This document shows positions 1-64,000 of a stretch of 64,000 bases of DNA, piece by piece (position 1 is the first letter of the stretch; each line of letters opens with the position of its first letter). Source of the DNA: Candidatus Sumerlaeaceae bacterium (GTDB taxonomy: Bacteria > Sumerlaeota > Sumerlaeia > Sumerlaeales > Sumerlaeaceae). The stretch spans positions 32,001 through 96,000 of the forward strand of contig JBMFRB010000007.1 of the NCBI GenBank assembly GCA_049968255.1. The letters run 5' to 3'. The notes below the pieces were generated by a model that was given only the letters and a program-made list of their open reading frames with translations, was not told the origin of the DNA and did not search any database. Made by a program: the position numbers and the translations under genes.

Positions 1-7
1 TTTAGTT

Positions 8-1570
8 TTATTGTGATCCTGCAGGCTCGTGGAGAAGAACGTGAATATCTCCGCGCCCAGGGAAACGAGCGACTTCGCGAAAATGCTGGCGCAATAGGTT
101 CCAGTACTCTTGGGGTCGTACCTGCCCAAAAAAGGGCGTGATGTACCAAAGTCGGCGATTAGATGAGAGGGCCAACCGCAATGCTTCGGTGGTGGAAGAA
201 TCCACCTTGCGACCGTTTTCGAGAATGAGCCAGCGCGGTACTTGGTGATCCCAGTGGAACACTTTCGAGTAGGCCCAGAGCACCTCAATGTCTGCATTCG
301 GTCCACAGAATACAATGTCGGTGTGGCCGATGCGTGCACTGACCCACTTAACGGCGGACAGCCAATCGTGAACAGGTGTGCGCGCATAATACACGGCTGA
401 TGGTAGCTCCAGAGCTGCGATGATGGCACTCGTCCCTAACCAGGCGGAGGCGACCACGGTTGGCCCCCAGCGCTGACGCAAGAGAGCAAGTGCGCGCTGA
501 AGGAGCACGCCGCAACTCCAGAGCAAGGGGATCGAGAACCCAACAAGATAGCGGGGCGCGAGAAAGAACGTCGTGAGAAGAGCAGCGCTCAAAATGCCAC
601 CGCCGAACATTGTGCCCCAGCCCATAAAGATCAATGTGCGTTCAGGCTGACGATGTCGCAGACGGGAGATCGATACTACTGTTAGTGTGACAGGGGGTAA
701 GCAGATTAGTATTGCGAACCATGGCTCATGAGAGATTTCGTTCGCAAAATCGCGCAGACGGAGTAAAGCTCGCGAAACAGAGACTTCTCCCCCTGGCGTC
801 GCTTTTGCGGCGATACGGGATATCCAAGCAACGAGATAGGGAACAATCAGGAGACCTGCGACAAGCAGATGCCCAAGCATCCATTTCCGTGCAGCGGGTC
901 GCCGCAGAGCGTCCAGCTGTGATGACAACGAAAGTGCAGCAAGCCAGGCAGGAGCACACCAGACTAAGTTAATGGGGGTGAAGTAAAAGGAGAGCACCGT
1001 GGTGAGGGTCAACGCGCCGAGCGGGCTCCAGCATTTGCTGGACCGTGCTGCGGGTTTGCAAGCAAGTTTCCAAAGCGCGTGCCATTGAACAAGCAACAAC
1101 AGGGCTGTCCATGCATAGCCGCGCGCCCCCATCGAAAAATCCACATAAGGAGGGAAAGCTGCGGCCAAGAGAGCCATGGTGGCCGCGGCTCGCCTGCTCC
1201 CCCACCAAGACTTTCCGAAAGCGTAGGTAAGGGCGACAAAGAAGAGAGCGGCAACAACTCCAGGAAGGCGCAGCCAGAACTCTCCGCCGCCTGGTTTAGT
1301 CATCTTGGCGAAGAGTCCTTCCATGAGGTAGGCAAGTGGTCCTGGCCCCGTGTCTTGGATGGTGAATCCGATAAGACTTTCCGCGGGCTTGCGCGTGGGA
1401 TCCCACAAGTCTGGACCGACGAGGGGGCGCGTAGCAACTTGGGCTGTTATGAGCTCGTCAATCCACCAACTACGTTGCTGGAAAGCGGGTAGACGTACGA
1501 GCACTGCAAGAGCAAAGCTTATCCCCAGAACTGTGACGACATTTCGCTTCCATTTCCATTGCGCACGCAC
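8..1570 (-). CDS. Multi-pass membrane glycosyltransferase, GT-C fold (GT39/PMT-like)
   Basis: 520-aa ORF; N-terminal TM followed by 'RSWWIDE' motif, 'WLRLPG', 'ARGYA', about 10 hydrophobic segments and a soluble C-terminal domain. Confidence 0.7.
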   Translation of the reverse strand: MRAQWKWKRNVVTVLGISFALAVLVRLPAFQQRSWWIDELITAQVATRPLVGPDLWDPTRKPAESLIGFTIQDTGPGPLAYLMEGLFAKMTKPGGGEFWLRLPGVVAALFFVALTYAFGKSWWGSRRAAATMALLAAAFPPYVDFSMGARGYAWTALLLLVQWHALWKLACKPAARSSKCWSPLGALTLTTVLSFYFTPINLVWCAPAWLAALSLSSQLDALRRPAARKWMLGHLLVAGLLIVPYLVAWISRIAAKATPGGEVSVSRALLRLRDFANEISHEPWFAILICLPPVTLTVVSISRLRHRQPERTLIFMGWGTMFGGGILSAALLTTFFLAPRYLVGFSIPLLWSCGVLLQRALALLRQRWGPTVVASAWLGTSAIIAALELPSAVYYARTPVHDWLSAVKWVSARIGHTDIVFCGPNADIEVLWAYSKVFHWDHQVPRWLILENGRKVDSSTTEALRLALSSNRRLWYITPFFGQVRPQEYWNLLRQHFREVARFPGRGDIHVLLHEPAGSQ

Positions 1571-1581
1571 GCGGGTAACCG

Positions 1582-2523
1582 TTACACGCCGAGTTTTTCC
1601 TTATACCACTCGATGGTCCGGCGAAGTCCCTCACGGAAATCAATAACCACTTTATAGCCAAGGCTTTTCTGGGCGGCAGAAATATCGGCAAGGGAGTGCC
1701 GGACGTCGCCTGCACGCGGCGGCGCAAAAATTGGTTGGATCGAGGTTCCAAGGAGGTCGTTGATTTCGCGAACGAGATCGAGGAGGCTGAAAGCTGCGCC
1801 ACAGGCAACGTTGAACACGCGGCCGGCAACATTCGGCGCCTCCGCTGCGGCCACATTCGCCAGCACATTGTTCAGGACAAAGGTAAAATCACGCGTTTGC
1901 GTGCCGTCGCCATAAATCGTGGGGCGTTCGCCTCGCAGCATCGCCGTAATAAACTTGGGAATCACGGCGCTGTATTGCGAGGTCGGATCCTGGCGCGGGC
2001 CGAACACGTTGAAATAGCGCAGCGACACGGTTTCTAGACCGTAACAGGTGGTGAAGGCATGCATGTAGTATTCGCCGGCGAGCTTGGACACAGCGTAGGG
2101 CGACTTGGGACGCGGAAGAAGATCCTCCGATTTCACGAGGGAAGGCTGGTCGCCATAAGCGGAAGAGCTTGCGGCATAAACGACGCGTTTGACGCCACTC
2201 GCCAGGCAAGCACGTAGGAGAATCACTGTCCCTTCCACGTTGACCCGGTTCGATGTCTCTGGGTCTTCGATACTGCGTGGTACGCTGGGCAGCGCCGCCT
2301 GATGCAGCACATAATCTACGCCTCGCACGGCACGTTCAACTGCGCTTCGATCGAGAAGATCGCTCTCGATGAATTCGATCCTGTCCGCAAAGGAAGCGAT
2401 GTTTTCGCGTTTGCCCGTTGCCAGGTTATCAAGAATTCGTACTTCGTGCCCCTGCTCAACAAGATACTCCGCGAGATTTGAACCGATAAATCCGCACCCA
2501 CCAGTGACTAGATATTTGGCCAT
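1582..2523 (-). CDS. NAD-dependent nucleotide-sugar epimerase (UDP-GlcNAc/UDP-glucose 4-epimerase, WbpP-like)
   Basis: TGGCGFIG Rossmann motif, HQAALPSVPRS, catalytic YAVSK, RYFNVFGPRQDP. Confidence 0.9.
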   Translation of the reverse strand: MAKYLVTGGCGFIGSNLAEYLVEQGHEVRILDNLATGKRENIASFADRIEFIESDLLDRSAVERAVRGVDYVLHQAALPSVPRSIEDPETSNRVNVEGTVILLRACLASGVKRVVYAASSSAYGDQPSLVKSEDLLPRPKSPYAVSKLAGEYYMHAFTTCYGLETVSLRYFNVFGPRQDPTSQYSAVIPKFITAMLRGERPTIYGDGTQTRDFTFVLNNVLANVAAAEAPNVAGRVFNVACGAAFSLLDLVREINDLLGTSIQPIFAPPRAGDVRHSLADISAAQKSLGYKVVIDFREGLRRTIEWYKEKLGV

Positions 2524-2716
2524 AGTTCCACCGAGCGAAACATTTGTTGGCGGCCAGAGGACCGTCGATCACGTAACGCGCTACATACGAGACAGAAAAA
2601 GCAATCGCCAAGACGGAGCGGAAAATCTTCGTGTTGACGTGGAGTGAACAGTAGGGCATCTGACGCACATAGACAGAGCGAGCACTGCTCGGTTACTCTA
2701 TGGGAAAGGGTCCACA

Positions 2717-3874
2717 ATGATGAAAAAGGCGACTTTATGCACTCAGCGTTTTTTGGTCGTTGGATTGTGCATCTTGAGCGCTTGGGCAACGGCGCGCCCC
2801 TTGCCACCGGTGAGTGTGGAAATCGCGAAGAGAGCATGGAGCGCTAAGCCCCATGCCAAGGAAACCACTCGAACGTTTGAGCAACGACTGCGAAAAGAGA
2901 TTCGGGAGCTAGCGCTTAAACCTGTCAACAAGCTAGAGGATCCGGAGAAGTGGAAACTGCTGGCGTATCTTCACGACATTCCGTGGAAAAAGCTTCCTCA
3001 AAGCTGGCAGACATGGTATCTGGAGACAATGCCGAATCCGCGACTGACAGCGGAACAAACGTCAGCGAGTCTCGAGCGCGTGGCGCAAAAGCGATTCTGG
3101 GAAATTACGCCGAAAGAACTGGATGTGTACCTCGGCTGGGCTAAGCAGAATGTTCCGGAGTTGCGACAGCGCGTAGTGCACTATGCACGCAAACGCGTGG
3201 GACAACCTTACGAAATGTATCTGTTAGGCGAATTTCCGTTCGAGATTTACGATCCGCAGCCCCTTTTCGAGCTGAGCAAGAGCGATTGCGTTGTCTTCTG
3301 CGAGCACACTTATGCCATGGCGCTGAGCTCGAACTGGAAGGAGTTCTTCGCTACGCTTCAAAAGATTCGCTACAAGAATGGCGAGATCGGCATGCTGACG
3401 CGCAACCATTACACCGAGGCCGACTGGAACAAGAACAACTCGTGGCTGGTGAAAGACGTCACGCGCGAACTAGGCGGATCGAAGGTTGCCCATTTCACAG
3501 AGAAGATCGACCGCGAGAAGTTCTTTTCGAGATTTGGCATTGGCCAGGGAATTCCGGTGCAGATCTTGCAGGACGATTACATTCCGGCGGAGGCGATTCC
3601 AGAAATTGTTGGGAAATTACGCGACGGGGATTTCGTGAACGTGGTGCGCGGAATTGGGGCCGATGTGTGGGTTGGCCACACCGGGCTCATCGCTCACAAC
3701 GAAAAGGGTGAGGTCACGCTCATTCACTCGACTCCGCCAAAGGTCGTTGAGGTGCCACTGCTGAGATACGTGGAAGAGAACGTGAAAAAGAATGCCGAGC
3801 GAGCTAAAAAGAACCACGCGCAGTTTCTTGGGATGAAGTTCTTGAGACTGCGCGCGGAAGAGCTTCAGCGCTGA
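2717..3874 (+). CDS. Secreted DUF1460 (NlpC/P60-like N-acetylmuramoyl-L-alanine amidase) protein
   Basis: Signal peptide; 'GQPYEMYLLGE', 'DCVVFCEHTYAMAL' (catalytic Cys), 'RNHYTEADW', 'VGHTG', 'IHS'. Confidence 0.75.
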   Translation: MMKKATLCTQRFLVVGLCILSAWATARPLPPVSVEIAKRAWSAKPHAKETTRTFEQRLRKEIRELALKPVNKLEDPEKWKLLAYLHDIPWKKLPQSWQTWYLETMPNPRLTAEQTSASLERVAQKRFWEITPKELDVYLGWAKQNVPELRQRVVHYARKRVGQPYEMYLLGEFPFEIYDPQPLFELSKSDCVVFCEHTYAMALSSNWKEFFATLQKIRYKNGEIGMLTRNHYTEADWNKNNSWLVKDVTRELGGSKVAHFTEKIDREKFFSRFGIGQGIPVQILQDDYIPAEAIPEIVGKLRDGDFVNVVRGIGADVWVGHTGLIAHNEKGEVTLIHSTPPKVVEVPLLRYVEENVKKNAERAKKNHAQFLGMKFLRLRAEELQR

Positions 3875-3917
3875 CAAACCGCTTACGCATGCACCTCGCT
3901 TACAAGGCCGGTTATAC

Positions 3918-3968
3918 AGAGGGCGATTTCGGTTAGTCGACCTGACAATCGCCCTCTTGGCTTTTAGC
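3918..3968 (+). terminator. Hairpin between convergent DUF1460 gene and ftsY, probable terminator
   Basis: AGAGGGCGATT...AATCGCCCTCT inverted repeat followed by TGGCTTTT. Confidence 0.5.
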
Positions 3969-4084
3969 CTTGTTGACCGGGTGCTGGCGCGCGTTGGACC
4001 GATCAGGCGCACCCACTCTACACATGGCTCGAGGTCGATCGCCAGAGAGTTGCCTTGCGGATGCAGCAGAAGAGCAAGACGCGA

Positions 4085-5296
4085 TTATGCGTTTTCCTCG
4101 TCTTCGAAGAGTGCATCCACAAATTCGCGCGGATCGAAATCGCGCAGATCCTCGACGCTTTCGCCCACGCCAATCTTCACAACCGGGATGGCGAAAAGGT
4201 TTCTGATGCCGATAAGAACTCCGCCTTTAGCGGTCCCGTCGAGTTTTGTCATAATAAGCCCAGTGACGGGAATTGCCTCTGTAAACACTTTCGCTTGTTG
4301 AATAGCGTTTTGGCCGGTTGTGGCGTCAAGAACGAGGAGGGTGTCGTGTGGAGCATTGGGCATGAGTTTTTTGACAACTCGCACAATCTTTTTTAATTCC
4401 TCCATGAGGTTAGCTTTTGTGTGCAGGCGACCGGCGGTATCTATCATGAGGACATCATAATTTTCCGTCATGGCTTTCGTGATGGCATCGTAAGCCACGC
4501 CCGCTGGATCAGCCCCCATCTGTTTCGCAACAAGTTCGGCCCCCGTACGCTGAGCCCATATTCCAAGCTGCTCGATTGCGGCTGCGCGGAAAGTATCACC
4601 TGCGACGAGCAAGGTCTTTTTGCCTTGCGCTCGAAACTCTGCAGCGAGTTTTCCTATTGTCGTGGTTTTTCCGGTGCCGTTTACACCGACGAAAAGGATA
4701 ACCCACGGACGCTCGGCTGGCGGAGTGAGTCGGTGCATTTGCACGCCCACAATTTGAAGGAGCTGTTTTTTGAAATTTGCGATGAGTTCGTCGGTCGAGG
4801 CGCCGCGTGCTTCGAATTCGCGCATTTCTTCAATGATTTTGAACGTGGTTTCTGCTCCCACGTCGGCACGTATGAGAATTTCCTCGATGCGTTCGATGAG
4901 GTGCTCGTCTACTTTGCCCGCTGCTTTGACAGCGGCCTTGATCTGACCAACGATTTCCTCTCGAGTTTTGCGGATTCGCTGACCGAGAGCGGCTCTAAGT
5001 TTCCCGAAGAATCCTCGAGGTTGCTCGTCTAGCGCCTGTTGTGCCACCACCTCGGCTTCTCTGGCTTGTAACAGACTCTCGGAGCTGGGCACGGGTTGCG
5101 CGACATCTGTTGCAGGAGCAACAGAACTCGTTGGCACCGCCTCGGCTGGGGCCACAGTATCAGCCACGGGCGAGGTCGCTTCCTCTGAGGACTCTTGCAC
5201 CACGGGGTCCTGTAAGCTCTGTTCTTGCGCTTCGGTGCCGCCTTCGTTTGCTAATGGCGCCGGTTGCTCTTGTTTCTTTTTCCAAAAGAAAAGCAT
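4085..5296 (-). CDS. ftsY: Signal recognition particle receptor FtsY
   Basis: GVNGTGKTTTIGKLA, DTFRAAAIEQL, DTAGRLHTK, TKLDGTAKGG; acidic Ala/Glu-rich N-terminal extension. Confidence 0.97.
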   Translation of the reverse strand: MLFFWKKKQEQPAPLANEGGTEAQEQSLQDPVVQESSEEATSPVADTVAPAEAVPTSSVAPATDVAQPVPSSESLLQAREAEVVAQQALDEQPRGFFGKLRAALGQRIRKTREEIVGQIKAAVKAAGKVDEHLIERIEEILIRADVGAETTFKIIEEMREFEARGASTDELIANFKKQLLQIVGVQMHRLTPPAERPWVILFVGVNGTGKTTTIGKLAAEFRAQGKKTLLVAGDTFRAAAIEQLGIWAQRTGAELVAKQMGADPAGVAYDAITKAMTENYDVLMIDTAGRLHTKANLMEELKKIVRVVKKLMPNAPHDTLLVLDATTGQNAIQQAKVFTEAIPVTGLIMTKLDGTAKGGVLIGIRNLFAIPVVKIGVGESVEDLRDFDPREFVDALFEDEENA

Positions 5297-5440
5297 AAAG
5301 ATTCGATCCTTCGTGCAGATTTCTGCTTCTGAACTGTTGAGCCTTTAGGCCGACACGATGTCTATGATTTTGCGTCGGTGCCGGAAGTTGATGCCGGCAG
5401 GATTCCTCTGCTGCAAAAATACAAAGAAGGAGTAAACCTC

Positions 5441-6808
5441 ATGAGGCGAGTGAAATTCGCCCTCGTCGCTTCAGCCTTCCTGGCTGCGGCAACTGGCATT
5501 CAGGCAGAGCAGCAAGACAAAGGAAAAGACAGGTTAGCTTACAAACTTGAGGAGGGAAGTGTTCTCGAATTCGAGACCTCAGCCACATTTACCAGCATCC
5601 GCGGCGAAGGCGTAGAGACATGGCAGCACAATGCAGAATATACTGTGCTGGCAACGCGAAGCGATAGCTTCGACCTTTTTGCGAAGATCACCCCTAAGCA
5701 GACCGCGCGCCAACGCATGCGTGGCTATGCATGCGATACCGTGCAACTGTCGCCAGATGGGAAAATTCTCAAACAGGGGCAACTTTTGCCGCAGGGCATT
5801 TTCCCGGGCTGGTCAGTGAATTTTGAGTTGCCCCAACTCGTGAACGAAGAGAACGGAGCAACAATTGACTACCGCGATCCGATCATGATGCTTCCGCTGC
5901 AGGCAAAAGTGACGAAGAGTGTCAAGGACGGCGTCGTTACCCAAAAACTTGTCGCCGACCCCAATAGCAAGGTTTTAGAAAAGCTCCCTTTGAAAATCAA
6001 AGTCCTAGAGGTTGAGAATACGTTCTCGGAAAAAGAGGGGTTGCCCCTTGCAACACATCTTCAGTTTGACGTGGTCATCCAAGTTTCGCAGGATGGGACC
6101 ACCCGCGAAATTGCTCTGGAGGGAGAAGCAAAGCGCACGGGCAAGAGCACAATGACCAAAGAAGCGTTGGCAAAGCTCAAAGAGGACGCGGCGTTAGGTG
6201 TGACAACGTTTAAAGCTTTGCGCGAAGCAGTGGCCGGAGAAGGTGCGGACACGACGGGAGCCACCAAGGCCATCGATGCGTATTTGGCGAAGTTCCCTGA
6301 CGGCCAGTTTGCACCGCTGCTAAAAGACATTCGCTCGCAGGTGGAGTTGAGCGTAACTCAAGCAAACAACTGGGCCCAAATTCGCGAAGGCAAAATTGCC
6401 CCGAACTTTACAACCACGGCACTCGATGGCTCAGCAATCGACTTGGCTAAACTGAGGGGAAAAGTTGTTGTGCTCGACTTTTGGGCGACCTGGTGTGGTC
6501 CCTGCCGCCAGCTCGTGCCGAAGATGAAAGAACTCTATGAGCAGAACAAAGACAAAGCCTTTGCGATGATTGGAATCAGCGCCGACCACAGCGTAGATGA
6601 TTTGAAAGAGTACGTGAAGGATCAGGAGATTGCCTGGCCGCAGGTCTATGAGGGCGATGGGGGCACGACGACAGTGCTTCATACCTACGGCGTGTCAAAG
6701 TTTCCAACGCTCGTTGTCGTGGATAAGAAGGGCGTGATCCGCGGAGTTGATGTGCATCCGCCTGAATTGAATGAGCTCGTCGAAAAGCTTGTGAAAGAGG
6801 AAAAGTAA
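5441..6808 (+). CDS. Exported protein with C-terminal TlpA-like thioredoxin (disulfide reductase) domain
   Basis: AGGAG RBS before ATG 5441; signal peptide; C-terminal 'VVLDFWATWCGPC' motif; ~300-aa uncharacterised N-terminal region. Confidence 0.8.
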   Translation: MRRVKFALVASAFLAAATGIQAEQQDKGKDRLAYKLEEGSVLEFETSATFTSIRGEGVETWQHNAEYTVLATRSDSFDLFAKITPKQTARQRMRGYACDTVQLSPDGKILKQGQLLPQGIFPGWSVNFELPQLVNEENGATIDYRDPIMMLPLQAKVTKSVKDGVVTQKLVADPNSKVLEKLPLKIKVLEVENTFSEKEGLPLATHLQFDVVIQVSQDGTTREIALEGEAKRTGKSTMTKEALAKLKEDAALGVTTFKALREAVAGEGADTTGATKAIDAYLAKFPDGQFAPLLKDIRSQVELSVTQANNWAQIREGKIAPNFTTTALDGSAIDLAKLRGKVVVLDFWATWCGPCRQLVPKMKELYEQNKDKAFAMIGISADHSVDDLKEYVKDQEIAWPQVYEGDGGTTTVLHTYGVSKFPTLVVVDKKGVIRGVDVHPPELNELVEKLVKEEK

Positions 6809-6863
6809 ACAGGCTCCCTTACTCGGAGCGCTGCTCTTCATAGCGGCGCAGGGACTGAAACTT

Positions 6864-6900
6864 CGGCGCGAAGCAAAATTGCTTCACGCCGATTTTCTTT
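6864..6900. terminator. Intrinsic terminator hairpin between TlpA-like gene and suf operon
   Basis: CGGCGCGAAGC-AAAATT-GCTTCACGCCG followed by ATTTTCTTT. Confidence 0.6.
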
Positions 6901-6957
6901 GCCGAGGTAAGAGGGAGCTTGGGCGCTTTGAAATAGGGAGGGGACACGAGGTTCGGC

Positions 6958-7509
6958 TTACATGAAACCCAGCTTGAGTCGTGCCACATCGGACATCATC
7001 CCCATGTGCCAAGGGGGATCCCAAGTGAGCTCGACTTCCACGTTACGAACTCCCGGGACGCTCGCCACCTTCTGCCGTACCTCAGGAGGAAGCGAGCCAG
7101 CCACGGGACACATGGGGGAGGTCAGTGTCATCTGAATGTAAACATCGCCGTTTTCGCGCACATCCAAGCGATAAACGAGCCCCAGTTCCCAGATGTCCAC
7201 TGGGATCTCTGGATCATAAACGGTGTGAAGCATCTGGATGATTTGTTCGCGAAGCTGGGAGTGGTCGGTTTCGCCTGTCGCCGGCAGCGCTTGAACAGAT
7301 TGATTGGTGTCGCTGGCAGCTCCGTCGGCGGGGGCATCTGACTGGGGCAAAGTCTCACTGGCTGAAGGGGCAATGTGCCCAAAGGCGGGACTGGAACTTG
7401 GGGCAACAGCTTGCGAGGGCCACGCTGCTTGCGCGCCACTTGCTCCTGCCGACAACACATCATCTGTATGATGATCGGAATTGGGCTGGGCCTCTTGCGA
7501 CTCGGTCAT
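6958..7509 (-). CDS. sufT: SUF system Fe-S assembly protein SufT (DUF59/PaaD-like)
   Basis: VYDPEIPVDIWELGLVY, MTLTSPMCPVAGSLP, LTWDPPW; low-complexity N-terminal extension; last gene of suf operon. Confidence 0.9.
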   Translation of the reverse strand: MTESQEAQPNSDHHTDDVLSAGASGAQAAWPSQAVAPSSSPAFGHIAPSASETLPQSDAPADGAASDTNQSVQALPATGETDHSQLREQIIQMLHTVYDPEIPVDIWELGLVYRLDVRENGDVYIQMTLTSPMCPVAGSLPPEVRQKVASVPGVRNVEVELTWDPPWHMGMMSDVARLKLGFM

Positions 7510-7552
7510 TGAGCAACACCTCCATTAGTTTGCATGAACTCATGAGCGCAAA

Positions 7553-8017
7553 TTACTCGGTCGAAACAGGCTTCTCCGCTTCGCCTTCGAGCGCTGCCTT
7601 GAGGGTGTGCCACGGAAGAGTGGCGCACTTGACACGTACCGGATACTCGCACACACCGGAAAAAACGAGCAACTTGCCGAGCTTTTTTTGGAAATCTGGA
7701 TTTTTCGCTTTGCCTGTGACCAGATCGTGAAATTTTTCAAAGAGTTCACGCGCTTCCGCGAGGGTTTTCCCCTTGAGCACTTGGGTCATGAGCGATGCCG
7801 AAGCTGTGGAAATCGAACAGCCAGCGCCATGGAAGGTGATTTCTTCAATCACGTCGCCGTTCATTTTCACGAAAACTTCTACTTTGTCGCCACAAAGCGG
7901 GTTCATCCCCTGGGCTTTGCGGTCAGCATTCTCAAGGCGACGGAAATTTCGAGGGCGCTTTGTGTGATCGATGATGACTTCTTGATAAAGCTCTTTGAGG
8001 TCAGAGGAGAGGTTCAT
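7553..8017 (-). CDS. sufU: SUF system NifU-like protein SufU
   Basis: [35 protein letters not shown]. Confidence 0.95.
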
Positions 8018-9282
8018 TTGAACACCTCGCGGACTTTTTCCAGCGTGTCGAGAAGTAGATCTATCTCGTGTGTCGTATTGTAGAAAGCAAAGGAGGCCCG
8101 AACTGTGGCGGGAACACCGAACCGATCCATAACAGGCTGCGCGCAGTGATGACCTGTTCGCACTGCAACCCCGAACTGATCAAGGATAGTGCCCACATCA
8201 TGGGGATGAACACCACGCAGGTTGAACGAGACAAGTGCAGCCCGGTCCTGCGCCTGGCCGATGATCTGGACATGCTCGCATGCCGAAAGGCGCTCGGTGG
8301 CGTAGTCGAGCAAATGTTTTTCGTAAGCCGCAATCTTTTCTAATCCAATGGACTGAACATAATCGAGCGCAGCGCCTAAGCCTATGACACCGGCAATGTT
8401 TGGGGTTCCTGCTTCGAACTTATAGGGGATTTCGTTGTACGTTGTTTTCTCAAATGTCACTGAAGCGATCATATCGCCGCCGCCCTGATAGGGTGGCATA
8501 GCTTCGAGAAGCTCGGCCCGCGCATAGAGGACGCCGATACCTGTTGGGCCGAAAATTTTGTGACCGGAAAATGCATAAAAGTCGCAATCAAGCGCTTGAA
8601 CATCGACAGGCATGTGGGCCACTGCCTGGGCACCATCCACAAGCACAGGTACACCCCGGTCGTGTGCGAGGCGGATGATTTCAGCCACGGGATTGATAGT
8701 CCCCAACGCATTCGAAATGTGCGTGATTGCCACAAGCTTTGTGCGCTGCGAAAGAAGATTGGGGATCGCATCGAAAACAAGTTCGCCACGATCGGTCATA
8801 GGGATGACACGCAGCCGCGCCCCTTTTTCTTCACAAAGCATCTGCCAGGGAACGATGTTCGAATGGTGCTCCATCGCACTGATAAGCACTTCATCACCTG
8901 CGCCAACGCGGACTGCTCCAAACGTGCGAGCCACCAAATTGATAGCTTCGGTGGTGCCTCGCACAAAGACGATCTCACGAGCCTCGCGCGCATTGATAAA
9001 GGCACGCACTTTTTCCCGGACATTCTCGTAGGCCTCGGTTGCGATCATGCTGAGGTGGTGCACACCCCGGTGGATGTTTGCGTTTTCGCTCTCGTAATAG
9101 CGACGCAAGCGTTCGATCACTACCAGAGGCTTTTGCGTAGTGGCCGCATTATCGAGATAGACAAGGGGACGTCCGCGCACAACCGTGCGCAAGATGGGAA
9201 AATCCTCGCGCACACGCTCGACATCGAGTGCAAGTTCCGTCAGTTGGTTGTGCCCATGCACCATATCCGACTGAAGCATCAT
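8014..9282 (-). CDS. sufS: Cysteine desulfurase SufS
   Basis: [18 protein letters not shown] lysine, RTGHHCAQP catalytic Cys. Confidence 0.97.
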
Positions 9283-10613
9283 TTCACCTCCAGCAACCCT
9301 CGATCAAATGCGAGATGCTCCACTTCCAAAATACTGAGTTCGAGCCACTCGCGCAGGGCCGCAACCTCTATGCGACGCAGAACATCGTTGGCAAAGGCGT
9401 AGGTGAGAAGGCCGCGCGCCTGATCCGCAGCAATTCCGCGCGATTGGAGATAGAAAAGAGCCTGCTCGTCGAGGTGCCCCACTGTAGCGCCGTGGGTGCA
9501 CTTCACGTCGTCTGCATAAATTTCAAGCTGAGGGTTCGCGTTCACAACAGCATCGCGTGAAAGAAGTAGGTTTTTGTTTGTCTGTTTGGCGTCTGTCTTT
9601 TGTGCAGCGGGGCGCACGATAATGCGTCCATTGAATACGCCATGCGCTCGCCCCTCTAAGATTCCTTTCACGACCTCCCAGCTTGGGCAGTGCGGTGCTG
9701 CATGCTCAATGACCGAGTGGAGATCGGAGAGCTGGTCGCCGTCAATACGGTAGAGACCGTAAAGGGTCGTCTCGGCGCCTGGCTCTGCCAAGCGAATGCG
9801 GACATCGGCGCGTGTGAGTCGAGCCCCGTAGTTCACGCCTAAAAATTCGTACGCTCCTTGGGCACGGACATTTGCCTGAATTGCAGCGATGTGGAATGCT
9901 ACGGTGGTGTCGCTTTGCGCACGATAGTGCGTTACACGCGCCCCTGGTTTCACATGGAACTCAAACACTGGATTTGTGAAATAGGGGGTATCGCCCGTGC
10001 CCGCGTGAACTTCAATCAGGCTAAGGCGGCTCGCATCTTCGGCGATGACAAGCACACGCGGGTAAGAGACAACAGGATCAGACTCTGTTGGGATAGTCCA
10101 AAAGATAAGCTCCAGCGGCAGCGCAGGTTTGGCCTGTGAAGCAACGCGCACAACAAGCGCTTCGCAGAACTGAGCGGTGTTGAGCGCCGCAAAAGGGAGC
10201 TCCTCCATCGGAACAAAGCGCCCGAAATGTTGATGCAGGTCACTGCCTCCGCGGGCGATAGCTTTGTCGAGCGCAAGAACTTCAACGCCCGAAGACGGAT
10301 GCGGCAACGTCGAGAGTGAAGGCACGAAGTAGCCATTGACGATGACAGCGCGCCAGCCACCGAAAGTTTCGGGGACGGCTTTGAGCAGCTCCGCCGGAGG
10401 AACAACTTGGTTAGCGCGCGTGAATTCATGTCTGGGGAATTTTCCCAGCGGGGTGAACCGCCATTCCTCGTCATGCGCATCCGGGAGCCCTTTTTGAGCG
10501 AAGAGCGACTCTGCTTTTTCGCGCAAATCTCGCAGCCATTGCGGCTCGCCAGCCGCGCTAAAACGGCCGACTAACGAATTGTATGCAGGGGCGTCGTTGA
10601 GAACCTGGGTCAT
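9279..10613 (-). CDS. sufD: Fe-S cluster assembly protein SufD
   Basis: [40 protein letters not shown]; ATG 10613 has a GAAAGGA RBS. Confidence 0.95.
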
Positions 10614-10648
10614 CGTCGTCAATCCTTTCTGGTCATGGGGAGCTGTTT

Positions 10649-11407
10649 TCACGAGGCGAAGGCTTCTTCGAGCCACGAATAGCCTTTCTCTTCGAGTTCT
10701 AGGGCGAGCTCCTTGCCCCCGGTCTTCACTATTCGGCCGTTTGCGAGAACATGGACGACGTCGGGAACGATGTAGTCGAGCAGTCGCTGGTAGTGCGTGA
10801 CGACAAGCATGGAGCGCTCGGGACTGCGCAGGGCATTGACGCCATTGGCAACGATTTTGAGGGCGTCGATGTCGAGACCGCTGTCGGTCTCATCGAGGAT
10901 GCAAAACTTCGGTTCGAGGACAGCCATCTGGAAAATTTCGTTTCTCTTTTTTTCGCCGCCCGAGAACCCCTCATTGACGGAGCGCTGGAGAAGCTCGTCG
11001 TTCATTTCAAGCAAACGCATCTTTTCGCGGATGAGCGAGAGGAATTCCATTGCGTCGAGCTCTTCGAGACCGTGGTACTTCCGAATAGCGTTGAGAGCGG
11101 CTCGGAGAAAGTATGTGTTCGAGACGCCAGGGATCTCGACAGGATATTGGAAGGCAAGAAAGATGCCTTCGCAGGCGCGTTCTTCCGGTTCGAGCTCAAG
11201 CAGGTTTTTGCCTTCGAAGAGGATTTCGCCTTGCGTCACTTCGTAAATATCGCGGCCAGCAATGACCTGCGCGAGCGTGCTTTTGCCCGAGCCATTGGGC
11301 CCCATGATGGCGTGGACTTCGCCCTTCTCAATCGTGAGATCGAGCCCACGCAGGATTTCTTTTCCCTCGACGGTGACGTGAAGGTTTTTGATTTCAAGCA
11401 TTGCCAT
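10649..11407 (-). CDS. sufC: Fe-S cluster assembly ATPase SufC
   Basis: [37 protein letters not shown]. Confidence 0.97.
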
Positions 11408-11470
11408 AGGTCGTCATCTCTTTTCGTTGTTGTCGGATTTGTTGTTTAGGAGCGCGCGATCCGACGAAAC

Positions 11471-12919
11471 TTAGCCTACACTGCCTTCCAGGCTGATGCT
11501 GAGAAGCTTCTGCGCTTCGACGGCGAATTCCATAGGGAGTTCGCGGAAGACCTCTTTGCAGAAACCATTCACAATCATGGAAACGGCGTCCTCTTTCGAG
11601 ATGCCGCGTTGCTGACAGTAGAATAGCTGGTCTTCGTTGATTTTGGAGGTAGAAGCCTCGTGCTCCATGGTCGCCGTTGGGTTTTGCACTTCCACATAGG
11701 GGAACGTGTGAGCTCCGCACTTATCGCCGATGAGTAACGAGTCGCACTGCGAGAAATTCCGTGCATGTTCTGCAGTCTTGAGAATCCGTACGGCCCCGCG
11801 ATAGGAGTTTTGACTGCGACCAGCGGAGATCCCCTTCGATACAATGGTGCTGCGTGTGTTCTTGCCGATGTGAATCATCTTCGTTCCGGTGTCGGCCTGT
11901 TGGAAATTATTGGTGAAGGCGACCGAGTAGAACTCCCCCACGGAGTTGTCGCCGAGCAGGATGCAGCTTGGATATTTCCAGGTAATTGCGGAACCGGTCT
12001 CAACCTGCGTCCACGAGATTTTTGAGTTTTTTCCGAGGCACTTGCCGCGCTTTGTGACGAAGTTGTAAATTCCGCCTCGCCCTTCTTTATCGCCGGGATA
12101 CCAATTCTGAACTGTCGAGTATTTGATCGTGGCGTTGTCCAGGGCAACGAGCTCCACAACCGCGGCGTGGAGCTGATTTTCATCGCGCATGGGCGCAGTG
12201 CAACCTTCGAGATAGCTAACGTAAGCACCTTCGTCGGCGATAATCAGGGTACGCTCGAATTGTCCCGTTTTTGCAGCATTGATGCGGAAGTAGGTCGAAA
12301 GCTCCATCGGACAACGCACGCCCTTGGGAACGTAGCAGAATGAACCATCGCTAAAGACCGCGGCGTTCAATGCGGCGAAGAAATTGTCCGTAAAGGGAAC
12401 CACACTACCGAGGTATTTGCGCACGAGGTCGGGATGCTCTTGCACCGCCTCGGAAAATGCGCAGAAAATTATGCCGAGGTCTTTGAGTTTCTCTTTGAAC
12501 GTTGTGGCCACGGAAACACTGTCGAAGACTGCATCGACGGCAACACCCGCGAGGATTTCTTGCTCTCGCAGCGGAATGCCAAGCTTCTCATAAGTCCGCA
12601 GTAGCTCGGGGTCCACCTCGTCCAGACTTTTCGGCCGATCTTTCAGGGATTTTGGCGCTGCATAATAGTAAATATCTTGATAGTCGATCGGGGGGTAATG
12701 GACGTTGGCCCAGTGTGGCTCCTTCATTGTGAGCCAATGACGATAGGCTTTGAGCCGCCATTCCAGAAGCCAATCGGGTTCCTTTTTTCGTTCGGAGATC
12801 ATTCGGATGATTTCTTCATTCAGCCCCTTCGGAACCGTTTCCGCTTCGATGGGAGAAACGAAGCCGTACTTATATTCTTGCTGGGCAAGATTTTCGACTT
12901 CGCGGGTGTCAGTGGTCAT
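11471..12919 (-). CDS. sufB: Fe-S cluster assembly protein SufB
   Basis: [51 protein letters not shown]. Confidence 0.98.
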
Positions 12920-12925
12920 ATTGGT

Positions 12926-13504
12926 TTACTCCTTATGCTTGGCTTTAGCCGCTCCTGAGCTTGGTGAGTGGCGTTCTGGTGCCGCGGCTGTGTTGAGCGA
13001 GAATTTCGAGTTTTGGGCTTTTGATGGATTATTCGCCTTGTTGGGAGAATCGCCTTTGGCGTCGAGAGCGGCCTCGATGCGCTGGCTGTGCATAGCAGCT
13101 TTTCGCGCCAACTCTGCCAGTGTGACGCTCTCGAGGGTGGACTTTATCGCATCATTGAGATCCGCCCAGGTGGGGCGAAGCGGGCAGAGGAGCTGCAGAA
13201 GGCAGTCGGTCTCGCCGCCCTGCTGACATTCCGTGATAGCCACTGGCCCCTCGAGGACTTCCACAATCCGTGGAAGCGTGATTTCCTCAGGCGGCTTTCC
13301 AAGGCTATAGCCCCCATGCACACCACGATGGGCCTTGAGAAGGCCGCCTTTGGCAAACGCCTTGAGAAGCTTGCTCACTGTCGGCACTGGTAAATGAACG
13401 GCACTGGCAACGTCGCGGGCATTCCATATCCGCCTCTCCAAGTTATTGGCAAAGTGGGTCATCACTACCAGCCCGTAATCAGTGAGTTTTGTAAGTCGGA
13501 TCAT
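12926..13504 (-). CDS. Rrf2-family SUF system regulator
   Basis: MIRLTKLTDYG, HRGVHGGYSL, three Cys (EC..DC..LCP); heads the suf operon. Confidence 0.9.
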   Translation of the reverse strand: MIRLTKLTDYGLVVMTHFANNLERRIWNARDVASAVHLPVPTVSKLLKAFAKGGLLKAHRGVHGGYSLGKPPEEITLPRIVEVLEGPVAITECQQGGETDCLLQLLCPLRPTWADLNDAIKSTLESVTLAELARKAAMHSQRIEAALDAKGDSPNKANNPSKAQNSKFSLNTAAAPERHSPSSGAAKAKHKE

Positions 13505-13521
13505 TGCGCGCTCCTTGAAAT

Positions 13522-13538
13522 AGTACTAAATTAGTTCT
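13522..13538. promoter_or_regulatory. Imperfect palindrome just upstream of the Rrf2 gene RBS, candidate autoregulatory operator
   Basis: AGTACTA-AAT-TAGTTCT (one mismatch) in an AT-rich patch 18-34 nt upstream of the start codon. Confidence 0.5.
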
Positions 13539-13856
13539 TCTTTATTCTTTTGTGGCGTGACGCGTTTTTTCTCAGCGCGCATGTGAGCCTACCGACCTTG
13601 AACATAGACCTGAACTCTCGCGCATTTTGCACCGCCAAGCTTCGCATACTCGCTGAGATCATGCTAGACGTCTACCGTACAAAATGTACCGTGGCGGGTC
13701 CTATTTTATTACAGGTCAAGTGAAAAGAAGGATCATGCGAACGACTAGCGCTTTTTCGTAGCAGATAACGTCCGGTAGGTCACATTCACGTGGGGTCATG
13801 CCCGGGCGGATTCTTTTCTTGCGTGGCATGGGTGGGCACGATTGTGAATCTACGAG

Positions 13857-14615
13857 ATGCGACAAAAACTGCCAGACATTGATCGCTCGACGCCGAAGGA
13901 CAAGGGTTGGGAACCTGAGGGACAGACGCGCGAGCCACTCGTTTCTATCATCATTCCGATTTACAATGAGCGTGAATTGCTGCCCGTTGTTTTGGAGGAG
14001 GTTCGACGCCTGCCCCTGAACAAGGAACTGATTCTCGTTGACGATTACTCCGTTGATGGCACGCGAGAGTTGCTCAGGGAAGAGGAAACAAAGCCAAGCA
14101 CACGTGTGCTCTATCACGAGCGCAATCGAGGCAAAGGGGCGGCGATTGTGACAGGACTCAAGGCCGCCAGCGGCGATGTGGTGATTATTCAGGACGCAGA
14201 TATGGAATACGATCCACGCGATATCCTCAAGGTTGTGGAGCCGATTTTTCGTGGCGAAACGCGCGTCTGCTATGGTTCGCGATTCCTTGGGCGAATTGAG
14301 GGAATGCGCCTGCCCAATCGCATTGCAAACTACATTTTAGCCTGGCTTGTGACATTGCTTTACGGCCAGCGCATTACGGATGAAGCCACTGCTTACAAAG
14401 CTTTTCGGCGGGAAGTGATCAAGTCCATTGATCTCAAATGTCAGCGGTTTGAGTTTTGTCCTGAGGTCACTGCGAAAGTGTTGCGCCGTGGGGAGAAAAT
14501 CCTCGAGGTTCCGGTGGTTTATCGGGCACGGACATTCGAGGAGGGGAAGAAAATCGGCTATAAGGACTTTTTCGTCGCGGTGAAGACGCTGTTTCGTTAT
14601 CGTCTTTTCAAGTAA
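13857..14615 (+). CDS. Glycosyltransferase family 2 (polyprenol-phosphate glycosyltransferase, DPM1-like)
   Basis: SIIIPIYNE, VDDYSVDGT, NRGKGAA, QDADMEYDP, YGSRF. Confidence 0.9.
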   Translation: MRQKLPDIDRSTPKDKGWEPEGQTREPLVSIIIPIYNERELLPVVLEEVRRLPLNKELILVDDYSVDGTRELLREEETKPSTRVLYHERNRGKGAAIVTGLKAASGDVVIIQDADMEYDPRDILKVVEPIFRGETRVCYGSRFLGRIEGMRLPNRIANYILAWLVTLLYGQRITDEATAYKAFRREVIKSIDLKCQRFEFCPEVTAKVLRRGEKILEVPVVYRARTFEEGKKIGYKDFFVAVKTLFRYRLFK

Positions 14616-14669
14616 GCATCATTGCAAGATATTCTGTTAAGCATCTCGAGGTCACCGGCTTTGACGGAT

Positions 14670-14710
14670 AAAAAAACGTGCGCCCTTGACGACGTCAAAG
14701 GCGCACTTTT
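14670..14710. terminator. Bidirectional intrinsic terminator
   Basis: A-run, GTGCGCCCTTGAC-GAC-GTCAAAGGCGCAC hairpin, then TTTT; lies between convergent genes. Confidence 0.65.
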
Positions 14711-14755
14711 ACAAGTGAATTTGCGGATCCGACGGGCTCGACAACGCGAGTAAGT

Positions 14756-15013
14756 TTAGTACTCGTCTTCTTCTGCCTCGTCGGTATAGTCTTCGTCGTC
14801 TTCGTCGCGAGGCTCGAAGAGGTTGCAGCTACTGTCGCCGGAAACCATGAGCTCGTATTCCTCGAGGTCGGGATGAATACACGGAGCGATGGCTTCTTCC
14901 GATGCATCGTCCGGATCCACATCCCAATAAACACAATCCATGCATACGTTTCTGGTTTCGTCGAGATCGTTTGGTTCTTCGTCTTCTTCAAAAGGCTTTC
15001 GACCCTTTGGCAT
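14756..15013 (-). CDS. Small very acidic four-cysteine protein (85 aa), unknown function
   Basis: AAAGGAG RBS before ATG 15013; CxxCxxW...C...C pattern; 33 of 85 residues are D/E; own terminator downstream. Confidence 0.75.
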   Translation of the reverse strand: MPKGRKPFEEDEEPNDLDETRNVCMDCVYWDVDPDDASEEAIAPCIHPDLEEYELMVSGDSSCNLFEPRDEDDEDYTDEAEEDEY

Positions 15014-15360
15014 AGCCGACTCCTTTCCATCCAGCTTGATTCGCGTGTAATCCCCATGAACCGAGTGCGAGACGCAATGCAAAAGGCGCTCGTGCTCGAT
15101 TCAGTTGCGCAATTCATATTCTTTTCGTCGCACTTCATTCCGCATTTTCACACACAAGTTTTTATTAGAACGTGGCAATGAAAACCGCGGGAAATTTGCT
15201 GGTGATGCAGCGGGTGCAGAAAGGCTCGAGGGAGGCCTGAACTTGATCGCGTGTCGGGTAGGAGAACCGGGAAGGCAAGAAGCGAAATAACGAATAAAGG
15301 CGCGATGGGGAAATATATGCGCACGGCTGTTTTTCTACTGTTGTGGAGGATTTCCATCTG

Positions 15361-15795
15361 ATGAAGACGTATTATCCACAGCCGGGTGATATTGCGGAAA
15401 AGTGGTATTTGATTGATGCCCGGGGTGAAACTCTGGGGCGTCTGGCCTCGCAGATTGCTGCGGTCCTGCGTGGCAAACATTTGCCGACCTATCACCCGGC
15501 CGTAGATCCGAAAACTCATGTGGTGGTCATCAATGCAGATAAGGTGGTGCTGACCGGGCGAAAAATGCGCGAGAAGACTTATTATCGTCATTCCGGTTGG
15601 CCCGGCGGGTTCAAGCAATTTACGGCCGAGGAGATCAACAGGCGCAAGCCTGGCGAGCTCGTTCGCTTGGCTGTCAAGGGGATGCTGCCTAAGAATCGAT
15701 TGGGCGACCGCCTCGTGACACATTTGAAGGTGTATGCGGGTGAGACGCATCCGCATGCTGCTCAAAAACCCCAAGTCGTGAAATTGACGAAGTAG
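15361..15795 (+). CDS. rplM: 50S ribosomal protein L13
   Basis: WYLIDA, LGRLASQIA, RGKH, YYRHSGWPGG, HPHAAQKP; GGAGGA RBS. Confidence 0.98.
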   Translation: MKTYYPQPGDIAEKWYLIDARGETLGRLASQIAAVLRGKHLPTYHPAVDPKTHVVVINADKVVLTGRKMREKTYYRHSGWPGGFKQFTAEEINRRKPGELVRLAVKGMLPKNRLGDRLVTHLKVYAGETHPHAAQKPQVVKLTK

Positions 15796-15820
15796 CTCAC
15801 CGTGAGGAGACATTAAAAAG

Positions 15821-16222
15821 ATGCCAGGAATTATGGAACAGTATTACGCAACGGGTCGGCGCAAAACAGCCAGTGCACGTGTGTTTTTGCGGCCTGGAAA
15901 AGGACGCATCGAAGTCAACGGTGTGCCGTGGGAAGAGTATTTCGGCAACCAAATGGCCATTGAGGCCGTCATCAAGCAGCCTCTCAAAGAGACACACACG
16001 CTGACGAAATATGATTTTAAGATAACGGTCTCGGGTGGCGGCAAGGTAGGTCAGGCGGGAGCTATTTCTCACGGAATTGCTCGAGCACTCGTTGAAGCTA
16101 ATCCTGCATACCGGCCAATTCTCAAGAAGGCTGGTCTCCTCACGCGCGACCCGCGCATGAAAGAGCGCAAGAAGTACGGGCAAAAGGGCGCGCGCAAGCG
16201 TTTCCAATTCTCCAAGCGCTAG
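15821..16222 (+). CDS. rpsI: 30S ribosomal protein S9
   Basis: [45 protein letters not shown]. Confidence 0.98.
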
Positions 16223-16250
16223 TCGCGAAGGTTGCGAACATTTCTGGTGT

Positions 16251-16286
16251 GGACCTGCAGTCGAAAAGGCTGCAGGTTCCTTTTTT
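16251..16286 (+). terminator. Intrinsic terminator of rplM-rpsI
   Basis: GGACCTGCAGTC-GAAAA-GGCTGCAGGTTCC followed by T6. Confidence 0.8.
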
Positions 16287-16344
16287 GGTAGCGAATTTCT
16301 GCCCTTGCGATTTCCTTCAACCAAGGCACGACACCATAGGCGAA

Positions 16345-17103
16345 ATGAAAACTCGCGTTTCGAAAGATCATGTTGCACGTGGCTGGCGTCTGGCGTTGCG
16401 AAAATTTCTGCGCGAGATCGCACTGCGCGGCGGAGTTCGCATGGCAACGTGCGCGCTACGTGCCCTGCGCCACACGTGGCACGTGGAGCGTGTGGATAAA
16501 GAGCGCTTTTTCTTGACGCCTGTGATCGTGGCTTTCTGGCATGGCGATCTCCTCATCGGAGCAGCAGAAGCTCTCTGGTCCAGACGGCGCGATTTTGCGA
16601 CATTGACGAGCAGAAGCCGCGATGGCGAAGTGGCTGCAACGCTTGCACGTCAGGTAGGCGTGACTCCGCTGCGAGGGGGGGCTTCGCGCGGACAAGTGGA
16701 GGCATTGCGGGCGATGGAGCGGTGGCTTAGTCAGAAAGGCAGCCTCGTTGTCGCGGTCGATGGGCCGCGTGGACCCAGAGGCGTCGTAAAAAGCGGGGTT
16801 ATTTTGTTAGCATCGCGTTCAGGTGTCCCTATCGTTCCTGCTGCAGCGATTGTGCCAGAGGGGCAAAGCTGGCGGTTCCGCTCGTGGGACAAAATGTGCC
16901 TTCCTAAACCAGGCTGTCGGTTTCAAGTTGTCTTCGGGGAACCGATTCGTGTGCCTAGCAAACTTTCGCGCGACGAGCTAGAATCATTTAGAATTCTGCT
17001 CGAACGGGAACTGTTTTGCTTGCATAAAGAACCTCAAGTGGCCAATGACAAGCCAAGAGAAAATGAAAATTGTGTTGAAGTGCAACCTCGCTTCCATGCG
17101 TAG
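16345..17103 (+). CDS. DUF374 / lysophospholipid acyltransferase family protein
   Basis: AFWHG, SRSRDGE, RGGASRG, VDGPRGP, SWDKMCLPKP; start placed at the first ATG after the terminator (uncertain). Confidence 0.8.
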   Translation: MKTRVSKDHVARGWRLALRKFLREIALRGGVRMATCALRALRHTWHVERVDKERFFLTPVIVAFWHGDLLIGAAEALWSRRRDFATLTSRSRDGEVAATLARQVGVTPLRGGASRGQVEALRAMERWLSQKGSLVVAVDGPRGPRGVVKSGVILLASRSGVPIVPAAAIVPEGQSWRFRSWDKMCLPKPGCRFQVVFGEPIRVPSKLSRDELESFRILLERELFCLHKEPQVANDKPRENENCVEVQPRFHA

Positions 17104-17139
17104 TCGTAAGGGCGAGTCGCACGAATTTGACGGTTCGAG

Positions 17140-18315
17140 ATGGGAATGAAAACGAGAATCCTGAAAAGTCTGTTAGTGGCTGCGATGTGTGTGGCCTGCG
17201 TGGGAGGAAGTCTCTCCGCGGCTGAAGAAGGTGCGGCCGGTGGTCTCGCGCCTGCGGCTGCTCCCACGCCGGCTGCTGCGCCTGTGCCAGCGGTCGCGCC
17301 TGCTTCTCCTGCCGAACCTGCTGGCGCTCCTCCGGCGCTTTCGGCATTGCCTGGCACTGAAGGGACAACGTCGCCCACACCCGGAGCAGCTCTGGCAGTG
17401 CCGACACCACCTCCGCTGCCAAGCTTGGGACAAGTGATTGGCGAAGAAAAACCGCAAACCACTGAGACCGTTGCCACTGCGGCGGCTGCTCCACAAGAAC
17501 TCTATGAGTTCCTCTACCTCAAGCATGACGAGTATGGGCCGGTAAGACTCAAGGTCAGCCCCCAGGAGGCTGAAAAGATCCGAGAGAAAGAAATTCGCCT
17601 TCTCATGAGGGATTTCCCAAGCGGCCCCAGCCAGCAGCCGCAACAGCAACAAGGGGATGCGACGCGCGCGTTTGCCGAGTGGGACTATTATTTCGAGCAA
17701 CTTCAACTTTACTCGCAATATGTGAAAGAGGTCGTACTCCCAGAGAAAAAGGACGATTTGGACGATCCCAATTTTGATGTAAACAACCAAGATGCAGCTG
17801 TGCAGAGCCGATCTGAATTGAAAACAGGCTACGAGAAAAAAGCGCAAGAGCTGACCAATGAACAGCGCGATGAGAATTCGGCTTTTTATGAGCGGATTCA
17901 GCAGCGCGAAGATCGGCGAAAACGTTATTACGAATGGATTGCCTCGCAGAAGCGCCAGCTTGATGAATGGGCTAAAGTTTGGGCACGCCGTGCCAACGGT
18001 ACGCAGTGGGTGACTGCGAGTGGAGAGGTACGGCGGGATGATTGGTATTATGGCAAGAACTTCAATCCGGGTGGTCCCGTAGCGACGACGATTGACGGCC
18101 AGACCTTTGTTTTCTCGTCGGAGCCCGCTGCGGGCTTACAGATGGATGAATTGAACGTGCTTTCGACGAATCTGACGCCGTATGACATCTTGGATCAGAA
18201 CGGCGTTCTGAAGAATCCGACTACAGAAAGGCAGCGCGGGACCCTGGTTGAACCGCCAGCTTTGCCGACGCCCACGCCGGTGCCTGGCATTATTCAGACA
18301 CTTGAAAATCAGTGA
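17140..18315 (+). CDS. Hypothetical exported protein with Pro/Ala-rich linker and coiled-coil
   Basis: 391-aa ORF; signal peptide, ~90-aa PA-rich tract, helical charged central region. Confidence 0.75.
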   Translation: MGMKTRILKSLLVAAMCVACVGGSLSAAEEGAAGGLAPAAAPTPAAAPVPAVAPASPAEPAGAPPALSALPGTEGTTSPTPGAALAVPTPPPLPSLGQVIGEEKPQTTETVATAAAAPQELYEFLYLKHDEYGPVRLKVSPQEAEKIREKEIRLLMRDFPSGPSQQPQQQQGDATRAFAEWDYYFEQLQLYSQYVKEVVLPEKKDDLDDPNFDVNNQDAAVQSRSELKTGYEKKAQELTNEQRDENSAFYERIQQREDRRKRYYEWIASQKRQLDEWAKVWARRANGTQWVTASGEVRRDDWYYGKNFNPGGPVATTIDGQTFVFSSEPAAGLQMDELNVLSTNLTPYDILDQNGVLKNPTTERQRGTLVEPPALPTPTPVPGIIQTLENQ

Positions 18316-18402
18316 CACGTGTGGCCTGGAGAATATCGCATAAACCTAGCGCGCGTGTTGTAATTGCAGCACAAATCTGCAGCGTTCTTTGATTTAGCCG
18401 CT

Positions 18403-18670
18403 AAAGGCGTTGAAGAGGAGTAGTAGGAATACGCTCGGCCTTGGAGAGAGCCGCTGGTTGGTGAGAAGCGGTGGCGAGCCTTCCGAACTCGCCTTGGAGC
18501 CGCGATGGTGAACGGCATGGATAGCCGCTAGCTGTCGCCGCGAGCTCGGCGTAACAAGAGCAAATGAAGGCACCGGAGCAATACAGTGCGCCTTGCACGG
18601 TGCGAAGCAGGGTGGTACCACGACTGGAAAGTTCGTCCCCGCGATTTCAAGAATCGCGGGGATTTTGTTT
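18403..18670 (+). promoter_or_regulatory. T-box riboswitch (Leu specifier CUC) with intrinsic terminator, upstream of leuA
   Basis: Stem I with GA motif, AGTA, AGAGA box and GGTGA; GAA-CTC specifier at 18488-18490; T-box AAGCAGGGTGGTACCACG at 18605-18622 pairing with CGTCCC; terminator CCCCGCGATT/AATCGCGGGG plus T-rich tail. Confidence 0.92.
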
Positions 18671-18902
18671 AGAAGTCATGTGCAAACCACGAAATATAGA
18701 TTTCACTTTTGGCCGATGCGGTCATTATGGGCAGGTTGGCGTGCGCGGATGTATCCGCGAGCTCGCCAACTACACGTTCCGCAACCGCAGCACCCTGGCC
18801 CTATGAGACGCGTCGATGTAGCCCGTGCAGGAAGATCGTTCGCGAGGTTATAGCAAGCGTTCCATTCTCTTACCCACGTACAAAAAAAAGGAGTTAGTTA
18901 TA

Positions 18903-20471
18903 ATGACAGCAGTACAGCGTGATCCTAACCGCGTTATTATTTTCGACACAACCCTTCGCGACGGCGAGCAATCGCCCGGAGCGACGATGAATCTACAGGA
19001 AAAGTTGGAAATCGCACGCCAGTTGACACGGTTGGGCGTGGATGTCATCGAGGCTGGGTTTCCTATCTCATCGCCGGGGGATTTTGAGGCCGTCTGTGCA
19101 ATTGCCGAGGAAATCGACGGCCCAGTCATTTGCGGGCTGGCGCGTGCCATTGAGAAAGATATTGTTCGCTGCGGCGAGGCGGTGACGCGCAATAAGCGCG
19201 GCCGCATTCACACCTTCATTGCAACGTCGCAGATCCACATCGAAAAAAAGCTGCGCATGACTAAGGAGCAGGTCATCGAGACGGCGGTGAACGCTGTGAG
19301 GTTGGCAAAGACGTTTACGCCAGATGTTGAGTTTTCATGTGAGGACGCTGGCCGGACCGATTGGGACTATATGGTTGATGTCATTAGCGCCGTCATCGAG
19401 GCTGGGGCGACGACCATCAATGTGCCTGATACCGTGGGTTACTGCAATCCATGGGAGTTCGGTGAGTGTATTGCCTATCTCCTGAAAAAGGTGAGGGGTG
19501 CGGACAGGGTCGTCTTCAGCGCACACTGCCATAACGACCTTGGCCTGGCTGTTGCGAACTCGTTGGCGGCCTTGCGTGCTGGCGCACGACAGGTGGAATG
19601 CACAATCAATGGCATCGGCGAACGCGCCGGAAATGCGTCGTTGGAAGAAATTGTCATGAATCTGAAAGTGCGCCAGGACTTTTACGGCCTGACGACGGGC
19701 ATCAACACGCGAGAGATTTATCGGACGTCGCGGTTGGTGTCGGAAATCACTGGCATCCGCGTGCAGCGTAACAAGGCAATTGTTGGGGCGAATGCGTTCG
19801 CGCATGAAGCAGGTATTCACCAGGACGGCGTGCTCAAAGAGCGGTCGACTTACGAAATTATGCGCGCAGAAGATGTGGGTTGGACTGGCGAATCCATGGT
19901 GCTGGGCAAGCATTCGGGTCGGCACGCGTTCAAGACTCGGTTGGCACAGCTGGGTTACGATTCACTCTCTGAGGAAGAGATCAACAAGGCCTTCGAGCGG
20001 TTCAAAGAGCTCTGCGACAAGAAGAAGGAGGTTCTGGACGAAGATCTCTACGCCATCGTCGAGGACGAAGTGTTCCACGCGCCAGAGGTTTATCAGCTTG
20101 ATTACCTCGGGTTCTTGAGCGGCACGAGCACCGTGCCAACGGCGACAGTACGGCTGCGTAAAGGCGATCAAGTAATGCAGGAAGCTGCTTGTGGCGATGG
20201 GCCGGTAGATGCTGCGTTCCGCGCGGTGGAGAAGCTGGTGAACGTGAGCACCGAGCTCATTGACTACACGGTGGAAGCGGTCACAGGCGGCACGGATGCC
20301 CAGGGACAGGTGTCGGTGACAGTGCGCGTGAACGGCAAGAAGGTCCGCGCACGTGGCTCGCATACTGATGTTGTCACGGCGAGCGTCAAAGCATATCTCC
20401 ACGCAATCAACAAAGCCCTGCAACTCAGGGAGATCGCCGCAAACTACGAAGTCCCCAAGAGCGGCATGTGA
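18903..20471 (+). CDS. leuA: 2-isopropylmalate synthase
   Basis: [44 protein letters not shown]-terminal regulatory domain GDGPVDA; AAGGAG RBS. Confidence 0.97.
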
Positions 20472-20528
20472 GGGAGAATCGTGTTTATCCTGTAGATCTG
20501 CTGAAAAACGAAAAGTGAGTGAAGAGCT

Positions 20529-20563
20529 GCGGCGGAACAAGAGCGTTCCGCCGCCTTCTTTCT
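20529..20563 (+). terminator. Intrinsic terminator after leuA
   Basis: GCGGCGGAAC-AAGAGC-GTTCCGCCGC followed by CTTCTTTCT. Confidence 0.7.
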
Positions 20564-20597
20564 GCACGGCCAAAGACCTTTGAAGCGCATGAAATTT

Positions 20598-21227
20598 TTA
20601 GGCTGTTTTTGCTTTGCTGGCTAGCTCGGCGATGCGGCGCATCATTTCTGCTGCGAGCAGGCTATAAGCTGCGCGCTTATCCTCGGTGCCGGCGATGAGC
20701 TCATCAGGAAGGAAAGGCTCTCCGAAATGAACGCGGACTTTGGTGAATTTGGGCCAGCTACGGCCGCGAGGTAACGCATCGTAGGTGCCCTCGATGTAGA
20801 CCGGAAGAATGGGAACTCCAGCCTGCATGGCTATCATGGCTGCACCGGCTTTTGCCTGCTGGAGCTCACCGTCGAATGTTCGTGTTCCTTCAGGAAAGAG
20901 AAGCAGAATTTCGCCCGAGCGCAGTGCCTCAACGCATTGGCGTAAAGCCTTTCGGTCCACGCCACCACGCTCTATGGGATAAGCAAAAAGATTTCGGATA
21001 GCCCAACCAAGCAGAGGGAGATCGAAAAGCTCTCGCTTTGCTAGCGTGTTGCAAATCCGCGGCACACTCACAGCAATCAGTGGTGGATCAAGGTTGCTCG
21101 CGTGATTGGCCACAAGAAGGCATCCACCCTTATGGGGAATATTTTCGACGCCCTTGGCCTCCAGGCGGAAGAGAAGGCGGCCGAGCGCACGGATGATTGC
21201 CCTGACTAGCCAATAAAAAGGCTTCAT
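20598..21227 (-). CDS. plsC: 1-acyl-sn-glycerol-3-phosphate acyltransferase
   Basis: NHASNLDP (HxxxxD), FPEGTR; overlaps the stop of the cmk fusion, the usual cmk-plsC context. Confidence 0.9.
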   Translation of the reverse strand: MKPFYWLVRAIIRALGRLLFRLEAKGVENIPHKGGCLLVANHASNLDPPLIAVSVPRICNTLAKRELFDLPLLGWAIRNLFAYPIERGGVDRKALRQCVEALRSGEILLLFPEGTRTFDGELQQAKAGAAMIAMQAGVPILPVYIEGTYDALPRGRSWPKFTKVRVHFGEPFLPDELIAGTEDKRAAYSLLAAEMMRRIAELASKAKTA

Positions 21228-22435
21228 TTGAGTGCGAGGGCTCCGGCCACAATGGAGGTCACAATTTCCACGGCCTCATCTAGAGGGATGTCAGTGGTGT
21301 CGATAATCGTTGCGTTGGGGGCTAGGCGTAGCGCGCCGTGCGTGCGTGTGCGATCGCGCCGATCGCGCTCGATAATGTCACGGCGCAACTGTTGCACATC
21401 AATAGGGTGGCCTTCTTGCTGATGCTGAAGGATGCGCCGGCGAACGCGCTCATCGAGCGATGCTACGACGTAAAACTTCCATCGTGCTTCGGGGATAACG
21501 ACCGTGCCAATATCGCGCCCATCGAGCACGCACCTGCCGCGCAAGGCCAGTTGACGTTGCAGACGGACCAGTTCTGTGCGAACACCTGGAATATCAGCGA
21601 CGGGGCTTGTATTGCGCGAAACTTCTGGAGCTCGAATGGCTTCCGTGACATCTTCGCCGTTGAGGAGCACGCGATTTGGTTGTTCGCCGGGACGCTCTTC
21701 ATATCGTATATCGAGTGAATGGGCGAGGGCGGTAAGCGCGTCCGCGTCGTCAAGGAGCACTCCACGGCGCATGGCCTCATAGGTGACGCATCGGTACATA
21801 GCACCGGTGTCGATGTGGGAGAAGCCGAGGCGCTTTGCGACCTTTTTCGCCAGCGAGCTTTTTCCCGAGGCAACAGGGCCGTCGATGGCGACGATAGTAT
21901 CGAAGACGTCTTCGTCGTCTGCAGTGCGCTTATCGAGTTCTTCGATGATGCGCTCGACAATTTCATCGGTCGTGTGATCGGTGGTATCGAGGTGGATGTC
22001 GGAGGTTTCGGCGTAGAGGTCGCGGCGCTCGTGCAGGAGCTGTGTGAGCTTTTTCAGGGGCTGGGAACGCGAAAGAAGAGGCCGGTTTGGGTCATCTCCA
22101 ATCCGTTCGAGCAGCACTTCGGCTGGTGCGTCGAGCCACACGACAAGGCCGAGCTCTCGCAGGCGTTGGCGATTTTCGGCTGAAAGAATCACCCCGCCGC
22201 CTGTGGCGATGACAGAATGGCGGGCCGACATGATTTCCTCGAGCACTTCGCTTTCGAGTTGGCGGAAATAGGCCTCTCCGCGCGTCTGAAAAATTGCGGG
22301 AATAGTCATGTTCGCACGACGCTCGATGAGCTCGTCGAGATCGATAAACTCCATACCCGTCTTTTTTGCAAGGTCGCGGCCAATGCTCGTTTTGCCGCTT
22401 CCCATCATGCCAATCAGAACAACGTTTTTATCCAT
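21224..22435 (-). CDS. aroK-cmk: Bifunctional shikimate kinase / cytidylate kinase fusion
   Basis: N-terminal GMMGSGKT, GEAYFR, ATGGG, RPLL (AroK); C-terminal AIDGPVASGKS, IDTGAMYR, DGRDIGTVV (Cmk); one uninterrupted ORF. Confidence 0.92.
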   Translation of the reverse strand: MDKNVVLIGMMGSGKTSIGRDLAKKTGMEFIDLDELIERRANMTIPAIFQTRGEAYFRQLESEVLEEIMSARHSVIATGGGVILSAENRQRLRELGLVVWLDAPAEVLLERIGDDPNRPLLSRSQPLKKLTQLLHERRDLYAETSDIHLDTTDHTTDEIVERIIEELDKRTADDEDVFDTIVAIDGPVASGKSSLAKKVAKRLGFSHIDTGAMYRCVTYEAMRRGVLLDDADALTALAHSLDIRYEERPGEQPNRVLLNGEDVTEAIRAPEVSRNTSPVADIPGVRTELVRLQRQLALRGRCVLDGRDIGTVVIPEARWKFYVVASLDERVRRRILQHQQEGHPIDVQQLRRDIIERDRRDRTRTHGALRLAPNATIIDTTDIPLDEAVEIVTSIVAGALALK

Positions 22436-22438
22436 CGC

Positions 22439-23653
22439 CTAGTAGTTGTCCAGATACTCGACGTAAGCTTGATAGTTTCGCCGGATTTCAGCAACCGAAT
22501 CCCCACCGAACTTTTCGAGAAATGCTTGAGCAAGCACAAAAGCAACGATGGCTTCGCCGACGACGGCAGCAGCCGGAACGGCGCAGACGTCGCTGCGCTC
22601 GCGTACAGCATCAAACGGCTCCTTCGAGCGCAAATCCACGCTTGGTAAAGGACGCATGAGGGTTGCAATCGGCTTCATTGCGGCCCGCACCACGATGGGT
22701 TCGCCGTTACTGATGCCGCCCTCGATTCCGCCGGCGTTATTGGATAGATGGTAAAATCCGCCCGACGGGCCGCGTCCGCGCTCGTGGCGCAAGCGGTCAC
22801 GTTCGCGGGGGTGGGGTGTATAAGCAATGGGATCGTGGACGGCTGAGCCGAGGCGATCGGCAACGCCGAAACCCATGCCAACACTCACGCCTTTGATGGC
22901 CTGACAGCTCATAAGCGCGTAAGCGAGCCGAGCATCAAGCTTCTCGTCCCAGTTCATCGTGTTTCCGAGGCCGACGGGCACTCCAGTCGCAATCACTTCG
23001 TACACGCCCCCAACGGTGTCGCCGTTCTCCTTGGCGCGACGAATCAGTTCGCGCATCTGCTCTTCAATTTCTGGCCGCGCAACACGCAAATCGCTCTGCT
23101 CGGCGCGTGTGCGAATGGTCTCGTAGTCGAGATCCTTGGTATCAACCTCAATGCCTCCGAGATTGACGACGTGGCTCATGATGGAAATACCGAATTCTTC
23201 GAGCAGGCGCCTACACACGGCCCCGACGGCCACGCGGGCAGCGGTTTCGCGGGCGCTGGCGCGTTCAAGAACATTGCGGGCGTCGCGATGACCGAACTTC
23301 AATGCGCCGGCCAAATCGGCATGCCCCGGGCGCGGACGTGTGACAATACGCTGTTCGTCAAGCTCTCCGGGAGCAGGGTCCATTTGCTCTACCCAAACTT
23401 GGTAATCGCGATTTTCAATGACGAGGGCGACCGGCGAGCCAAGCGTGTAGCCTTTGCGCACGCCGCCGCAAATTTTGACAGTGTCTTTTTCAATTTTCAT
23501 GCGGGCTCCCCGGCCGTAGCCGAGTTGTCGGCGGGCCAGATCGCGATTGATGTGATCGGCAGTGATGAACAATCCGGCAGGGATGCCACGCACAATCGCT
23601 GTGAGCTGGGGCCCGTGCGATTCGCCAGCGGTCATGTAGTCGAGTCGCTTCAC
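22439..23653 (-). CDS. aroC: Chorismate synthase
   Basis: [48 protein letters not shown]. Confidence 0.97.
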
Positions 23654-23734
23654 GATGCGATTAGTCCTCTTCTCTACATCAAATTATCTGTGTGGCCTTT
23701 ACGTTTGCGGCTTTGCTGCAGAGACATTTTTCGG

Positions 23735-24445
23735 TCAACGTTCAGTGCGAAGGATTTGAGCAAAGTCGCCCGATTTGACGCCGAGGGCATTGGCATCGTC
23801 GGTATCGAGATGGAGCTCCGATCGAAAGGTTTCGGCGGCACGCACCTGCACATCGAGAAGAATTGCGGGGCGCTCGCCTTCGACGTGCACAGCCACAGTA
23901 TCTTTGTCGCGAAGTCCCAGCGCAGCAGCTTCGCTCACGTGGAGGTGGATGTGGCGATTTGCTCGAATGACCCCGCTGGTGAGAGTGACAGAACCGACCG
24001 GCCCCACAAGCGTTAGACCAATGGAATCGCGGTGGTCTCCACTCGGGCGCACGGGCGGCGGTTTTTTCAAACCGAGCGCAAAACAGTCGGTGAGGGAAAT
24101 TTCAACCTGTGTTGCTTTCCGCAGTGGTCCTAGAATGCGAACAGGTCCCAGACATTTGCCCGCTGACGAGACGATGAGCACTTGTTGATTGCTGGCAAAC
24201 TCGCCAGTCTGGCGGAGTGGACGGAGGACGGTAAGTTCAGCGTTTGGGCCAAAGAGAGTTTCCAAATGTTCTCGGCTTAGATGCACGTGGCGCGCGGAGA
24301 CGCCAATAGGAATTCGACCGGCTCGCAGATCGTCACTGATGAGAGTTTCAATCGTCCTGCTCGCCTGCGGGTGAGCTTGCGGCTCCCGCTGCTGCAGACG
24401 TTCAATAACGCGCGCTACGATTGTGTCCACCAAGCTGGGATCCAT
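23735..24445 (-). CDS. pduL: Phosphate propanoyltransferase / phosphotransacylase PduL with N-terminal encapsulation-peptide-like helix
   Basis: VSARHVHLS, RILGPLRKATQVEIS, RHIHL, LHLDTDDANA; start placed at ATG 24445. Confidence 0.9.
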   Translation of the reverse strand: MDPSLVDTIVARVIERLQQREPQAHPQASRTIETLISDDLRAGRIPIGVSARHVHLSREHLETLFGPNAELTVLRPLRQTGEFASNQQVLIVSSAGKCLGPVRILGPLRKATQVEISLTDCFALGLKKPPPVRPSGDHRDSIGLTLVGPVGSVTLTSGVIRANRHIHLHVSEAAALGLRDKDTVAVHVEGERPAILLDVQVRAAETFRSELHLDTDDANALGVKSGDFAQILRTER

Positions 24446-24479
24446 ATGGGGAATGATTCGCGAAAACAGCGCGTGAGAC

Positions 24480-26900
24480 TCAAGGCAGAAATTGGGTGAC
24501 AAAGCTTTTCAGGGCCGCGGATCGTACCTCGATACGATTGCCGTCCGTGGCGACCCACACCGCACCATCGCGATCAGTTCGATAAACACGAGCTCCATGT
24601 GTCTCGAGCCGTTTAAGCACCGCCGGGGAAGGATGCCCGTAGTGGTTGCGCCGGCCGCAGGAAATCACTGCAATCTGTGGCCGAACTGCATCGAGAAAAG
24701 CGTCCGTTGAGCTAGAGGCGCTGCCGTGGTGAGCCACCTTGAGCACGTCGCAGGGGGGCAGATTGTTCGCAAGCATCTCGAGTTCGGCTTGGCGCTCGGC
24801 ATCGCCCGTCATAAGAACACTAAAGTTCCGGTAGCGAACGCAGAGCACAAGGGAACGCTCGTTGTTCGAGCTGAGTGATGGCGATGTGGAACAGGAGGGG
24901 TTCAAGACTTCCAACTCGAGTCCAGATTCGACGACAACGCGATAACCGGCACAGACACGGATGATTGTTGGCAATGCCGTCGCCGTTGTGGTCGTGGGAA
25001 AAAAACGATCGGCAGAAACCATGTCGTTACTGACGATCATCTTTTTCACGTTCCACTCCTCGATAATCGTTGGTGCGCTTCCCGTGTGATCGCTATCTTC
25101 GTGCGTAAGAACGAGATAATCGAGGGGCCAACAGCCGAGTGCGCTGAGCTGTGGAATGACGACCTGCCGCGCCATGTTTGGGATATTGTTTCCGGTATCG
25201 ATGAGCAGTGTGTGGCCAGTGGGCAAGCGCATAAGAGCGGCATCACCCTGACCGACGTCAAAAAACCAGATATGCAACCGGCGATCGGCGCGTTGCCAGG
25301 CGGTGGAAATCATAAGAATCGCGAAGCCTACAAGGACATGAATGGCGAGACGAGCACGAGCCTTGGGAATGAACTCTGGAGAATCGCGCGATACGAGATA
25401 GTAGCCAGACGTCAGGGAGGCGTAATAGGCAAAAACGGCGGGCAACGGGAGCTGCGGCAGATGCAAAATGGCCCAAGTTTGCTCAGCAGTAAAGCGGACG
25501 AGCTCCTCCAGGAGCTGCATCAGCGCGCTGCTCGCTGTACCGATAAGCACTGCAAGGGGTTGCGATAGTAGTGACGCAGCGATGGTGGCTAGTCCGGAAG
25601 CAACGAGGGGACCGCATAAGATTGCTGCAAATACGTTTGTAAGAGGAGACAGCAAGTTGATTTGATTGAAGAAATGAAGTTGCATCGGAAGGAGGAACAG
25701 GGTCACTGCAAGAGTGACGAGTGCAGCGTCGTGAGCTGGTTTAAGAATGGCGCGGAGATGGCCGCCAGAGGGGATGGTCTGCGAAATCGGTAAGATTTTT
25801 TGGAGAATTGGGAAAAAGGTAATGATTCCTAAAACGCCCGCTGCTGAGAGCAAGAACGCTGGCTCCCAAAGAAGGTTCGGCTGAGCAAGAAGCAGGGCGA
25901 AACATCCGACCGTGAGCGCAGTCACGAGGTCTATCTCGCGTCGCAGCCAGGTCGTTGCTGCGTAAGCCGTGAGCATCGAAGCGGCGCGCAACGCTGAGGG
26001 GACAAAATCCGTCAGTGCCACGTAGCACCAAACAAGAATACACGCCATCAACCAAGCACTGGGCCAAGAGAGTCGAAGAGCGCGGAGAATGAGCAGAAAC
26101 ACTGCCGCGAGCGCACTCACATGAAGACCACTCACGGCAAAGAGATGGAACATGTTGCTGTTGCGAAGCCAACGAGTTTCGTGAGGGCGGAGAATGCGAC
26201 GATCGTTGAAGAGCATGCTTGTCAACCACCGACTTTCGTTCGGGGGAAGCGAGTTGTTCAGCGTGGCGGTTGCATAGCGTCGAACGTTATGCAAAGCGCT
26301 GAGGAATCTGCCCTTCAGGCCAGGTGGTGTGATGGTATCGAATCGAGATGTTCGCACAACGGCGTAAATGCCGCGTTGAGCCAGGCGTTGGCGGTAGTTG
26401 GGGCCGAAGAAGTTCTGGTAGGTTTGCGGAAGGTCCAGGGCACCGGTCAGCTCAACGTATTCACCGAGCAAAGGGACTTGTGTCGTGAGCTGATCACCGC
26501 GGGGCACGAGCAACACGAGGACGTCGCCGTCCAGCAAAAATTTACCAGCCTCGCTTTCGATAGAGGGGCGCCTAACCACAAAGCGTTGGGGGGAATCGTC
26601 CGGAGAATCAGCGGATGACACATAACCAGTAAGAAGGACCGACACAGGGGGGCTGAGGTTTTCAAGCTGACTTTGCCCGGCGATTTCTTTGCGGAGGGAG
26701 GAATAGGAGATGAGGGTTCCACACCCCACAAAGACAACCAACACAACGGGCGTTGTCTCGCGTCGCAAAAAGGTCCATATCAGCGCTGAACCAACGAGCA
26801 GGGCAAAAAAGACCCATACAAACGCCATGCTGCGACCTACCCAAAGACCGAGGAGATAGGCCACCAACAACGGAACCAGTGGACGTTTGAAATAGGTCAT
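24480..26900 (-). CDS. comEC: DNA uptake competence protein ComEC/Rec2
   Basis: HLFAVSGLHV, PSALRAA, FDVGQGDA, THEDSDH, LKVAHHGS, NHYGHP. Confidence 0.95.
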   Translation of the reverse strand: MTYFKRPLVPLLVAYLLGLWVGRSMAFVWVFFALLVGSALIWTFLRRETTPVVLVVFVGCGTLISYSSLRKEIAGQSQLENLSPPVSVLLTGYVSSADSPDDSPQRFVVRRPSIESEAGKFLLDGDVLVLLVPRGDQLTTQVPLLGEYVELTGALDLPQTYQNFFGPNYRQRLAQRGIYAVVRTSRFDTITPPGLKGRFLSALHNVRRYATATLNNSLPPNESRWLTSMLFNDRRILRPHETRWLRNSNMFHLFAVSGLHVSALAAVFLLILRALRLSWPSAWLMACILVWCYVALTDFVPSALRAASMLTAYAATTWLRREIDLVTALTVGCFALLLAQPNLLWEPAFLLSAAGVLGIITFFPILQKILPISQTIPSGGHLRAILKPAHDAALVTLAVTLFLLPMQLHFFNQINLLSPLTNVFAAILCGPLVASGLATIAASLLSQPLAVLIGTASSALMQLLEELVRFTAEQTWAILHLPQLPLPAVFAYYASLTSGYYLVSRDSPEFIPKARARLAIHVLVGFAILMISTAWQRADRRLHIWFFDVGQGDAALMRLPTGHTLLIDTGNNIPNMARQVVIPQLSALGCWPLDYLVLTHEDSDHTGSAPTIIEEWNVKKMIVSNDMVSADRFFPTTTTATALPTIIRVCAGYRVVVESGLELEVLNPSCSTSPSLSSNNERSLVLCVRYRNFSVLMTGDAERQAELEMLANNLPPCDVLKVAHHGSASSSTDAFLDAVRPQIAVISCGRRNHYGHPSPAVLKRLETHGARVYRTDRDGAVWVATDGNRIEVRSAALKSFVTQFLP

Positions 26901-27065
26901 GAACAGGTATATAAGTTGTTGATGAGTGAGATTGCAATTGCTTCATTTCTTCGGACTTACGGCGGGCGACTTTGGCATTTGGATTGAAGGGGGAGCTGGG
27001 GTGAAGTGCATAATGATTTTACTATTGAACTATTTTAGACTCTAGCCGGAGAATAAGATTTCACA

Positions 27066-28295
27066 ATGCTTTTCTGGACTATCGTCAAAGTTGCCCTTCG
27101 GAGCCTGGCGGCGAACAAGCTTCGCTCGTTCCTGACGATGCTCGGCGTCATTATTGGGGTGGCAGCCGTTATTGCCATGCTTGGACTCGGAGCTGGCACG
27201 CGCGAAAAGGTTATGGAATCGGTGCGCACCATGGGAGCAAACCTCCTGGTGATTCGCCCTGGGATGACTGGCGGCGGCACGGGCGTGTTCACCGCAGAGC
27301 GCGTGAATCTCAAAGTTGAAGATGCGCAAGCTATTCTAGCCCAGGTGCCCGAGATTGAAATGGTGTGCCCTGAAGTAACTGGCCGCTTTCAGGTGAAATT
27401 CATGAATAAGAACAGCCGTCCCAGCGTCAACGGCGAGGCGGCCACCTATTTTGCGGTGCGCAACTACGTGATTGATAGAGGGCGCGGTTTTACCGAGGGC
27501 GACGAATTGCGCAATGCGCGAGTGGCCGTGATTGGCCCCAAAACCGCACAAGACCTGTTTGGCGATCTGGATCCCATAGGGCAGACGGTCAAAGTGCGCG
27601 GAATCAATTTTCTTGTTGTTGGCGTGACAAAACCGAAGGGAGACCAGGGTTGGTTCAACCCCGACGATCAAGTGATCATCCCTTACACGACAGCGATGAA
27701 TCAGGTGATGGGGCGCGACAACCTGAGCAGCATTTACTGCAAGGTACGCAATGGTGCCGACATGACCACGGCACAAGACAAGGTCGCAGAGGTTTTGCGT
27801 CGGCAGCACCGGATCCAGCCTGGGATGCCGGATGACTTTACGATCCGCAATCTCCAGGAAATCTCGGATTCACTCAATCAAGTATCGAAAGTCTTCACCA
27901 TGCTTTTGGCAGGAGTCGCCGCGGTCTCGCTGCTGGTTGGCGGTATTGGGATCATGAATATTATGCTGGTGACCGTAACAGAACGGACGCGCGAGATTGG
28001 TGTGCGTAAAGCACTGGGAGCGCGAGCGATTGACCTCATGTCGCAATTTCTGCTGGAAGCCGTGGTGATTAGTTTGACGGGAGGGCTCATTGGCGTGGCC
28101 CTGGGTGTGGGAGCAATCGTGGCATTCAACAGAATCACTGAGGCTCTCTCGGGCTCGGCGTATGGGGCGCAGGTGCAGTTGCTCCCCATCGTGATTTCCT
28201 TTGGCTTCTCCGTTTTAGTTGGCGTGTTTTTCGGCTGGTACCCTGCTCGTAAAGCGGCAAAGCTCGATCCTATTGAGGCTCTCCGGTATGAGTGA
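27066..28295 (+). CDS. MacB-like (type VII) ABC transporter permease
   Basis: RSFLTMLGVIIGV, LVGGIGIMNIMLVTVTERTREIGVRKALGA, DPIEALRYE. Confidence 0.93.
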   Translation: MLFWTIVKVALRSLAANKLRSFLTMLGVIIGVAAVIAMLGLGAGTREKVMESVRTMGANLLVIRPGMTGGGTGVFTAERVNLKVEDAQAILAQVPEIEMVCPEVTGRFQVKFMNKNSRPSVNGEAATYFAVRNYVIDRGRGFTEGDELRNARVAVIGPKTAQDLFGDLDPIGQTVKVRGINFLVVGVTKPKGDQGWFNPDDQVIIPYTTAMNQVMGRDNLSSIYCKVRNGADMTTAQDKVAEVLRRQHRIQPGMPDDFTIRNLQEISDSLNQVSKVFTMLLAGVAAVSLLVGGIGIMNIMLVTVTERTREIGVRKALGARAIDLMSQFLLEAVVISLTGGLIGVALGVGAIVAFNRITEALSGSAYGAQVQLLPIVISFGFSVLVGVFFGWYPARKAAKLDPIEALRYE

Positions 28296-30084
28296 AAAAG
28301 TATTTGCGCGGAGTAGATGGGGGCTCGTCATCGCCTGTCTTGCTTTCGCGGTCAGTGGCTATGCCACGGAGTTTTCCACCGCGACGGTGGTACGCGGAAA
28401 AGCTTTGAGCATGAACCAACTGGAGGAGAAGGGGGAACACCTGGATCCGCTATCTTTACTTGAAGACCTTGACACGGCAACGACGACGCTTCCCGAATCA
28501 CCTTTGGAAGACAGCGCGCTCGAGGTGGGGACCAGGGAGAAGGCAACGTCGATTTCCCACAGTGCACTCAATCTTTTGCCGGCCACTCCCCTACCTGTTG
28601 CAGAGCTTGATTCGGTGAGTACCTCCGGAAAAGGCGCTCGCCCCCTCACCCTCATGGAAGCCCTTTGCTGGGCATTGGAGTCGAACCAGAGCCTGAAGAT
28701 TGAGCGTCTGCGTCCGGAAATTGCGGCGACGAACATTGAGAGCGCGTGGGGTGCTTTCGACACTCGTTTGTCAGCACAGGCCTCCGTAGGCAGTGCACAT
28801 TCTTCAACTTTGTCTCCACGCGCTAAGGATGCCCCGTCCGCACCGCGATCAGAGGACGAGAGGGTGGCTCGGAGTCGTGATCTTTCACTCGACCTGGCTG
28901 GGCGCCTGCCCACGGGCACGGACTACGACCTCGGCTTCGGGATCAATCGCTCGATAACGAACTCGACCTATCCTTTTTACTCTTCGGCGGTGAACCTCAA
29001 CATCACGCAGAACTTACTCAAGGGGGCAGGTCCGAAAGTCAACATGGTGCAAGTGCGCACAGCAGAAAACACCTATCTGATCTCGAAATATCAGCTCCAG
29101 CAGGTGCTGATTAATCTTATCACGAACGTGGAAAACGCGTACTGGGATCTCTATCTATCCTATAAGACGCTTGAGATCCGCCTTGAAGCTTACCGGTTGG
29201 CAAAGGAACAGCGGCACCGAACGGAAGAGCTCGTGCGTGTGGGGCGCGATACGCCCCTTGGACTGTTTAGTGCCCATGCGGAAGAAGCTGCGCGTATTTC
29301 AGACGTGATCAACGCCGTGGCTGAAGTGAAGCGCCGGCGAATCAATTTCATCCAATTGGTGAATCCGGAGCGAGTGCCAGCTGGCTGGGAGACACGTATT
29401 TTCCCTCGGGAGGAGCCCGTGGTTCCGAACGAACCCCTGCTGCCAGAGCAGCATGTGGTGGTGGCTATGAAATACCGCCCCGACCTTCAACAGGCACAAC
29501 TGGATTTGGCCAATGGCGAACTCGAAGTTGTGCGGACGCGCAATGGGTTGTTACCTGTGCTTGATTTTTTCACCGATGTGGGATGGGCGGCCAAAGGCGA
29601 CAATCTTAGCGATACAAATTCGCGCTTGGGAGATTATCCGAGTTGGCGAGTAGGGCTGCAGTTTTCGTACCCGTTGCAAAATCGAACAGCGCGAGCAGCT
29701 TATCGCAGAGCGGAATTCAACCGGGCGCTGGCGACAGAAGCCATTGAGAATTACAAGCAAATCATCGAGGTGGATGTGCGTTTGGCCATCAATGAGATTG
29801 AGCGGACAAAGCGCCTGATTGATTCCACCCACATCACACGACTGCTTCGCGAAGAAGAGCTTGCAGCGGAGATCGAGAAATTTCGTGTAGGGCGTTCGAC
29901 ACAGCTGTTGGTAGCGCAGGCGCAGCGCGATTTGACGGCCGCACGCGTGGATGAGATTTCGGCGGTCGTGGCGCACATCAAGGCCTATCTCAACCTCTTC
30001 AAAGCTGAAGGAAGCGTTTTGCAACGCCGCGGAATCCAGCCCGTGGTCAACGTTGCTAGAACTGGAGTCAGAGGGCGCCAATGA
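28288..30084 (+). CDS. TolC-family outer membrane efflux protein
   Basis: Signal peptide, two OEP-like repeats ('VENAYWDL', 'EKFRVGRST'); ATG overlaps the permease stop. Confidence 0.88.
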   Translation: MSEKVFARSRWGLVIACLAFAVSGYATEFSTATVVRGKALSMNQLEEKGEHLDPLSLLEDLDTATTTLPESPLEDSALEVGTREKATSISHSALNLLPATPLPVAELDSVSTSGKGARPLTLMEALCWALESNQSLKIERLRPEIAATNIESAWGAFDTRLSAQASVGSAHSSTLSPRAKDAPSAPRSEDERVARSRDLSLDLAGRLPTGTDYDLGFGINRSITNSTYPFYSSAVNLNITQNLLKGAGPKVNMVQVRTAENTYLISKYQLQQVLINLITNVENAYWDLYLSYKTLEIRLEAYRLAKEQRHRTEELVRVGRDTPLGLFSAHAEEAARISDVINAVAEVKRRRINFIQLVNPERVPAGWETRIFPREEPVVPNEPLLPEQHVVVAMKYRPDLQQAQLDLANGELEVVRTRNGLLPVLDFFTDVGWAAKGDNLSDTNSRLGDYPSWRVGLQFSYPLQNRTARAAYRRAEFNRALATEAIENYKQIIEVDVRLAINEIERTKRLIDSTHITRLLREEELAAEIEKFRVGRSTQLLVAQAQRDLTAARVDEISAVVAHIKAYLNLFKAEGSVLQRRGIQPVVNVARTGVRGRQ

Positions 30085-31460
30085 AAAAGACGGTCGTTAT
30101 GGCCATCCTCGTCGTGGTTGGTGTTGGGATTTATTGGAAATGGGGGCGTGCTGCCAAATCTCCGGCAAGCGAAGTGGAAGCGGCTCCACGAACGGTCAAG
30201 GTGGAACGTGGCACCATCGAACTGAAAGTGTCAACGACGGGGCGCGTCGTGGCAAATCGCGACGTGGATATCAAGTCGAAAGCTAGTGGGCAAATCATCC
30301 GCTTTCCGTATGACATCAGCGATCCAGTGACCAGCGGCGCCTTGCTAGCGGAGCTCGACCCGGTTGATGAAATCCGAAATGTGACACAACGCGAGGCCGC
30401 ACTGATTTCAGCGAAAGCGCGATTGGAGCAAGCCAAACAAGACTACGAAGTGGCGCTAGTGAACATGGAGACGCAGACGTCTAGCGCGCTTGCCGAGCTG
30501 GCGGCCGCAACAATTCGCGAACGCGATGCACGGTCTCGCTTGGCCCGCGAGGAGGAGTTATACAAAAAAGGACTGACGACAAAAGAAGCGCTCGACGCGG
30601 CACGAAGCGAAGCAGCCAGCGCGGCAAATCAAATGCGCCAGGCTGAAGTGAAGGTTGCGCAAACGAAAAACTTCCCGCGTACGGTGGAAATGAAGCGCCA
30701 AGACATCCTCTTGGCGGAAGCGGACGTAAAAAGAGCCCAAGTAGACTTGCAAAACGCACAGCAGCGGTTGCGTGAGACAAAAATTTTCGCTCCTATGGAT
30801 GGGGTGGTGACCGCAAAGATGGTGCAGGAAGGGCAAATTATCTCCTCGGGAATTTCGAACGTTGGTGGCGGCACGACCCTTATGACGCTGAGCGATCTTT
30901 CGCGCATTTTTGTGAACGCCAACGTCGACGAATCGGACATAGGTAAAGTGAAATTGGGGCAACGGGCCACCATCACTTGCGATGCTTATCCGGGCAAACG
31001 TTTCCGAGGCAAGGTTGTGCGGATTGCCACAAAAGGCACAAATAATAATAACGTTGTGACCTTTGAGGTGAAAATCGAGATTGAAGGGGAAGGAAAAGAG
31101 CTGCTGCGGCCAGAAATGACTGCGAATGTTGAGATCCAGGCTGACCGCAAAGAAGATGTACTGCTTTTGCCAAATGAAGCTGTGCAGTACGGACGTATGG
31201 GCTACTTCGTCGAGGTCAAGAAAGAAGACGATCCGACCACAACCGTGAGAAAACCGGTGAAAACCGGCATCACAGATGGGCTTCAGACGGAAATTATCGA
31301 AGGCGTGAAAGAGGGCGAAGAGGTCCTTGTTCCGACAACGATTCAAAGCCGATGGGTTCAGGGGCAAGGCGGACCTGGTCAACGCAGTGGAGCAAACTTT
31401 GACCGCGGTATGCGGATGGCGACGTTCCGTTTGAGTGGAGCGGGAGGTGGCAGACGGTAA
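30081..31460 (+). CDS. Membrane fusion protein / periplasmic adaptor (MacA-like)
   Basis: N-terminal TM, VDIKSKASG, long coiled-coil hairpin, IFAPMDGVV, VDESDIGKV, LRPEMTANV. Confidence 0.92.
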   Translation: MKKTVVMAILVVVGVGIYWKWGRAAKSPASEVEAAPRTVKVERGTIELKVSTTGRVVANRDVDIKSKASGQIIRFPYDISDPVTSGALLAELDPVDEIRNVTQREAALISAKARLEQAKQDYEVALVNMETQTSSALAELAAATIRERDARSRLAREEELYKKGLTTKEALDAARSEAASAANQMRQAEVKVAQTKNFPRTVEMKRQDILLAEADVKRAQVDLQNAQQRLRETKIFAPMDGVVTAKMVQEGQIISSGISNVGGGTTLMTLSDLSRIFVNANVDESDIGKVKLGQRATITCDAYPGKRFRGKVVRIATKGTNNNNVVTFEVKIEIEGEGKELLRPEMTANVEIQADRKEDVLLLPNEAVQYGRMGYFVEVKKEDDPTTTVRKPVKTGITDGLQTEIIEGVKEGEEVLVPTTIQSRWVQGQGGPGQRSGANFDRGMRMATFRLSGAGGGRR

Positions 31461-31462
31461 TC

Positions 31463-32188
31463 GTGACCCACAGCATAGATTTGCGCAACATCGTGAAAAT
31501 CTACAAAATGGGCGACCAGGAAGTGCGAGCAGTGGATGGCGTGTCGTTCGTCGTTGAACCTGGCGAAATGGTAGCAATCACTGGCGCGTCAGGGAGCGGG
31601 AAAACGACGCTCATGAACATCATCGGATGCCTGGACCGTCCAACGTCGGGTCAGTACTTTCTCGATGGCGAGGACGTCAGTAAACTTTCCGAGAATGCTC
31701 TTGCGCGAATTCGAAATCGTAAAATCGGCTTTGTGTTTCAAAACTTCAACCTCTTGCCACGCATGACAGCGCTGGAAAACGTGGAGGTTCCACTGCTCTA
31801 TGCAGGATTCCGCCACGCGAAAGATCAGGCCATGGAGGCCTTACAACGAGTGGGCCTTGCGCAACGAGCGCATCATGAGCCAAATCAACTCTCGGGGGGA
31901 CAACGGCAGCGCGTGGCTATTGCGCGTGCGCTCGTGACAAACCCGACGATCATCCTGGCGGACGAGCCGACCGGCAACCTCGACTCGCGAACGAGCGTGG
32001 AAATTATGGAGCTATTCGCTGAACTCAACGAGCAGGGCGTGACGCTCGTTATTGTGACGCACGAGCCGGACATTGCTGCGTGGTGCAAGAGAGTGATTCA
32101 GATGCGGGATGGCAAAATTTTGGACGATCGCCCGATTGCCCCGCGGCGTCCCATGCTTGCGAAAGCGCAGCTAGAGCTTTCAAAATAA
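31463..32188 (+). CDS. ABC transporter ATP-binding protein (LolD/MacB-type)
   Basis: [32 protein letters not shown]. Confidence 0.95.
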
Positions 32189-32192
32189 CAAT

Positions 32193-32230
32193 TTGACACA
32201 TTTCGTAAGGTGCAATCCTTTGCGCTTACG
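32193..32230 (+). promoter_or_regulatory. TTGACA hexamer followed by an inverted repeat upstream of the WYL gene
   Basis: TTGACA at 32193-32198; CGTAAG-G-TGCAA-TCCT-TTGCG-CTTACG at 32204-32230; no consensus -10 at canonical spacing. Confidence 0.35.
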
Positions 32231-32255
32231 CTTTGGCATGAAGAGGTCACCCAAG

Positions 32256-33344
32256 ATGGGCGTGATGAAGAAAAGTGCGGTTCGAAACAGCTCCGAGAAG
32301 TTTCGCGACAGGCACTTCTTGCGCTTGTGGACGCTCATTTATTTGCTGAGTACGGCGACCTGTTCTTATTCTTACCATCAAATGCTCAAGGAGCTAGAAG
32401 AGAGGGGCATTCCTTGCTGTCGTCGAACACTTTTGCGGGACCTGAGAGTTCTCCAAAGTGCTGGCTGGCCTCTCAAATGCACAACTCGACGCGACGGCTC
32501 GAAGTGGTGGCGCCTCGAGCTGAAGAGCGGAATTCCCCTTCCCTTTCCGGCGGAAGCTAATGAAGTCTTGGCTCTGGCTGTTGCTCGAAATGCTCTGATG
32601 CTTACGGATTTCGCCCAGCTGGTCAGATACCTCGACCAATTGTGGAACCGCGTGGGCCAGATCTACCCAGAGGGATACAGGCGCCTTTACGACGAGGTAT
32701 CCGCTAACGTTGTGGTGCAAAAAGCGTCGATGCGCGAAAAGATGCAGGACATCGGGCACTACGATCAGCTTATGCGGGCAATTGAGGAGCGACGTAAGGT
32801 CCAAATTACCTATCGCGACCATGAGGGACGCCTGTCGAAAGATCGGATTATTGCGCCACTAAAGCTTTTCATCGCATCGGGACACACGTATCTCCGTGCT
32901 TTTTGCTACCTCCGCGGAGAAAAACGGAATTTCAGGCTATCGAGGCTGCAGGGGCAAGTGGTTATGCTGCGAGAACAGTTTTCGGAAGAATTGCTCCGAG
33001 GCATTGACAAAGAGCTGGACTATGCTCTGGGCGGGTTTCATGCAAAACCAGAGCTCGTTGTGCTGGCCGTGGATGATATGCTGGCTAGTTATTTGGAAGA
33101 AAATCCGCTCCACGTTTCGCAAAAGATCGTAAGAGACAAACGATTTATCAAAGTAGAACTATTCGTAGGATTGAATGAAACGCTTTTCCACAAACTCTTG
33201 GGTTTTGGCGAACACATCCGCGTGCTAGAGCCAGCGAAGCTGCGCTTGCTCCTTGCCGAGCGCCACAAAGGCGCATTTGAATCCTTCTGCGAGCCTGACG
33301 GCAACGGGCATCAGCCAGAATTACCTCTGCTGGTAGAAGAATAG
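32256..33344 (+). CDS. HTH-WYL-WCX transcriptional regulator (PafB/PafC/YafY/BrxR-like)
   Basis: wHTH 'CCRRTLLRDLRVL'; WYL domain 'KVQITYR...IIAPLKLF...HTYLRAFC...RNFRLSRL'; WCX 'PLHVSQ...LLGFGEHIRVLEP'; GAGG before ATG 32256. Confidence 0.92.
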   Translation: MGVMKKSAVRNSSEKFRDRHFLRLWTLIYLLSTATCSYSYHQMLKELEERGIPCCRRTLLRDLRVLQSAGWPLKCTTRRDGSKWWRLELKSGIPLPFPAEANEVLALAVARNALMLTDFAQLVRYLDQLWNRVGQIYPEGYRRLYDEVSANVVVQKASMREKMQDIGHYDQLMRAIEERRKVQITYRDHEGRLSKDRIIAPLKLFIASGHTYLRAFCYLRGEKRNFRLSRLQGQVVMLREQFSEELLRGIDKELDYALGGFHAKPELVVLAVDDMLASYLEENPLHVSQKIVRDKRFIKVELFVGLNETLFHKLLGFGEHIRVLEPAKLRLLLAERHKGAFESFCEPDGNGHQPELPLLVEE

Positions 33345-33389
33345 GGCTACATCAGGCGCAACGAGGCTTGTCTCTTTTTTCACAACCTA

Positions 33390-33421
33390 TGACCACCCTT
33401 GTCACCCCTGCTTCGTACTTA
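33390..33421 (+). promoter_or_regulatory. Candidate WYL-activator operator/promoter: TGAC-N7-GTCA followed by TA-initiated -10-like hexamer
   Basis: TGAC-CACCCTT-GTCA at 33390-33404; TGTCAC-N10-TACTTA, same spacing as the PafBC TGTCGG-N10-TA-N3-T element (last T missing). Confidence 0.6.
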
Positions 33422-33424
33422 ACA

Positions 33425-33626
33425 GCGGAACGGCACGAGGGCTGCGGGTTCGCCGTGGGCAGGGGGGAACAACAAGGAGCCACGGCTGAGCTCAGGGGGT
33501 AGACGGCGCCTCGTGCCTTCCAAAACTCAAGGGGCTTGTGGAGGGTGGAAGAGGAAACCCCTAGAGACGAAGGCAGGGGGGCTGCGGATCGAGAGGATAA
33601 GGCATCTTCTCTCGATCCGCTTTTTT
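33425..33626 (+). ncRNA. Candidate structured non-coding RNA (~200 nt) of unknown family downstream of the WYL gene
   Basis: Long hairpin 33427-33521 (GGAA/TTCC, GGCACGAGG/CCTCGTGCC, GGGTTC/GAGCTC, GCCGTGG/CCACGGC); second hairpin 33526-33566; terminator; no ATG-started ORF; G-U wobbles favour the + strand. Confidence 0.55.
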
Positions 33627-33630
33627 GTTT
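33584..33630 (+). terminator. Strong intrinsic terminator
   Basis: GCGGATCGAGAG (33584-33595) / CTCTCGATCCGC (33609-33620), perfect 12-bp stem, followed by TTTTTTGTTT. Confidence 0.88.
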
Positions 33631-33637
33631 AGGAGCT

Positions 33638-33801
33638 AAGGAGTACATTTTCTTTGCGGTCAGCCTGGATATCGACGTTCGCTGTCTATTCTGGCCGCAG
33701 CAGCTCTTTTCCTTCCCCCTCAATCTCGATTGTTATTTCGAATGTCATAATGTTATTATTATTTCTCCATTCTGTGGCAATCCGCACAACCGTGCCTCGG
33801 A
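33638..33801 (-). pseudogene. Inverted, diverged fragment of the MacA-like MFP gene (matches 31003-31166) with an in-frame stop
   Basis: Hand alignment: 164 bp ungapped, 22 mismatches (~87%); reads RGTVVRIATEWRNNNNIMTFEITIEIEGEGKELLRPE*TANVDIQADRKENVLL. Confidence 0.9.
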
Positions 33802-34147
33802 GATGGCGCACCAGAATTTAGTATGTTGTGTCCTTACTGCCGATATTGCGCTCTGGTTCTGTGGACGTTGCTTAGGTATGTGGCATGTAAGGAGCGCGAA
33901 AAACATATGGCCCAGTGCAGGATTCGAGCTTTGAGTCGAAACGTCTCCTACTCGCGTGATTTGGCTACCCGAGATAGGTCTTTTTCCGGTTTCACGGTAT
34001 TCTCGTTTTCCAAGGCGGTAGGACTTGCGTGTCAGGCAAGAGCTTGGCAATGAAACCACGACGTGTGTGCCAAGTGTTGCTGCGCCAGCGGGCCGGAGCG
34101 TGGTTTTTCCTTTACCGCGCGTGGCCACAAGTCCGAGATACGGGAAT

Positions 34148-35272
34148 ATGCGTGTGGCCCTAGTGCACGACTGGCTCAATGGAATGCGGGGCGGTGAAAA
34201 GGTTTTTGAGGTGCTTTGCGAACTGTTCCCGCAGGCCGACGTCTATACTTTGTTCTATGAGCCACGGAAGGTTTCCCCTCTCATTCGCACGATGAAAGTG
34301 CATGAGTGGTGGGCCGCACGGTGGATTCCCTTCGCCCGGCGCTCCTATCGTTGGTTTTTGCCAGTGCTGCCCAGTGCGGTGGAACATTTCCCTATTCGCA
34401 ACTATGATCTGGTGATCTCTACTTCGCATTGCGTAGCGAAGGGGATTCGGCCTGAGCCCAAGACCACGTTGCATATCTCGTATTGCTTCACGCCGATGCG
34501 ATATTTGTGGGACAAATTTGACGATTATTTTGGCGATTTGTACCATCCAGCATCGCTGGCTATGCTGGCGATGCGCGCCTGGCTTCAGCAGTGGGATGTG
34601 AAATCGTCATCGCGTGTGACGCATTTCTTAGCACCTTCGGAATACGTGCGGGAACGGATCCGACGAATTTATCAGCGTGAGGCAATTGTTTTACCGCCAC
34701 CGGTGGATTGGAACAGATATTCGATGATCGAACGCCTGCCGTCGGAGTTCTTCCTTGTCGTGTCTGCGCTTGAACCCTATAAGCGGGTGGACGTAGCGGT
34801 GGAAGCCTGCAACCGGCTGCGCGTACCTTTGAAAGTTGTGGGCACTGGCACGCAACTTAGACGGTTGCGTCGGCTTGCAGGGCCGACGGTCGAATTTCTT
34901 GGCTGGGTAAGCGATTCGCAACTAGCAGCTCTGTATTCGTGTGCGCGGGCAGTTCTGTTTCCGGCGGATGAGGATTTTGGAATTGTGCCTCTGGAGGCGA
35001 TGGCATCAGGGTGTCCGGTCATCGCCTATCGCAAAGGTGGTGCACTTGAGACTGTGGTGGAAGGTCACACGGGGATTTTCTTTGATCAGCAGACGCCAGA
35101 GTCGTTGTGCGCGGCGATCGAAAAGTTCGAGGACATGAACTTTGATGAGGATTTTGGGCGACGTCATGCGCAGCGTTTTTCACGGGACATTTTCAAGGAA
35201 CGGCTGAAAGAGACGATTATTAAACTTGCTGGTTTGTCGTCTGGAACGATGCGGGCTGTACAATTGCCTTGA
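34148..35272 (+). CDS. Glycosyltransferase family 4
   Basis: MRVALVHDWL..MRGGEKV, YCFTPMRY, EDFGIVPLEAMASG. Confidence 0.93.
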   Translation: MRVALVHDWLNGMRGGEKVFEVLCELFPQADVYTLFYEPRKVSPLIRTMKVHEWWAARWIPFARRSYRWFLPVLPSAVEHFPIRNYDLVISTSHCVAKGIRPEPKTTLHISYCFTPMRYLWDKFDDYFGDLYHPASLAMLAMRAWLQQWDVKSSSRVTHFLAPSEYVRERIRRIYQREAIVLPPPVDWNRYSMIERLPSEFFLVVSALEPYKRVDVAVEACNRLRVPLKVVGTGTQLRRLRRLAGPTVEFLGWVSDSQLAALYSCARAVLFPADEDFGIVPLEAMASGCPVIAYRKGGALETVVEGHTGIFFDQQTPESLCAAIEKFEDMNFDEDFGRRHAQRFSRDIFKERLKETIIKLAGLSSGTMRAVQLP

Positions 35273-35351
35273 GATGCTTGAAGCTTTCGTGCTTGCACCT
35301 CGTTGCCGCTCTGTTAGAAGTTATTTAGCCTGATTTGGGAGTGTGTGACGG

Positions 35352-36653
35352 ATGACGGTCGTGGCAATGCTTTTGGCGGGCGGACAAGGGTCGCGTCTGT
35401 CAATTCTTTCGCAGCACCGTGCGAAACCGGCAGTGCCATTTGGCGGAAGTTACCGAATCATTGATTTCACCCTCAGCAATGTTATGCATGCGGAAATTCC
35501 CTATATTGGCATTCTCACCCAATATAAGCCTTACTCGCTGATGGAGCATTTTGGCAATGGCGAGTGGTGGGGATTCGCCGGCCGAGGACGTGTGGGACGC
35601 ATTCTTCCCCCCGCCACAGGTGAGGAAGACAGCGACTGGTACGCGGGCACAGCTGATGCGGTGTGGCAGAACCGCAATTTTCTGGCGCGCTTCAGCCCCG
35701 AGTTGGTCCTCGTGTTATCGGGTGATCATATCTACCAGATGGATTACGCCGATCTGATCGCATTTCACCGTGAACGAAAAGCCGAGCTGACTATCGCCAT
35801 GCAGCGGGTCCCGTGGGAGGATACATCGCGGTTTGGTGTGGCGTTGACGGATGAGCGGGGTCGGATAGTGCAATTTCAAGAAAAACCTAAGAGCAATCCC
35901 ATAAGTAATCTCGCTTCTTTGGGCATTTATGTCTTCGACACGGACGTCCTGCTTCGGCGGTTGGCCGAAGACGCAGAAAACAATCAGAGCAAGCACGATT
36001 TCGGCATGAACGTGATCCCAAGTATGCTCGACCGCGATAGAGTTTACGCGTACGAGTTTTCAGGTTATTGGCGCGATGTGGGGACGATCCAATCGTATTG
36101 GGATGCCAATATGGAGTCGCTGGATCCGAGATCGGGCTTAGATCTGGTGGAGTGGCGGGTCCGCACAAATTATTACGATCCCCGGCCGCAAAATGAGCTT
36201 CCGGCTCGGATCGGTCCGCAGGCGCGTATATCGAATAGCTATGTGCCGCGTGGCTGTGTGGTGGAAGGAGTTGTGGAACACTCGATTCTATTCCCAGGGG
36301 TGCATGTGGAGCGCGACGCTGTTGTGCGCGATTCGATCGTGATGAACAACTCGTACATTGCACAGGGTTGCGCGATCGAGCGGGCGATTCTCGATAAGAA
36401 CGTCCGTGTGGAACAATGCTGCCGGATTGGCACAAGTGAAACCAGTATCCCGAACAAGGATTTCCCCCATTTACTCGATTCGGGACTCGTGGTCGTGGGA
36501 AAAAATTCGCATCTGCCCGCTGGCATGGAAATAGGGAAGAACGTGCTGATTTGTCCGGATGTTGAACCGCAAGATTTCACCAGTGGGAAACTGGACTCAG
36601 GAATGACGGTTTACCCTTCGAAAAAACAGCACCGAGGAGCGTTGACTGGGTGA
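35352..36653 (+). CDS. glgC: Glucose-1-phosphate adenylyltransferase
   Basis: LAGGQGSRL, RAKPAVPFGG.YRIIDF, WYAGTADAV, LSGDHIY.MDY, FQEKP, YWRDVGT. Confidence 0.95.
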   Translation: MTVVAMLLAGGQGSRLSILSQHRAKPAVPFGGSYRIIDFTLSNVMHAEIPYIGILTQYKPYSLMEHFGNGEWWGFAGRGRVGRILPPATGEEDSDWYAGTADAVWQNRNFLARFSPELVLVLSGDHIYQMDYADLIAFHRERKAELTIAMQRVPWEDTSRFGVALTDERGRIVQFQEKPKSNPISNLASLGIYVFDTDVLLRRLAEDAENNQSKHDFGMNVIPSMLDRDRVYAYEFSGYWRDVGTIQSYWDANMESLDPRSGLDLVEWRVRTNYYDPRPQNELPARIGPQARISNSYVPRGCVVEGVVEHSILFPGVHVERDAVVRDSIVMNNSYIAQGCAIERAILDKNVRVEQCCRIGTSETSIPNKDFPHLLDSGLVVVGKNSHLPAGMEIGKNVLICPDVEPQDFTSGKLDSGMTVYPSKKQHRGALTG

Positions 36654-37657
36654 GCACAAGATTGTTGTTAGTGTGGTTACTGGGGGCGATTCTGATGAGT
36701 TTTTCGTCGGGGGTGCTCGCCGAGGTTGTGCAAAAGGGGCCACTGGCAGGAAAGAATGTTCTGCCGGTGGGCCACGCGGACGTGACAGTGGCGGAAAGCC
36801 CCATGGCCGCCATGATGGTCATAAAGCATGCTCCTGCGAACTATGATAAGCTTGCTCGTTTCGACGCAGCGCTGCAGACAACGATGACGGCTGGTATTCC
36901 TGCGTTTGCGCTGGTTGAGCTCGATAATGAAGATCAGCTCGATGTTGTGGAGGAAATCGTAGGACAAAGGGGCATCCGATTGCCAGTCTTTGGCACAACG
37001 GAGGACTTGCTCGGCGAAAACGAGGCGAAACTTTACATTTTGGTCGATGGACGTGCTTTGCTGGTCGAGGGGCTGGACTTCGAGAAACTGCTCTCTGAAC
37101 TTACCAGCCGCCGTCAGTCGGCCACGGAGTCCGGGCGAAGCGACGCTGCGACTTCGGCCCCTGCGTTGCTGCCAGCGAAAAATCCACTGTACGTGAATCA
37201 GCGCTACGAGTTCTCAGTGCGCTGGCCGCCAGGGTGGAACTATCGCGTGGCACGCAATAACGACGGTGCGGTGGGCGTGGCTCCCCCCGGGAGTGGGCTC
37301 GAAGCGCGAGTTTGGGCCGCGCCCGAGATCAAAAGTAATGACCCGAGTGACCCGCCCGCTTACGTGCAGATCAAGGACTACCTGAACTTTCTCAAAACAC
37401 AGGCTCGGGGAGAGATCCGCGTGGAGAGTAAACTCAAAGTATTCGATGGAGACATTGAAGGGCGAGATTACACTTACTCCTACGAGCGTGCAGGAAATGG
37501 CGTAAAGCCGGATCAGAAGTATCGAGGACGGATTCAGGCGTTTGTTGTGGACGGAGTTGCAAAGCTCATCTGCGTGGAAGGACCCGAAGAAGAGTTTCGC
37601 CGAGAGGAAAACACTGTAGACAAATTTATTTACTCATTCCACCCGAGCATTGACTGA
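36650..37657 (+). CDS. Hypothetical exported protein, C-terminal region possibly PsbP/Mog1-like
   Basis: GTG start overlapping the glgC stop with GAGGAG RBS; signal peptide; 'YVNQRYEFSVRWPPGW...FIYSF' pattern. Confidence 0.6.
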   Translation: MSTRLLLVWLLGAILMSFSSGVLAEVVQKGPLAGKNVLPVGHADVTVAESPMAAMMVIKHAPANYDKLARFDAALQTTMTAGIPAFALVELDNEDQLDVVEEIVGQRGIRLPVFGTTEDLLGENEAKLYILVDGRALLVEGLDFEKLLSELTSRRQSATESGRSDAATSAPALLPAKNPLYVNQRYEFSVRWPPGWNYRVARNNDGAVGVAPPGSGLEARVWAAPEIKSNDPSDPPAYVQIKDYLNFLKTQARGEIRVESKLKVFDGDIEGRDYTYSYERAGNGVKPDQKYRGRIQAFVVDGVAKLICVEGPEEEFRREENTVDKFIYSFHPSID

Positions 37658-37716
37658 GCTGAACCTTCGCCTGGCGGCCACGAGGGCTAAAGAGAAGAAG
37701 AGGGTTCTCTCTGGTT

Positions 37717-38529
37717 TCAGTAGTTCAGGTCGCGGCGGAGAAAAAGCCAGAAACTCACAGCAAGGAACGCAACGAGCGCAATTAGACTTGTTGAAAACAT
37801 GTAAAGGGTGCGCTCTTGAAACCAGGCCTCGTACATTCCGCCGATTTTAGCGTCGGCTATTTTTAGAGGAAGATCGTAATAGGTGCTAAAAATAAACTGA
37901 CTGAGCTCGTAGCCGGCGATGCTAATAAATTGTTTCGCGGCGGTGACTGTGAGATAGAGGCCAAGTGCTATACCGACGGCGGTTCCGCCTGAGGTGACGA
38001 GCACACTGATCATGAAACCAAATGCCACGGTAGCAAGCTGAGGGATCAATGCCAAAGCAAGCCCCGTCAGGCAGACCACAAATTGCGTGGCCAGCGGTGG
38101 AACATCCAGCGACGAGTCGATGGCTTCGTTCAGGGGATATTTCTGAGCTACCATTGCCGCGATAAGGGCGTTGGCCACCTCGAGAAGCACGAGATACAGC
38201 ACTGCGGATAATAACTTGGCGATGAGAAATTGCGAGCGGGTGACAGGGCGAACCAAAATGGTGCGCAGAGTGCCTCGCGATGTTTCGGGAGCAACCGTCA
38301 TCGCCGCGAAGATCGTCGCGAAGATCGGCGTGGTGAGGGTGGAAGACAGGATCAAAGAACTTATGAAATAGTTGAACGCCGTGACCTGACCAGGCGTGGC
38401 GAAGCTTTCGACACTCTGCTTCGCGACAAACGCCATGAGAGCACTGCATGCGAGCCCGATGTATGGCAATTTTGTGCGCCATACCTTCGCCATTTCGGAA
38501 ACAAAAAGTCGCCGTACCTCGGAGAGCAT
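37717..38529 (-). CDS. ABC-2 type transporter permease (no adjacent ATPase)
   Basis: 'ETSRGTLRTILVRPVTRSQFLIAKL' and C-terminal 'FLRRDL'; six TM segments. Confidence 0.85.
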   Translation of the reverse strand: MLSEVRRLFVSEMAKVWRTKLPYIGLACSALMAFVAKQSVESFATPGQVTAFNYFISSLILSSTLTTPIFATIFAAMTVAPETSRGTLRTILVRPVTRSQFLIAKLLSAVLYLVLLEVANALIAAMVAQKYPLNEAIDSSLDVPPLATQFVVCLTGLALALIPQLATVAFGFMISVLVTSGGTAVGIALGLYLTVTAAKQFISIAGYELSQFIFSTYYDLPLKIADAKIGGMYEAWFQERTLYMFSTSLIALVAFLAVSFWLFLRRDLNY

Positions 38530-38691
38530 TGCAATTGCTAAGCTAAGTGGCCGGAGGGAGCGATTGTAAAGATAGAAAACACGTTGCGCCACGTGAGCGA
38601 GTTACCGCTTTATGACGCAAAGAGCGAATAAAGGAGGCGCCTGAGGCGCGATTGTGAGCAAAACCAAAAACGAGACCCGACAGTGGCGACA

Positions 38692-39480
38692 ATGAAGATT
38701 GTAGACACCCATGCGCACCTTCATGACCACGAGTTTAGAAACGACTTTGAGAAGGTGCTGGAACGAGCGCGCATCAACGGCGTGGAACGTATCGTCCTCA
38801 TTGGTGAAGACGTGGCAAATAGTGCGGATGCCTTGGCCAAAGCAAAAAATTACCCTGAGTGGTGCTGGGCAAGTGTGGGTTTGCATCCGCACCGGGCGAA
38901 AGATTTTAGTCCGAGCACTGTGGAAGCCCTGAAAGATCTCGCGACGTCGGATCCGCGTGTCGTGGCGATCGGTGAAATTGGCCTGGATTTTCATTACAAC
39001 TTTGCCACGCCGGAGGAGCAGGTGCCGGTGTTTCGGGCGCAGATTGAACTGGCACACGAGCTACGTCTACCAATCGTCGTTCACTGCCGCGAGGCTTATG
39101 ACGTGGCCCTTGGGATTCTCCGCGAGCACGCTTCGGGAGCCCCAGCGGCCCCCTGGGGCGTTATGCACTGCTATTTCGGCACGTCTGAGCAAGCGGCGGC
39201 CTTTTTTGACTTGGGCTTACTGCTGGGCATTGGCGGCTCAGTCACGTTCAAAAAAGCGGAGGTCGTGCACGATGTGGTGCGAAAAATGCCATTGGATGCC
39301 ATGGTGCTGGAGACGGATGCGCCCTACATGGCGCCGGTGCCACACCGCGGCAAACGCAACGAACCAAACTATTTGCCATTAGTCGTCGAGCGCATTGCAG
39401 AGCTGAAATCCACGGTGGCTGGTTGCGTGGCTGAAGCAACGACCTACAACGCATACCGGCTCTTTCGGTGGTCTAGTTAG
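38692..39480 (+). CDS. tatD: TatD-family DNase
   Basis: DTHAHL, GLHPH, IGEIGLD, HCREA, LETDAPY, RGKRNEP. Confidence 0.95.
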   Translation: MKIVDTHAHLHDHEFRNDFEKVLERARINGVERIVLIGEDVANSADALAKAKNYPEWCWASVGLHPHRAKDFSPSTVEALKDLATSDPRVVAIGEIGLDFHYNFATPEEQVPVFRAQIELAHELRLPIVVHCREAYDVALGILREHASGAPAAPWGVMHCYFGTSEQAAAFFDLGLLLGIGGSVTFKKAEVVHDVVRKMPLDAMVLETDAPYMAPVPHRGKRNEPNYLPLVVERIAELKSTVAGCVAEATTYNAYRLFRWSS

Positions 39481-42056
39481 CCTCGGCTTGATTGGGATAC
39501 CTGTTTCGAAGTGCGACGGTAAAGGACGTTCTTGTCGGGCGGAATATTGCGATAGTCGAGCCCGTCGCGCCAACTGCTGCCGGAGGCATCCGAGCGGAAG
39601 GTCTCGCGGAAGTAGCCAAGGCCGATGAGCTCGTCCATGCCGAGCCACGAGTTAGCGCGGTGCTTGTCCTCATTTGGGACGTAGAGGTAGTACTTTATCC
39701 CTAGCGAATCGAGGACGCGCATGCGCTCTTCGGGTGGTTTGTGGTAGGCACGCTGAACTAACCAATCGTCGAGATGGACAATTCGAATTTGGGGTTCAAT
39801 GAGCAGGTGACGGTTCTCATGCGTAAGCACGAGTGTGCCGGGGGCGAGGGAGTTGATCTGGCGCAGCATGAGCATGTCGCCGTCGAATTCCATGCGGTAG
39901 AAAAGATCGCGATCTATGAAGAGATTTCGCAGGGCTGTGAGTCCGACCTGAGAATAAGTCTGCGTGCCGAGTGTGCCGCTGGATTTCAGCTTGAATCCCA
40001 TGGCGGCCATGAGAACGCCAGGGGCAAGGCCGATGATGATAGAGGCGAGATAAAGCTGGCGGCGCGTGCCCATGGTGGGGCAAAGCTCGAAAACTCGGGC
40101 GGCAAAAATGGCAAACAGCGGAAGGACGATGATAATTTGATAAAGGTACATGTCCGCGACGCAGTAGGCGTAAAACCAGAGGAGGACAAAGAGCAGGGCG
40201 GCAACGAAGGAGAATTTCGTCCAGTCGTCAAGCAAGATGTGTAAGTCTTCTTCGTCGTCTGCCTCAGAGCTGCTCCTCCCTTTGCGAAAGGCGCGGAAAG
40301 CCGTCTGCCCAGCAAAAATCATAAAGCCAGGGACGCATAAGGCCATGAAAACTGGGCCCAGACGCCAGTGAAGTGGTCCGCTCACAAAATAATACCAAGA
40401 GTTTGCGATTTTTTCCGTCAAGGTACTGCCGACCCGGCCCAGACCGTCGCCGTTGAGCCGCCATTCGACTTCGGCGGATTTCATGACTGCTGGGTTTACG
40501 TTTTTGCTAGGGAAAACATTGTAGAAGAACGCGTAAACGGGATTGCCGGTCAGCACGATGTTGCGGACATACCAAGGTGAGGCCACAAGCACAGCGACAG
40601 CTAGCACGACGAGAAAACGAGGGGAACGAACCAGCTTCGAAAATCGTAGGCGTTCGGCAGCATTTAGCTCCTCCCATGCTCGCTGGTCGTAGGGGGTAAG
40701 GTCTATTTCGCCCGTGGCGCTCCAGTCATCTTCCCAGTCGTCGTCGACGGACAGGCGCGGACGGGGCGGAGTGAGGCTGTTGACGGCACGCTCGCAAGAT
40801 CCGCCGCGGGTGTGAGCGAGAAATGTGGCTAAACATGCGACTGGCCACAGAACCCACATGAGATAATTGATGTGGACTGCAAAAGCCGGAATAAGCCACG
40901 TGAGTGCAAGTCCAGAAAGTGAGCCACTGACAATGAGTTTGGCCGCCGCGTAAAGAAAAGCCGCCGTGAACAGGATCGCCACAGCATAGTCGCTGGCGTA
41001 CTGAAAGTAAGCGATCCCGTACGGGATAGCACGAAAGAGCAGTGCGCATGAAGCCGCGAGAAGACGATCGCGCGTGAATTCCAGCACAGTCGCGTAAACG
41101 AGAACGACGGTGGCAATGCCTGCGACAGCGGGAAGCACCTGTGCGTAAGTGTCCTGCCACCCCCCCATGAGCGTGGCGGTTTGCGCAGTAAGAAGTGGAT
41201 ACAAGTGAGGATAGTTTGAACCGAGGCCGATGCCCACCTGACCGCAGATCTTCACAGGAAAGCTGTGTTGCAAAAATATCATGCGCGCGTAGCCAATGTA
41301 GAGGATGAGGGAGTCCCAGTACGTCTCGGGCAACGCAATAGCGTGGCAGAAGATCAGAAAAGAAGTGACTCCGATGAGAAACCAAATTGCGAGCTGATAG
41401 AGCGCCTCAGTTTGGTTCGCAGACGAAATGGTGTTGCGTTTGAAATACGCCAGAGCGTTACCGCGACGCCGATCACGCACAAACTGGCCATCTTCGTGAG
41501 GATAAATGGGATCCGGACGCGCGCGACGCCATTGGCGCACTCCCCACGCAACCGCAAACAGTGCTATCCACACGCCGATGACGACGGGCTGATAAAGCCA
41601 GCCCGCTAGCGTGACAAGCTCGAAGGTTACGCCGACGATGCCGCAGCCAATCACCAACGCCACGGCTGCCCGAGGCAGGGCGGCCATGCAGTCTTCGAAC
41701 CAGTCAAGGACGAGCCAACCAAGAAAAACGTAAAAGACGATCATGACAAAAGAAGCAAGGAGCGCAAGCCAGGGCACGTTCTCCCACCAAATGCGATAAG
41801 GTCCCGTGAAAAGGGAACGAATGATAAAAGGATAACTACCCGGCTGATCAGGATCGCCGATGAGGAATTGTGGAATGTAATTTGCCAAAGATGGCCAGTA
41901 GGCGATGAGCCCCTGGAATCGCACAAGCCCTTCGCGTGCCAGAAAATAGAGAATAAGAAGCCACATCCATGCGAGGACGATTGCGCGCAAGGTTCTGGTA
42001 AAAGCGTCTTCGCCCGATAAAGTCTTCGAATGATCAGGGGATTGCTCGGTTGTCAT
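39477..42056 (-). CDS. Large multi-pass membrane protein, probable GT-C glycosyltransferase
   Basis: 859 aa, more than 12 TM segments; 'PETYWDSLILY', 'NYPHLYP', 'SPWYVRNIVLTGNPVY' motifs typical of GT39-like proteins. Confidence 0.65.
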   Translation of the reverse strand: MTTEQSPDHSKTLSGEDAFTRTLRAIVLAWMWLLILYFLAREGLVRFQGLIAYWPSLANYIPQFLIGDPDQPGSYPFIIRSLFTGPYRIWWENVPWLALLASFVMIVFYVFLGWLVLDWFEDCMAALPRAAVALVIGCGIVGVTFELVTLAGWLYQPVVIGVWIALFAVAWGVRQWRRARPDPIYPHEDGQFVRDRRRGNALAYFKRNTISSANQTEALYQLAIWFLIGVTSFLIFCHAIALPETYWDSLILYIGYARMIFLQHSFPVKICGQVGIGLGSNYPHLYPLLTAQTATLMGGWQDTYAQVLPAVAGIATVVLVYATVLEFTRDRLLAASCALLFRAIPYGIAYFQYASDYAVAILFTAAFLYAAAKLIVSGSLSGLALTWLIPAFAVHINYLMWVLWPVACLATFLAHTRGGSCERAVNSLTPPRPRLSVDDDWEDDWSATGEIDLTPYDQRAWEELNAAERLRFSKLVRSPRFLVVLAVAVLVASPWYVRNIVLTGNPVYAFFYNVFPSKNVNPAVMKSAEVEWRLNGDGLGRVGSTLTEKIANSWYYFVSGPLHWRLGPVFMALCVPGFMIFAGQTAFRAFRKGRSSSEADDEEDLHILLDDWTKFSFVAALLFVLLWFYAYCVADMYLYQIIIVLPLFAIFAARVFELCPTMGTRRQLYLASIIIGLAPGVLMAAMGFKLKSSGTLGTQTYSQVGLTALRNLFIDRDLFYRMEFDGDMLMLRQINSLAPGTLVLTHENRHLLIEPQIRIVHLDDWLVQRAYHKPPEERMRVLDSLGIKYYLYVPNEDKHRANSWLGMDELIGLGYFRETFRSDASGSSWRDGLDYRNIPPDKNVLYRRTSKQVSQSSRG

Positions 42057-42189
42057 CAGCTCGTTTCTTGGCGAAAACTATTGCGCTCTTCTATCGAAAA
42101 ATTGCCCGATAAAATGATTGCAGAAACGAGGTCCGCTGCCACTTTTTCTGAGCAGGAACAATGGTAACGGAAAGCAAGAGGGAGTCTGT

Positions 42190-42522
42190 ATGCGACGTAC
42201 GCGTGCCGACAGAGTTCTTTTTCTGAGCGGTCTTTTAAAAATCCTCGGATACGTACTATTTGGCTTGGGAGTTTTCTCGGGGCTCTTTGCGGTCGGGCGG
42301 ACTTTTGTGTCTTGCTTCGGCATGCATTGTTCTTTTTTCTCCCTCGTTCAGGCGCTGGCCGTAGCGCTTATAAAACCGTGCTTTGCGATTGCTGTGGGCT
42401 TTTGCCATTTGGGTTTATCTTCAGCTCTCGTGTTGCTCGTTGATATAAGCGAGAACACGTGGCGAGCTGCGGACGCGCTAGAAGGCAAACCCACTGTTCC
42501 GACGCCTCGCAGAGACGAATAG
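42190..42522 (+). CDS. Small hypothetical membrane protein
   Basis: GGGAG RBS before ATG 42190; two hydrophobic segments; 'LLVDISENT' ending. Confidence 0.6.
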   Translation: MRRTRADRVLFLSGLLKILGYVLFGLGVFSGLFAVGRTFVSCFGMHCSFFSLVQALAVALIKPCFAIAVGFCHLGLSSALVLLVDISENTWRAADALEGKPTVPTPRRDE

Positions 42523-42558
42523 CGAGAGGATATTATTTGCGCGAAGGGAAACACACCA

Positions 42559-43527
42559 TTGGCTTACATTCTTGTTACTGGTGGAGCCGGTTTTATCGGA
42601 TCGCATTTAGTGGAAGCGCTGTTATCACGCGGTCATTTGGTGACAGCCATTGATGACCTCTCGACCGGTACGATTTGGAATCTGGACGTAGCGCGAAAGT
42701 CGGCGCGCTTCAGCTATTATATCGATTCCATCATGAACGAGCGACTGATGGCGGAGCTCGTCGACCGTGCGGACATGGTCTATCACCTGGCTGCAGCGGT
42801 GGGAGTTCGGCTCATTGTCGAACGGCCTGTCCACACGATTGAGACGAACATCCGCGGAACCGAGATTGTTCTCGAGCTGGCCGCGCGAAAGAAAAAGAAA
42901 GTGCTTCTGACCTCCACGAGTGAGGTCTACGGAAAGAGTACGAAGGTGCCGTTCAGCGAGCATGATGATTTGCTGCTGGGGTCAACGACACGGCCACGCT
43001 GGGCCTACGCTTGCAGCAAGGCAATCGACGAGTTTCTCGGCTTGGCCTATCACAAACAATTCGGGCTCCCGGTAGTGATTGTCCGGCTTTTCAATACAGT
43101 AGGGCCGCGCCAAACAGGACAATATGGCATGGTCGTGCCGCGCTTCGTTGAACAAGCGCTACGCGGGCTTCCCCTCACCGTCTACGGCGACGGGACACAA
43201 ACACGTGCGTTCGCCTACGTGGGTGATGTCGTGGAAGCGATGATCGAGCTCATGGAAACACCGGCGGCAGCCGGGCAAGTTTTCAACGTCGGCAACGATC
43301 GCGAGATTTCCATACGAGAGCTGGCTCGGCTGGTTATCGAACGGACCGGCAGTTCAAGCACAATCGATTTCATTCCATTCGAAAAGGCATACGATGAAAA
43401 TTTCGAGGACCTGCAAAGACGCGTCCCAGACCTCACAAAAGTTCGTGCGCTGATCGGCTATGCGCCGAAGGTGAGCATCGAAGAGATTCTAGACAAAGTC
43501 GCGGATTATATGAGGGAGCGTCTTTGA
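42559..43527 (+). CDS. NAD-dependent nucleotide-sugar epimerase/dehydratase (UDP-glucuronate decarboxylase-like SDR)
   Basis: TGGAGFIG, STSEVYG, YACSK, RLFNTVGPRQ; TTG start. Confidence 0.9.
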   Translation: MAYILVTGGAGFIGSHLVEALLSRGHLVTAIDDLSTGTIWNLDVARKSARFSYYIDSIMNERLMAELVDRADMVYHLAAAVGVRLIVERPVHTIETNIRGTEIVLELAARKKKKVLLTSTSEVYGKSTKVPFSEHDDLLLGSTTRPRWAYACSKAIDEFLGLAYHKQFGLPVVIVRLFNTVGPRQTGQYGMVVPRFVEQALRGLPLTVYGDGTQTRAFAYVGDVVEAMIELMETPAAAGQVFNVGNDREISIRELARLVIERTGSSSTIDFIPFEKAYDENFEDLQRRVPDLTKVRALIGYAPKVSIEEILDKVADYMRERL

Positions 43528-45053
43528 TGAACCGGCCAAAAACGAAACCGACCCCACAAGTGTGGGGCGAGCGGATGAGTGAGTCACCCGATGTGGCTGC
43601 GGTGCAGTATTGCGCGGGAAGGGACGTGGCGCCGCGGCCTATGGCGGACGCCGTGTTGGTCCCCTATGATTTGTGGCAAAACCGGTCGCACGTTGCCATG
43701 CTCGCTCGCCAGGGAATCATCGCGCATGAGGAGGCAGCACGCATCTTCCAAGCGCTGGATGATTTCGAAAAACGTTGGACCGCCGGCAAGCTCGCGCTGG
43801 ATCCACAAAAAGAAGACGTCCACATCAACATCGAACATTTTGTGGCCGCCACCGTGGGAGCGCAAGTTGCCGGAAAAATGCACACGGCGCGAAGCAGAAA
43901 CGACCAGTCTGCTACGGTGGTGCGAATGTACATTCGCGAGCAGCTTTTGTCGTTTGGCGAGCAAATTCTCGCAGCCGTAGAAGCTATTCTCGCCCAGGCG
44001 CGACGCCATGTGCGGACATTGGTGGCGGGGCTTACGCATTACCAACCAGCAAGCATCACAACGATAGGTCATTGGTTCGCCTCTTACGCCGAGGCGCTCC
44101 TGCGTGACGCTGCACGGGTGGTGAAAAGCTTTGATACTATAAATATCTCGCCCCTCGGCGCTGCAGCGGCATTCGGGACGTCATGGCCGATCGACAGGAC
44201 ATTCACGGCTGACCTGCTCGGTTTCGATGCGGTGCAGGAAAACTCACTGGATTGCATCACAAACCGCTGGGAGATGGAGGCGGAGGCTGCGACGTGTGTA
44301 GCCTTTGGGATGACGCATCTGAGCATCGTCGCCCAGGATCTGATTTTGCTCAGTCAGCCGCATTTTGGAATCGTGCGATTGGCGGACCGGCACACGACGG
44401 GATCGTCTATCATGCCGCAGAAACGCAATCCGGATTTTGCGGAGGTCACCCGCGCCAAAGCCGTGTTGGTGCAGCAACTGCTGGCCACACTGTTGGGCAT
44501 CGCCCGCGGTCTGGTGTCGGGCTACAACCGCGACACGCAATGGACGAAGTACGTCATCATGGACATTTTTGAAGAGGCATCGCCAGCGCCAGCGATTTTC
44601 CGCTCGGTCTTTGCAGCGCTGTCTGTTGATAAAGAACGGGCGTTGGCGACGGCCTCGAGCCATTTTGTGGATGCCGTAGATTTTGCCGATTCACTTGCAC
44701 GCGATGTTGGCCTTCCATTCCGCACAGCCTACAAGATTGTTTCGCGCGCTGTGCGCCAGTGTGAGATCCTCGGCCACCTCGAGACAGAAACAGTAAAACG
44801 GCTTGCAGCAGAAGAGAGTTCCGAGTCGCAGAACGTGGCGTTCCACTTGTCGCCACGGGAAATTGTTGAGCGAAAGAAACACCTGGGAGCCCCGGCACCC
44901 GAAGCTGTTCTTACCAACATCGAAAAGATGCAGGAAAAGCGAAAGCTCCTTTTGAAGGAGCTAGGCGATCGGCGACGGAAATTGAATCGTGCAAGACAGC
45001 AACTTGCGAAAATGATCGAGCGCGTGATCAGGAATGCTTCTCCACGGAGCTAG
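43527..45053 (+). CDS. argH: Argininosuccinate lyase
   Basis: EDVHINIE, HTARSRNDQ, TTGSSIMPQKRNPD, GYNRD. Confidence 0.92.
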   Translation: MNRPKTKPTPQVWGERMSESPDVAAVQYCAGRDVAPRPMADAVLVPYDLWQNRSHVAMLARQGIIAHEEAARIFQALDDFEKRWTAGKLALDPQKEDVHINIEHFVAATVGAQVAGKMHTARSRNDQSATVVRMYIREQLLSFGEQILAAVEAILAQARRHVRTLVAGLTHYQPASITTIGHWFASYAEALLRDAARVVKSFDTINISPLGAAAAFGTSWPIDRTFTADLLGFDAVQENSLDCITNRWEMEAEAATCVAFGMTHLSIVAQDLILLSQPHFGIVRLADRHTTGSSIMPQKRNPDFAEVTRAKAVLVQQLLATLLGIARGLVSGYNRDTQWTKYVIMDIFEEASPAPAIFRSVFAALSVDKERALATASSHFVDAVDFADSLARDVGLPFRTAYKIVSRAVRQCEILGHLETETVKRLAAEESSESQNVAFHLSPREIVERKKHLGAPAPEAVLTNIEKMQEKRKLLLKELGDRRRKLNRARQQLAKMIERVIRNASPRS

Positions 45054-45089
45054 TGTGATAGCAAGATAATAACGTGCTTAGCTAATATG

Positions 45090-47615
45090 CTAAGGAGCTC
45101 TTTCTTTCTGCCCTTGCACAGCTGCGCCCAGCCACAGGAGAGCTGCTTGCTTTGCGCCTTTTCCCACCTCAAGGTTTGGTCCGACGCAGGATGGACAGCC
45201 CTCAGTGCACTGACAGCCTTCGACGATTTCGAGAGCCGCACGGAAGATGGTCGTGTAGACTTCGAACACCTTGCGCGCCAGACCAATACCGCCGGGATAC
45301 TTGTCGTAAACGAAGAGAGTCGGGGCGGATGTGTGAGGATCGCGGAGATTCGCTACGACGCCGACGTCGCGAGGGTCGCACAAGACATAGAGCGGCACAA
45401 CATTCGTCAAAACATTAGCAACGCCTTGAAGCCCTGCGCCGGCGTCGAGGAATTCTTCTTCGAACCGAGCCAAGACAGAAGAATCGAAGCAAAACCAGGC
45501 GGACTCCGTCTGCATTTCGAGCGGTGGGATGCTAACTTCGCCGTAACCGATGTTCTCGTGAGTCTCGAACCGCAATTTTTTATATTTGGCGATTATCGTG
45601 ATAACAGCAACGTTACCGTAAGAACGCGTCACTAGCGCCGTTGCAGTGGGAATGATTGCGCTGTCCCTCGCGTTGGGGAGTGATTGCGGCTCCAGAGATT
45701 TCCACGCGCGCTCGGCAGAATTGTCCACTATGTCGCGCGAAGCGGGGACAGGTTCGTCCGGTCGCGGTATGACGGGGTACTCCAGCGATTGCGCTGCTAG
45801 CTTGGTTGAGCGAGGCACGGCGGTTTCGATCGAGGCGTCGGCAAAGGCACCGCTTGGAATGTTCTCATGCAGATCTTCATAAAGAACACGGATTTCTGTC
45901 TTGGCTAGGGCCTCTGTGTAGTACTCGCTCTTGTGGGGACGCGCAAAAGCAGTGCGGCGATCCCAGTCGAGATGGTCTATGTAGTAGACCTCGCCCAAAT
46001 GCATATAAATCGCCTCCGTGTGGATGAGAAAAGGAGCAGAGTCGTAATCAATTTCGGCAATGACACGGTTTTTGTCGGTCACGTCCACCACAACAAAATT
46101 TTCTGCACTTGCACTGCGAAGGGAGATGTTTTCGCTCGGGTAAATATCAGCCGACCAAAACCATTTGTCGCCCACGTGGCGCAGAAGGTGATCAGCTTCG
46201 AGAAATTCAAGATAGGAAGTCGGATCAACTCCGCCGAATCGCTCGCCATCGACGAAGGGCAACTCGAATGCGGCGCATTTCACATGCGCTGACAGAATTG
46301 CTGGGTTGTCCGGGTTCACAATCGCCATTTCTGGCGGCTTGCCAAAGAAGTAATGGGGATGAGTGATGACGTATTGATCAATGGGGAGCGAGCTTGCCAC
46401 AAGGATTGCTGCCGCAGCTTCGGCTTTTCGACCTGCTCGACCCGTTTGTTGCCAAGTGCTAGAAACCGATCCCGGATAGCCGGCGAGAATGGCTACACGG
46501 AGCTGACCAATGTCGATGCCGAGTTCTAGTGCATTTGTGCTGACAATTCCGAGAATTTTGCCCGACTTAACGCCCCGTTCAATAAGGCGGCGTTCGTTTG
46601 GCAAGTAGCCGCCGCGGTAGCCCGCAATACGATCGGGGCTCTGACGCATGCGAGGCATTGCTTTGCGCAGATAATTGACGAGCAGTTCCACTCGCATGCG
46701 ACTTCGCGCGAAAATAATCGTCTGAAGGTTTTCAGCCAAAAAACGCGTGGCGAGACGGCGAGCCTCGTTCACGACATTGCGGCGGATCCCAAGCTCTTTA
46801 TTCACCACTGGTGGATTGTAGAAGAGAAAGTACTTTTCGCCACGGGGGGCACCGCTTTTGTCCACGAGCTGAAATTCCACTTCACACAATTTTTCTGCGA
46901 TCTCGAGGGGATTAGCGATGGTGGCCGAGCAGCAGATAAATTGCGGATGTGAGCCGTAGAACTCGCATATGCGCCGAAGCCGACGCAGCACGTTGGCGAC
47001 ATGCGAGCCGAACACGCCGCGATAGTGGTGGATCTCGTCAATGACAACAAATTTTAGATGCTCAAAGACACGACTCCAGCTTGTGTGATTTGGAAGGATG
47101 CCGGTGTGGAGCATATCGGGATTCGAAAGAATTACGTTGCCAGCAGTCCGAATTGCTCGACGTGCCGAGGTTGGCGTGTCGCCGTCGAAGGTGAAAAGTT
47201 TGACTGGGCGTTCAGAGGCAGCCGCTAGTTCTTCGAGTTCGATGTATTGATCCTGCGCTAGCGCTTTGGTAGGATAGAGATAAAGAGCGCAGCACTTGGG
47301 ATCTTCAAAAATGCGTTGAAGCACTGGCAAGTTGAAGCAAAGTGTTTTGCCAGAGGCAGTTGGTGTGACAACGACAACATTTTTGCCGCTGAGCGCAGCC
47401 TGAATTGCCTCGGCCTGGTGCGAGTAAAGGCGTTCGATGCCTCGTGCACGCAGTGCTTTCACGAGCCGCAGATCAAGTTCTGCGGGAAAATCGGCATATT
47501 GTGCCGGACGGGCAGGAATGTGCTCCAGGTGCGTGAAGTTTCGCGCGATGTGCGGAATTGCCAGAAGCTTTTCGAGCACAAGGTGCAGATCCGGCTGACG
47601 TGGTGAAGAAGGCAT
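45090..47615 (-). CDS. DEAD/DEAH-box helicase with DUF1998 (MrfA/YprA/Hrq1-like)
   Basis: TPTASGKT, PTKALAQDQ, DEIH.YRGVFGS, ALELGIDIG, GRAGR, C-terminal CQCTEGCPSC. Confidence 0.93.
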   Translation of the reverse strand: MPSSPRQPDLHLVLEKLLAIPHIARNFTHLEHIPARPAQYADFPAELDLRLVKALRARGIERLYSHQAEAIQAALSGKNVVVVTPTASGKTLCFNLPVLQRIFEDPKCCALYLYPTKALAQDQYIELEELAAASERPVKLFTFDGDTPTSARRAIRTAGNVILSNPDMLHTGILPNHTSWSRVFEHLKFVVIDEIHHYRGVFGSHVANVLRRLRRICEFYGSHPQFICCSATIANPLEIAEKLCEVEFQLVDKSGAPRGEKYFLFYNPPVVNKELGIRRNVVNEARRLATRFLAENLQTIIFARSRMRVELLVNYLRKAMPRMRQSPDRIAGYRGGYLPNERRLIERGVKSGKILGIVSTNALELGIDIGQLRVAILAGYPGSVSSTWQQTGRAGRKAEAAAAILVASSLPIDQYVITHPHYFFGKPPEMAIVNPDNPAILSAHVKCAAFELPFVDGERFGGVDPTSYLEFLEADHLLRHVGDKWFWSADIYPSENISLRSASAENFVVVDVTDKNRVIAEIDYDSAPFLIHTEAIYMHLGEVYYIDHLDWDRRTAFARPHKSEYYTEALAKTEIRVLYEDLHENIPSGAFADASIETAVPRSTKLAAQSLEYPVIPRPDEPVPASRDIVDNSAERAWKSLEPQSLPNARDSAIIPTATALVTRSYGNVAVITIIAKYKKLRFETHENIGYGEVSIPPLEMQTESAWFCFDSSVLARFEEEFLDAGAGLQGVANVLTNVVPLYVLCDPRDVGVVANLRDPHTSAPTLFVYDKYPGGIGLARKVFEVYTTIFRAALEIVEGCQCTEGCPSCVGPNLEVGKGAKQAALLWLGAAVQGQKERAP

Positions 47616-47712
47616 CGCTTACACCTTTGTTAGATTCGAGCTGCAAAAAACTTTCGCTAACTCTCAATCTAGGTGCACCGAATTTTGGCTCAATGGTAAA
47701 TTAGGGGCACAA

Positions 47713-48675
47713 ATGCAGAACGAACACGAGAACGAGTACAAACGGGAGCGCAGACCGAGCCTGCGCCACTGGCTTGAATATGCCGGGTGGAAGTTGGCAG
47801 CGTGTGTGCTTCCCCGCCTTCCGCGGCGCGTCGTTGTAAAGATTGCGGATGTGCTGGGATGGGTGATGTACCGCGTGCTGCGGGTGCGCCGGAGGGTGGT
47901 GGAGGAGAACCTCGAGCGGGCGTTCGGTACGGGCAAAACTCGCGCCGAGCTCGACGCCATTGCTCTGAGAACTTACCAGAACGCTGTTTTATCATTTTGT
48001 GAATTTATTAACCCTTACTATTCAGGGCAAGGAGCTCTTGCTGTCTTTCGAGAAATTCGAGGAATGGAGCACGCCGAGCCTTTTAGATCACGGCCAGCAG
48101 TTTTTCTCACGGGGCATATCGGAAACTGGGAACTACAAGGAGCAGCGGTCGCGGCACTTGGTTTTCAGATGGATGCTGTGCTCAAGCCGCTCCACAATCC
48201 ATTAATTGACCGAGAGGTTGCGCGGCGCCGTCTTCAGCGAGGTTTTGGACTCATTCCGACAACAGGTCCACTGAAGGCGATTGTCAGCTCCATCCGCACG
48301 GGACGACATCCTGTGTTCCTCGCTGATCAGGATGCGCGACGGTCTGGTATGTTTGTGGATTTTTTTGGTCATCCTGCCTCGACAGCGACAGGACCGGCTT
48401 ACTTCGCGCTCAAGCTAAAAGTGCCAATCATAGTCGGTTTCTCGACACGCAACCGCGATCGTCAGCGGACCCTGACGCTACATATCTTCCCGCCTATTGA
48501 GCCAGATGCCGACGCGCCATTTCAGGAGGAGCTTCTGCGACTCACGCAAGAGCATGTGAACATGCTTGAGGGGCTGGTTCGTGACTATCCCGACAGCTAT
48601 TTCTGGCTGCACCGCCGGTGGAAAACGCGTCCGAGAAGAGGCGAGTGGCTGGCAGCAACGAAAGGAAGTGAATAG
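47713..48675 (+). CDS. lpxL: Lipid A late acyltransferase (LpxL/HtrB family)
   Basis: TGHIGNWE, LADQD, VDFFG, YFWLHRRWK. Confidence 0.85.
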   Translation: MQNEHENEYKRERRPSLRHWLEYAGWKLAACVLPRLPRRVVVKIADVLGWVMYRVLRVRRRVVEENLERAFGTGKTRAELDAIALRTYQNAVLSFCEFINPYYSGQGALAVFREIRGMEHAEPFRSRPAVFLTGHIGNWELQGAAVAALGFQMDAVLKPLHNPLIDREVARRRLQRGFGLIPTTGPLKAIVSSIRTGRHPVFLADQDARRSGMFVDFFGHPASTATGPAYFALKLKVPIIVGFSTRNRDRQRTLTLHIFPPIEPDADAPFQEELLRLTQEHVNMLEGLVRDYPDSYFWLHRRWKTRPRRGEWLAATKGSE

Positions 48676-48773
48676 GTCGCCACGGAAACATTCTTCGGTG
48701 AATTCGCATCTGCTTGAAGTCAAACGTTTTGGCATTGCATTCGCTAAGAATGGAGCAGGTATAGTCACAGGCG

Positions 48774-49808
48774 ATGGTTCGGGTAGAGAATCTGTCGAAA
48801 TATTTTGGCGACATCAAAGCCGTGGACGGCCTGAGCTTCGAGGTGCTTGAGGGTGAAATCCTTGGTTTCCTCGGTCCGAACGGGGCGGGCAAGACCACTG
48901 CGATGCGCATTTTGACGTGCTATTTTCCTCCAACATCGGGCCGGGTGACTGTGGGGGGATTTGATGTAGTGCGAGATTCAGACGAGGTCAGGCGCATTAT
49001 TGGCTACATGCCGGAGCACGTGCCTGTTTACCGTGACATGACGGTGCAAGACGCACTGGATTTTGTCGCCCACGCGAAAGGTTATCGGCGCACCGCGCGC
49101 AGGCGTTTTGTGGATGCGGTCGTGGAGGAGACAGGGTTAGGTGAGGTGCGCCACCGCTTGATCGGCCATCTTTCGAAAGGCTATCGCCAACGCGTTGGCC
49201 TGGCGCAAGCGCTGATTGGAGACCCCAAAGTGCTGATTCTCGACGAGCCGACTGTGGGACTAGACCCACGCCAAATCACGGAAGTGCGGCGGCTTATCAA
49301 GAGCATGGCCGGACGGCGAACTGTGATATTGAGCACGCACATTCTGCCAGAGGTACAAATGACGTGCTCGCGGGTTGTCATCATCAACCAGGGGAAAATT
49401 GCGGCCAGCGGAACGCCGCAAAAGCTGACGACTCAAATGCGAGTGGGTAGCCAGCTTGTGCTAAAGGCCGTAGCACCGCGCACTAAACTTCGCACGATGC
49501 TGGAAACACTTGCGCACGTGAAGAAGGTGAGCTTGCGCGAGCGGGGCGAGAACGAGGGTAACGGGGAAGGTTTTGATGAGAATCGTCTGTGCGAGTTTTT
49601 AGTAGAGACGTCCACACTGTCACCTGAGGTGAACTCGACAATTGCCGAGACTATCGTTCGACGCGGTTGGCAGCTCGTGGAACTTTATGAAGTTGGGATG
49701 ACACTCGAGGAGATTTTTCTGCGGGTTATTGCCAGCGATGCTGCGGAACTCGAGACGTCGACAACAGGCGAAGGCGAGAAAACACGCTCGACGGAGGGGC
49801 GCGCATGA
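48774..49808 (+). CDS. ABC transporter ATP-binding protein (GldA-like)
   Basis: GPNGAGKTT, LSKGYRQRVGLAQAL, DEPTVGLDP, STHILPEV. Confidence 0.92.
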   Translation: MVRVENLSKYFGDIKAVDGLSFEVLEGEILGFLGPNGAGKTTAMRILTCYFPPTSGRVTVGGFDVVRDSDEVRRIIGYMPEHVPVYRDMTVQDALDFVAHAKGYRRTARRRFVDAVVEETGLGEVRHRLIGHLSKGYRQRVGLAQALIGDPKVLILDEPTVGLDPRQITEVRRLIKSMAGRRTVILSTHILPEVQMTCSRVVIINQGKIAASGTPQKLTTQMRVGSQLVLKAVAPRTKLRTMLETLAHVKKVSLRERGENEGNGEGFDENRLCEFLVETSTLSPEVNSTIAETIVRRGWQLVELYEVGMTLEEIFLRVIASDAAELETSTTGEGEKTRSTEGRA

Positions 49809-50581
49809 GGATGCGTTTCTATCCAATTTTCCGCCGAGAGATCAAAAGCTATCTTACAAGTCCGACGGTCTATATTGCAGCAGGGCTTTTCCTTTTCATG
49901 AGTGGTTTGCTGTTCTACGGCATTTTGGAGAATTTCTCTCTGCTTTCGGGAGATGCTCAATACCGCCGTGAAATGGGCTTTGAAAAGCTAAACTTCACTC
50001 GCCACGTCGTGTCGAATCTTTATTGGGTCGTCAATTTTCTTCTTTTGTTTGTGGTGCCGGCTTTCACCATGCGGCTCCTCGCAGAGGAGAAAAAGACAGG
50101 GACTTTTGAGCTGCTTGTGTCGCTCCCTTTTCGCGACTGGGACATCGTGCTTGGCAAATTTTTTGCGGCTTATGCGGTGCTGGCAGGAATTCTTGGCATT
50201 TGTAGCTACTTCGTGCTCATCATGACCCGCTTTGGAACGCCGGAATTGCCGGTCATCGGGATCGCTTACCTGGGAAGCTTCATTGTGGCGGCCGCCTACG
50301 TGGCCGTTGGGTTACTAGCATCCTCGTTGACCGAAAACCAGATCGTTGCGGCGATCCTAGCTTTTGTCATCTTGCTAGGGCTTTACCTGGTTGGGGATCT
50401 AAGTACGCCAGCGGGCGCTGGCGTTGGGCGAGTGTTAGAGGCCCTGTCGCTGCGATATCATAGCGAGCAATTCACCCATGGTCTCTTGCGTGTTCAGGAC
50501 GCTGGGTACTTTCTGTTGGTCGTGGCGGTGGCGCTGTTCCTAACATGCCGAGTTTTAGAGATTCGGAGGATGCGAGCCTGA
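49805..50581 (+). CDS. ABC transporter permease (GldF-like)
   Basis: TMRLLAEEKKTGTFELL, SSLTENQIVAA. Confidence 0.9.
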   Translation: MRMRFYPIFRREIKSYLTSPTVYIAAGLFLFMSGLLFYGILENFSLLSGDAQYRREMGFEKLNFTRHVVSNLYWVVNFLLLFVVPAFTMRLLAEEKKTGTFELLVSLPFRDWDIVLGKFFAAYAVLAGILGICSYFVLIMTRFGTPELPVIGIAYLGSFIVAAAYVAVGLLASSLTENQIVAAILAFVILLGLYLVGDLSTPAGAGVGRVLEALSLRYHSEQFTHGLLRVQDAGYFLLVVAVALFLTCRVLEIRRMRA

Positions 50582-52185
50582 TGCGAGTTAATCCTCTGCG
50601 AATTCTGTCGTACTTGGGATTTCTGCTGCTGCTGACGGGGCTCGTGGCCACAGGGCTCCATGGTCGTTTTACGCAAGTGACCGCGGGGATCAGTCTGGGT
50701 GGATTGCTTCTTTCCTTACTTTTCTTCGCCCCACGCTCCACACGTAACCTGCGGCTCTACGCGGCTTTTTTTGCGTACTCGTTTTTTGTCATTGGCACAC
50801 TGGTTTTGCTTTTCCTGATTCTGGAGCATCATGGGTGGCAGTATGACGCAACGCGTAACAAACGTTATAGCCTGACGCCCATTACGCGGAGTTTCCTCCG
50901 TCGCCTCCCCCAACCGGTGCACATCACAGCATTTGTCGCAGAGACGGAGCGGGACCAGGCGCGCTTGCTTCTTGAGCAATATGCAACGGCAAGCCCCAAG
51001 GTTTCGTACACGATCGCAAATCCATTTCGGGAAGTGGGTCTGGCGCGGCGCTACGGCTTGCAGGTCATGCCGGGCGACATCTTTATAGAAACGGTTACGA
51101 CTTCCACGCAGACGTCGAGCCGAATCGCACGCGTCAACCGGCTGCGCGAGGAGGATATCACGAATGGCATCGTGCAGGCGCTTCGCGATCGTGATTTGGT
51201 CCTCTATTTCCTGATTGGTCATGACGAGCTACCACTGGAGCGCAGTACTGCTGTGGCGGCTCTTGCAGGGCAACGCGTGTCGGTACGCGATTTGGCTTGG
51301 GTGCGGGATCAGTTGGAGCGCATGGGGATGCGAGTTGTTCCGCTGTTGCTAGCGCAACGGGGCAAAGTGCCCGCTGATGCAAGCGCCATTGTGTGGGTTG
51401 GTCCGCGCGCTGACCTCTCGGGCCTGGAGGCGCAGGTGCTCCGCCAATACCTCGAAAACGGCGGGCGTGCGCTATTGCTGCTGCCACCGGATATTCCTCA
51501 AGCGACCGGTGAGATTTCCATGGTGTTTCGCAACACGGCCGAGCTCTTGATGCGGTTTGGAATTGTGCTGCCGAATGAACTGGTCACGCGTGTGGCGTCG
51601 AATCAGAGCAATGCGGATCATTTCAGCATCCCAGTAGCTTTGCTTTCGCATCCCATCACACAAATTTCGGTGGATGATCCGTTGTTCTTTGTGTACGCGC
51701 GGCCAGTGCAACCGGCAACTGTCTTGCCGGCGGATACGCGGGTGGACGTGCTGGCCCAGAGTTCGCCGGACTGCGTGAGACTAAGTAGCGGCGAAATCGC
51801 GACAGCGTTGGTGCGCCGGCAGGATCTCTCGAAAGTTTTGTCACCCCAGGAAATTGGCACTATACCTCTGGGTGTGGCTGCTGCGCGCCTCGACCCTCGC
51901 CAAGCCGAAGAGAAGGCAACGCGCCTCGTGGTTTTCGGCAATGCGGATTTCGTGTCGAGCGAGCGAATCAACCAGAAAGCGTGGCTTCTTTTCAGTAATG
52001 CGATCAATTGGCTGGTGCAAAAGGGCGAGTTGTTGCCGATTCCTTCGACTGATATTGAAAACACGCCCGTGGTGCTAACAGATGGCGAGAAGCAGTTCCT
52101 TTTCCTGGTGATGGTGATCCTCGTTCCAACAATCGTGGGGCTACTTGGGCTAGGCTACAGTTTGGCAAGACGGGAGCAGCAATGA
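50581..52185 (+). CDS. GldG-family ABC transporter auxiliary protein
   Basis: DATRNKRYSL, EEDITNGI, LYFLIGHDE, YLENGG, VVFGNADF, NAINWL, C-terminal TM. Confidence 0.85.
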   Translation: MRVNPLRILSYLGFLLLLTGLVATGLHGRFTQVTAGISLGGLLLSLLFFAPRSTRNLRLYAAFFAYSFFVIGTLVLLFLILEHHGWQYDATRNKRYSLTPITRSFLRRLPQPVHITAFVAETERDQARLLLEQYATASPKVSYTIANPFREVGLARRYGLQVMPGDIFIETVTTSTQTSSRIARVNRLREEDITNGIVQALRDRDLVLYFLIGHDELPLERSTAVAALAGQRVSVRDLAWVRDQLERMGMRVVPLLLAQRGKVPADASAIVWVGPRADLSGLEAQVLRQYLENGGRALLLLPPDIPQATGEISMVFRNTAELLMRFGIVLPNELVTRVASNQSNADHFSIPVALLSHPITQISVDDPLFFVYARPVQPATVLPADTRVDVLAQSSPDCVRLSSGEIATALVRRQDLSKVLSPQEIGTIPLGVAAARLDPRQAEEKATRLVVFGNADFVSSERINQKAWLLFSNAINWLVQKGELLPIPSTDIENTPVVLTDGEKQFLFLVMVILVPTIVGLLGLGYSLARREQQ

Positions 52186-53954
52186 GCTGGAAAAGGCTGA
52201 TCTTTGCAGCGGTTGCATTTGTTCTGGCCGTAGGCTTATACCTGGTGGACCGCATGCAGGCCGAGAAAGCGGTCTACGCGGCGGTAAACGAATCGTCGCT
52301 GGCCCCGGGCATCAATGCGAGTGAGGTGCAGGAGATCGAGCTGCGCAATCGCTTTGGCACAATTCGGCTGGTGCGTGAGGGCAAGCAGTGGCGCATGCGT
52401 CAGCCCATTGATGCGCCAGCCGATCCGGAGGCCATTGAGCAATTGCTCGTCAACGTGACCGGTGCGCGCAAACGCAACGAACTTGAGGTGACTTCTTTGG
52501 AGGAGTACGGTTTTGACAATCCAACGGTTCAGCTTGTCCTAAAAACGACAAAAGGCCAGACGTTCGAATTGGCAGTAGGTCTCGCTTCCACCTACACGGG
52601 TCAGGTCTTTGCGAACTATCCCGGCTCGAAGCGTGTCTTTACAATCAGTGAGGCGATAAAAAACACGCTGATGCGCCAGCCCACCGATTTCCAAAGGACG
52701 CGGCTTCTTGATATAGACGCTGGCGCACTTGATAGTTACACAGCTATCAAGATAACGAGACCGGACAAGCCGCTAGAGCTCAGGAATGAGCGGGGACAGT
52801 GGCAAATCGCTATGCCGGAGACAGCTCCCGCAGAAAACACTGTGGTGGAGGAATTTCTTCGACGCATTGGCATGCTGCGCGCTGCGGGATTTGTGACACA
52901 GGCGTCGGATCAACCCACGAGTGTGGCTGCTGCGCTTGATGCGCTTACCCGGCCGGTCATGACGTTTGAGCTTCAACGCGCTGCTGGACCATCACAGAAA
53001 CTTATCGTGGGAAAATTGGGCCAGGCTCAGCAGCCGCTCTACGTTGCCAAACGCAATGACGATCCGGAGATTCTCTACTTTGGCCACGAGAAATATGAAG
53101 AGCTCGACGTGGACGAGAATTATTTCCGCTCGCGCCAACTTTTCACATTGCGGCCGACCGACGTCGGGTATGTGGTTTTCGAGATTGGCCGTGCGCGAAC
53201 AGATCTGCGGCGCAACGAGCGCAATGAATGGGAATTTGTGGGCGATCCGACCCGCCGTGTGGATCAAGACAAGGTGAATTTGCGGTTGGAAGCTTTGCTG
53301 AAGATGCGCGTGCGGGAGTATGTGGACAGCGACCCGCGTGATCCATCGGTCTACGGACTCGTGCCGCCGCGATTCCGATTTACCGTCACTGCGCGTGACA
53401 AGTCAAAAAGTGAAATCCTGGAAATAGGCAAGAGCGAGCCGCAGAACGTGACAAGCGTCTACGCGCGCCGCGGGGGACAGCCCATGGTGTTTACTGTCGA
53501 AATGGGACGGGAGCTCATTGTGCTACCGGAGAGTCTGGCTGATCCGCATTTCGCTGCTTTCGACGAAGCGCGTGCCACACGCATCGAGATCGAGCTTGAC
53601 GGACAGAAGTATGATCTACGGCGGGAAGGCATGGAGTGGAAGTTATTGCGCCCCGGGCAGACGCTCTACGCGCCTGCAGATATGAGCAAACTCAAGCGTG
53701 TGTTTGAGACAGTGAACAAGCTTGGCTTCGAGAAAGACTTTACGGCGAGCGGTGAGACGGTTATTGCCCCAGTGGAGCAACCAGCTTTGCGCATGACCGT
53801 TTTCGGCGATGGCGAAACCCCCTTGAGTGTTGTCGAAGTAGGAAAGCGTCTTCCGAAGACGTCGTTTGTAAAGGATGCACGCGGGCGCACTTACGAAGTC
53901 TTGAACTCCGAGCTCGATCTGCTGATGGCGCAGTTGCGCTCTCTTTTGGAATAA
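52182..53954 (+). CDS. DUF4340 domain protein (tandem repeats)
   Basis: Repeated 'W.M..P...AD', 'YGFDNP'/'YGLVPP' and 'L.VG' units; usual position after GldG. Confidence 0.8.
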   Translation: MSWKRLIFAAVAFVLAVGLYLVDRMQAEKAVYAAVNESSLAPGINASEVQEIELRNRFGTIRLVREGKQWRMRQPIDAPADPEAIEQLLVNVTGARKRNELEVTSLEEYGFDNPTVQLVLKTTKGQTFELAVGLASTYTGQVFANYPGSKRVFTISEAIKNTLMRQPTDFQRTRLLDIDAGALDSYTAIKITRPDKPLELRNERGQWQIAMPETAPAENTVVEEFLRRIGMLRAAGFVTQASDQPTSVAAALDALTRPVMTFELQRAAGPSQKLIVGKLGQAQQPLYVAKRNDDPEILYFGHEKYEELDVDENYFRSRQLFTLRPTDVGYVVFEIGRARTDLRRNERNEWEFVGDPTRRVDQDKVNLRLEALLKMRVREYVDSDPRDPSVYGLVPPRFRFTVTARDKSKSEILEIGKSEPQNVTSVYARRGGQPMVFTVEMGRELIVLPESLADPHFAAFDEARATRIEIELDGQKYDLRREGMEWKLLRPGQTLYAPADMSKLKRVFETVNKLGFEKDFTASGETVIAPVEQPALRMTVFGDGETPLSVVEVGKRLPKTSFVKDARGRTYEVLNSELDLLMAQLRSLLE

Positions 53955-53983
53955 AGGCCGCAGCATGGTGCGCGAGGGTTGTT

Positions 53984-54053
53984 TTTTCTCGCCCCGTCGG
54001 GGAGAAAGAGTCGAGGGGGCGATGCCGCCGACGCACAGCGTCGCCCCCTTCGA
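53984..54053. terminator. Double hairpin between convergent genes, probable terminator
   Basis: TTTCTC-G-CCCC-GTC-GGGG-AGAAA and GGGGGCGATGC...GCGTCGCCCCC inverted repeats. Confidence 0.55.
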
Positions 54054-54083
54054 TGCCAAAAGTTGTCTTGCCATCCTGGGAAG

Positions 54084-55370
54084 TTAGCGCTGATCCATGG
54101 ACACGTAATCTCGCTTGCTGGGCCCGATATAAATCTGACGCGGGCGTGCAATACGCGCGGTGGGATCGTCATGCTGCTCTTTCCACTGAGCGATCCAGCC
54201 TGGAAGGCGCCCAATTGCGAACATCACAGTGAACATGTTGATGGGAATGCGCAAAGCCCGCATAATGATGCCGCTGTAGAAGTCCACGTTGGGGTAGAGT
54301 TTGCGCTCGACGAAGTAGGGATCATTCAATGCCAACTCTTCGAGTTTTCGCGCGATATCGAGCAGAGGATCCTTGACCCCGAGCTTCGCGAGAACTTTAT
54401 CGCACTGATCTTTGAGGATGCGGGCACGTGGGTCAAAATTTTTGTAGACACGATGGCCAAAGCCCATGAGGCGGAAGCCACTGTCCTTGTCCTTAGCCAT
54501 TTTCAAGCACTGCTCGGGAGTAAGGCCGCCCTTATGCATGGCTTCGAGCATTTCGATCACAGCCACGTTGGCACCGCCGTGGAGTGGTCCCCAAAGCGCG
54601 CATACGCCGGCCGCGCAAGATGCGAAGAGATTTGCGCGGCTTGAACCGACCATGCGGACTGTGGATGTGCTGCAGTTTTGCTCGTGGTCGGCATGAAGAA
54701 TGAGAACGAGATTCAACGCGTCCTCGACCTCTTCAGGAACCTCGTACTCGGCATAGGGCATGGAGAACATCATGTGAAGAAAGTTCGCGCAGTAGCGACG
54801 CTTGGGATCGGGATACATGAAGGGAAGTCCACGGGAACGCCGGTAGGAATAAGCTGCAATGGTGCGAACCTTACTGATGAGTTTTGCCGCAGCCTGCTCG
54901 AATGCTTCGTCGTCCTCAAATTTGGAGAACTGAGGCTCGAAGCACGAGAGCGTATTGATCATAGCCGACAGGATTGCCATCGGTGGGGCATCGACAGGAA
55001 AGCCTTCGAAATGGTGCTTCATAGCCTCATGCAGCGGGGCATACTCTGTAAGCAAAGCACTGAAACGCTCGAGCTCGTCTTGCCTAGGAAATCGGCCGAA
55101 AATCAGCAGCCATGCGACTTCGATGAAGTTGGGGTAATCCACGAATTGTTCAATGGGCACGCCTCGATAGCGGAGAATTCCTTTTTCTCCGTCGATGAAC
55201 GTGATGGCACTCTTGCAGCTGCCAGTGTTGCCATAGCCTGGGTCATAGGTGATGTAGCCGGTCTTGCTGCGAAGGTTCGTGATGTCTATGGCTTTCTCAC
55301 CCTCGGTCCCCAAGATGACGGGGAGTTCAATAGTCTGATCGCCGAGGATTAGTTTCGCCGTTTCTGTCAT
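54084..55370 (-). CDS. gltA: Citrate synthase (type II)
   Basis: HADHEQNCSTSTVR, GPLHGGAN, GFGHRVYK, YPNVDFYSG. Confidence 0.97.
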   Translation of the reverse strand: MTETAKLILGDQTIELPVILGTEGEKAIDITNLRSKTGYITYDPGYGNTGSCKSAITFIDGEKGILRYRGVPIEQFVDYPNFIEVAWLLIFGRFPRQDELERFSALLTEYAPLHEAMKHHFEGFPVDAPPMAILSAMINTLSCFEPQFSKFEDDEAFEQAAAKLISKVRTIAAYSYRRSRGLPFMYPDPKRRYCANFLHMMFSMPYAEYEVPEEVEDALNLVLILHADHEQNCSTSTVRMVGSSRANLFASCAAGVCALWGPLHGGANVAVIEMLEAMHKGGLTPEQCLKMAKDKDSGFRLMGFGHRVYKNFDPRARILKDQCDKVLAKLGVKDPLLDIARKLEELALNDPYFVERKLYPNVDFYSGIIMRALRIPINMFTVMFAIGRLPGWIAQWKEQHDDPTARIARPRQIYIGPSKRDYVSMDQR

Positions 55371-55684
55371 TGCTGAACGACTCCTTGTTCGTTTCGTTAG
55401 GACTCCTTTATTTTAGAGCAGTACCAATTCCGTACACAAAAAAATGTAAGGGTCAATGCCAAAATAGGTTCCAAGATATGTCAAGGATGGTAAGCCCCAA
55501 AATAGTACTGGAACAGCCATATTTTTTTTTGCTTGCGGCCCCTACGTAAGCCCATCGCAATCCCTGCTGGGAAACTGAAATCCCAAGAGCAGGTAATAGC
55601 CGGCTTGGCTTTGGCTTCGAAAAGTCTGGCCTGCGCTTTTTCGTGGTACGTATAGGAACTCAACATAATGAAAGGAGCAACCGC

Positions 55685-58600
55685 ATGGCTGATCAGATGA
55701 TGATCACTGTGGACGGCAACGAGGCAGCAGCAAGTGTCGCTTACCGTCTGAACGAAGTGATCGCGATCTATCCCATTACTCCCTCTTCGCCGATGGGCGA
55801 GCTGTCGGACGAGTGGGCTGTGAAGGGTAAGAAAAACCTGTGGGGAACGGTGCCGCAGGTCACGGAGATGCAATCGGAGGGCGGAGCTGCTGGCGCGGTT
55901 CACGGCGCTCTCCAAGCGGGAGCACTGACCACGACGTTCACAGCATCGCAGGGTCTGCTTCTGATGATCCCTAATATGTACAAGATCGCTGGTGAACTAA
56001 CCTCGATGTGTATGCACGTGACGGCGCGGACGGTGGCGACCCATGCCCTGTCGATTTTCGGCGATCATTCGGATGTGATGGCGTGTCGGCAGACAGGATT
56101 TGCGCTGCTCGCTTCAGGAAGCGTGCAAGAGGCTCACGATTTTGCATGCATTGGCCAGGTTGCCGCTCTGCGGTCGAGAGTTCCCTTTCTTCATTTCTTT
56201 GACGGATTTCGCACCTCGCACGAAGTTGCAAAAATTTGCTATTTGAGTGATGACGAGCTGCGCCAAATGGTGCCCGAGGAACTGGTGGCGGCCCACCGCG
56301 CTCGGGCGCTCAATCCAGAGAAACCGGTCCTTCGCGGCACGGCGCAAAATCCCGACGCATTTTTCCAAGCGCGCGAAGCATGCAATCCTTACTACGTGGC
56401 ATGCCCTGAGCACGTGAAGGATGTCATGGAACAGTTCGCCAAGATAACCGGACGTGCTTATAGGCTTTTCGACTATGTGGGCGACGCCGAGGCTGAGCGA
56501 GTAGTGGTGCTCATGGGTTCTGGTGCCGAGACTGCTCACGAGACGGTCGAGTGGCTGATGAACAAGGGCGAGAAAGTTGGCGTTGTGAAGGTGCGCCTCT
56601 ACCGTCCTTTTGATGTGAAATCGTTTATCCAAGCGCTGCCCAAGACCACACAGGCCATCGCGGTGCTCGACCGCACGAAGGAGCCGGGAGCCGTCGGTGA
56701 GCCGCTTTACCTGGACGTGGTGGCGGCGCTTGACGAGGCACAAGCGCTGGGCATTTCGCAGTTTGCGCACCAGCCAAAAGTCATCGGCGGGCGTTACGGG
56801 CTATCGTCGAAAGAGTTTACACCGGCGATGGTCAAGGCGGTGTTCGACGAATTAGCCAAGCAGCAACCCAAGCGGCACTTTACGGTGGGGATCATGGACG
56901 ATGTGACCCACCTCTCCCTTGCCTATGATCAAGAGCTCGACATTGAGCCTGAGGATGTCCAGCGGTCGGTTTTCTTTGGTTTAGGGTCGGACGGGACGGT
57001 TGGTGCGAACAAGAACACGATCAAAATCATCGGCGAAGAAACGAACAACTGGGCGCAAGGCTATTTTGTGTACGACTCAAAGAAGGCAGGGGCCGTCACG
57101 ATTTCCCATTTGCGGTTTGGTCCGCGAGTGATCCGCTCGGCCTATTTGGTGAAACAGGCGCAGTTTGTGGGGTGCCATCAGTACAATTTCCTCGAGAAAT
57201 ACGATGTGCTCGAGTATGCCGCGCCAGGTGCGGTGTTCCTGCTGAATTCGCCGCTAGGGCCCGACAAGGTCTGGGACGACCTGCCGCGAGAAGTCCAAGA
57301 GCAGATTATCGACAGGAAGATTCGCTTTTACGTGATCGATGCGTACGATGTGGCTGCGAAGACAGGCATGGGGCGACGCATCAACACGATCATGCAAACG
57401 TGTTTTTTCGCGATTTCGGGTGTGCTTCCCCGTGAGGAAGCCATTGCCCAGATCAAGAAGGCGATTGAGAAGACTTACGGCAAGAAGGGCCCCGAGGTTG
57501 TGAAGAAGAATTTCGAGGCCGTGGATCAGACGCTGGCCAACCTCTTCGAGGTGAAGGTGCCGGCTCAGGCCACGTCGCAGAAGCGTCGGCCGCCGATCGT
57601 GCCGGACGAGGCACCCGATTTCGTGAAGCGAGTGACGGCGGTAATGCTCGCAGGCAAGGGCGACCTGCTGCCGGTGAGTGCATTCCCCGTGGATGGAACA
57701 TGGCCTACAGGAACGGCAAAGTGGGAGAAGCGGGCCATTGCGCTGCAAATCCCCGTGTGGGATCCAAAAATCTGCATCCAGTGCAACAAATGTGCGCTTG
57801 TGTGTCCTCATGCAGCAATTCGCCCGAAAATCTATGAACCGTCGTACCTTGAGAAAGCACCGGCGACATTCAAAAGCACGGACTTCCGTTCTCCGGATAT
57901 GAAGGGCTTAAAGTACACAATTCAGGTCGCTCCGGAGGACTGCACTGGTTGCGAAGTGTGTGTGGCCGTTTGTCCGGCAAAGGACAAGTCGAATCCGAAA
58001 CACAAAGCGCTGGACATGGCACCTATGCCGCCGCTGCGAGAGGCGGAGCGGGAAAATTTCCGGTTCTTCCTCGATCTGCCGGAATTTGACCGTACGAAGC
58101 TCGAAATCACAGTGAAGGGCACGCAATTTTTCGAGCCGCTCTTTGAGTTTTCGGGTGCTTGTGCTGGCTGCGGAGAGACGCCGTACGTTAAGCTTCTGAC
58201 TCAGATGTTCGGTGATCGAGCATTGATCGCAAATGCCACGGGGTGTTCGTCGATTTACGGTGGCAACTTGCCGACGACGCCTTATACGACGAACAAAGAC
58301 GGGCGCGGTCCGGCATGGAATAACTCGCTGTTCGAGGACAATGCTGAGTTTGGCTTCGGTTTCCGCCTCGCGATTGACAAGCAGAAAGAGTTCGCTGAGG
58401 AGCTCCTGAGGAAGCTTGCTAGCCAGATCGGCGAACAGCTCGTTGAGGAAATTCTGAAAGCAGACCAATCGACGGAGGCTGGAATTCAGGCACAACGCGA
58501 GCGGGTAAAAGTCCTGCGCGCAAAGCTTGGTCAGCTCGATACGCTGGATGCACAGCGCCTCGCGTTGCTGGCCGATTACCTCGTCAAAAAGAGCGTCTGG

Positions 58601-59260
58601 ATCGTGGGCGGCGACGGCTGGGCCTACGACATTGACTTCGGGGGACTGGATCACGTCTTTGCCTTGAACCGTGACGTGAACATTCTTGTGCTCGACACCG
58701 AAGTTTACTCAAATACCGGCGGACAGCAATCGAAAGCCACTCCCCTGGGTGCAGCAGCGAAGTTTGCCATGGGGGGACGCCCATTGCCCAAGAAAGATTT
58801 AGCACTTATGGCCATGAACTATGGTCATGTTTATGTGGCACGCGTGGCGTTCGGGGCACGTGATAACCAGACCGTTCTCGCTTTCAAGGAAGCCGAATCG
58901 TATCCGGGAACGTCGCTGATTATAGCGTATTCGCACTGCATCGCGCACGGCTATGATCTCGTGCACGGGCCGGATCAGCAGAAACTTGCCGTGGAAAGCG
59001 GCTACTGGCCTCTCTTCCGGTTTGATCCTCGTCGCGCGGCAGCTGGAGAATCTCCTCTGAAACTCGATTCGCCAGCACCGAAATTTGACGTGGGTGAATT
59101 CATGCGCAACGAGACTCGTTTCCGGATGGTGGAGCAAATGAATCCGGAGCGCTTCAAGCAGTTGGTTGAGGCAGCTCGTCACGAGGTGAGCACGCGGTAT
59201 CACCTCTATGAGGAGCTGACGAAGGCCTTCGCGATTGACGGAACCAAGAAAGAGAATTGA
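55685..59260 (+). CDS. nifJ: Pyruvate:ferredoxin (flavodoxin) oxidoreductase, homodimeric type
   Basis: YPITPSS, MQSEGGAAG, two CxxCxxCxxxCP ferredoxin motifs, ACAGCGETPY, GGDGWAYDI; AAGGAG RBS before ATG 55685. Confidence 0.97.
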   Translation: MADQMMITVDGNEAAASVAYRLNEVIAIYPITPSSPMGELSDEWAVKGKKNLWGTVPQVTEMQSEGGAAGAVHGALQAGALTTTFTASQGLLLMIPNMYKIAGELTSMCMHVTARTVATHALSIFGDHSDVMACRQTGFALLASGSVQEAHDFACIGQVAALRSRVPFLHFFDGFRTSHEVAKICYLSDDELRQMVPEELVAAHRARALNPEKPVLRGTAQNPDAFFQAREACNPYYVACPEHVKDVMEQFAKITGRAYRLFDYVGDAEAERVVVLMGSGAETAHETVEWLMNKGEKVGVVKVRLYRPFDVKSFIQALPKTTQAIAVLDRTKEPGAVGEPLYLDVVAALDEAQALGISQFAHQPKVIGGRYGLSSKEFTPAMVKAVFDELAKQQPKRHFTVGIMDDVTHLSLAYDQELDIEPEDVQRSVFFGLGSDGTVGANKNTIKIIGEETNNWAQGYFVYDSKKAGAVTISHLRFGPRVIRSAYLVKQAQFVGCHQYNFLEKYDVLEYAAPGAVFLLNSPLGPDKVWDDLPREVQEQIIDRKIRFYVIDAYDVAAKTGMGRRINTIMQTCFFAISGVLPREEAIAQIKKAIEKTYGKKGPEVVKKNFEAVDQTLANLFEVKVPAQATSQKRRPPIVPDEAPDFVKRVTAVMLAGKGDLLPVSAFPVDGTWPTGTAKWEKRAIALQIPVWDPKICIQCNKCALVCPHAAIRPKIYEPSYLEKAPATFKSTDFRSPDMKGLKYTIQVAPEDCTGCEVCVAVCPAKDKSNPKHKALDMAPMPPLREAERENFRFFLDLPEFDRTKLEITVKGTQFFEPLFEFSGACAGCGETPYVKLLTQMFGDRALIANATGCSSIYGGNLPTTPYTTNKDGRGPAWNNSLFEDNAEFGFGFRLAIDKQKEFAEELLRKLASQIGEQLVEEILKADQSTEAGIQAQRERVKVLRAKLGQLDTLDAQRLALLADYLVKKSVWIVGGDGWAYDIDFGGLDHVFALNRDVNILVLDTEVYSNTGGQQSKATPLGAAAKFAMGGRPLPKKDLALMAMNYGHVYVARVAFGARDNQTVLAFKEAESYPGTSLIIAYSHCIAHGYDLVHGPDQQKLAVESGYWPLFRFDPRRAAAGESPLKLDSPAPKFDVGEFMRNETRFRMVEQMNPERFKQLVEAARHEVSTRYHLYEELTKAFAIDGTKKEN

Positions 59261-59271
59261 GGGATCGGACT

Positions 59272-60264
59272 ATGGACTTATCAACGACCTACCTCGGACT
59301 GAAATTGGCGCATCCGTTCATGCCGGGCGCTTCGCCTCTCGTGGATAACTTGGGCTTGGTCAAGCGGTTAGAAGACGCTGGTGCTTCGGCCATTGTGATG
59401 CACTCGGTCTTCGAAGAGCAGATTCTGCGCGAGGGCATGAGTACCCTCGAGGCGATTGAAGGCACTGCTGAATCCTACGCGGAAGCGCTCAGCTATTTCC
59501 CAAAAGCCGAAGAGTTCCGGCTCGGACCGGACCAATACCTCGAACAGATCCGCAAGATCAAAGAGTGTGTGAGCGTGCCGGTCATTGCTTCGCTCAATGG
59601 TTCGACCCCTAGTGGCTGGATTGAATACTCGAAGCTGATTGAGCAAGCAGGAGCGGACGCACTCGAATTGAACGTCTACATCCTCGCCACGAATCCATGG
59701 GAAACGGGCGAAACGATCGAAACGCGCGTGCTGGATATTGCTCGCGCCGTCAAACGCTCGGTGAAAATTCCCGTGGCCGTGAAACTTTCTATGTTTTATT
59801 CCTCGCTGGCGAATTTTGCCAAGCGATTGGACGAGATCGGGGCCGAGGGCCTGGTGCTTTTCAACCGCTTCTATCAGCCCGACATTGACGTCGAGAATCT
59901 TGAAGTCGTTCCCACGCTGCACTTAAGCAACTCGTCAGAATTGCTGCTGCGGCTTCGCTGGCTGGCCATCCTCTACGGGAATGTGAAGGCGTCGCTTGCA
60001 GTGTCGGGTGGCGTACACACGGTGACAGATGCCATAAAGGCATTGATGACGGGCGCACAGGCCGTGCAAATGGTCTCGGCACTCTTATGCAATGGGCCAG
60101 AGTACCTCGCGAAAATTCGCGAGGGCTTTGTGGCGTGGATGCAAGAGCACGAGTACGAATCCGTCGCCCAGATGATAGGAAGCATGAGCTTGCAAAAGTG
60201 CGCTGACCCGGCGGCATTTGAGCGGGCTAATTACATGCGAGTCCTGCAGAGTTACAAACTGTAG
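59272..60264 (+). CDS. Dihydroorotate dehydrogenase-like flavoprotein (PFOR-associated)
   Basis: MDLSTTYLGL, SVFEEQI, ADALELN, FNRFYQPD, FERANY; lacks the catalytic SCPN loop. Confidence 0.9.
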   Translation: MDLSTTYLGLKLAHPFMPGASPLVDNLGLVKRLEDAGASAIVMHSVFEEQILREGMSTLEAIEGTAESYAEALSYFPKAEEFRLGPDQYLEQIRKIKECVSVPVIASLNGSTPSGWIEYSKLIEQAGADALELNVYILATNPWETGETIETRVLDIARAVKRSVKIPVAVKLSMFYSSLANFAKRLDEIGAEGLVLFNRFYQPDIDVENLEVVPTLHLSNSSELLLRLRWLAILYGNVKASLAVSGGVHTVTDAIKALMTGAQAVQMVSALLCNGPEYLAKIREGFVAWMQEHEYESVAQMIGSMSLQKCADPAAFERANYMRVLQSYKL

Positions 60265-60288
60265 GCATTGCCTTAAACTGTTGAACCT

Positions 60289-60327
60289 TGGTGCGCCGGT
60301 TCTTGGCCGGCGCACCATCGTTTTTTT
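60289..60327 (+). terminator. Intrinsic terminator after PFOR-DHODH-like pair
   Basis: TGGTGCGCCGG/CCGGCGCACCA stem followed by TCG and T7. Confidence 0.8.
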
Positions 60328-60413
60328 GAAGGAGGAACTTGTGCACGCCGAACGTTTCGGATTGCTCAGCGTATAAAAAACCAACGCAGGGAAAACCACC
60401 AGGAGGTCACATC

Positions 60414-60713
60414 ATGTCCGCAAGACTTTCGGATCAGGTCATAGGTGAGAAGCTGCAGAATCTTCCGGCCTGGCGACGTGAAGGCGACGCAATTGTTCGC
60501 GATGTCACGTGCAGAGATTTTCGCCATGCCCTCGAAGTTGTGAATTGCGTAGGAGATTTGGCCGAACGCATGGATCATCACCCCGATCTTCTCATTCACC
60601 GTTGGAATCGTATGCGCATTGTGCTCTCGACTCACAGTGCGGGGGGATTGACGGAGAATGATTTCGCGCTCGCCCAGGAGATTGAGAGTCTTCTGCTGCA
60701 AATGGGAATTTAG
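60414..60713 (+). CDS. phhB: Pterin-4-alpha-carbinolamine dehydratase
   Basis: AGGAGG RBS; DHHPD, STHSAGGLTENDF. Confidence 0.93.
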   Translation: MSARLSDQVIGEKLQNLPAWRREGDAIVRDVTCRDFRHALEVVNCVGDLAERMDHHPDLLIHRWNRMRIVLSTHSAGGLTENDFALAQEIESLLLQMGI

Positions 60714-62892
<2,179 letters not shown>

Positions 62893-63082
62893 CGTCTTGC
62901 TGTGCTTAGCAATACCGTTGGCAACATTTCTAGTTCATTTCCAACACACGGCTCGAAATGGTTGCGAAAATTGTTTGACGCATTTTGGGGGGGTGAGAGA
63001 CTGACTTGTGACATCTGGCACGAATTGCGGATTTTTCCCCGCGATCGCGATGCCATTTCACAACATGAAGAGGAGTCAGGCC

Positions 63083-64000
63083 GTGACACGTCGCAACTAC
63101 ATCTTTGCACCGGGGCCGGTCAACGTCCCGCCACAAATTCTGGCCGCAACCGCCAAGCCCATCATTCACCATCGCTCAGCGGATTTTGATCCGCTGTTTG
63201 CCAAGGTTAGCGAAGGGCTGAAATATGTGTTCCAAACGAAAAATCCAGTGGTGATCTTCGCGTCTTCGGGCACGGGCGCAATGGAAGCCGCTATTGTGAG
63301 CAGTGCTAGCCCCGGGGATCGCGTGCTGAGCCTGGAAGCTGGCAAATTTGGCGAGCGCTGGGGCGAGATCGCTCAGGCCTATGGTCTTGCCGTAAACCGC
63401 AAACAGTGCGAGTGGGGCAAAGCTGTTGATCCGCAGATTGTTGCGGAGGAGTTGAAGCAGCATCCGGAAACAAAAGCGGTTTATATTGAATTATGTGAGA
63501 CGTCGACTGCGACCGTCGAGAACGTCAAAGCAGTCGCAGAAATCACGCGCACCACGGAAACACTTCTGATCGTGGATGCAGTGAGCGGGCTATGCGCCGA
63601 GGAGCTCCGTATGGACGAGTGGGGCATTGACCTGATCGGCGCCGGTTCGCAAAAAGCGTTGATGTTGCCGCCCGGCTTGGGTTTTGTGGCCGTGAGCGAG
63701 AAGGCACGCGAGGCGATTAAGAAGTCCACGACGCCCAAGTTCTATTTTTCGCTGGAGAAAGCGCTCAAGGAACTCGAAAAGAATACGACTCCATTCACAC
63801 CGGCTGTGTCCCTGATCTTCGGTCTCGAGGTTGCCCTCGATATGATTCGCGAGGAAGGGATCGAGAACGTCTGGAAGCGCCATGCGCGCCTGGCAGAGGC
63901 CGCTCGGCGCGCGGTGAAGGCGATGAATCTTAAGCTCTATTCGCAGAATCCGGCAAACACATGCACGGCAGTGATGGCACCCGAAGGAATCGAAGGCGGC
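63083..64000 (+). CDS. Class V PLP aminotransferase (serine-pyruvate/alanine-glyoxylate family), truncated by the window end
   Basis: Read directly from the sequence (absent from the ORF track): GAGGAG RBS then GTG; FAPGPV, HHRS, SSGTGAMEAA, ETSTA, VDAVSG, GSQKALMLPPGL; no stop seen before 64000. Confidence 0.9.
   Translation, partial: MTRRNYIFAPGPVNVPPQILAATAKPIIHHRSADFDPLFAKVSEGLKYVFQTKNPVVIFASSGTGAMEAAIVSSASPGDRVLSLEAGKFGERWGEIAQAYGLAVNRKQCEWGKAVDPQIVAEELKQHPETKAVYIELCETSTATVENVKAVAEITRTTETLLIVDAVSGLCAEELRMDEWGIDLIGAGSQKALMLPPGLGFVAVSEKAREAIKKSTTPKFYFSLEKALKELEKNTTPFTPAVSLIFGLEVALDMIREEGIENVWKRHARLAEAARRAVKAMNLKLYSQNPANTCTAVMAPEGIEGG

Follow-up and report, generated by a model that had tools for sequence, protein, structure and literature searches.

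A WYL-type regulator gene and an adjoining predicted non-coding RNA in a Sumerlaeaceae genome

The WYL-domain activators PafBC, DriD, DdaA and SiwR represent a recently understood second route of DNA-damage sensing beside LexA, and the targets named for them in the available portions of the sources are protein genes. A locus in the stretch of 64,000 nucleotides analysed here (the window, on whose forward strand all the features below are read) raises the question of whether such a regulator may have a structured non-coding RNA as its target, as was put forward in the original prediction. A conserved non-coding RNA under a WYL promoter would, if true, extend this pathway to post-transcriptional control, and the locus provides Sumerlaeota, an uncultured phylum, with its first predicted WYL regulon. 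The reading favoured here, with moderate confidence, is that a WYL activator would fire a ~200-nt Hfq-type trans-acting small RNA (sRNA) as one output of a small regulon. The window belongs to an uncultured hot-spring bacterium of Candidatus Sumerlaeota, family Sumerlaeaceae, whose genome (G000) was compared with related genomes of the family (G001, G002, G003 and so on), ten with the WYL gene and three without it.

The WYL regulator

The regulator gene (32256-33344) starts with the ATG at 32256 and encodes 362 amino acids, an in-frame ATG at 32238 being a possible alternative start, and its stop is the TAG at 33342-33344. The Pfam domains WYL (PF13280, E 2.1e-16) and WCX (PF25583, E 2.4e-08) were matched by the product, both above the cut-offs, while no Pfam HTH domain was matched; the AF2 model contains a winged HTH (wHTH), a three-helix bundle, WYL and WCX in this order (helices 40-49 and 56-68, strands 73-87, helices 101-151), with an uncertain domain arrangement at a pTM of only 0.33. 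The best Foldseek matches of the model were DriD (8tp8, E 1.1e-14) and PafBC (2.5e-13), both aligned at full length over 332-344 columns, and the repressors CapW and BrxR ranked below them at about 6e-08 to 1e-07. By phmmer against the PDB, the best sequence matches were PafBC (6sj9, E 5.1e-09) and PafC, and DriD was not listed. The residues R57 and R61 of the recognition helix are invariant in 10 of the 10 orthologs, as are R224, F226 and R230 of the FRLSR motif, which aligns to the same motif in PafBC and lends indirect support to a putative activation by ssDNA in the WYL domain. An arginine pair spaced by four residues is thereby common to the recognition helices of this protein and PafBC, where R46 and R50 of PafB read the GTC triplet (PMC8635444).

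By sequence and model, the product is an HTH-WYL-WCX (class A WYL) transcription factor with the fold nearest to the activators DriD and PafBC, and the relationship originally proposed was borne out by Pfam, the PDB sequence search, the AF2 model and Foldseek alike. The module of the original prediction is not a mobile one: the regulator is chromosomal, present in a single copy and spread family-wide, and PF13280 has one match in the whole genome.

The predicted promoter and its regulon

The layout that had been described behind the gene was recovered by direct reading: 45 nt (33345-33389) after the stop there is a palindrome composed of TGAC (33390-33393), N7 and GTCA (33401-33404), then an 11-nt spacer (33405-33415) and the -10-like hexamer TACTTA (33416-33421). 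Just past the stop, the terminator scan found a weak terminator-like hairpin with a T-run (33353-33380), in which TCTCTTTTTT follows a stem of 5 pairs (33353-33370); some of the WYL transcripts may stop there. The predicted WYL operator (33381-33404), delimited by sequence and conservation, comprises the distal extension CACAACCTA and the palindrome (33390-33404), and the spacer with the -10-like element (33405-33421), assigned by sequence, completes the site, which has no -35 hexamer; no promoter was found at 33405-33421 by the sigma-70 scan.

Genome searches for the motif were carried out with IUPAC patterns. With 70 occurrences in the genome, the bare TGAC-N7-GTCA is not special alone, and the 16-nt core motif with one mismatch gave 23 occurrences versus 19 in the control, i.e., no excess, while the extended motif CACAANNNRTGAC-N7-GTCA was found 3 times versus 0 for the reversed control. 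The feature is considered to exceed chance because of this last difference and because a like site lies beside the related WYL orthologs. A motif match with a perfect TATAAT falls within a coding frame and was put down to chance.

Conservation of the palindrome beside the WYL homologues, proposed earlier as a check, was found in eight of the ten WYL-bearing genomes of the family, where the form GTGACC-N4-yTGTCAC-N10-TA adjoins the gene; these sites fit TGAC-N6-TGTCR-N11-TA, the TA itself being part of the search pattern. The TA at the N10 spacing of the PafBC type is present at 8 WYL-adjacent sites, and it is the only conserved portion of the -10 hexamer, the last position being T, as at PafBC promoters, in only 3 of 13 sites. 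In G001, a pair of neighbouring sites differs in spacing and lacks TA at the N10 position, and in G003 no site was found within its 4-kb WYL locus. Among the genomes lacking the WYL gene, the pattern had 0 matches in G005 and G009 and 2 in G008, the latter being without the TGACC form and, judged by eye, coding. All three extended-motif sites of G000 recur at orthologous places in G002, namely at the RNA, in the cse1/pyrH intergenic region and at a helicase gene. The site geometry matches the GAC-N7-GTC core of DriD and DdaA together with the tGTCgg(N10)tA spacing of PafBC, and, on these comparisons, the palindrome with its TA element is supported as a conserved predicted promoter type tied to the WYL gene.

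The two further sites in G000 concern protein genes: the extended motif is found again in the cse1/pyrH intergenic region, ahead of a type I-E Cascade operon (Cas5-HNH, Cas3-less), and upstream of an Lhr-like helicase gene. Across the genomes, sites precede the Cascade operon in G000 and G002, cas3 in G006, and a helicase gene. The gene lhr reportedly belongs to the PafBC regulon, and a helicase is in the predicted regulon here likewise. Because the same motif precedes the Cascade operon and the helicase in G000, the RNA is predicted to be not the sole target; it would be one member of a small damage/defence regulon. The original prediction of a non-coding RNA rather than a protein gene as the target agrees with the unit without ORF and with a terminator in four genomes and is too narrow in view of these two sites, as is the accompanying picture of a two-part module of sensor and RNA; homologous loci with a protein gene in that place, which had been named as evidence against the RNA, were encountered in 5 of 10 genomes.

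It is unlikely, on balance, that no separate RNA gene exists and that 33345-33627 is the 3' UTR of the WYL mRNA, with the palindrome as a repressor-type or roadblock autoregulatory operator such as those of CapW and BrxR. The weak post-stop hairpin (5 pairs) could plausibly be read through, the match to a -10 hexamer is poor and gave no promoter in the sigma-70 scan, and CapW and BrxR are also among the fold matches; however, these repressors trail DriD and PafBC, both activators, by about six orders of magnitude in the fold comparison, the sites are without -35 as at the PafBC and DriD promoters, and G001 has two full promoter-to-terminator units in tandem. Moreover, five other genomes have the same WYL-adjacent site with N10-TA ahead of protein genes that possess ribosome-binding sites, and the divergent or inverted arrangement there rules out a role as a 3' UTR.

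The predicted RNA and its counterparts in relatives

The predicted non-coding RNA of ~200 nt (33427-33627), with the start placed by the -10-like element and the end by the terminator, is recognised by the absence of ATG (none between 33422 and 33627) and of a conserved ORF, by its fold and by its terminator. The fold of 33420-33630 has -88.2 kcal/mol (z = -3.3), and 0 of 200 shuffles were as stable. The MFE and centroid structures contain a long imperfect 5' hairpin (33427-33521), whose apical region carries the first GGCAGGGG motif (33458-33465), and the RNA of G002 forms a long hairpin that resembles it, down to a base of the GGCACGAG/CUCGUGCC type. A purine-rich tract (33540-33579), mostly unpaired in the centroid structure, includes GGAAGAGGAAA with its A-R-N repeats and the second GGCAGGGG (33572-33579), and is a candidate seed or protein-binding module. 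The motif GGCAGGGG has 112 occurrences in 2 x 3.12 Mb, yet two of them are in this RNA. The intrinsic terminator (33584-33626), evident from sequence and fold, is formed by pairing of GCGGATCGAGAG (33584-33595) with CTCTCGATCCGC (33609-33620) and the T6 at 33621-33626; it was missed by the generic terminator scan because its loop exceeds the limit of that scan. Sequence and fold have therefore confirmed the segment as first described, i.e., free of ATG, beginning at the hairpin base at 33427 and ending in a perfect 12-bp terminator with T6. The suggested comparison with Rfam 15 gave nothing at the gathering score in the region (the best match, E 0.54, covered the terminator only), and the G001, G002 and G006 loci likewise had no match at E <= 0.1; no Rfam family matches the region.

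Five copies of the RNA unit were found in four genomes (G000 and three others), each just past the WYL stop and on the same strand, with lengths of 150-215 nt, 54-63% purine and a strong terminator, directly before which GGCAGGGG is located in 4 of the 5 copies. Related GGCAGGGG copies are also present in the RNAs of G002 and G006, mostly unpaired in the centroid folds. The fold z-scores of the five copies are -3.3, -6.2, -2.05, -2.1 and -3.1. In the tandem pair of G001, promoter and terminator are kept and the middle has diverged, and the alignment of the five RNAs is unreliable outside these two parts, the RNAs being not alignable across genera. When the G000 fold was mapped on G002 by a sequence-based alignment, 33 of 63 pairs were kept, 6 of them by double changes, and 30 were broken; therefore, conservation of the structure is not demonstrated. 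BLAST of the G000 RNA had no match in 40 relatives and found only itself in its own genome, and metagenome scans for further relatives returned none, the contig scan giving only two loci already known. The segment behind the promoter in four genomes, with no conserved ORF and a strong terminator, is on this evidence supported as a predicted non-coding RNA.

Proposed mechanism, known systems and alternatives

According to the favoured reading, the WYL protein would be a homodimer-type relative of DriD, PafBC and DdaA, whose WYL domain would be loaded with single-stranded nucleic acid arising from DNA damage or invading DNA. The two wHTH domains of the loaded protein would bind the GAC-N7-GTC palindrome that takes the place of a -35 element, the proximal GTC being at a fixed distance of 10 nt (after GTCAC) from the -10 element that starts with TA, and this binding would recruit or adapt the housekeeping RNA polymerase. 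The predicted promoter at 33390-33421 would thereby fire the RNA up to its strong intrinsic terminator, and the RNA would most likely act in trans as an Hfq-type sRNA through the exposed purine-rich tract and the GGCAGGGG motifs, the same regulon presumably including the type I-E (Cas5-HNH) Cascade operon and the Lhr-like helicase. The features expected of such an sRNA that are seen here are a predicted promoter of its own, no ORF, an intrinsic terminator with a U-tail, and an hfq gene in the genome; the conserved unpaired GGCAGGGG is a candidate seed. For mRNA targets, CCCCTGCC was sought near ORF starts in two crude scans and the complement by blastn-short, with chance-level matches only, and in the search of sequencing runs one DNA run had a small share of the words and no RNA run containing the stretch was listed.

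Sensor-regulator genes adjoining a terminator-ended, Hfq-type sRNA that they activate are known from the E. coli pairs oxyR-oxyS and gcvA-gcvB; those are LysR-type regulators in divergent pairs, whereas the present pair consists of a WYL regulator gene and an RNA that follows it on the same strand. Among WYL regulators, no published WYL-controlled sRNA was found in the literature searches. The DriD and PafBC motifs quoted in the original prediction are as printed in the papers. DriD of Caulobacter crescentus, a homodimeric WYL activator sensing ssDNA, has the same wHTH-3HB-WYL-WCX order, and in the available part of its source it binds pseudo-palindromic GAC-N7-GTC sites at the -35 place, at a fixed distance to the -10 of promoters without -35, as is predicted here (PMC13004042). 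Its identity to the present protein is 18-19% only, the half-sites differ (CGAC/GTCG in DriD versus TGAC/GTCA here), and the targets named in that part of the source are the protein genes didA, bapE, dnaG and recJ (PMC13004042), while one predicted target here is non-coding. PafBC, which acts by sigma adaptation in mycobacteria, shares the geometry, with tGTCgg(N10)tA(N3)T compared to GTCAC(N10)TA at this locus (PMC8635444); however, it is a heterodimer with a non-palindromic site in the pup-proteasome locus (PMC6789036), and the present genome has a single gene with a palindromic site and lacks a locus of that kind. The homodimeric class A activator DdaA recognises CGWCA-N5-TGWCG, with the same GAC-N7-GTC core, and its predicted regulon includes Cas gene clusters and repair genes (PMC12392091), comparable to the sites before Cascade, cas3 (G006) and the helicase. 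The DdaA motif is ~50 bp upstream of transcription starts, in contrast to the motif abutting the -10 here, and small RNA is encountered in that paper only in the reference list (PMC12392091). The promoter, in joining the DriD palindrome with the PafBC spacing, offers a way to ask how widespread sigma adaptation may be, and the predicted regulon ties a single sensor to an RNA, a repair helicase and a Cas5-HNH Cascade operon without Cas3, in parts small enough to make heterologous testing possible.

A rather improbable possibility is that the RNA is real and serves to bind protein, the purine-rich GGCAGGGG repeats being taken up as a sponge by the Sm-like WYL domain (feedback) or by another RNA-binding protein. 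The repetition of GGCAGGGG (two in G000, related ones in G002 and G006), its mostly unpaired state and the lack of an mRNA target in the searches above would fit this. The WYL-domain accessory protein of Cas13d is said to bind RNA. The fold of the WYL domain is Sm-like, and RNA has been discussed as a ligand of PafBC (PMC6789036); on the other side, the ligand shown for DriD, PafBC and CapW, so far as the available text of the sources extends, is ssDNA, and CsrA, the classic sponge partner, was not found in the genome. In a more specific version, held here as quite improbable, the RNA would be a dedicated partner of the WYL sensor, its exposed GGCAGGGG and A-R-N tracts binding the WYL domain with its Sm-like fold, or else Hfq in competition with that domain, and so resetting or amplifying the damage/invader signal and timing the CRISPR and helicase outputs; such feedback, if true, would be a type of protein-RNA circuit for which no example among WYL regulators has been described.

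Three other roles were rejected. A CsrA sponge of the CsrB/RsmZ type was discarded with 0 matches to PF02599 in the 95.75% complete genome. A sponge for a conserved CU-rich sRNA-like element was discarded with a duplex of -28.7 versus a shuffle mean of -26.4 (sd 3.1), 23% of the shuffles being as good. A crRNA-like regulatory RNA of the known CreA/CreR type was discarded on an alignment to the single repeat-like sequence beside cas2 that scored 13-14 versus a shuffle mean of 14.7; the genome assembly contains no CRISPR array.

That the region encodes a small protein, such as a damage-induced toxin or division inhibitor as under SOS or DriD, or a decayed protein gene, is very improbable. Related genomes do carry protein genes behind the same promoter, and the G000 region has frames of 15-38 codons that begin with GTG or TTG; however, there is no ATG, no peptide is common to the five copies, their frames run through the terminators, and the indels between the RNAs of G000 and G002 (4, 3, 1 and 8 nt) are not multiples of three. 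Furthermore, tblastn of the protein targets of the other genomes found nothing in this one, and decay would not preserve the motif and terminator that are kept in four genomes.

Very improbable too, finally, is a cis-acting, riboswitch-like leader or attenuator controlling read-through into the glycosyltransferase (GT) gene, since the WYL-RNA-GT order, although kept in all four RNA-bearing genomes, is set against ~520 nt between the terminator and the GT start in G000, GT orthologs without such an RNA upstream in G004 and G007 and with a different, CU-rich element in G003 and G005, two complete tandem units in G001, and no Rfam riboswitch match. This conserved downstream neighbour, a GT4 glycosyltransferase gene (34148-35272; Pfam Glycos_transf_1) outside the RNA unit, is 88% identical to its G002 ortholog from the ATG at 34148.

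The WYL regulator and the segment downstream of its gene

The WYL gene (32256-33344, plus strand) is located in contig C7 of an assembly of 3.12 Mb in 31 contigs (95.75% complete), and its product, in which the WYL and WCX domains were found with Pfam, belongs to the HTH-WYL-WCX family. No other WYL-domain gene is present in this genome, where LexA is also encoded. Orthologs were found with a 10-row profile (E <= 1e-30) in 10 of the 75 genomes of the phylum, all of the window's own family (G000, the genome of the window, and nine of the 12 others, G001-G012), one copy each; a single-protein search agreed on this distribution. The best PDB sequence matches were PafBC and PafC, while the Foldseek order was DriD (1.1e-14), PafBC (2.5e-13) and then the repressors CapW and BrxR (about 6e-08 to 1e-07); the winged HTH, three-helix bundle, WYL and WCX are visible in the AF2 model (mean pLDDT 72.3, pTM 0.33). 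Invariant in all ten orthologs are R57 and R61 of the recognition helix and R224, F226 and R230 of the WYL motif. In the PafBC study (PMC8635444), the GTC triplet is read by two arginines of PafB, with the same spacing as R57/R61. Because a single gene and a palindromic site are present, the protein is not taken for PafBC, and its predicted mode of action most likely resembles that of DriD and DdaA. An outer-membrane factor, an HlyD-type adaptor and an ABC ATPase, together a MacAB-TolC-like efflux set (28219-32188, plus strand), stop 68 nt 5' of the WYL gene, with which they might be co-transcribed.

All elements listed in the original prediction were recovered by direct sequence reading: the stop codon TAG (33342-33344), 45 nt, the palindrome TGAC-N7-GTCA (33390-33404), 11 nt, TACTTA (33416-33421), and a terminator with a perfect 12-bp stem (33584-33595 with 33609-33620) followed by T6, the putative RNA (33427-33627, plus strand) holding no ATG codon up to 33627. 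The region 33420-33630 folds at -88.2 kcal/mol (z = -3.3), with a long hairpin beginning at 33427. The segment matched no family of Rfam 15, the best match of a permissive scan being the terminator alone (E 0.54); the only gathering-level match in the window was a T-box leader (RF00230, 18401-18643, plus strand, 98.5 bits, E 1.9e-20), and a search of the window for tRNA and tmRNA found none.

The promoter element and its outputs in the family

The bare palindrome is common (70 copies in G000), and its meaning was therefore sought by comparing genomes. The same palindrome stands 3' of the WYL orthologs in G002, G001 and G006, and the pattern TGAC-N6-TGTCR-N11-TA gave 29 matches over the 13 family genomes vs 16 for its reversed control. 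The informative point is the placement of the matches, a WYL-adjacent site being found in eight of the ten WYL-bearing genomes: directly downstream on the same strand (G000, G002, G006, G012), directly upstream and divergent (G004, G007, G010), or about 0.9 kb downstream on the opposite strand (G011). G001 has two adjacent sites with the TA at a different distance; the 4-kb WYL locus of G003, with a helicase gene immediately 5' of the WYL gene, has no WYL-type site. Among the WYL-lacking genomes, G005 and G009 gave no matches and G008 two, without the TGACC form and coding-looking by eye. The consensus is GTGACC-N4-yTGTCAC-N10-TA, the TA having been included in the search pattern; positions of a -10-like hexamer past the TA are not conserved.

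Published motifs are tGTCgg(N10)tA(N3)T without a -35 for PafBC (PMC8635444) and ATACGAC(X)7GTCGTAT at the -35 position, at a fixed distance to the -10, for DriD (PMC13004042); that of DdaA is CGWCA-N5-TGWCG (PMC12392091). By comparison with these, the Sumerlaeaceae element joins the palindrome, shared with DriD and DdaA, to the promoter spacing of PafBC.

Behind the promoter, G000, G002 and G006 each have a 150-215-nt unit closed by a strong terminator, and G001 has two such units in tandem. The five units have a purine content of 54-63%, no common peptide and fold z-scores of -3.3, -6.2, -2.05, -2.1 and -3.1; they are too divergent for cross-genus alignment, and BLAST of the G000 RNA against 40 relatives gave no match. 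The sequence GGCAGGGG (112 occurrences in 2 x 3.12 Mb, two of them in the G000 RNA) stands directly 5' of the terminator in four of the five copies, and an A-R-N-rich tract persists, with GGAAGAGGAAA identical in G000 and G002; both features are mostly unpaired in centroid folds. The G000 and G002 RNAs differ by indels of 4, 3, 1 and 8 nt, and each folds into a long 5' hairpin whose base is identical in the two. Only 33 of 63 pairs were kept when the G000 fold was mapped on the sequence-based alignment, and conservation of the RNA structure is therefore not demonstrated. In the tandem units of G001 (locus L005, 2592-3024), the operator is identical in both copies, its right half, TGTCGG, agreeing with the PafBC motif, and the TA lies 15 and 21 nt past it vs 10 elsewhere; the two units could represent sRNA paralogues, or a variant of the promoter with another geometry.

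In G004, G007, G010, G011 and G012 a protein gene with its ribosome-binding site follows the adjacent promoter. Three of these proteins (275-318 aa; L037 of G010, L030 of G012, L039 of G011) are mutually similar, two of them matching Cas3_C weakly (E 3.6e-06 and 8.8e-04), and G004 and G007 carry a different protein of 256-294 aa without a Pfam match. The proposal of a non-coding RNA as the target is supported in the four genomes whose units share no peptide, and not in the five where the promoter drives protein genes.

The predicted regulon

G000 has exactly three copies of the extended motif CACAANNNRTGAC-N7-GTCA, vs 0 for the control. One belongs to the RNA, the second lies on contig C5 in the interval separating pyrH from a divergent operon, and the third is on contig C12, some 0.4 kb 5' of a helicase with 52-53% identity to that of G004. 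The original view of an RNA target instead of a protein gene is too narrow here, the same motif being also placed at the Cascade operon of C5 and upstream of the helicase. The C5 operon (C5:435-6583, minus strand, locus L074, outside the window) is type I-E-like and encodes Cse1 with a Cse2-like C-terminal part, Cas7, Cas5 with HNH, Cas6e and Cas1. No Cas3 was found in the genome by tblastn with the G006 protein as query, and the assembly contains no CRISPR array, with a single repeat-like sequence near the C5 contig start. The set resembles the Cas3-less 'HNH Cascade' variants. The interval from the WYL motif to cse1 contains a promoter-like TTGACA-N17-TATAGG.

G002 carries the extended motif at the three corresponding positions, twice without and once with a mismatch of one nucleotide, though the WYL proteins of G000 and G002 are only 58% identical. 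G006 has a second WYL-type site 5' of cas3, and the G004 sites precede a helicase, a radical-SAM gene (with a GAAC-N4-GTTC box also upstream), an ECF sigma gene and a small ORF. The 16-nt core with one mismatch allowed showed no excess (23 vs 19 for the control), and therefore the regulon looks small. CRISPR-Cas and repair genes are reported in the predicted DdaA regulon (PMC12392091), paralleled here by the sites at CRISPR-Cas and a repair helicase. On C12, a conserved block 5' of the helicase (~28440-28620, minus strand), with an ATG behind a purine-rich Shine-Dalgarno-like stretch, reads alike in G000 and G002 (M-[LM]-[SC]-R-E-[QE]-G-T-A...); it could be a small ORF preceding the helicase gene, or extend the helicase at its N terminus.

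Mode of action, competing readings and neighbouring elements

We consider it slightly likelier true than false that a homodimeric activator, sensing ssDNA, would bind the palindrome and let the housekeeping polymerase initiate some 6-8 nt beyond the TA, the output at the window locus being a terminator-ended non-coding RNA. With less confidence, this RNA may be an Hfq-type trans-acting sRNA: Hfq is encoded in the genome, CsrA was not found in it, the terminator of the RNA is U-tailed, and the RNA contains A-R-N tracts, which Hfq binds; against this, crude target searches gave complementarity at chance level only. A regulator gene adjoining an sRNA under its control is a known layout (oxyR-oxyS). 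Full-text literature searches turned up no paper on a WYL-controlled sRNA, and a 2019 PafBC paper stated that no mycobacterial small RNA was yet implicated in the damage response (PMC6789036).

One competing reading takes the segment for a 3' UTR whose operator is of the repressor type, another for an RNA that binds protein or acts in feedback. A small protein gene or a decayed gene is a further one; tblastn of the relatives' promoter-linked proteins found nothing in G000 beyond helicase and sigma-factor relatives, and therefore no trace of the decayed ORF named in the original prediction was seen under the RNA. A leader of the glycosyltransferase (GT) gene (34148-35272, plus strand) is a weakened reading, because the GT start lies about 520 nt past the terminator in G000, the GT orthologs of G004 and G007 lack any such element, and in G003 and G005 the element found with the ortholog is a different one.

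Between the terminator and the GT start (33640-34147), about 400 nt present in G000 are absent from G002; the interval includes an AT-rich patch (~33730-33790) with the region's only sigma-70-like promoter match, and unannotated ORFs of 76 aa (plus strand) and 144 aa (minus strand), the latter without a Pfam match. A second candidate small RNA, on G000 contig C4 (~197950-198100, minus strand), matches no Rfam family, and its complementarity to the purine-rich RNA is not significant; it is also found upstream of the GT ortholog in L061 (G005) and L063 (G003). A GGAACC-type promoter (ECF-like?) lies 5' of it, and its 42-nt core, with 95% identity between G005 and G000, contains a CU-rich CCUCCUAACCUC stretch; a terminator comes after the core.
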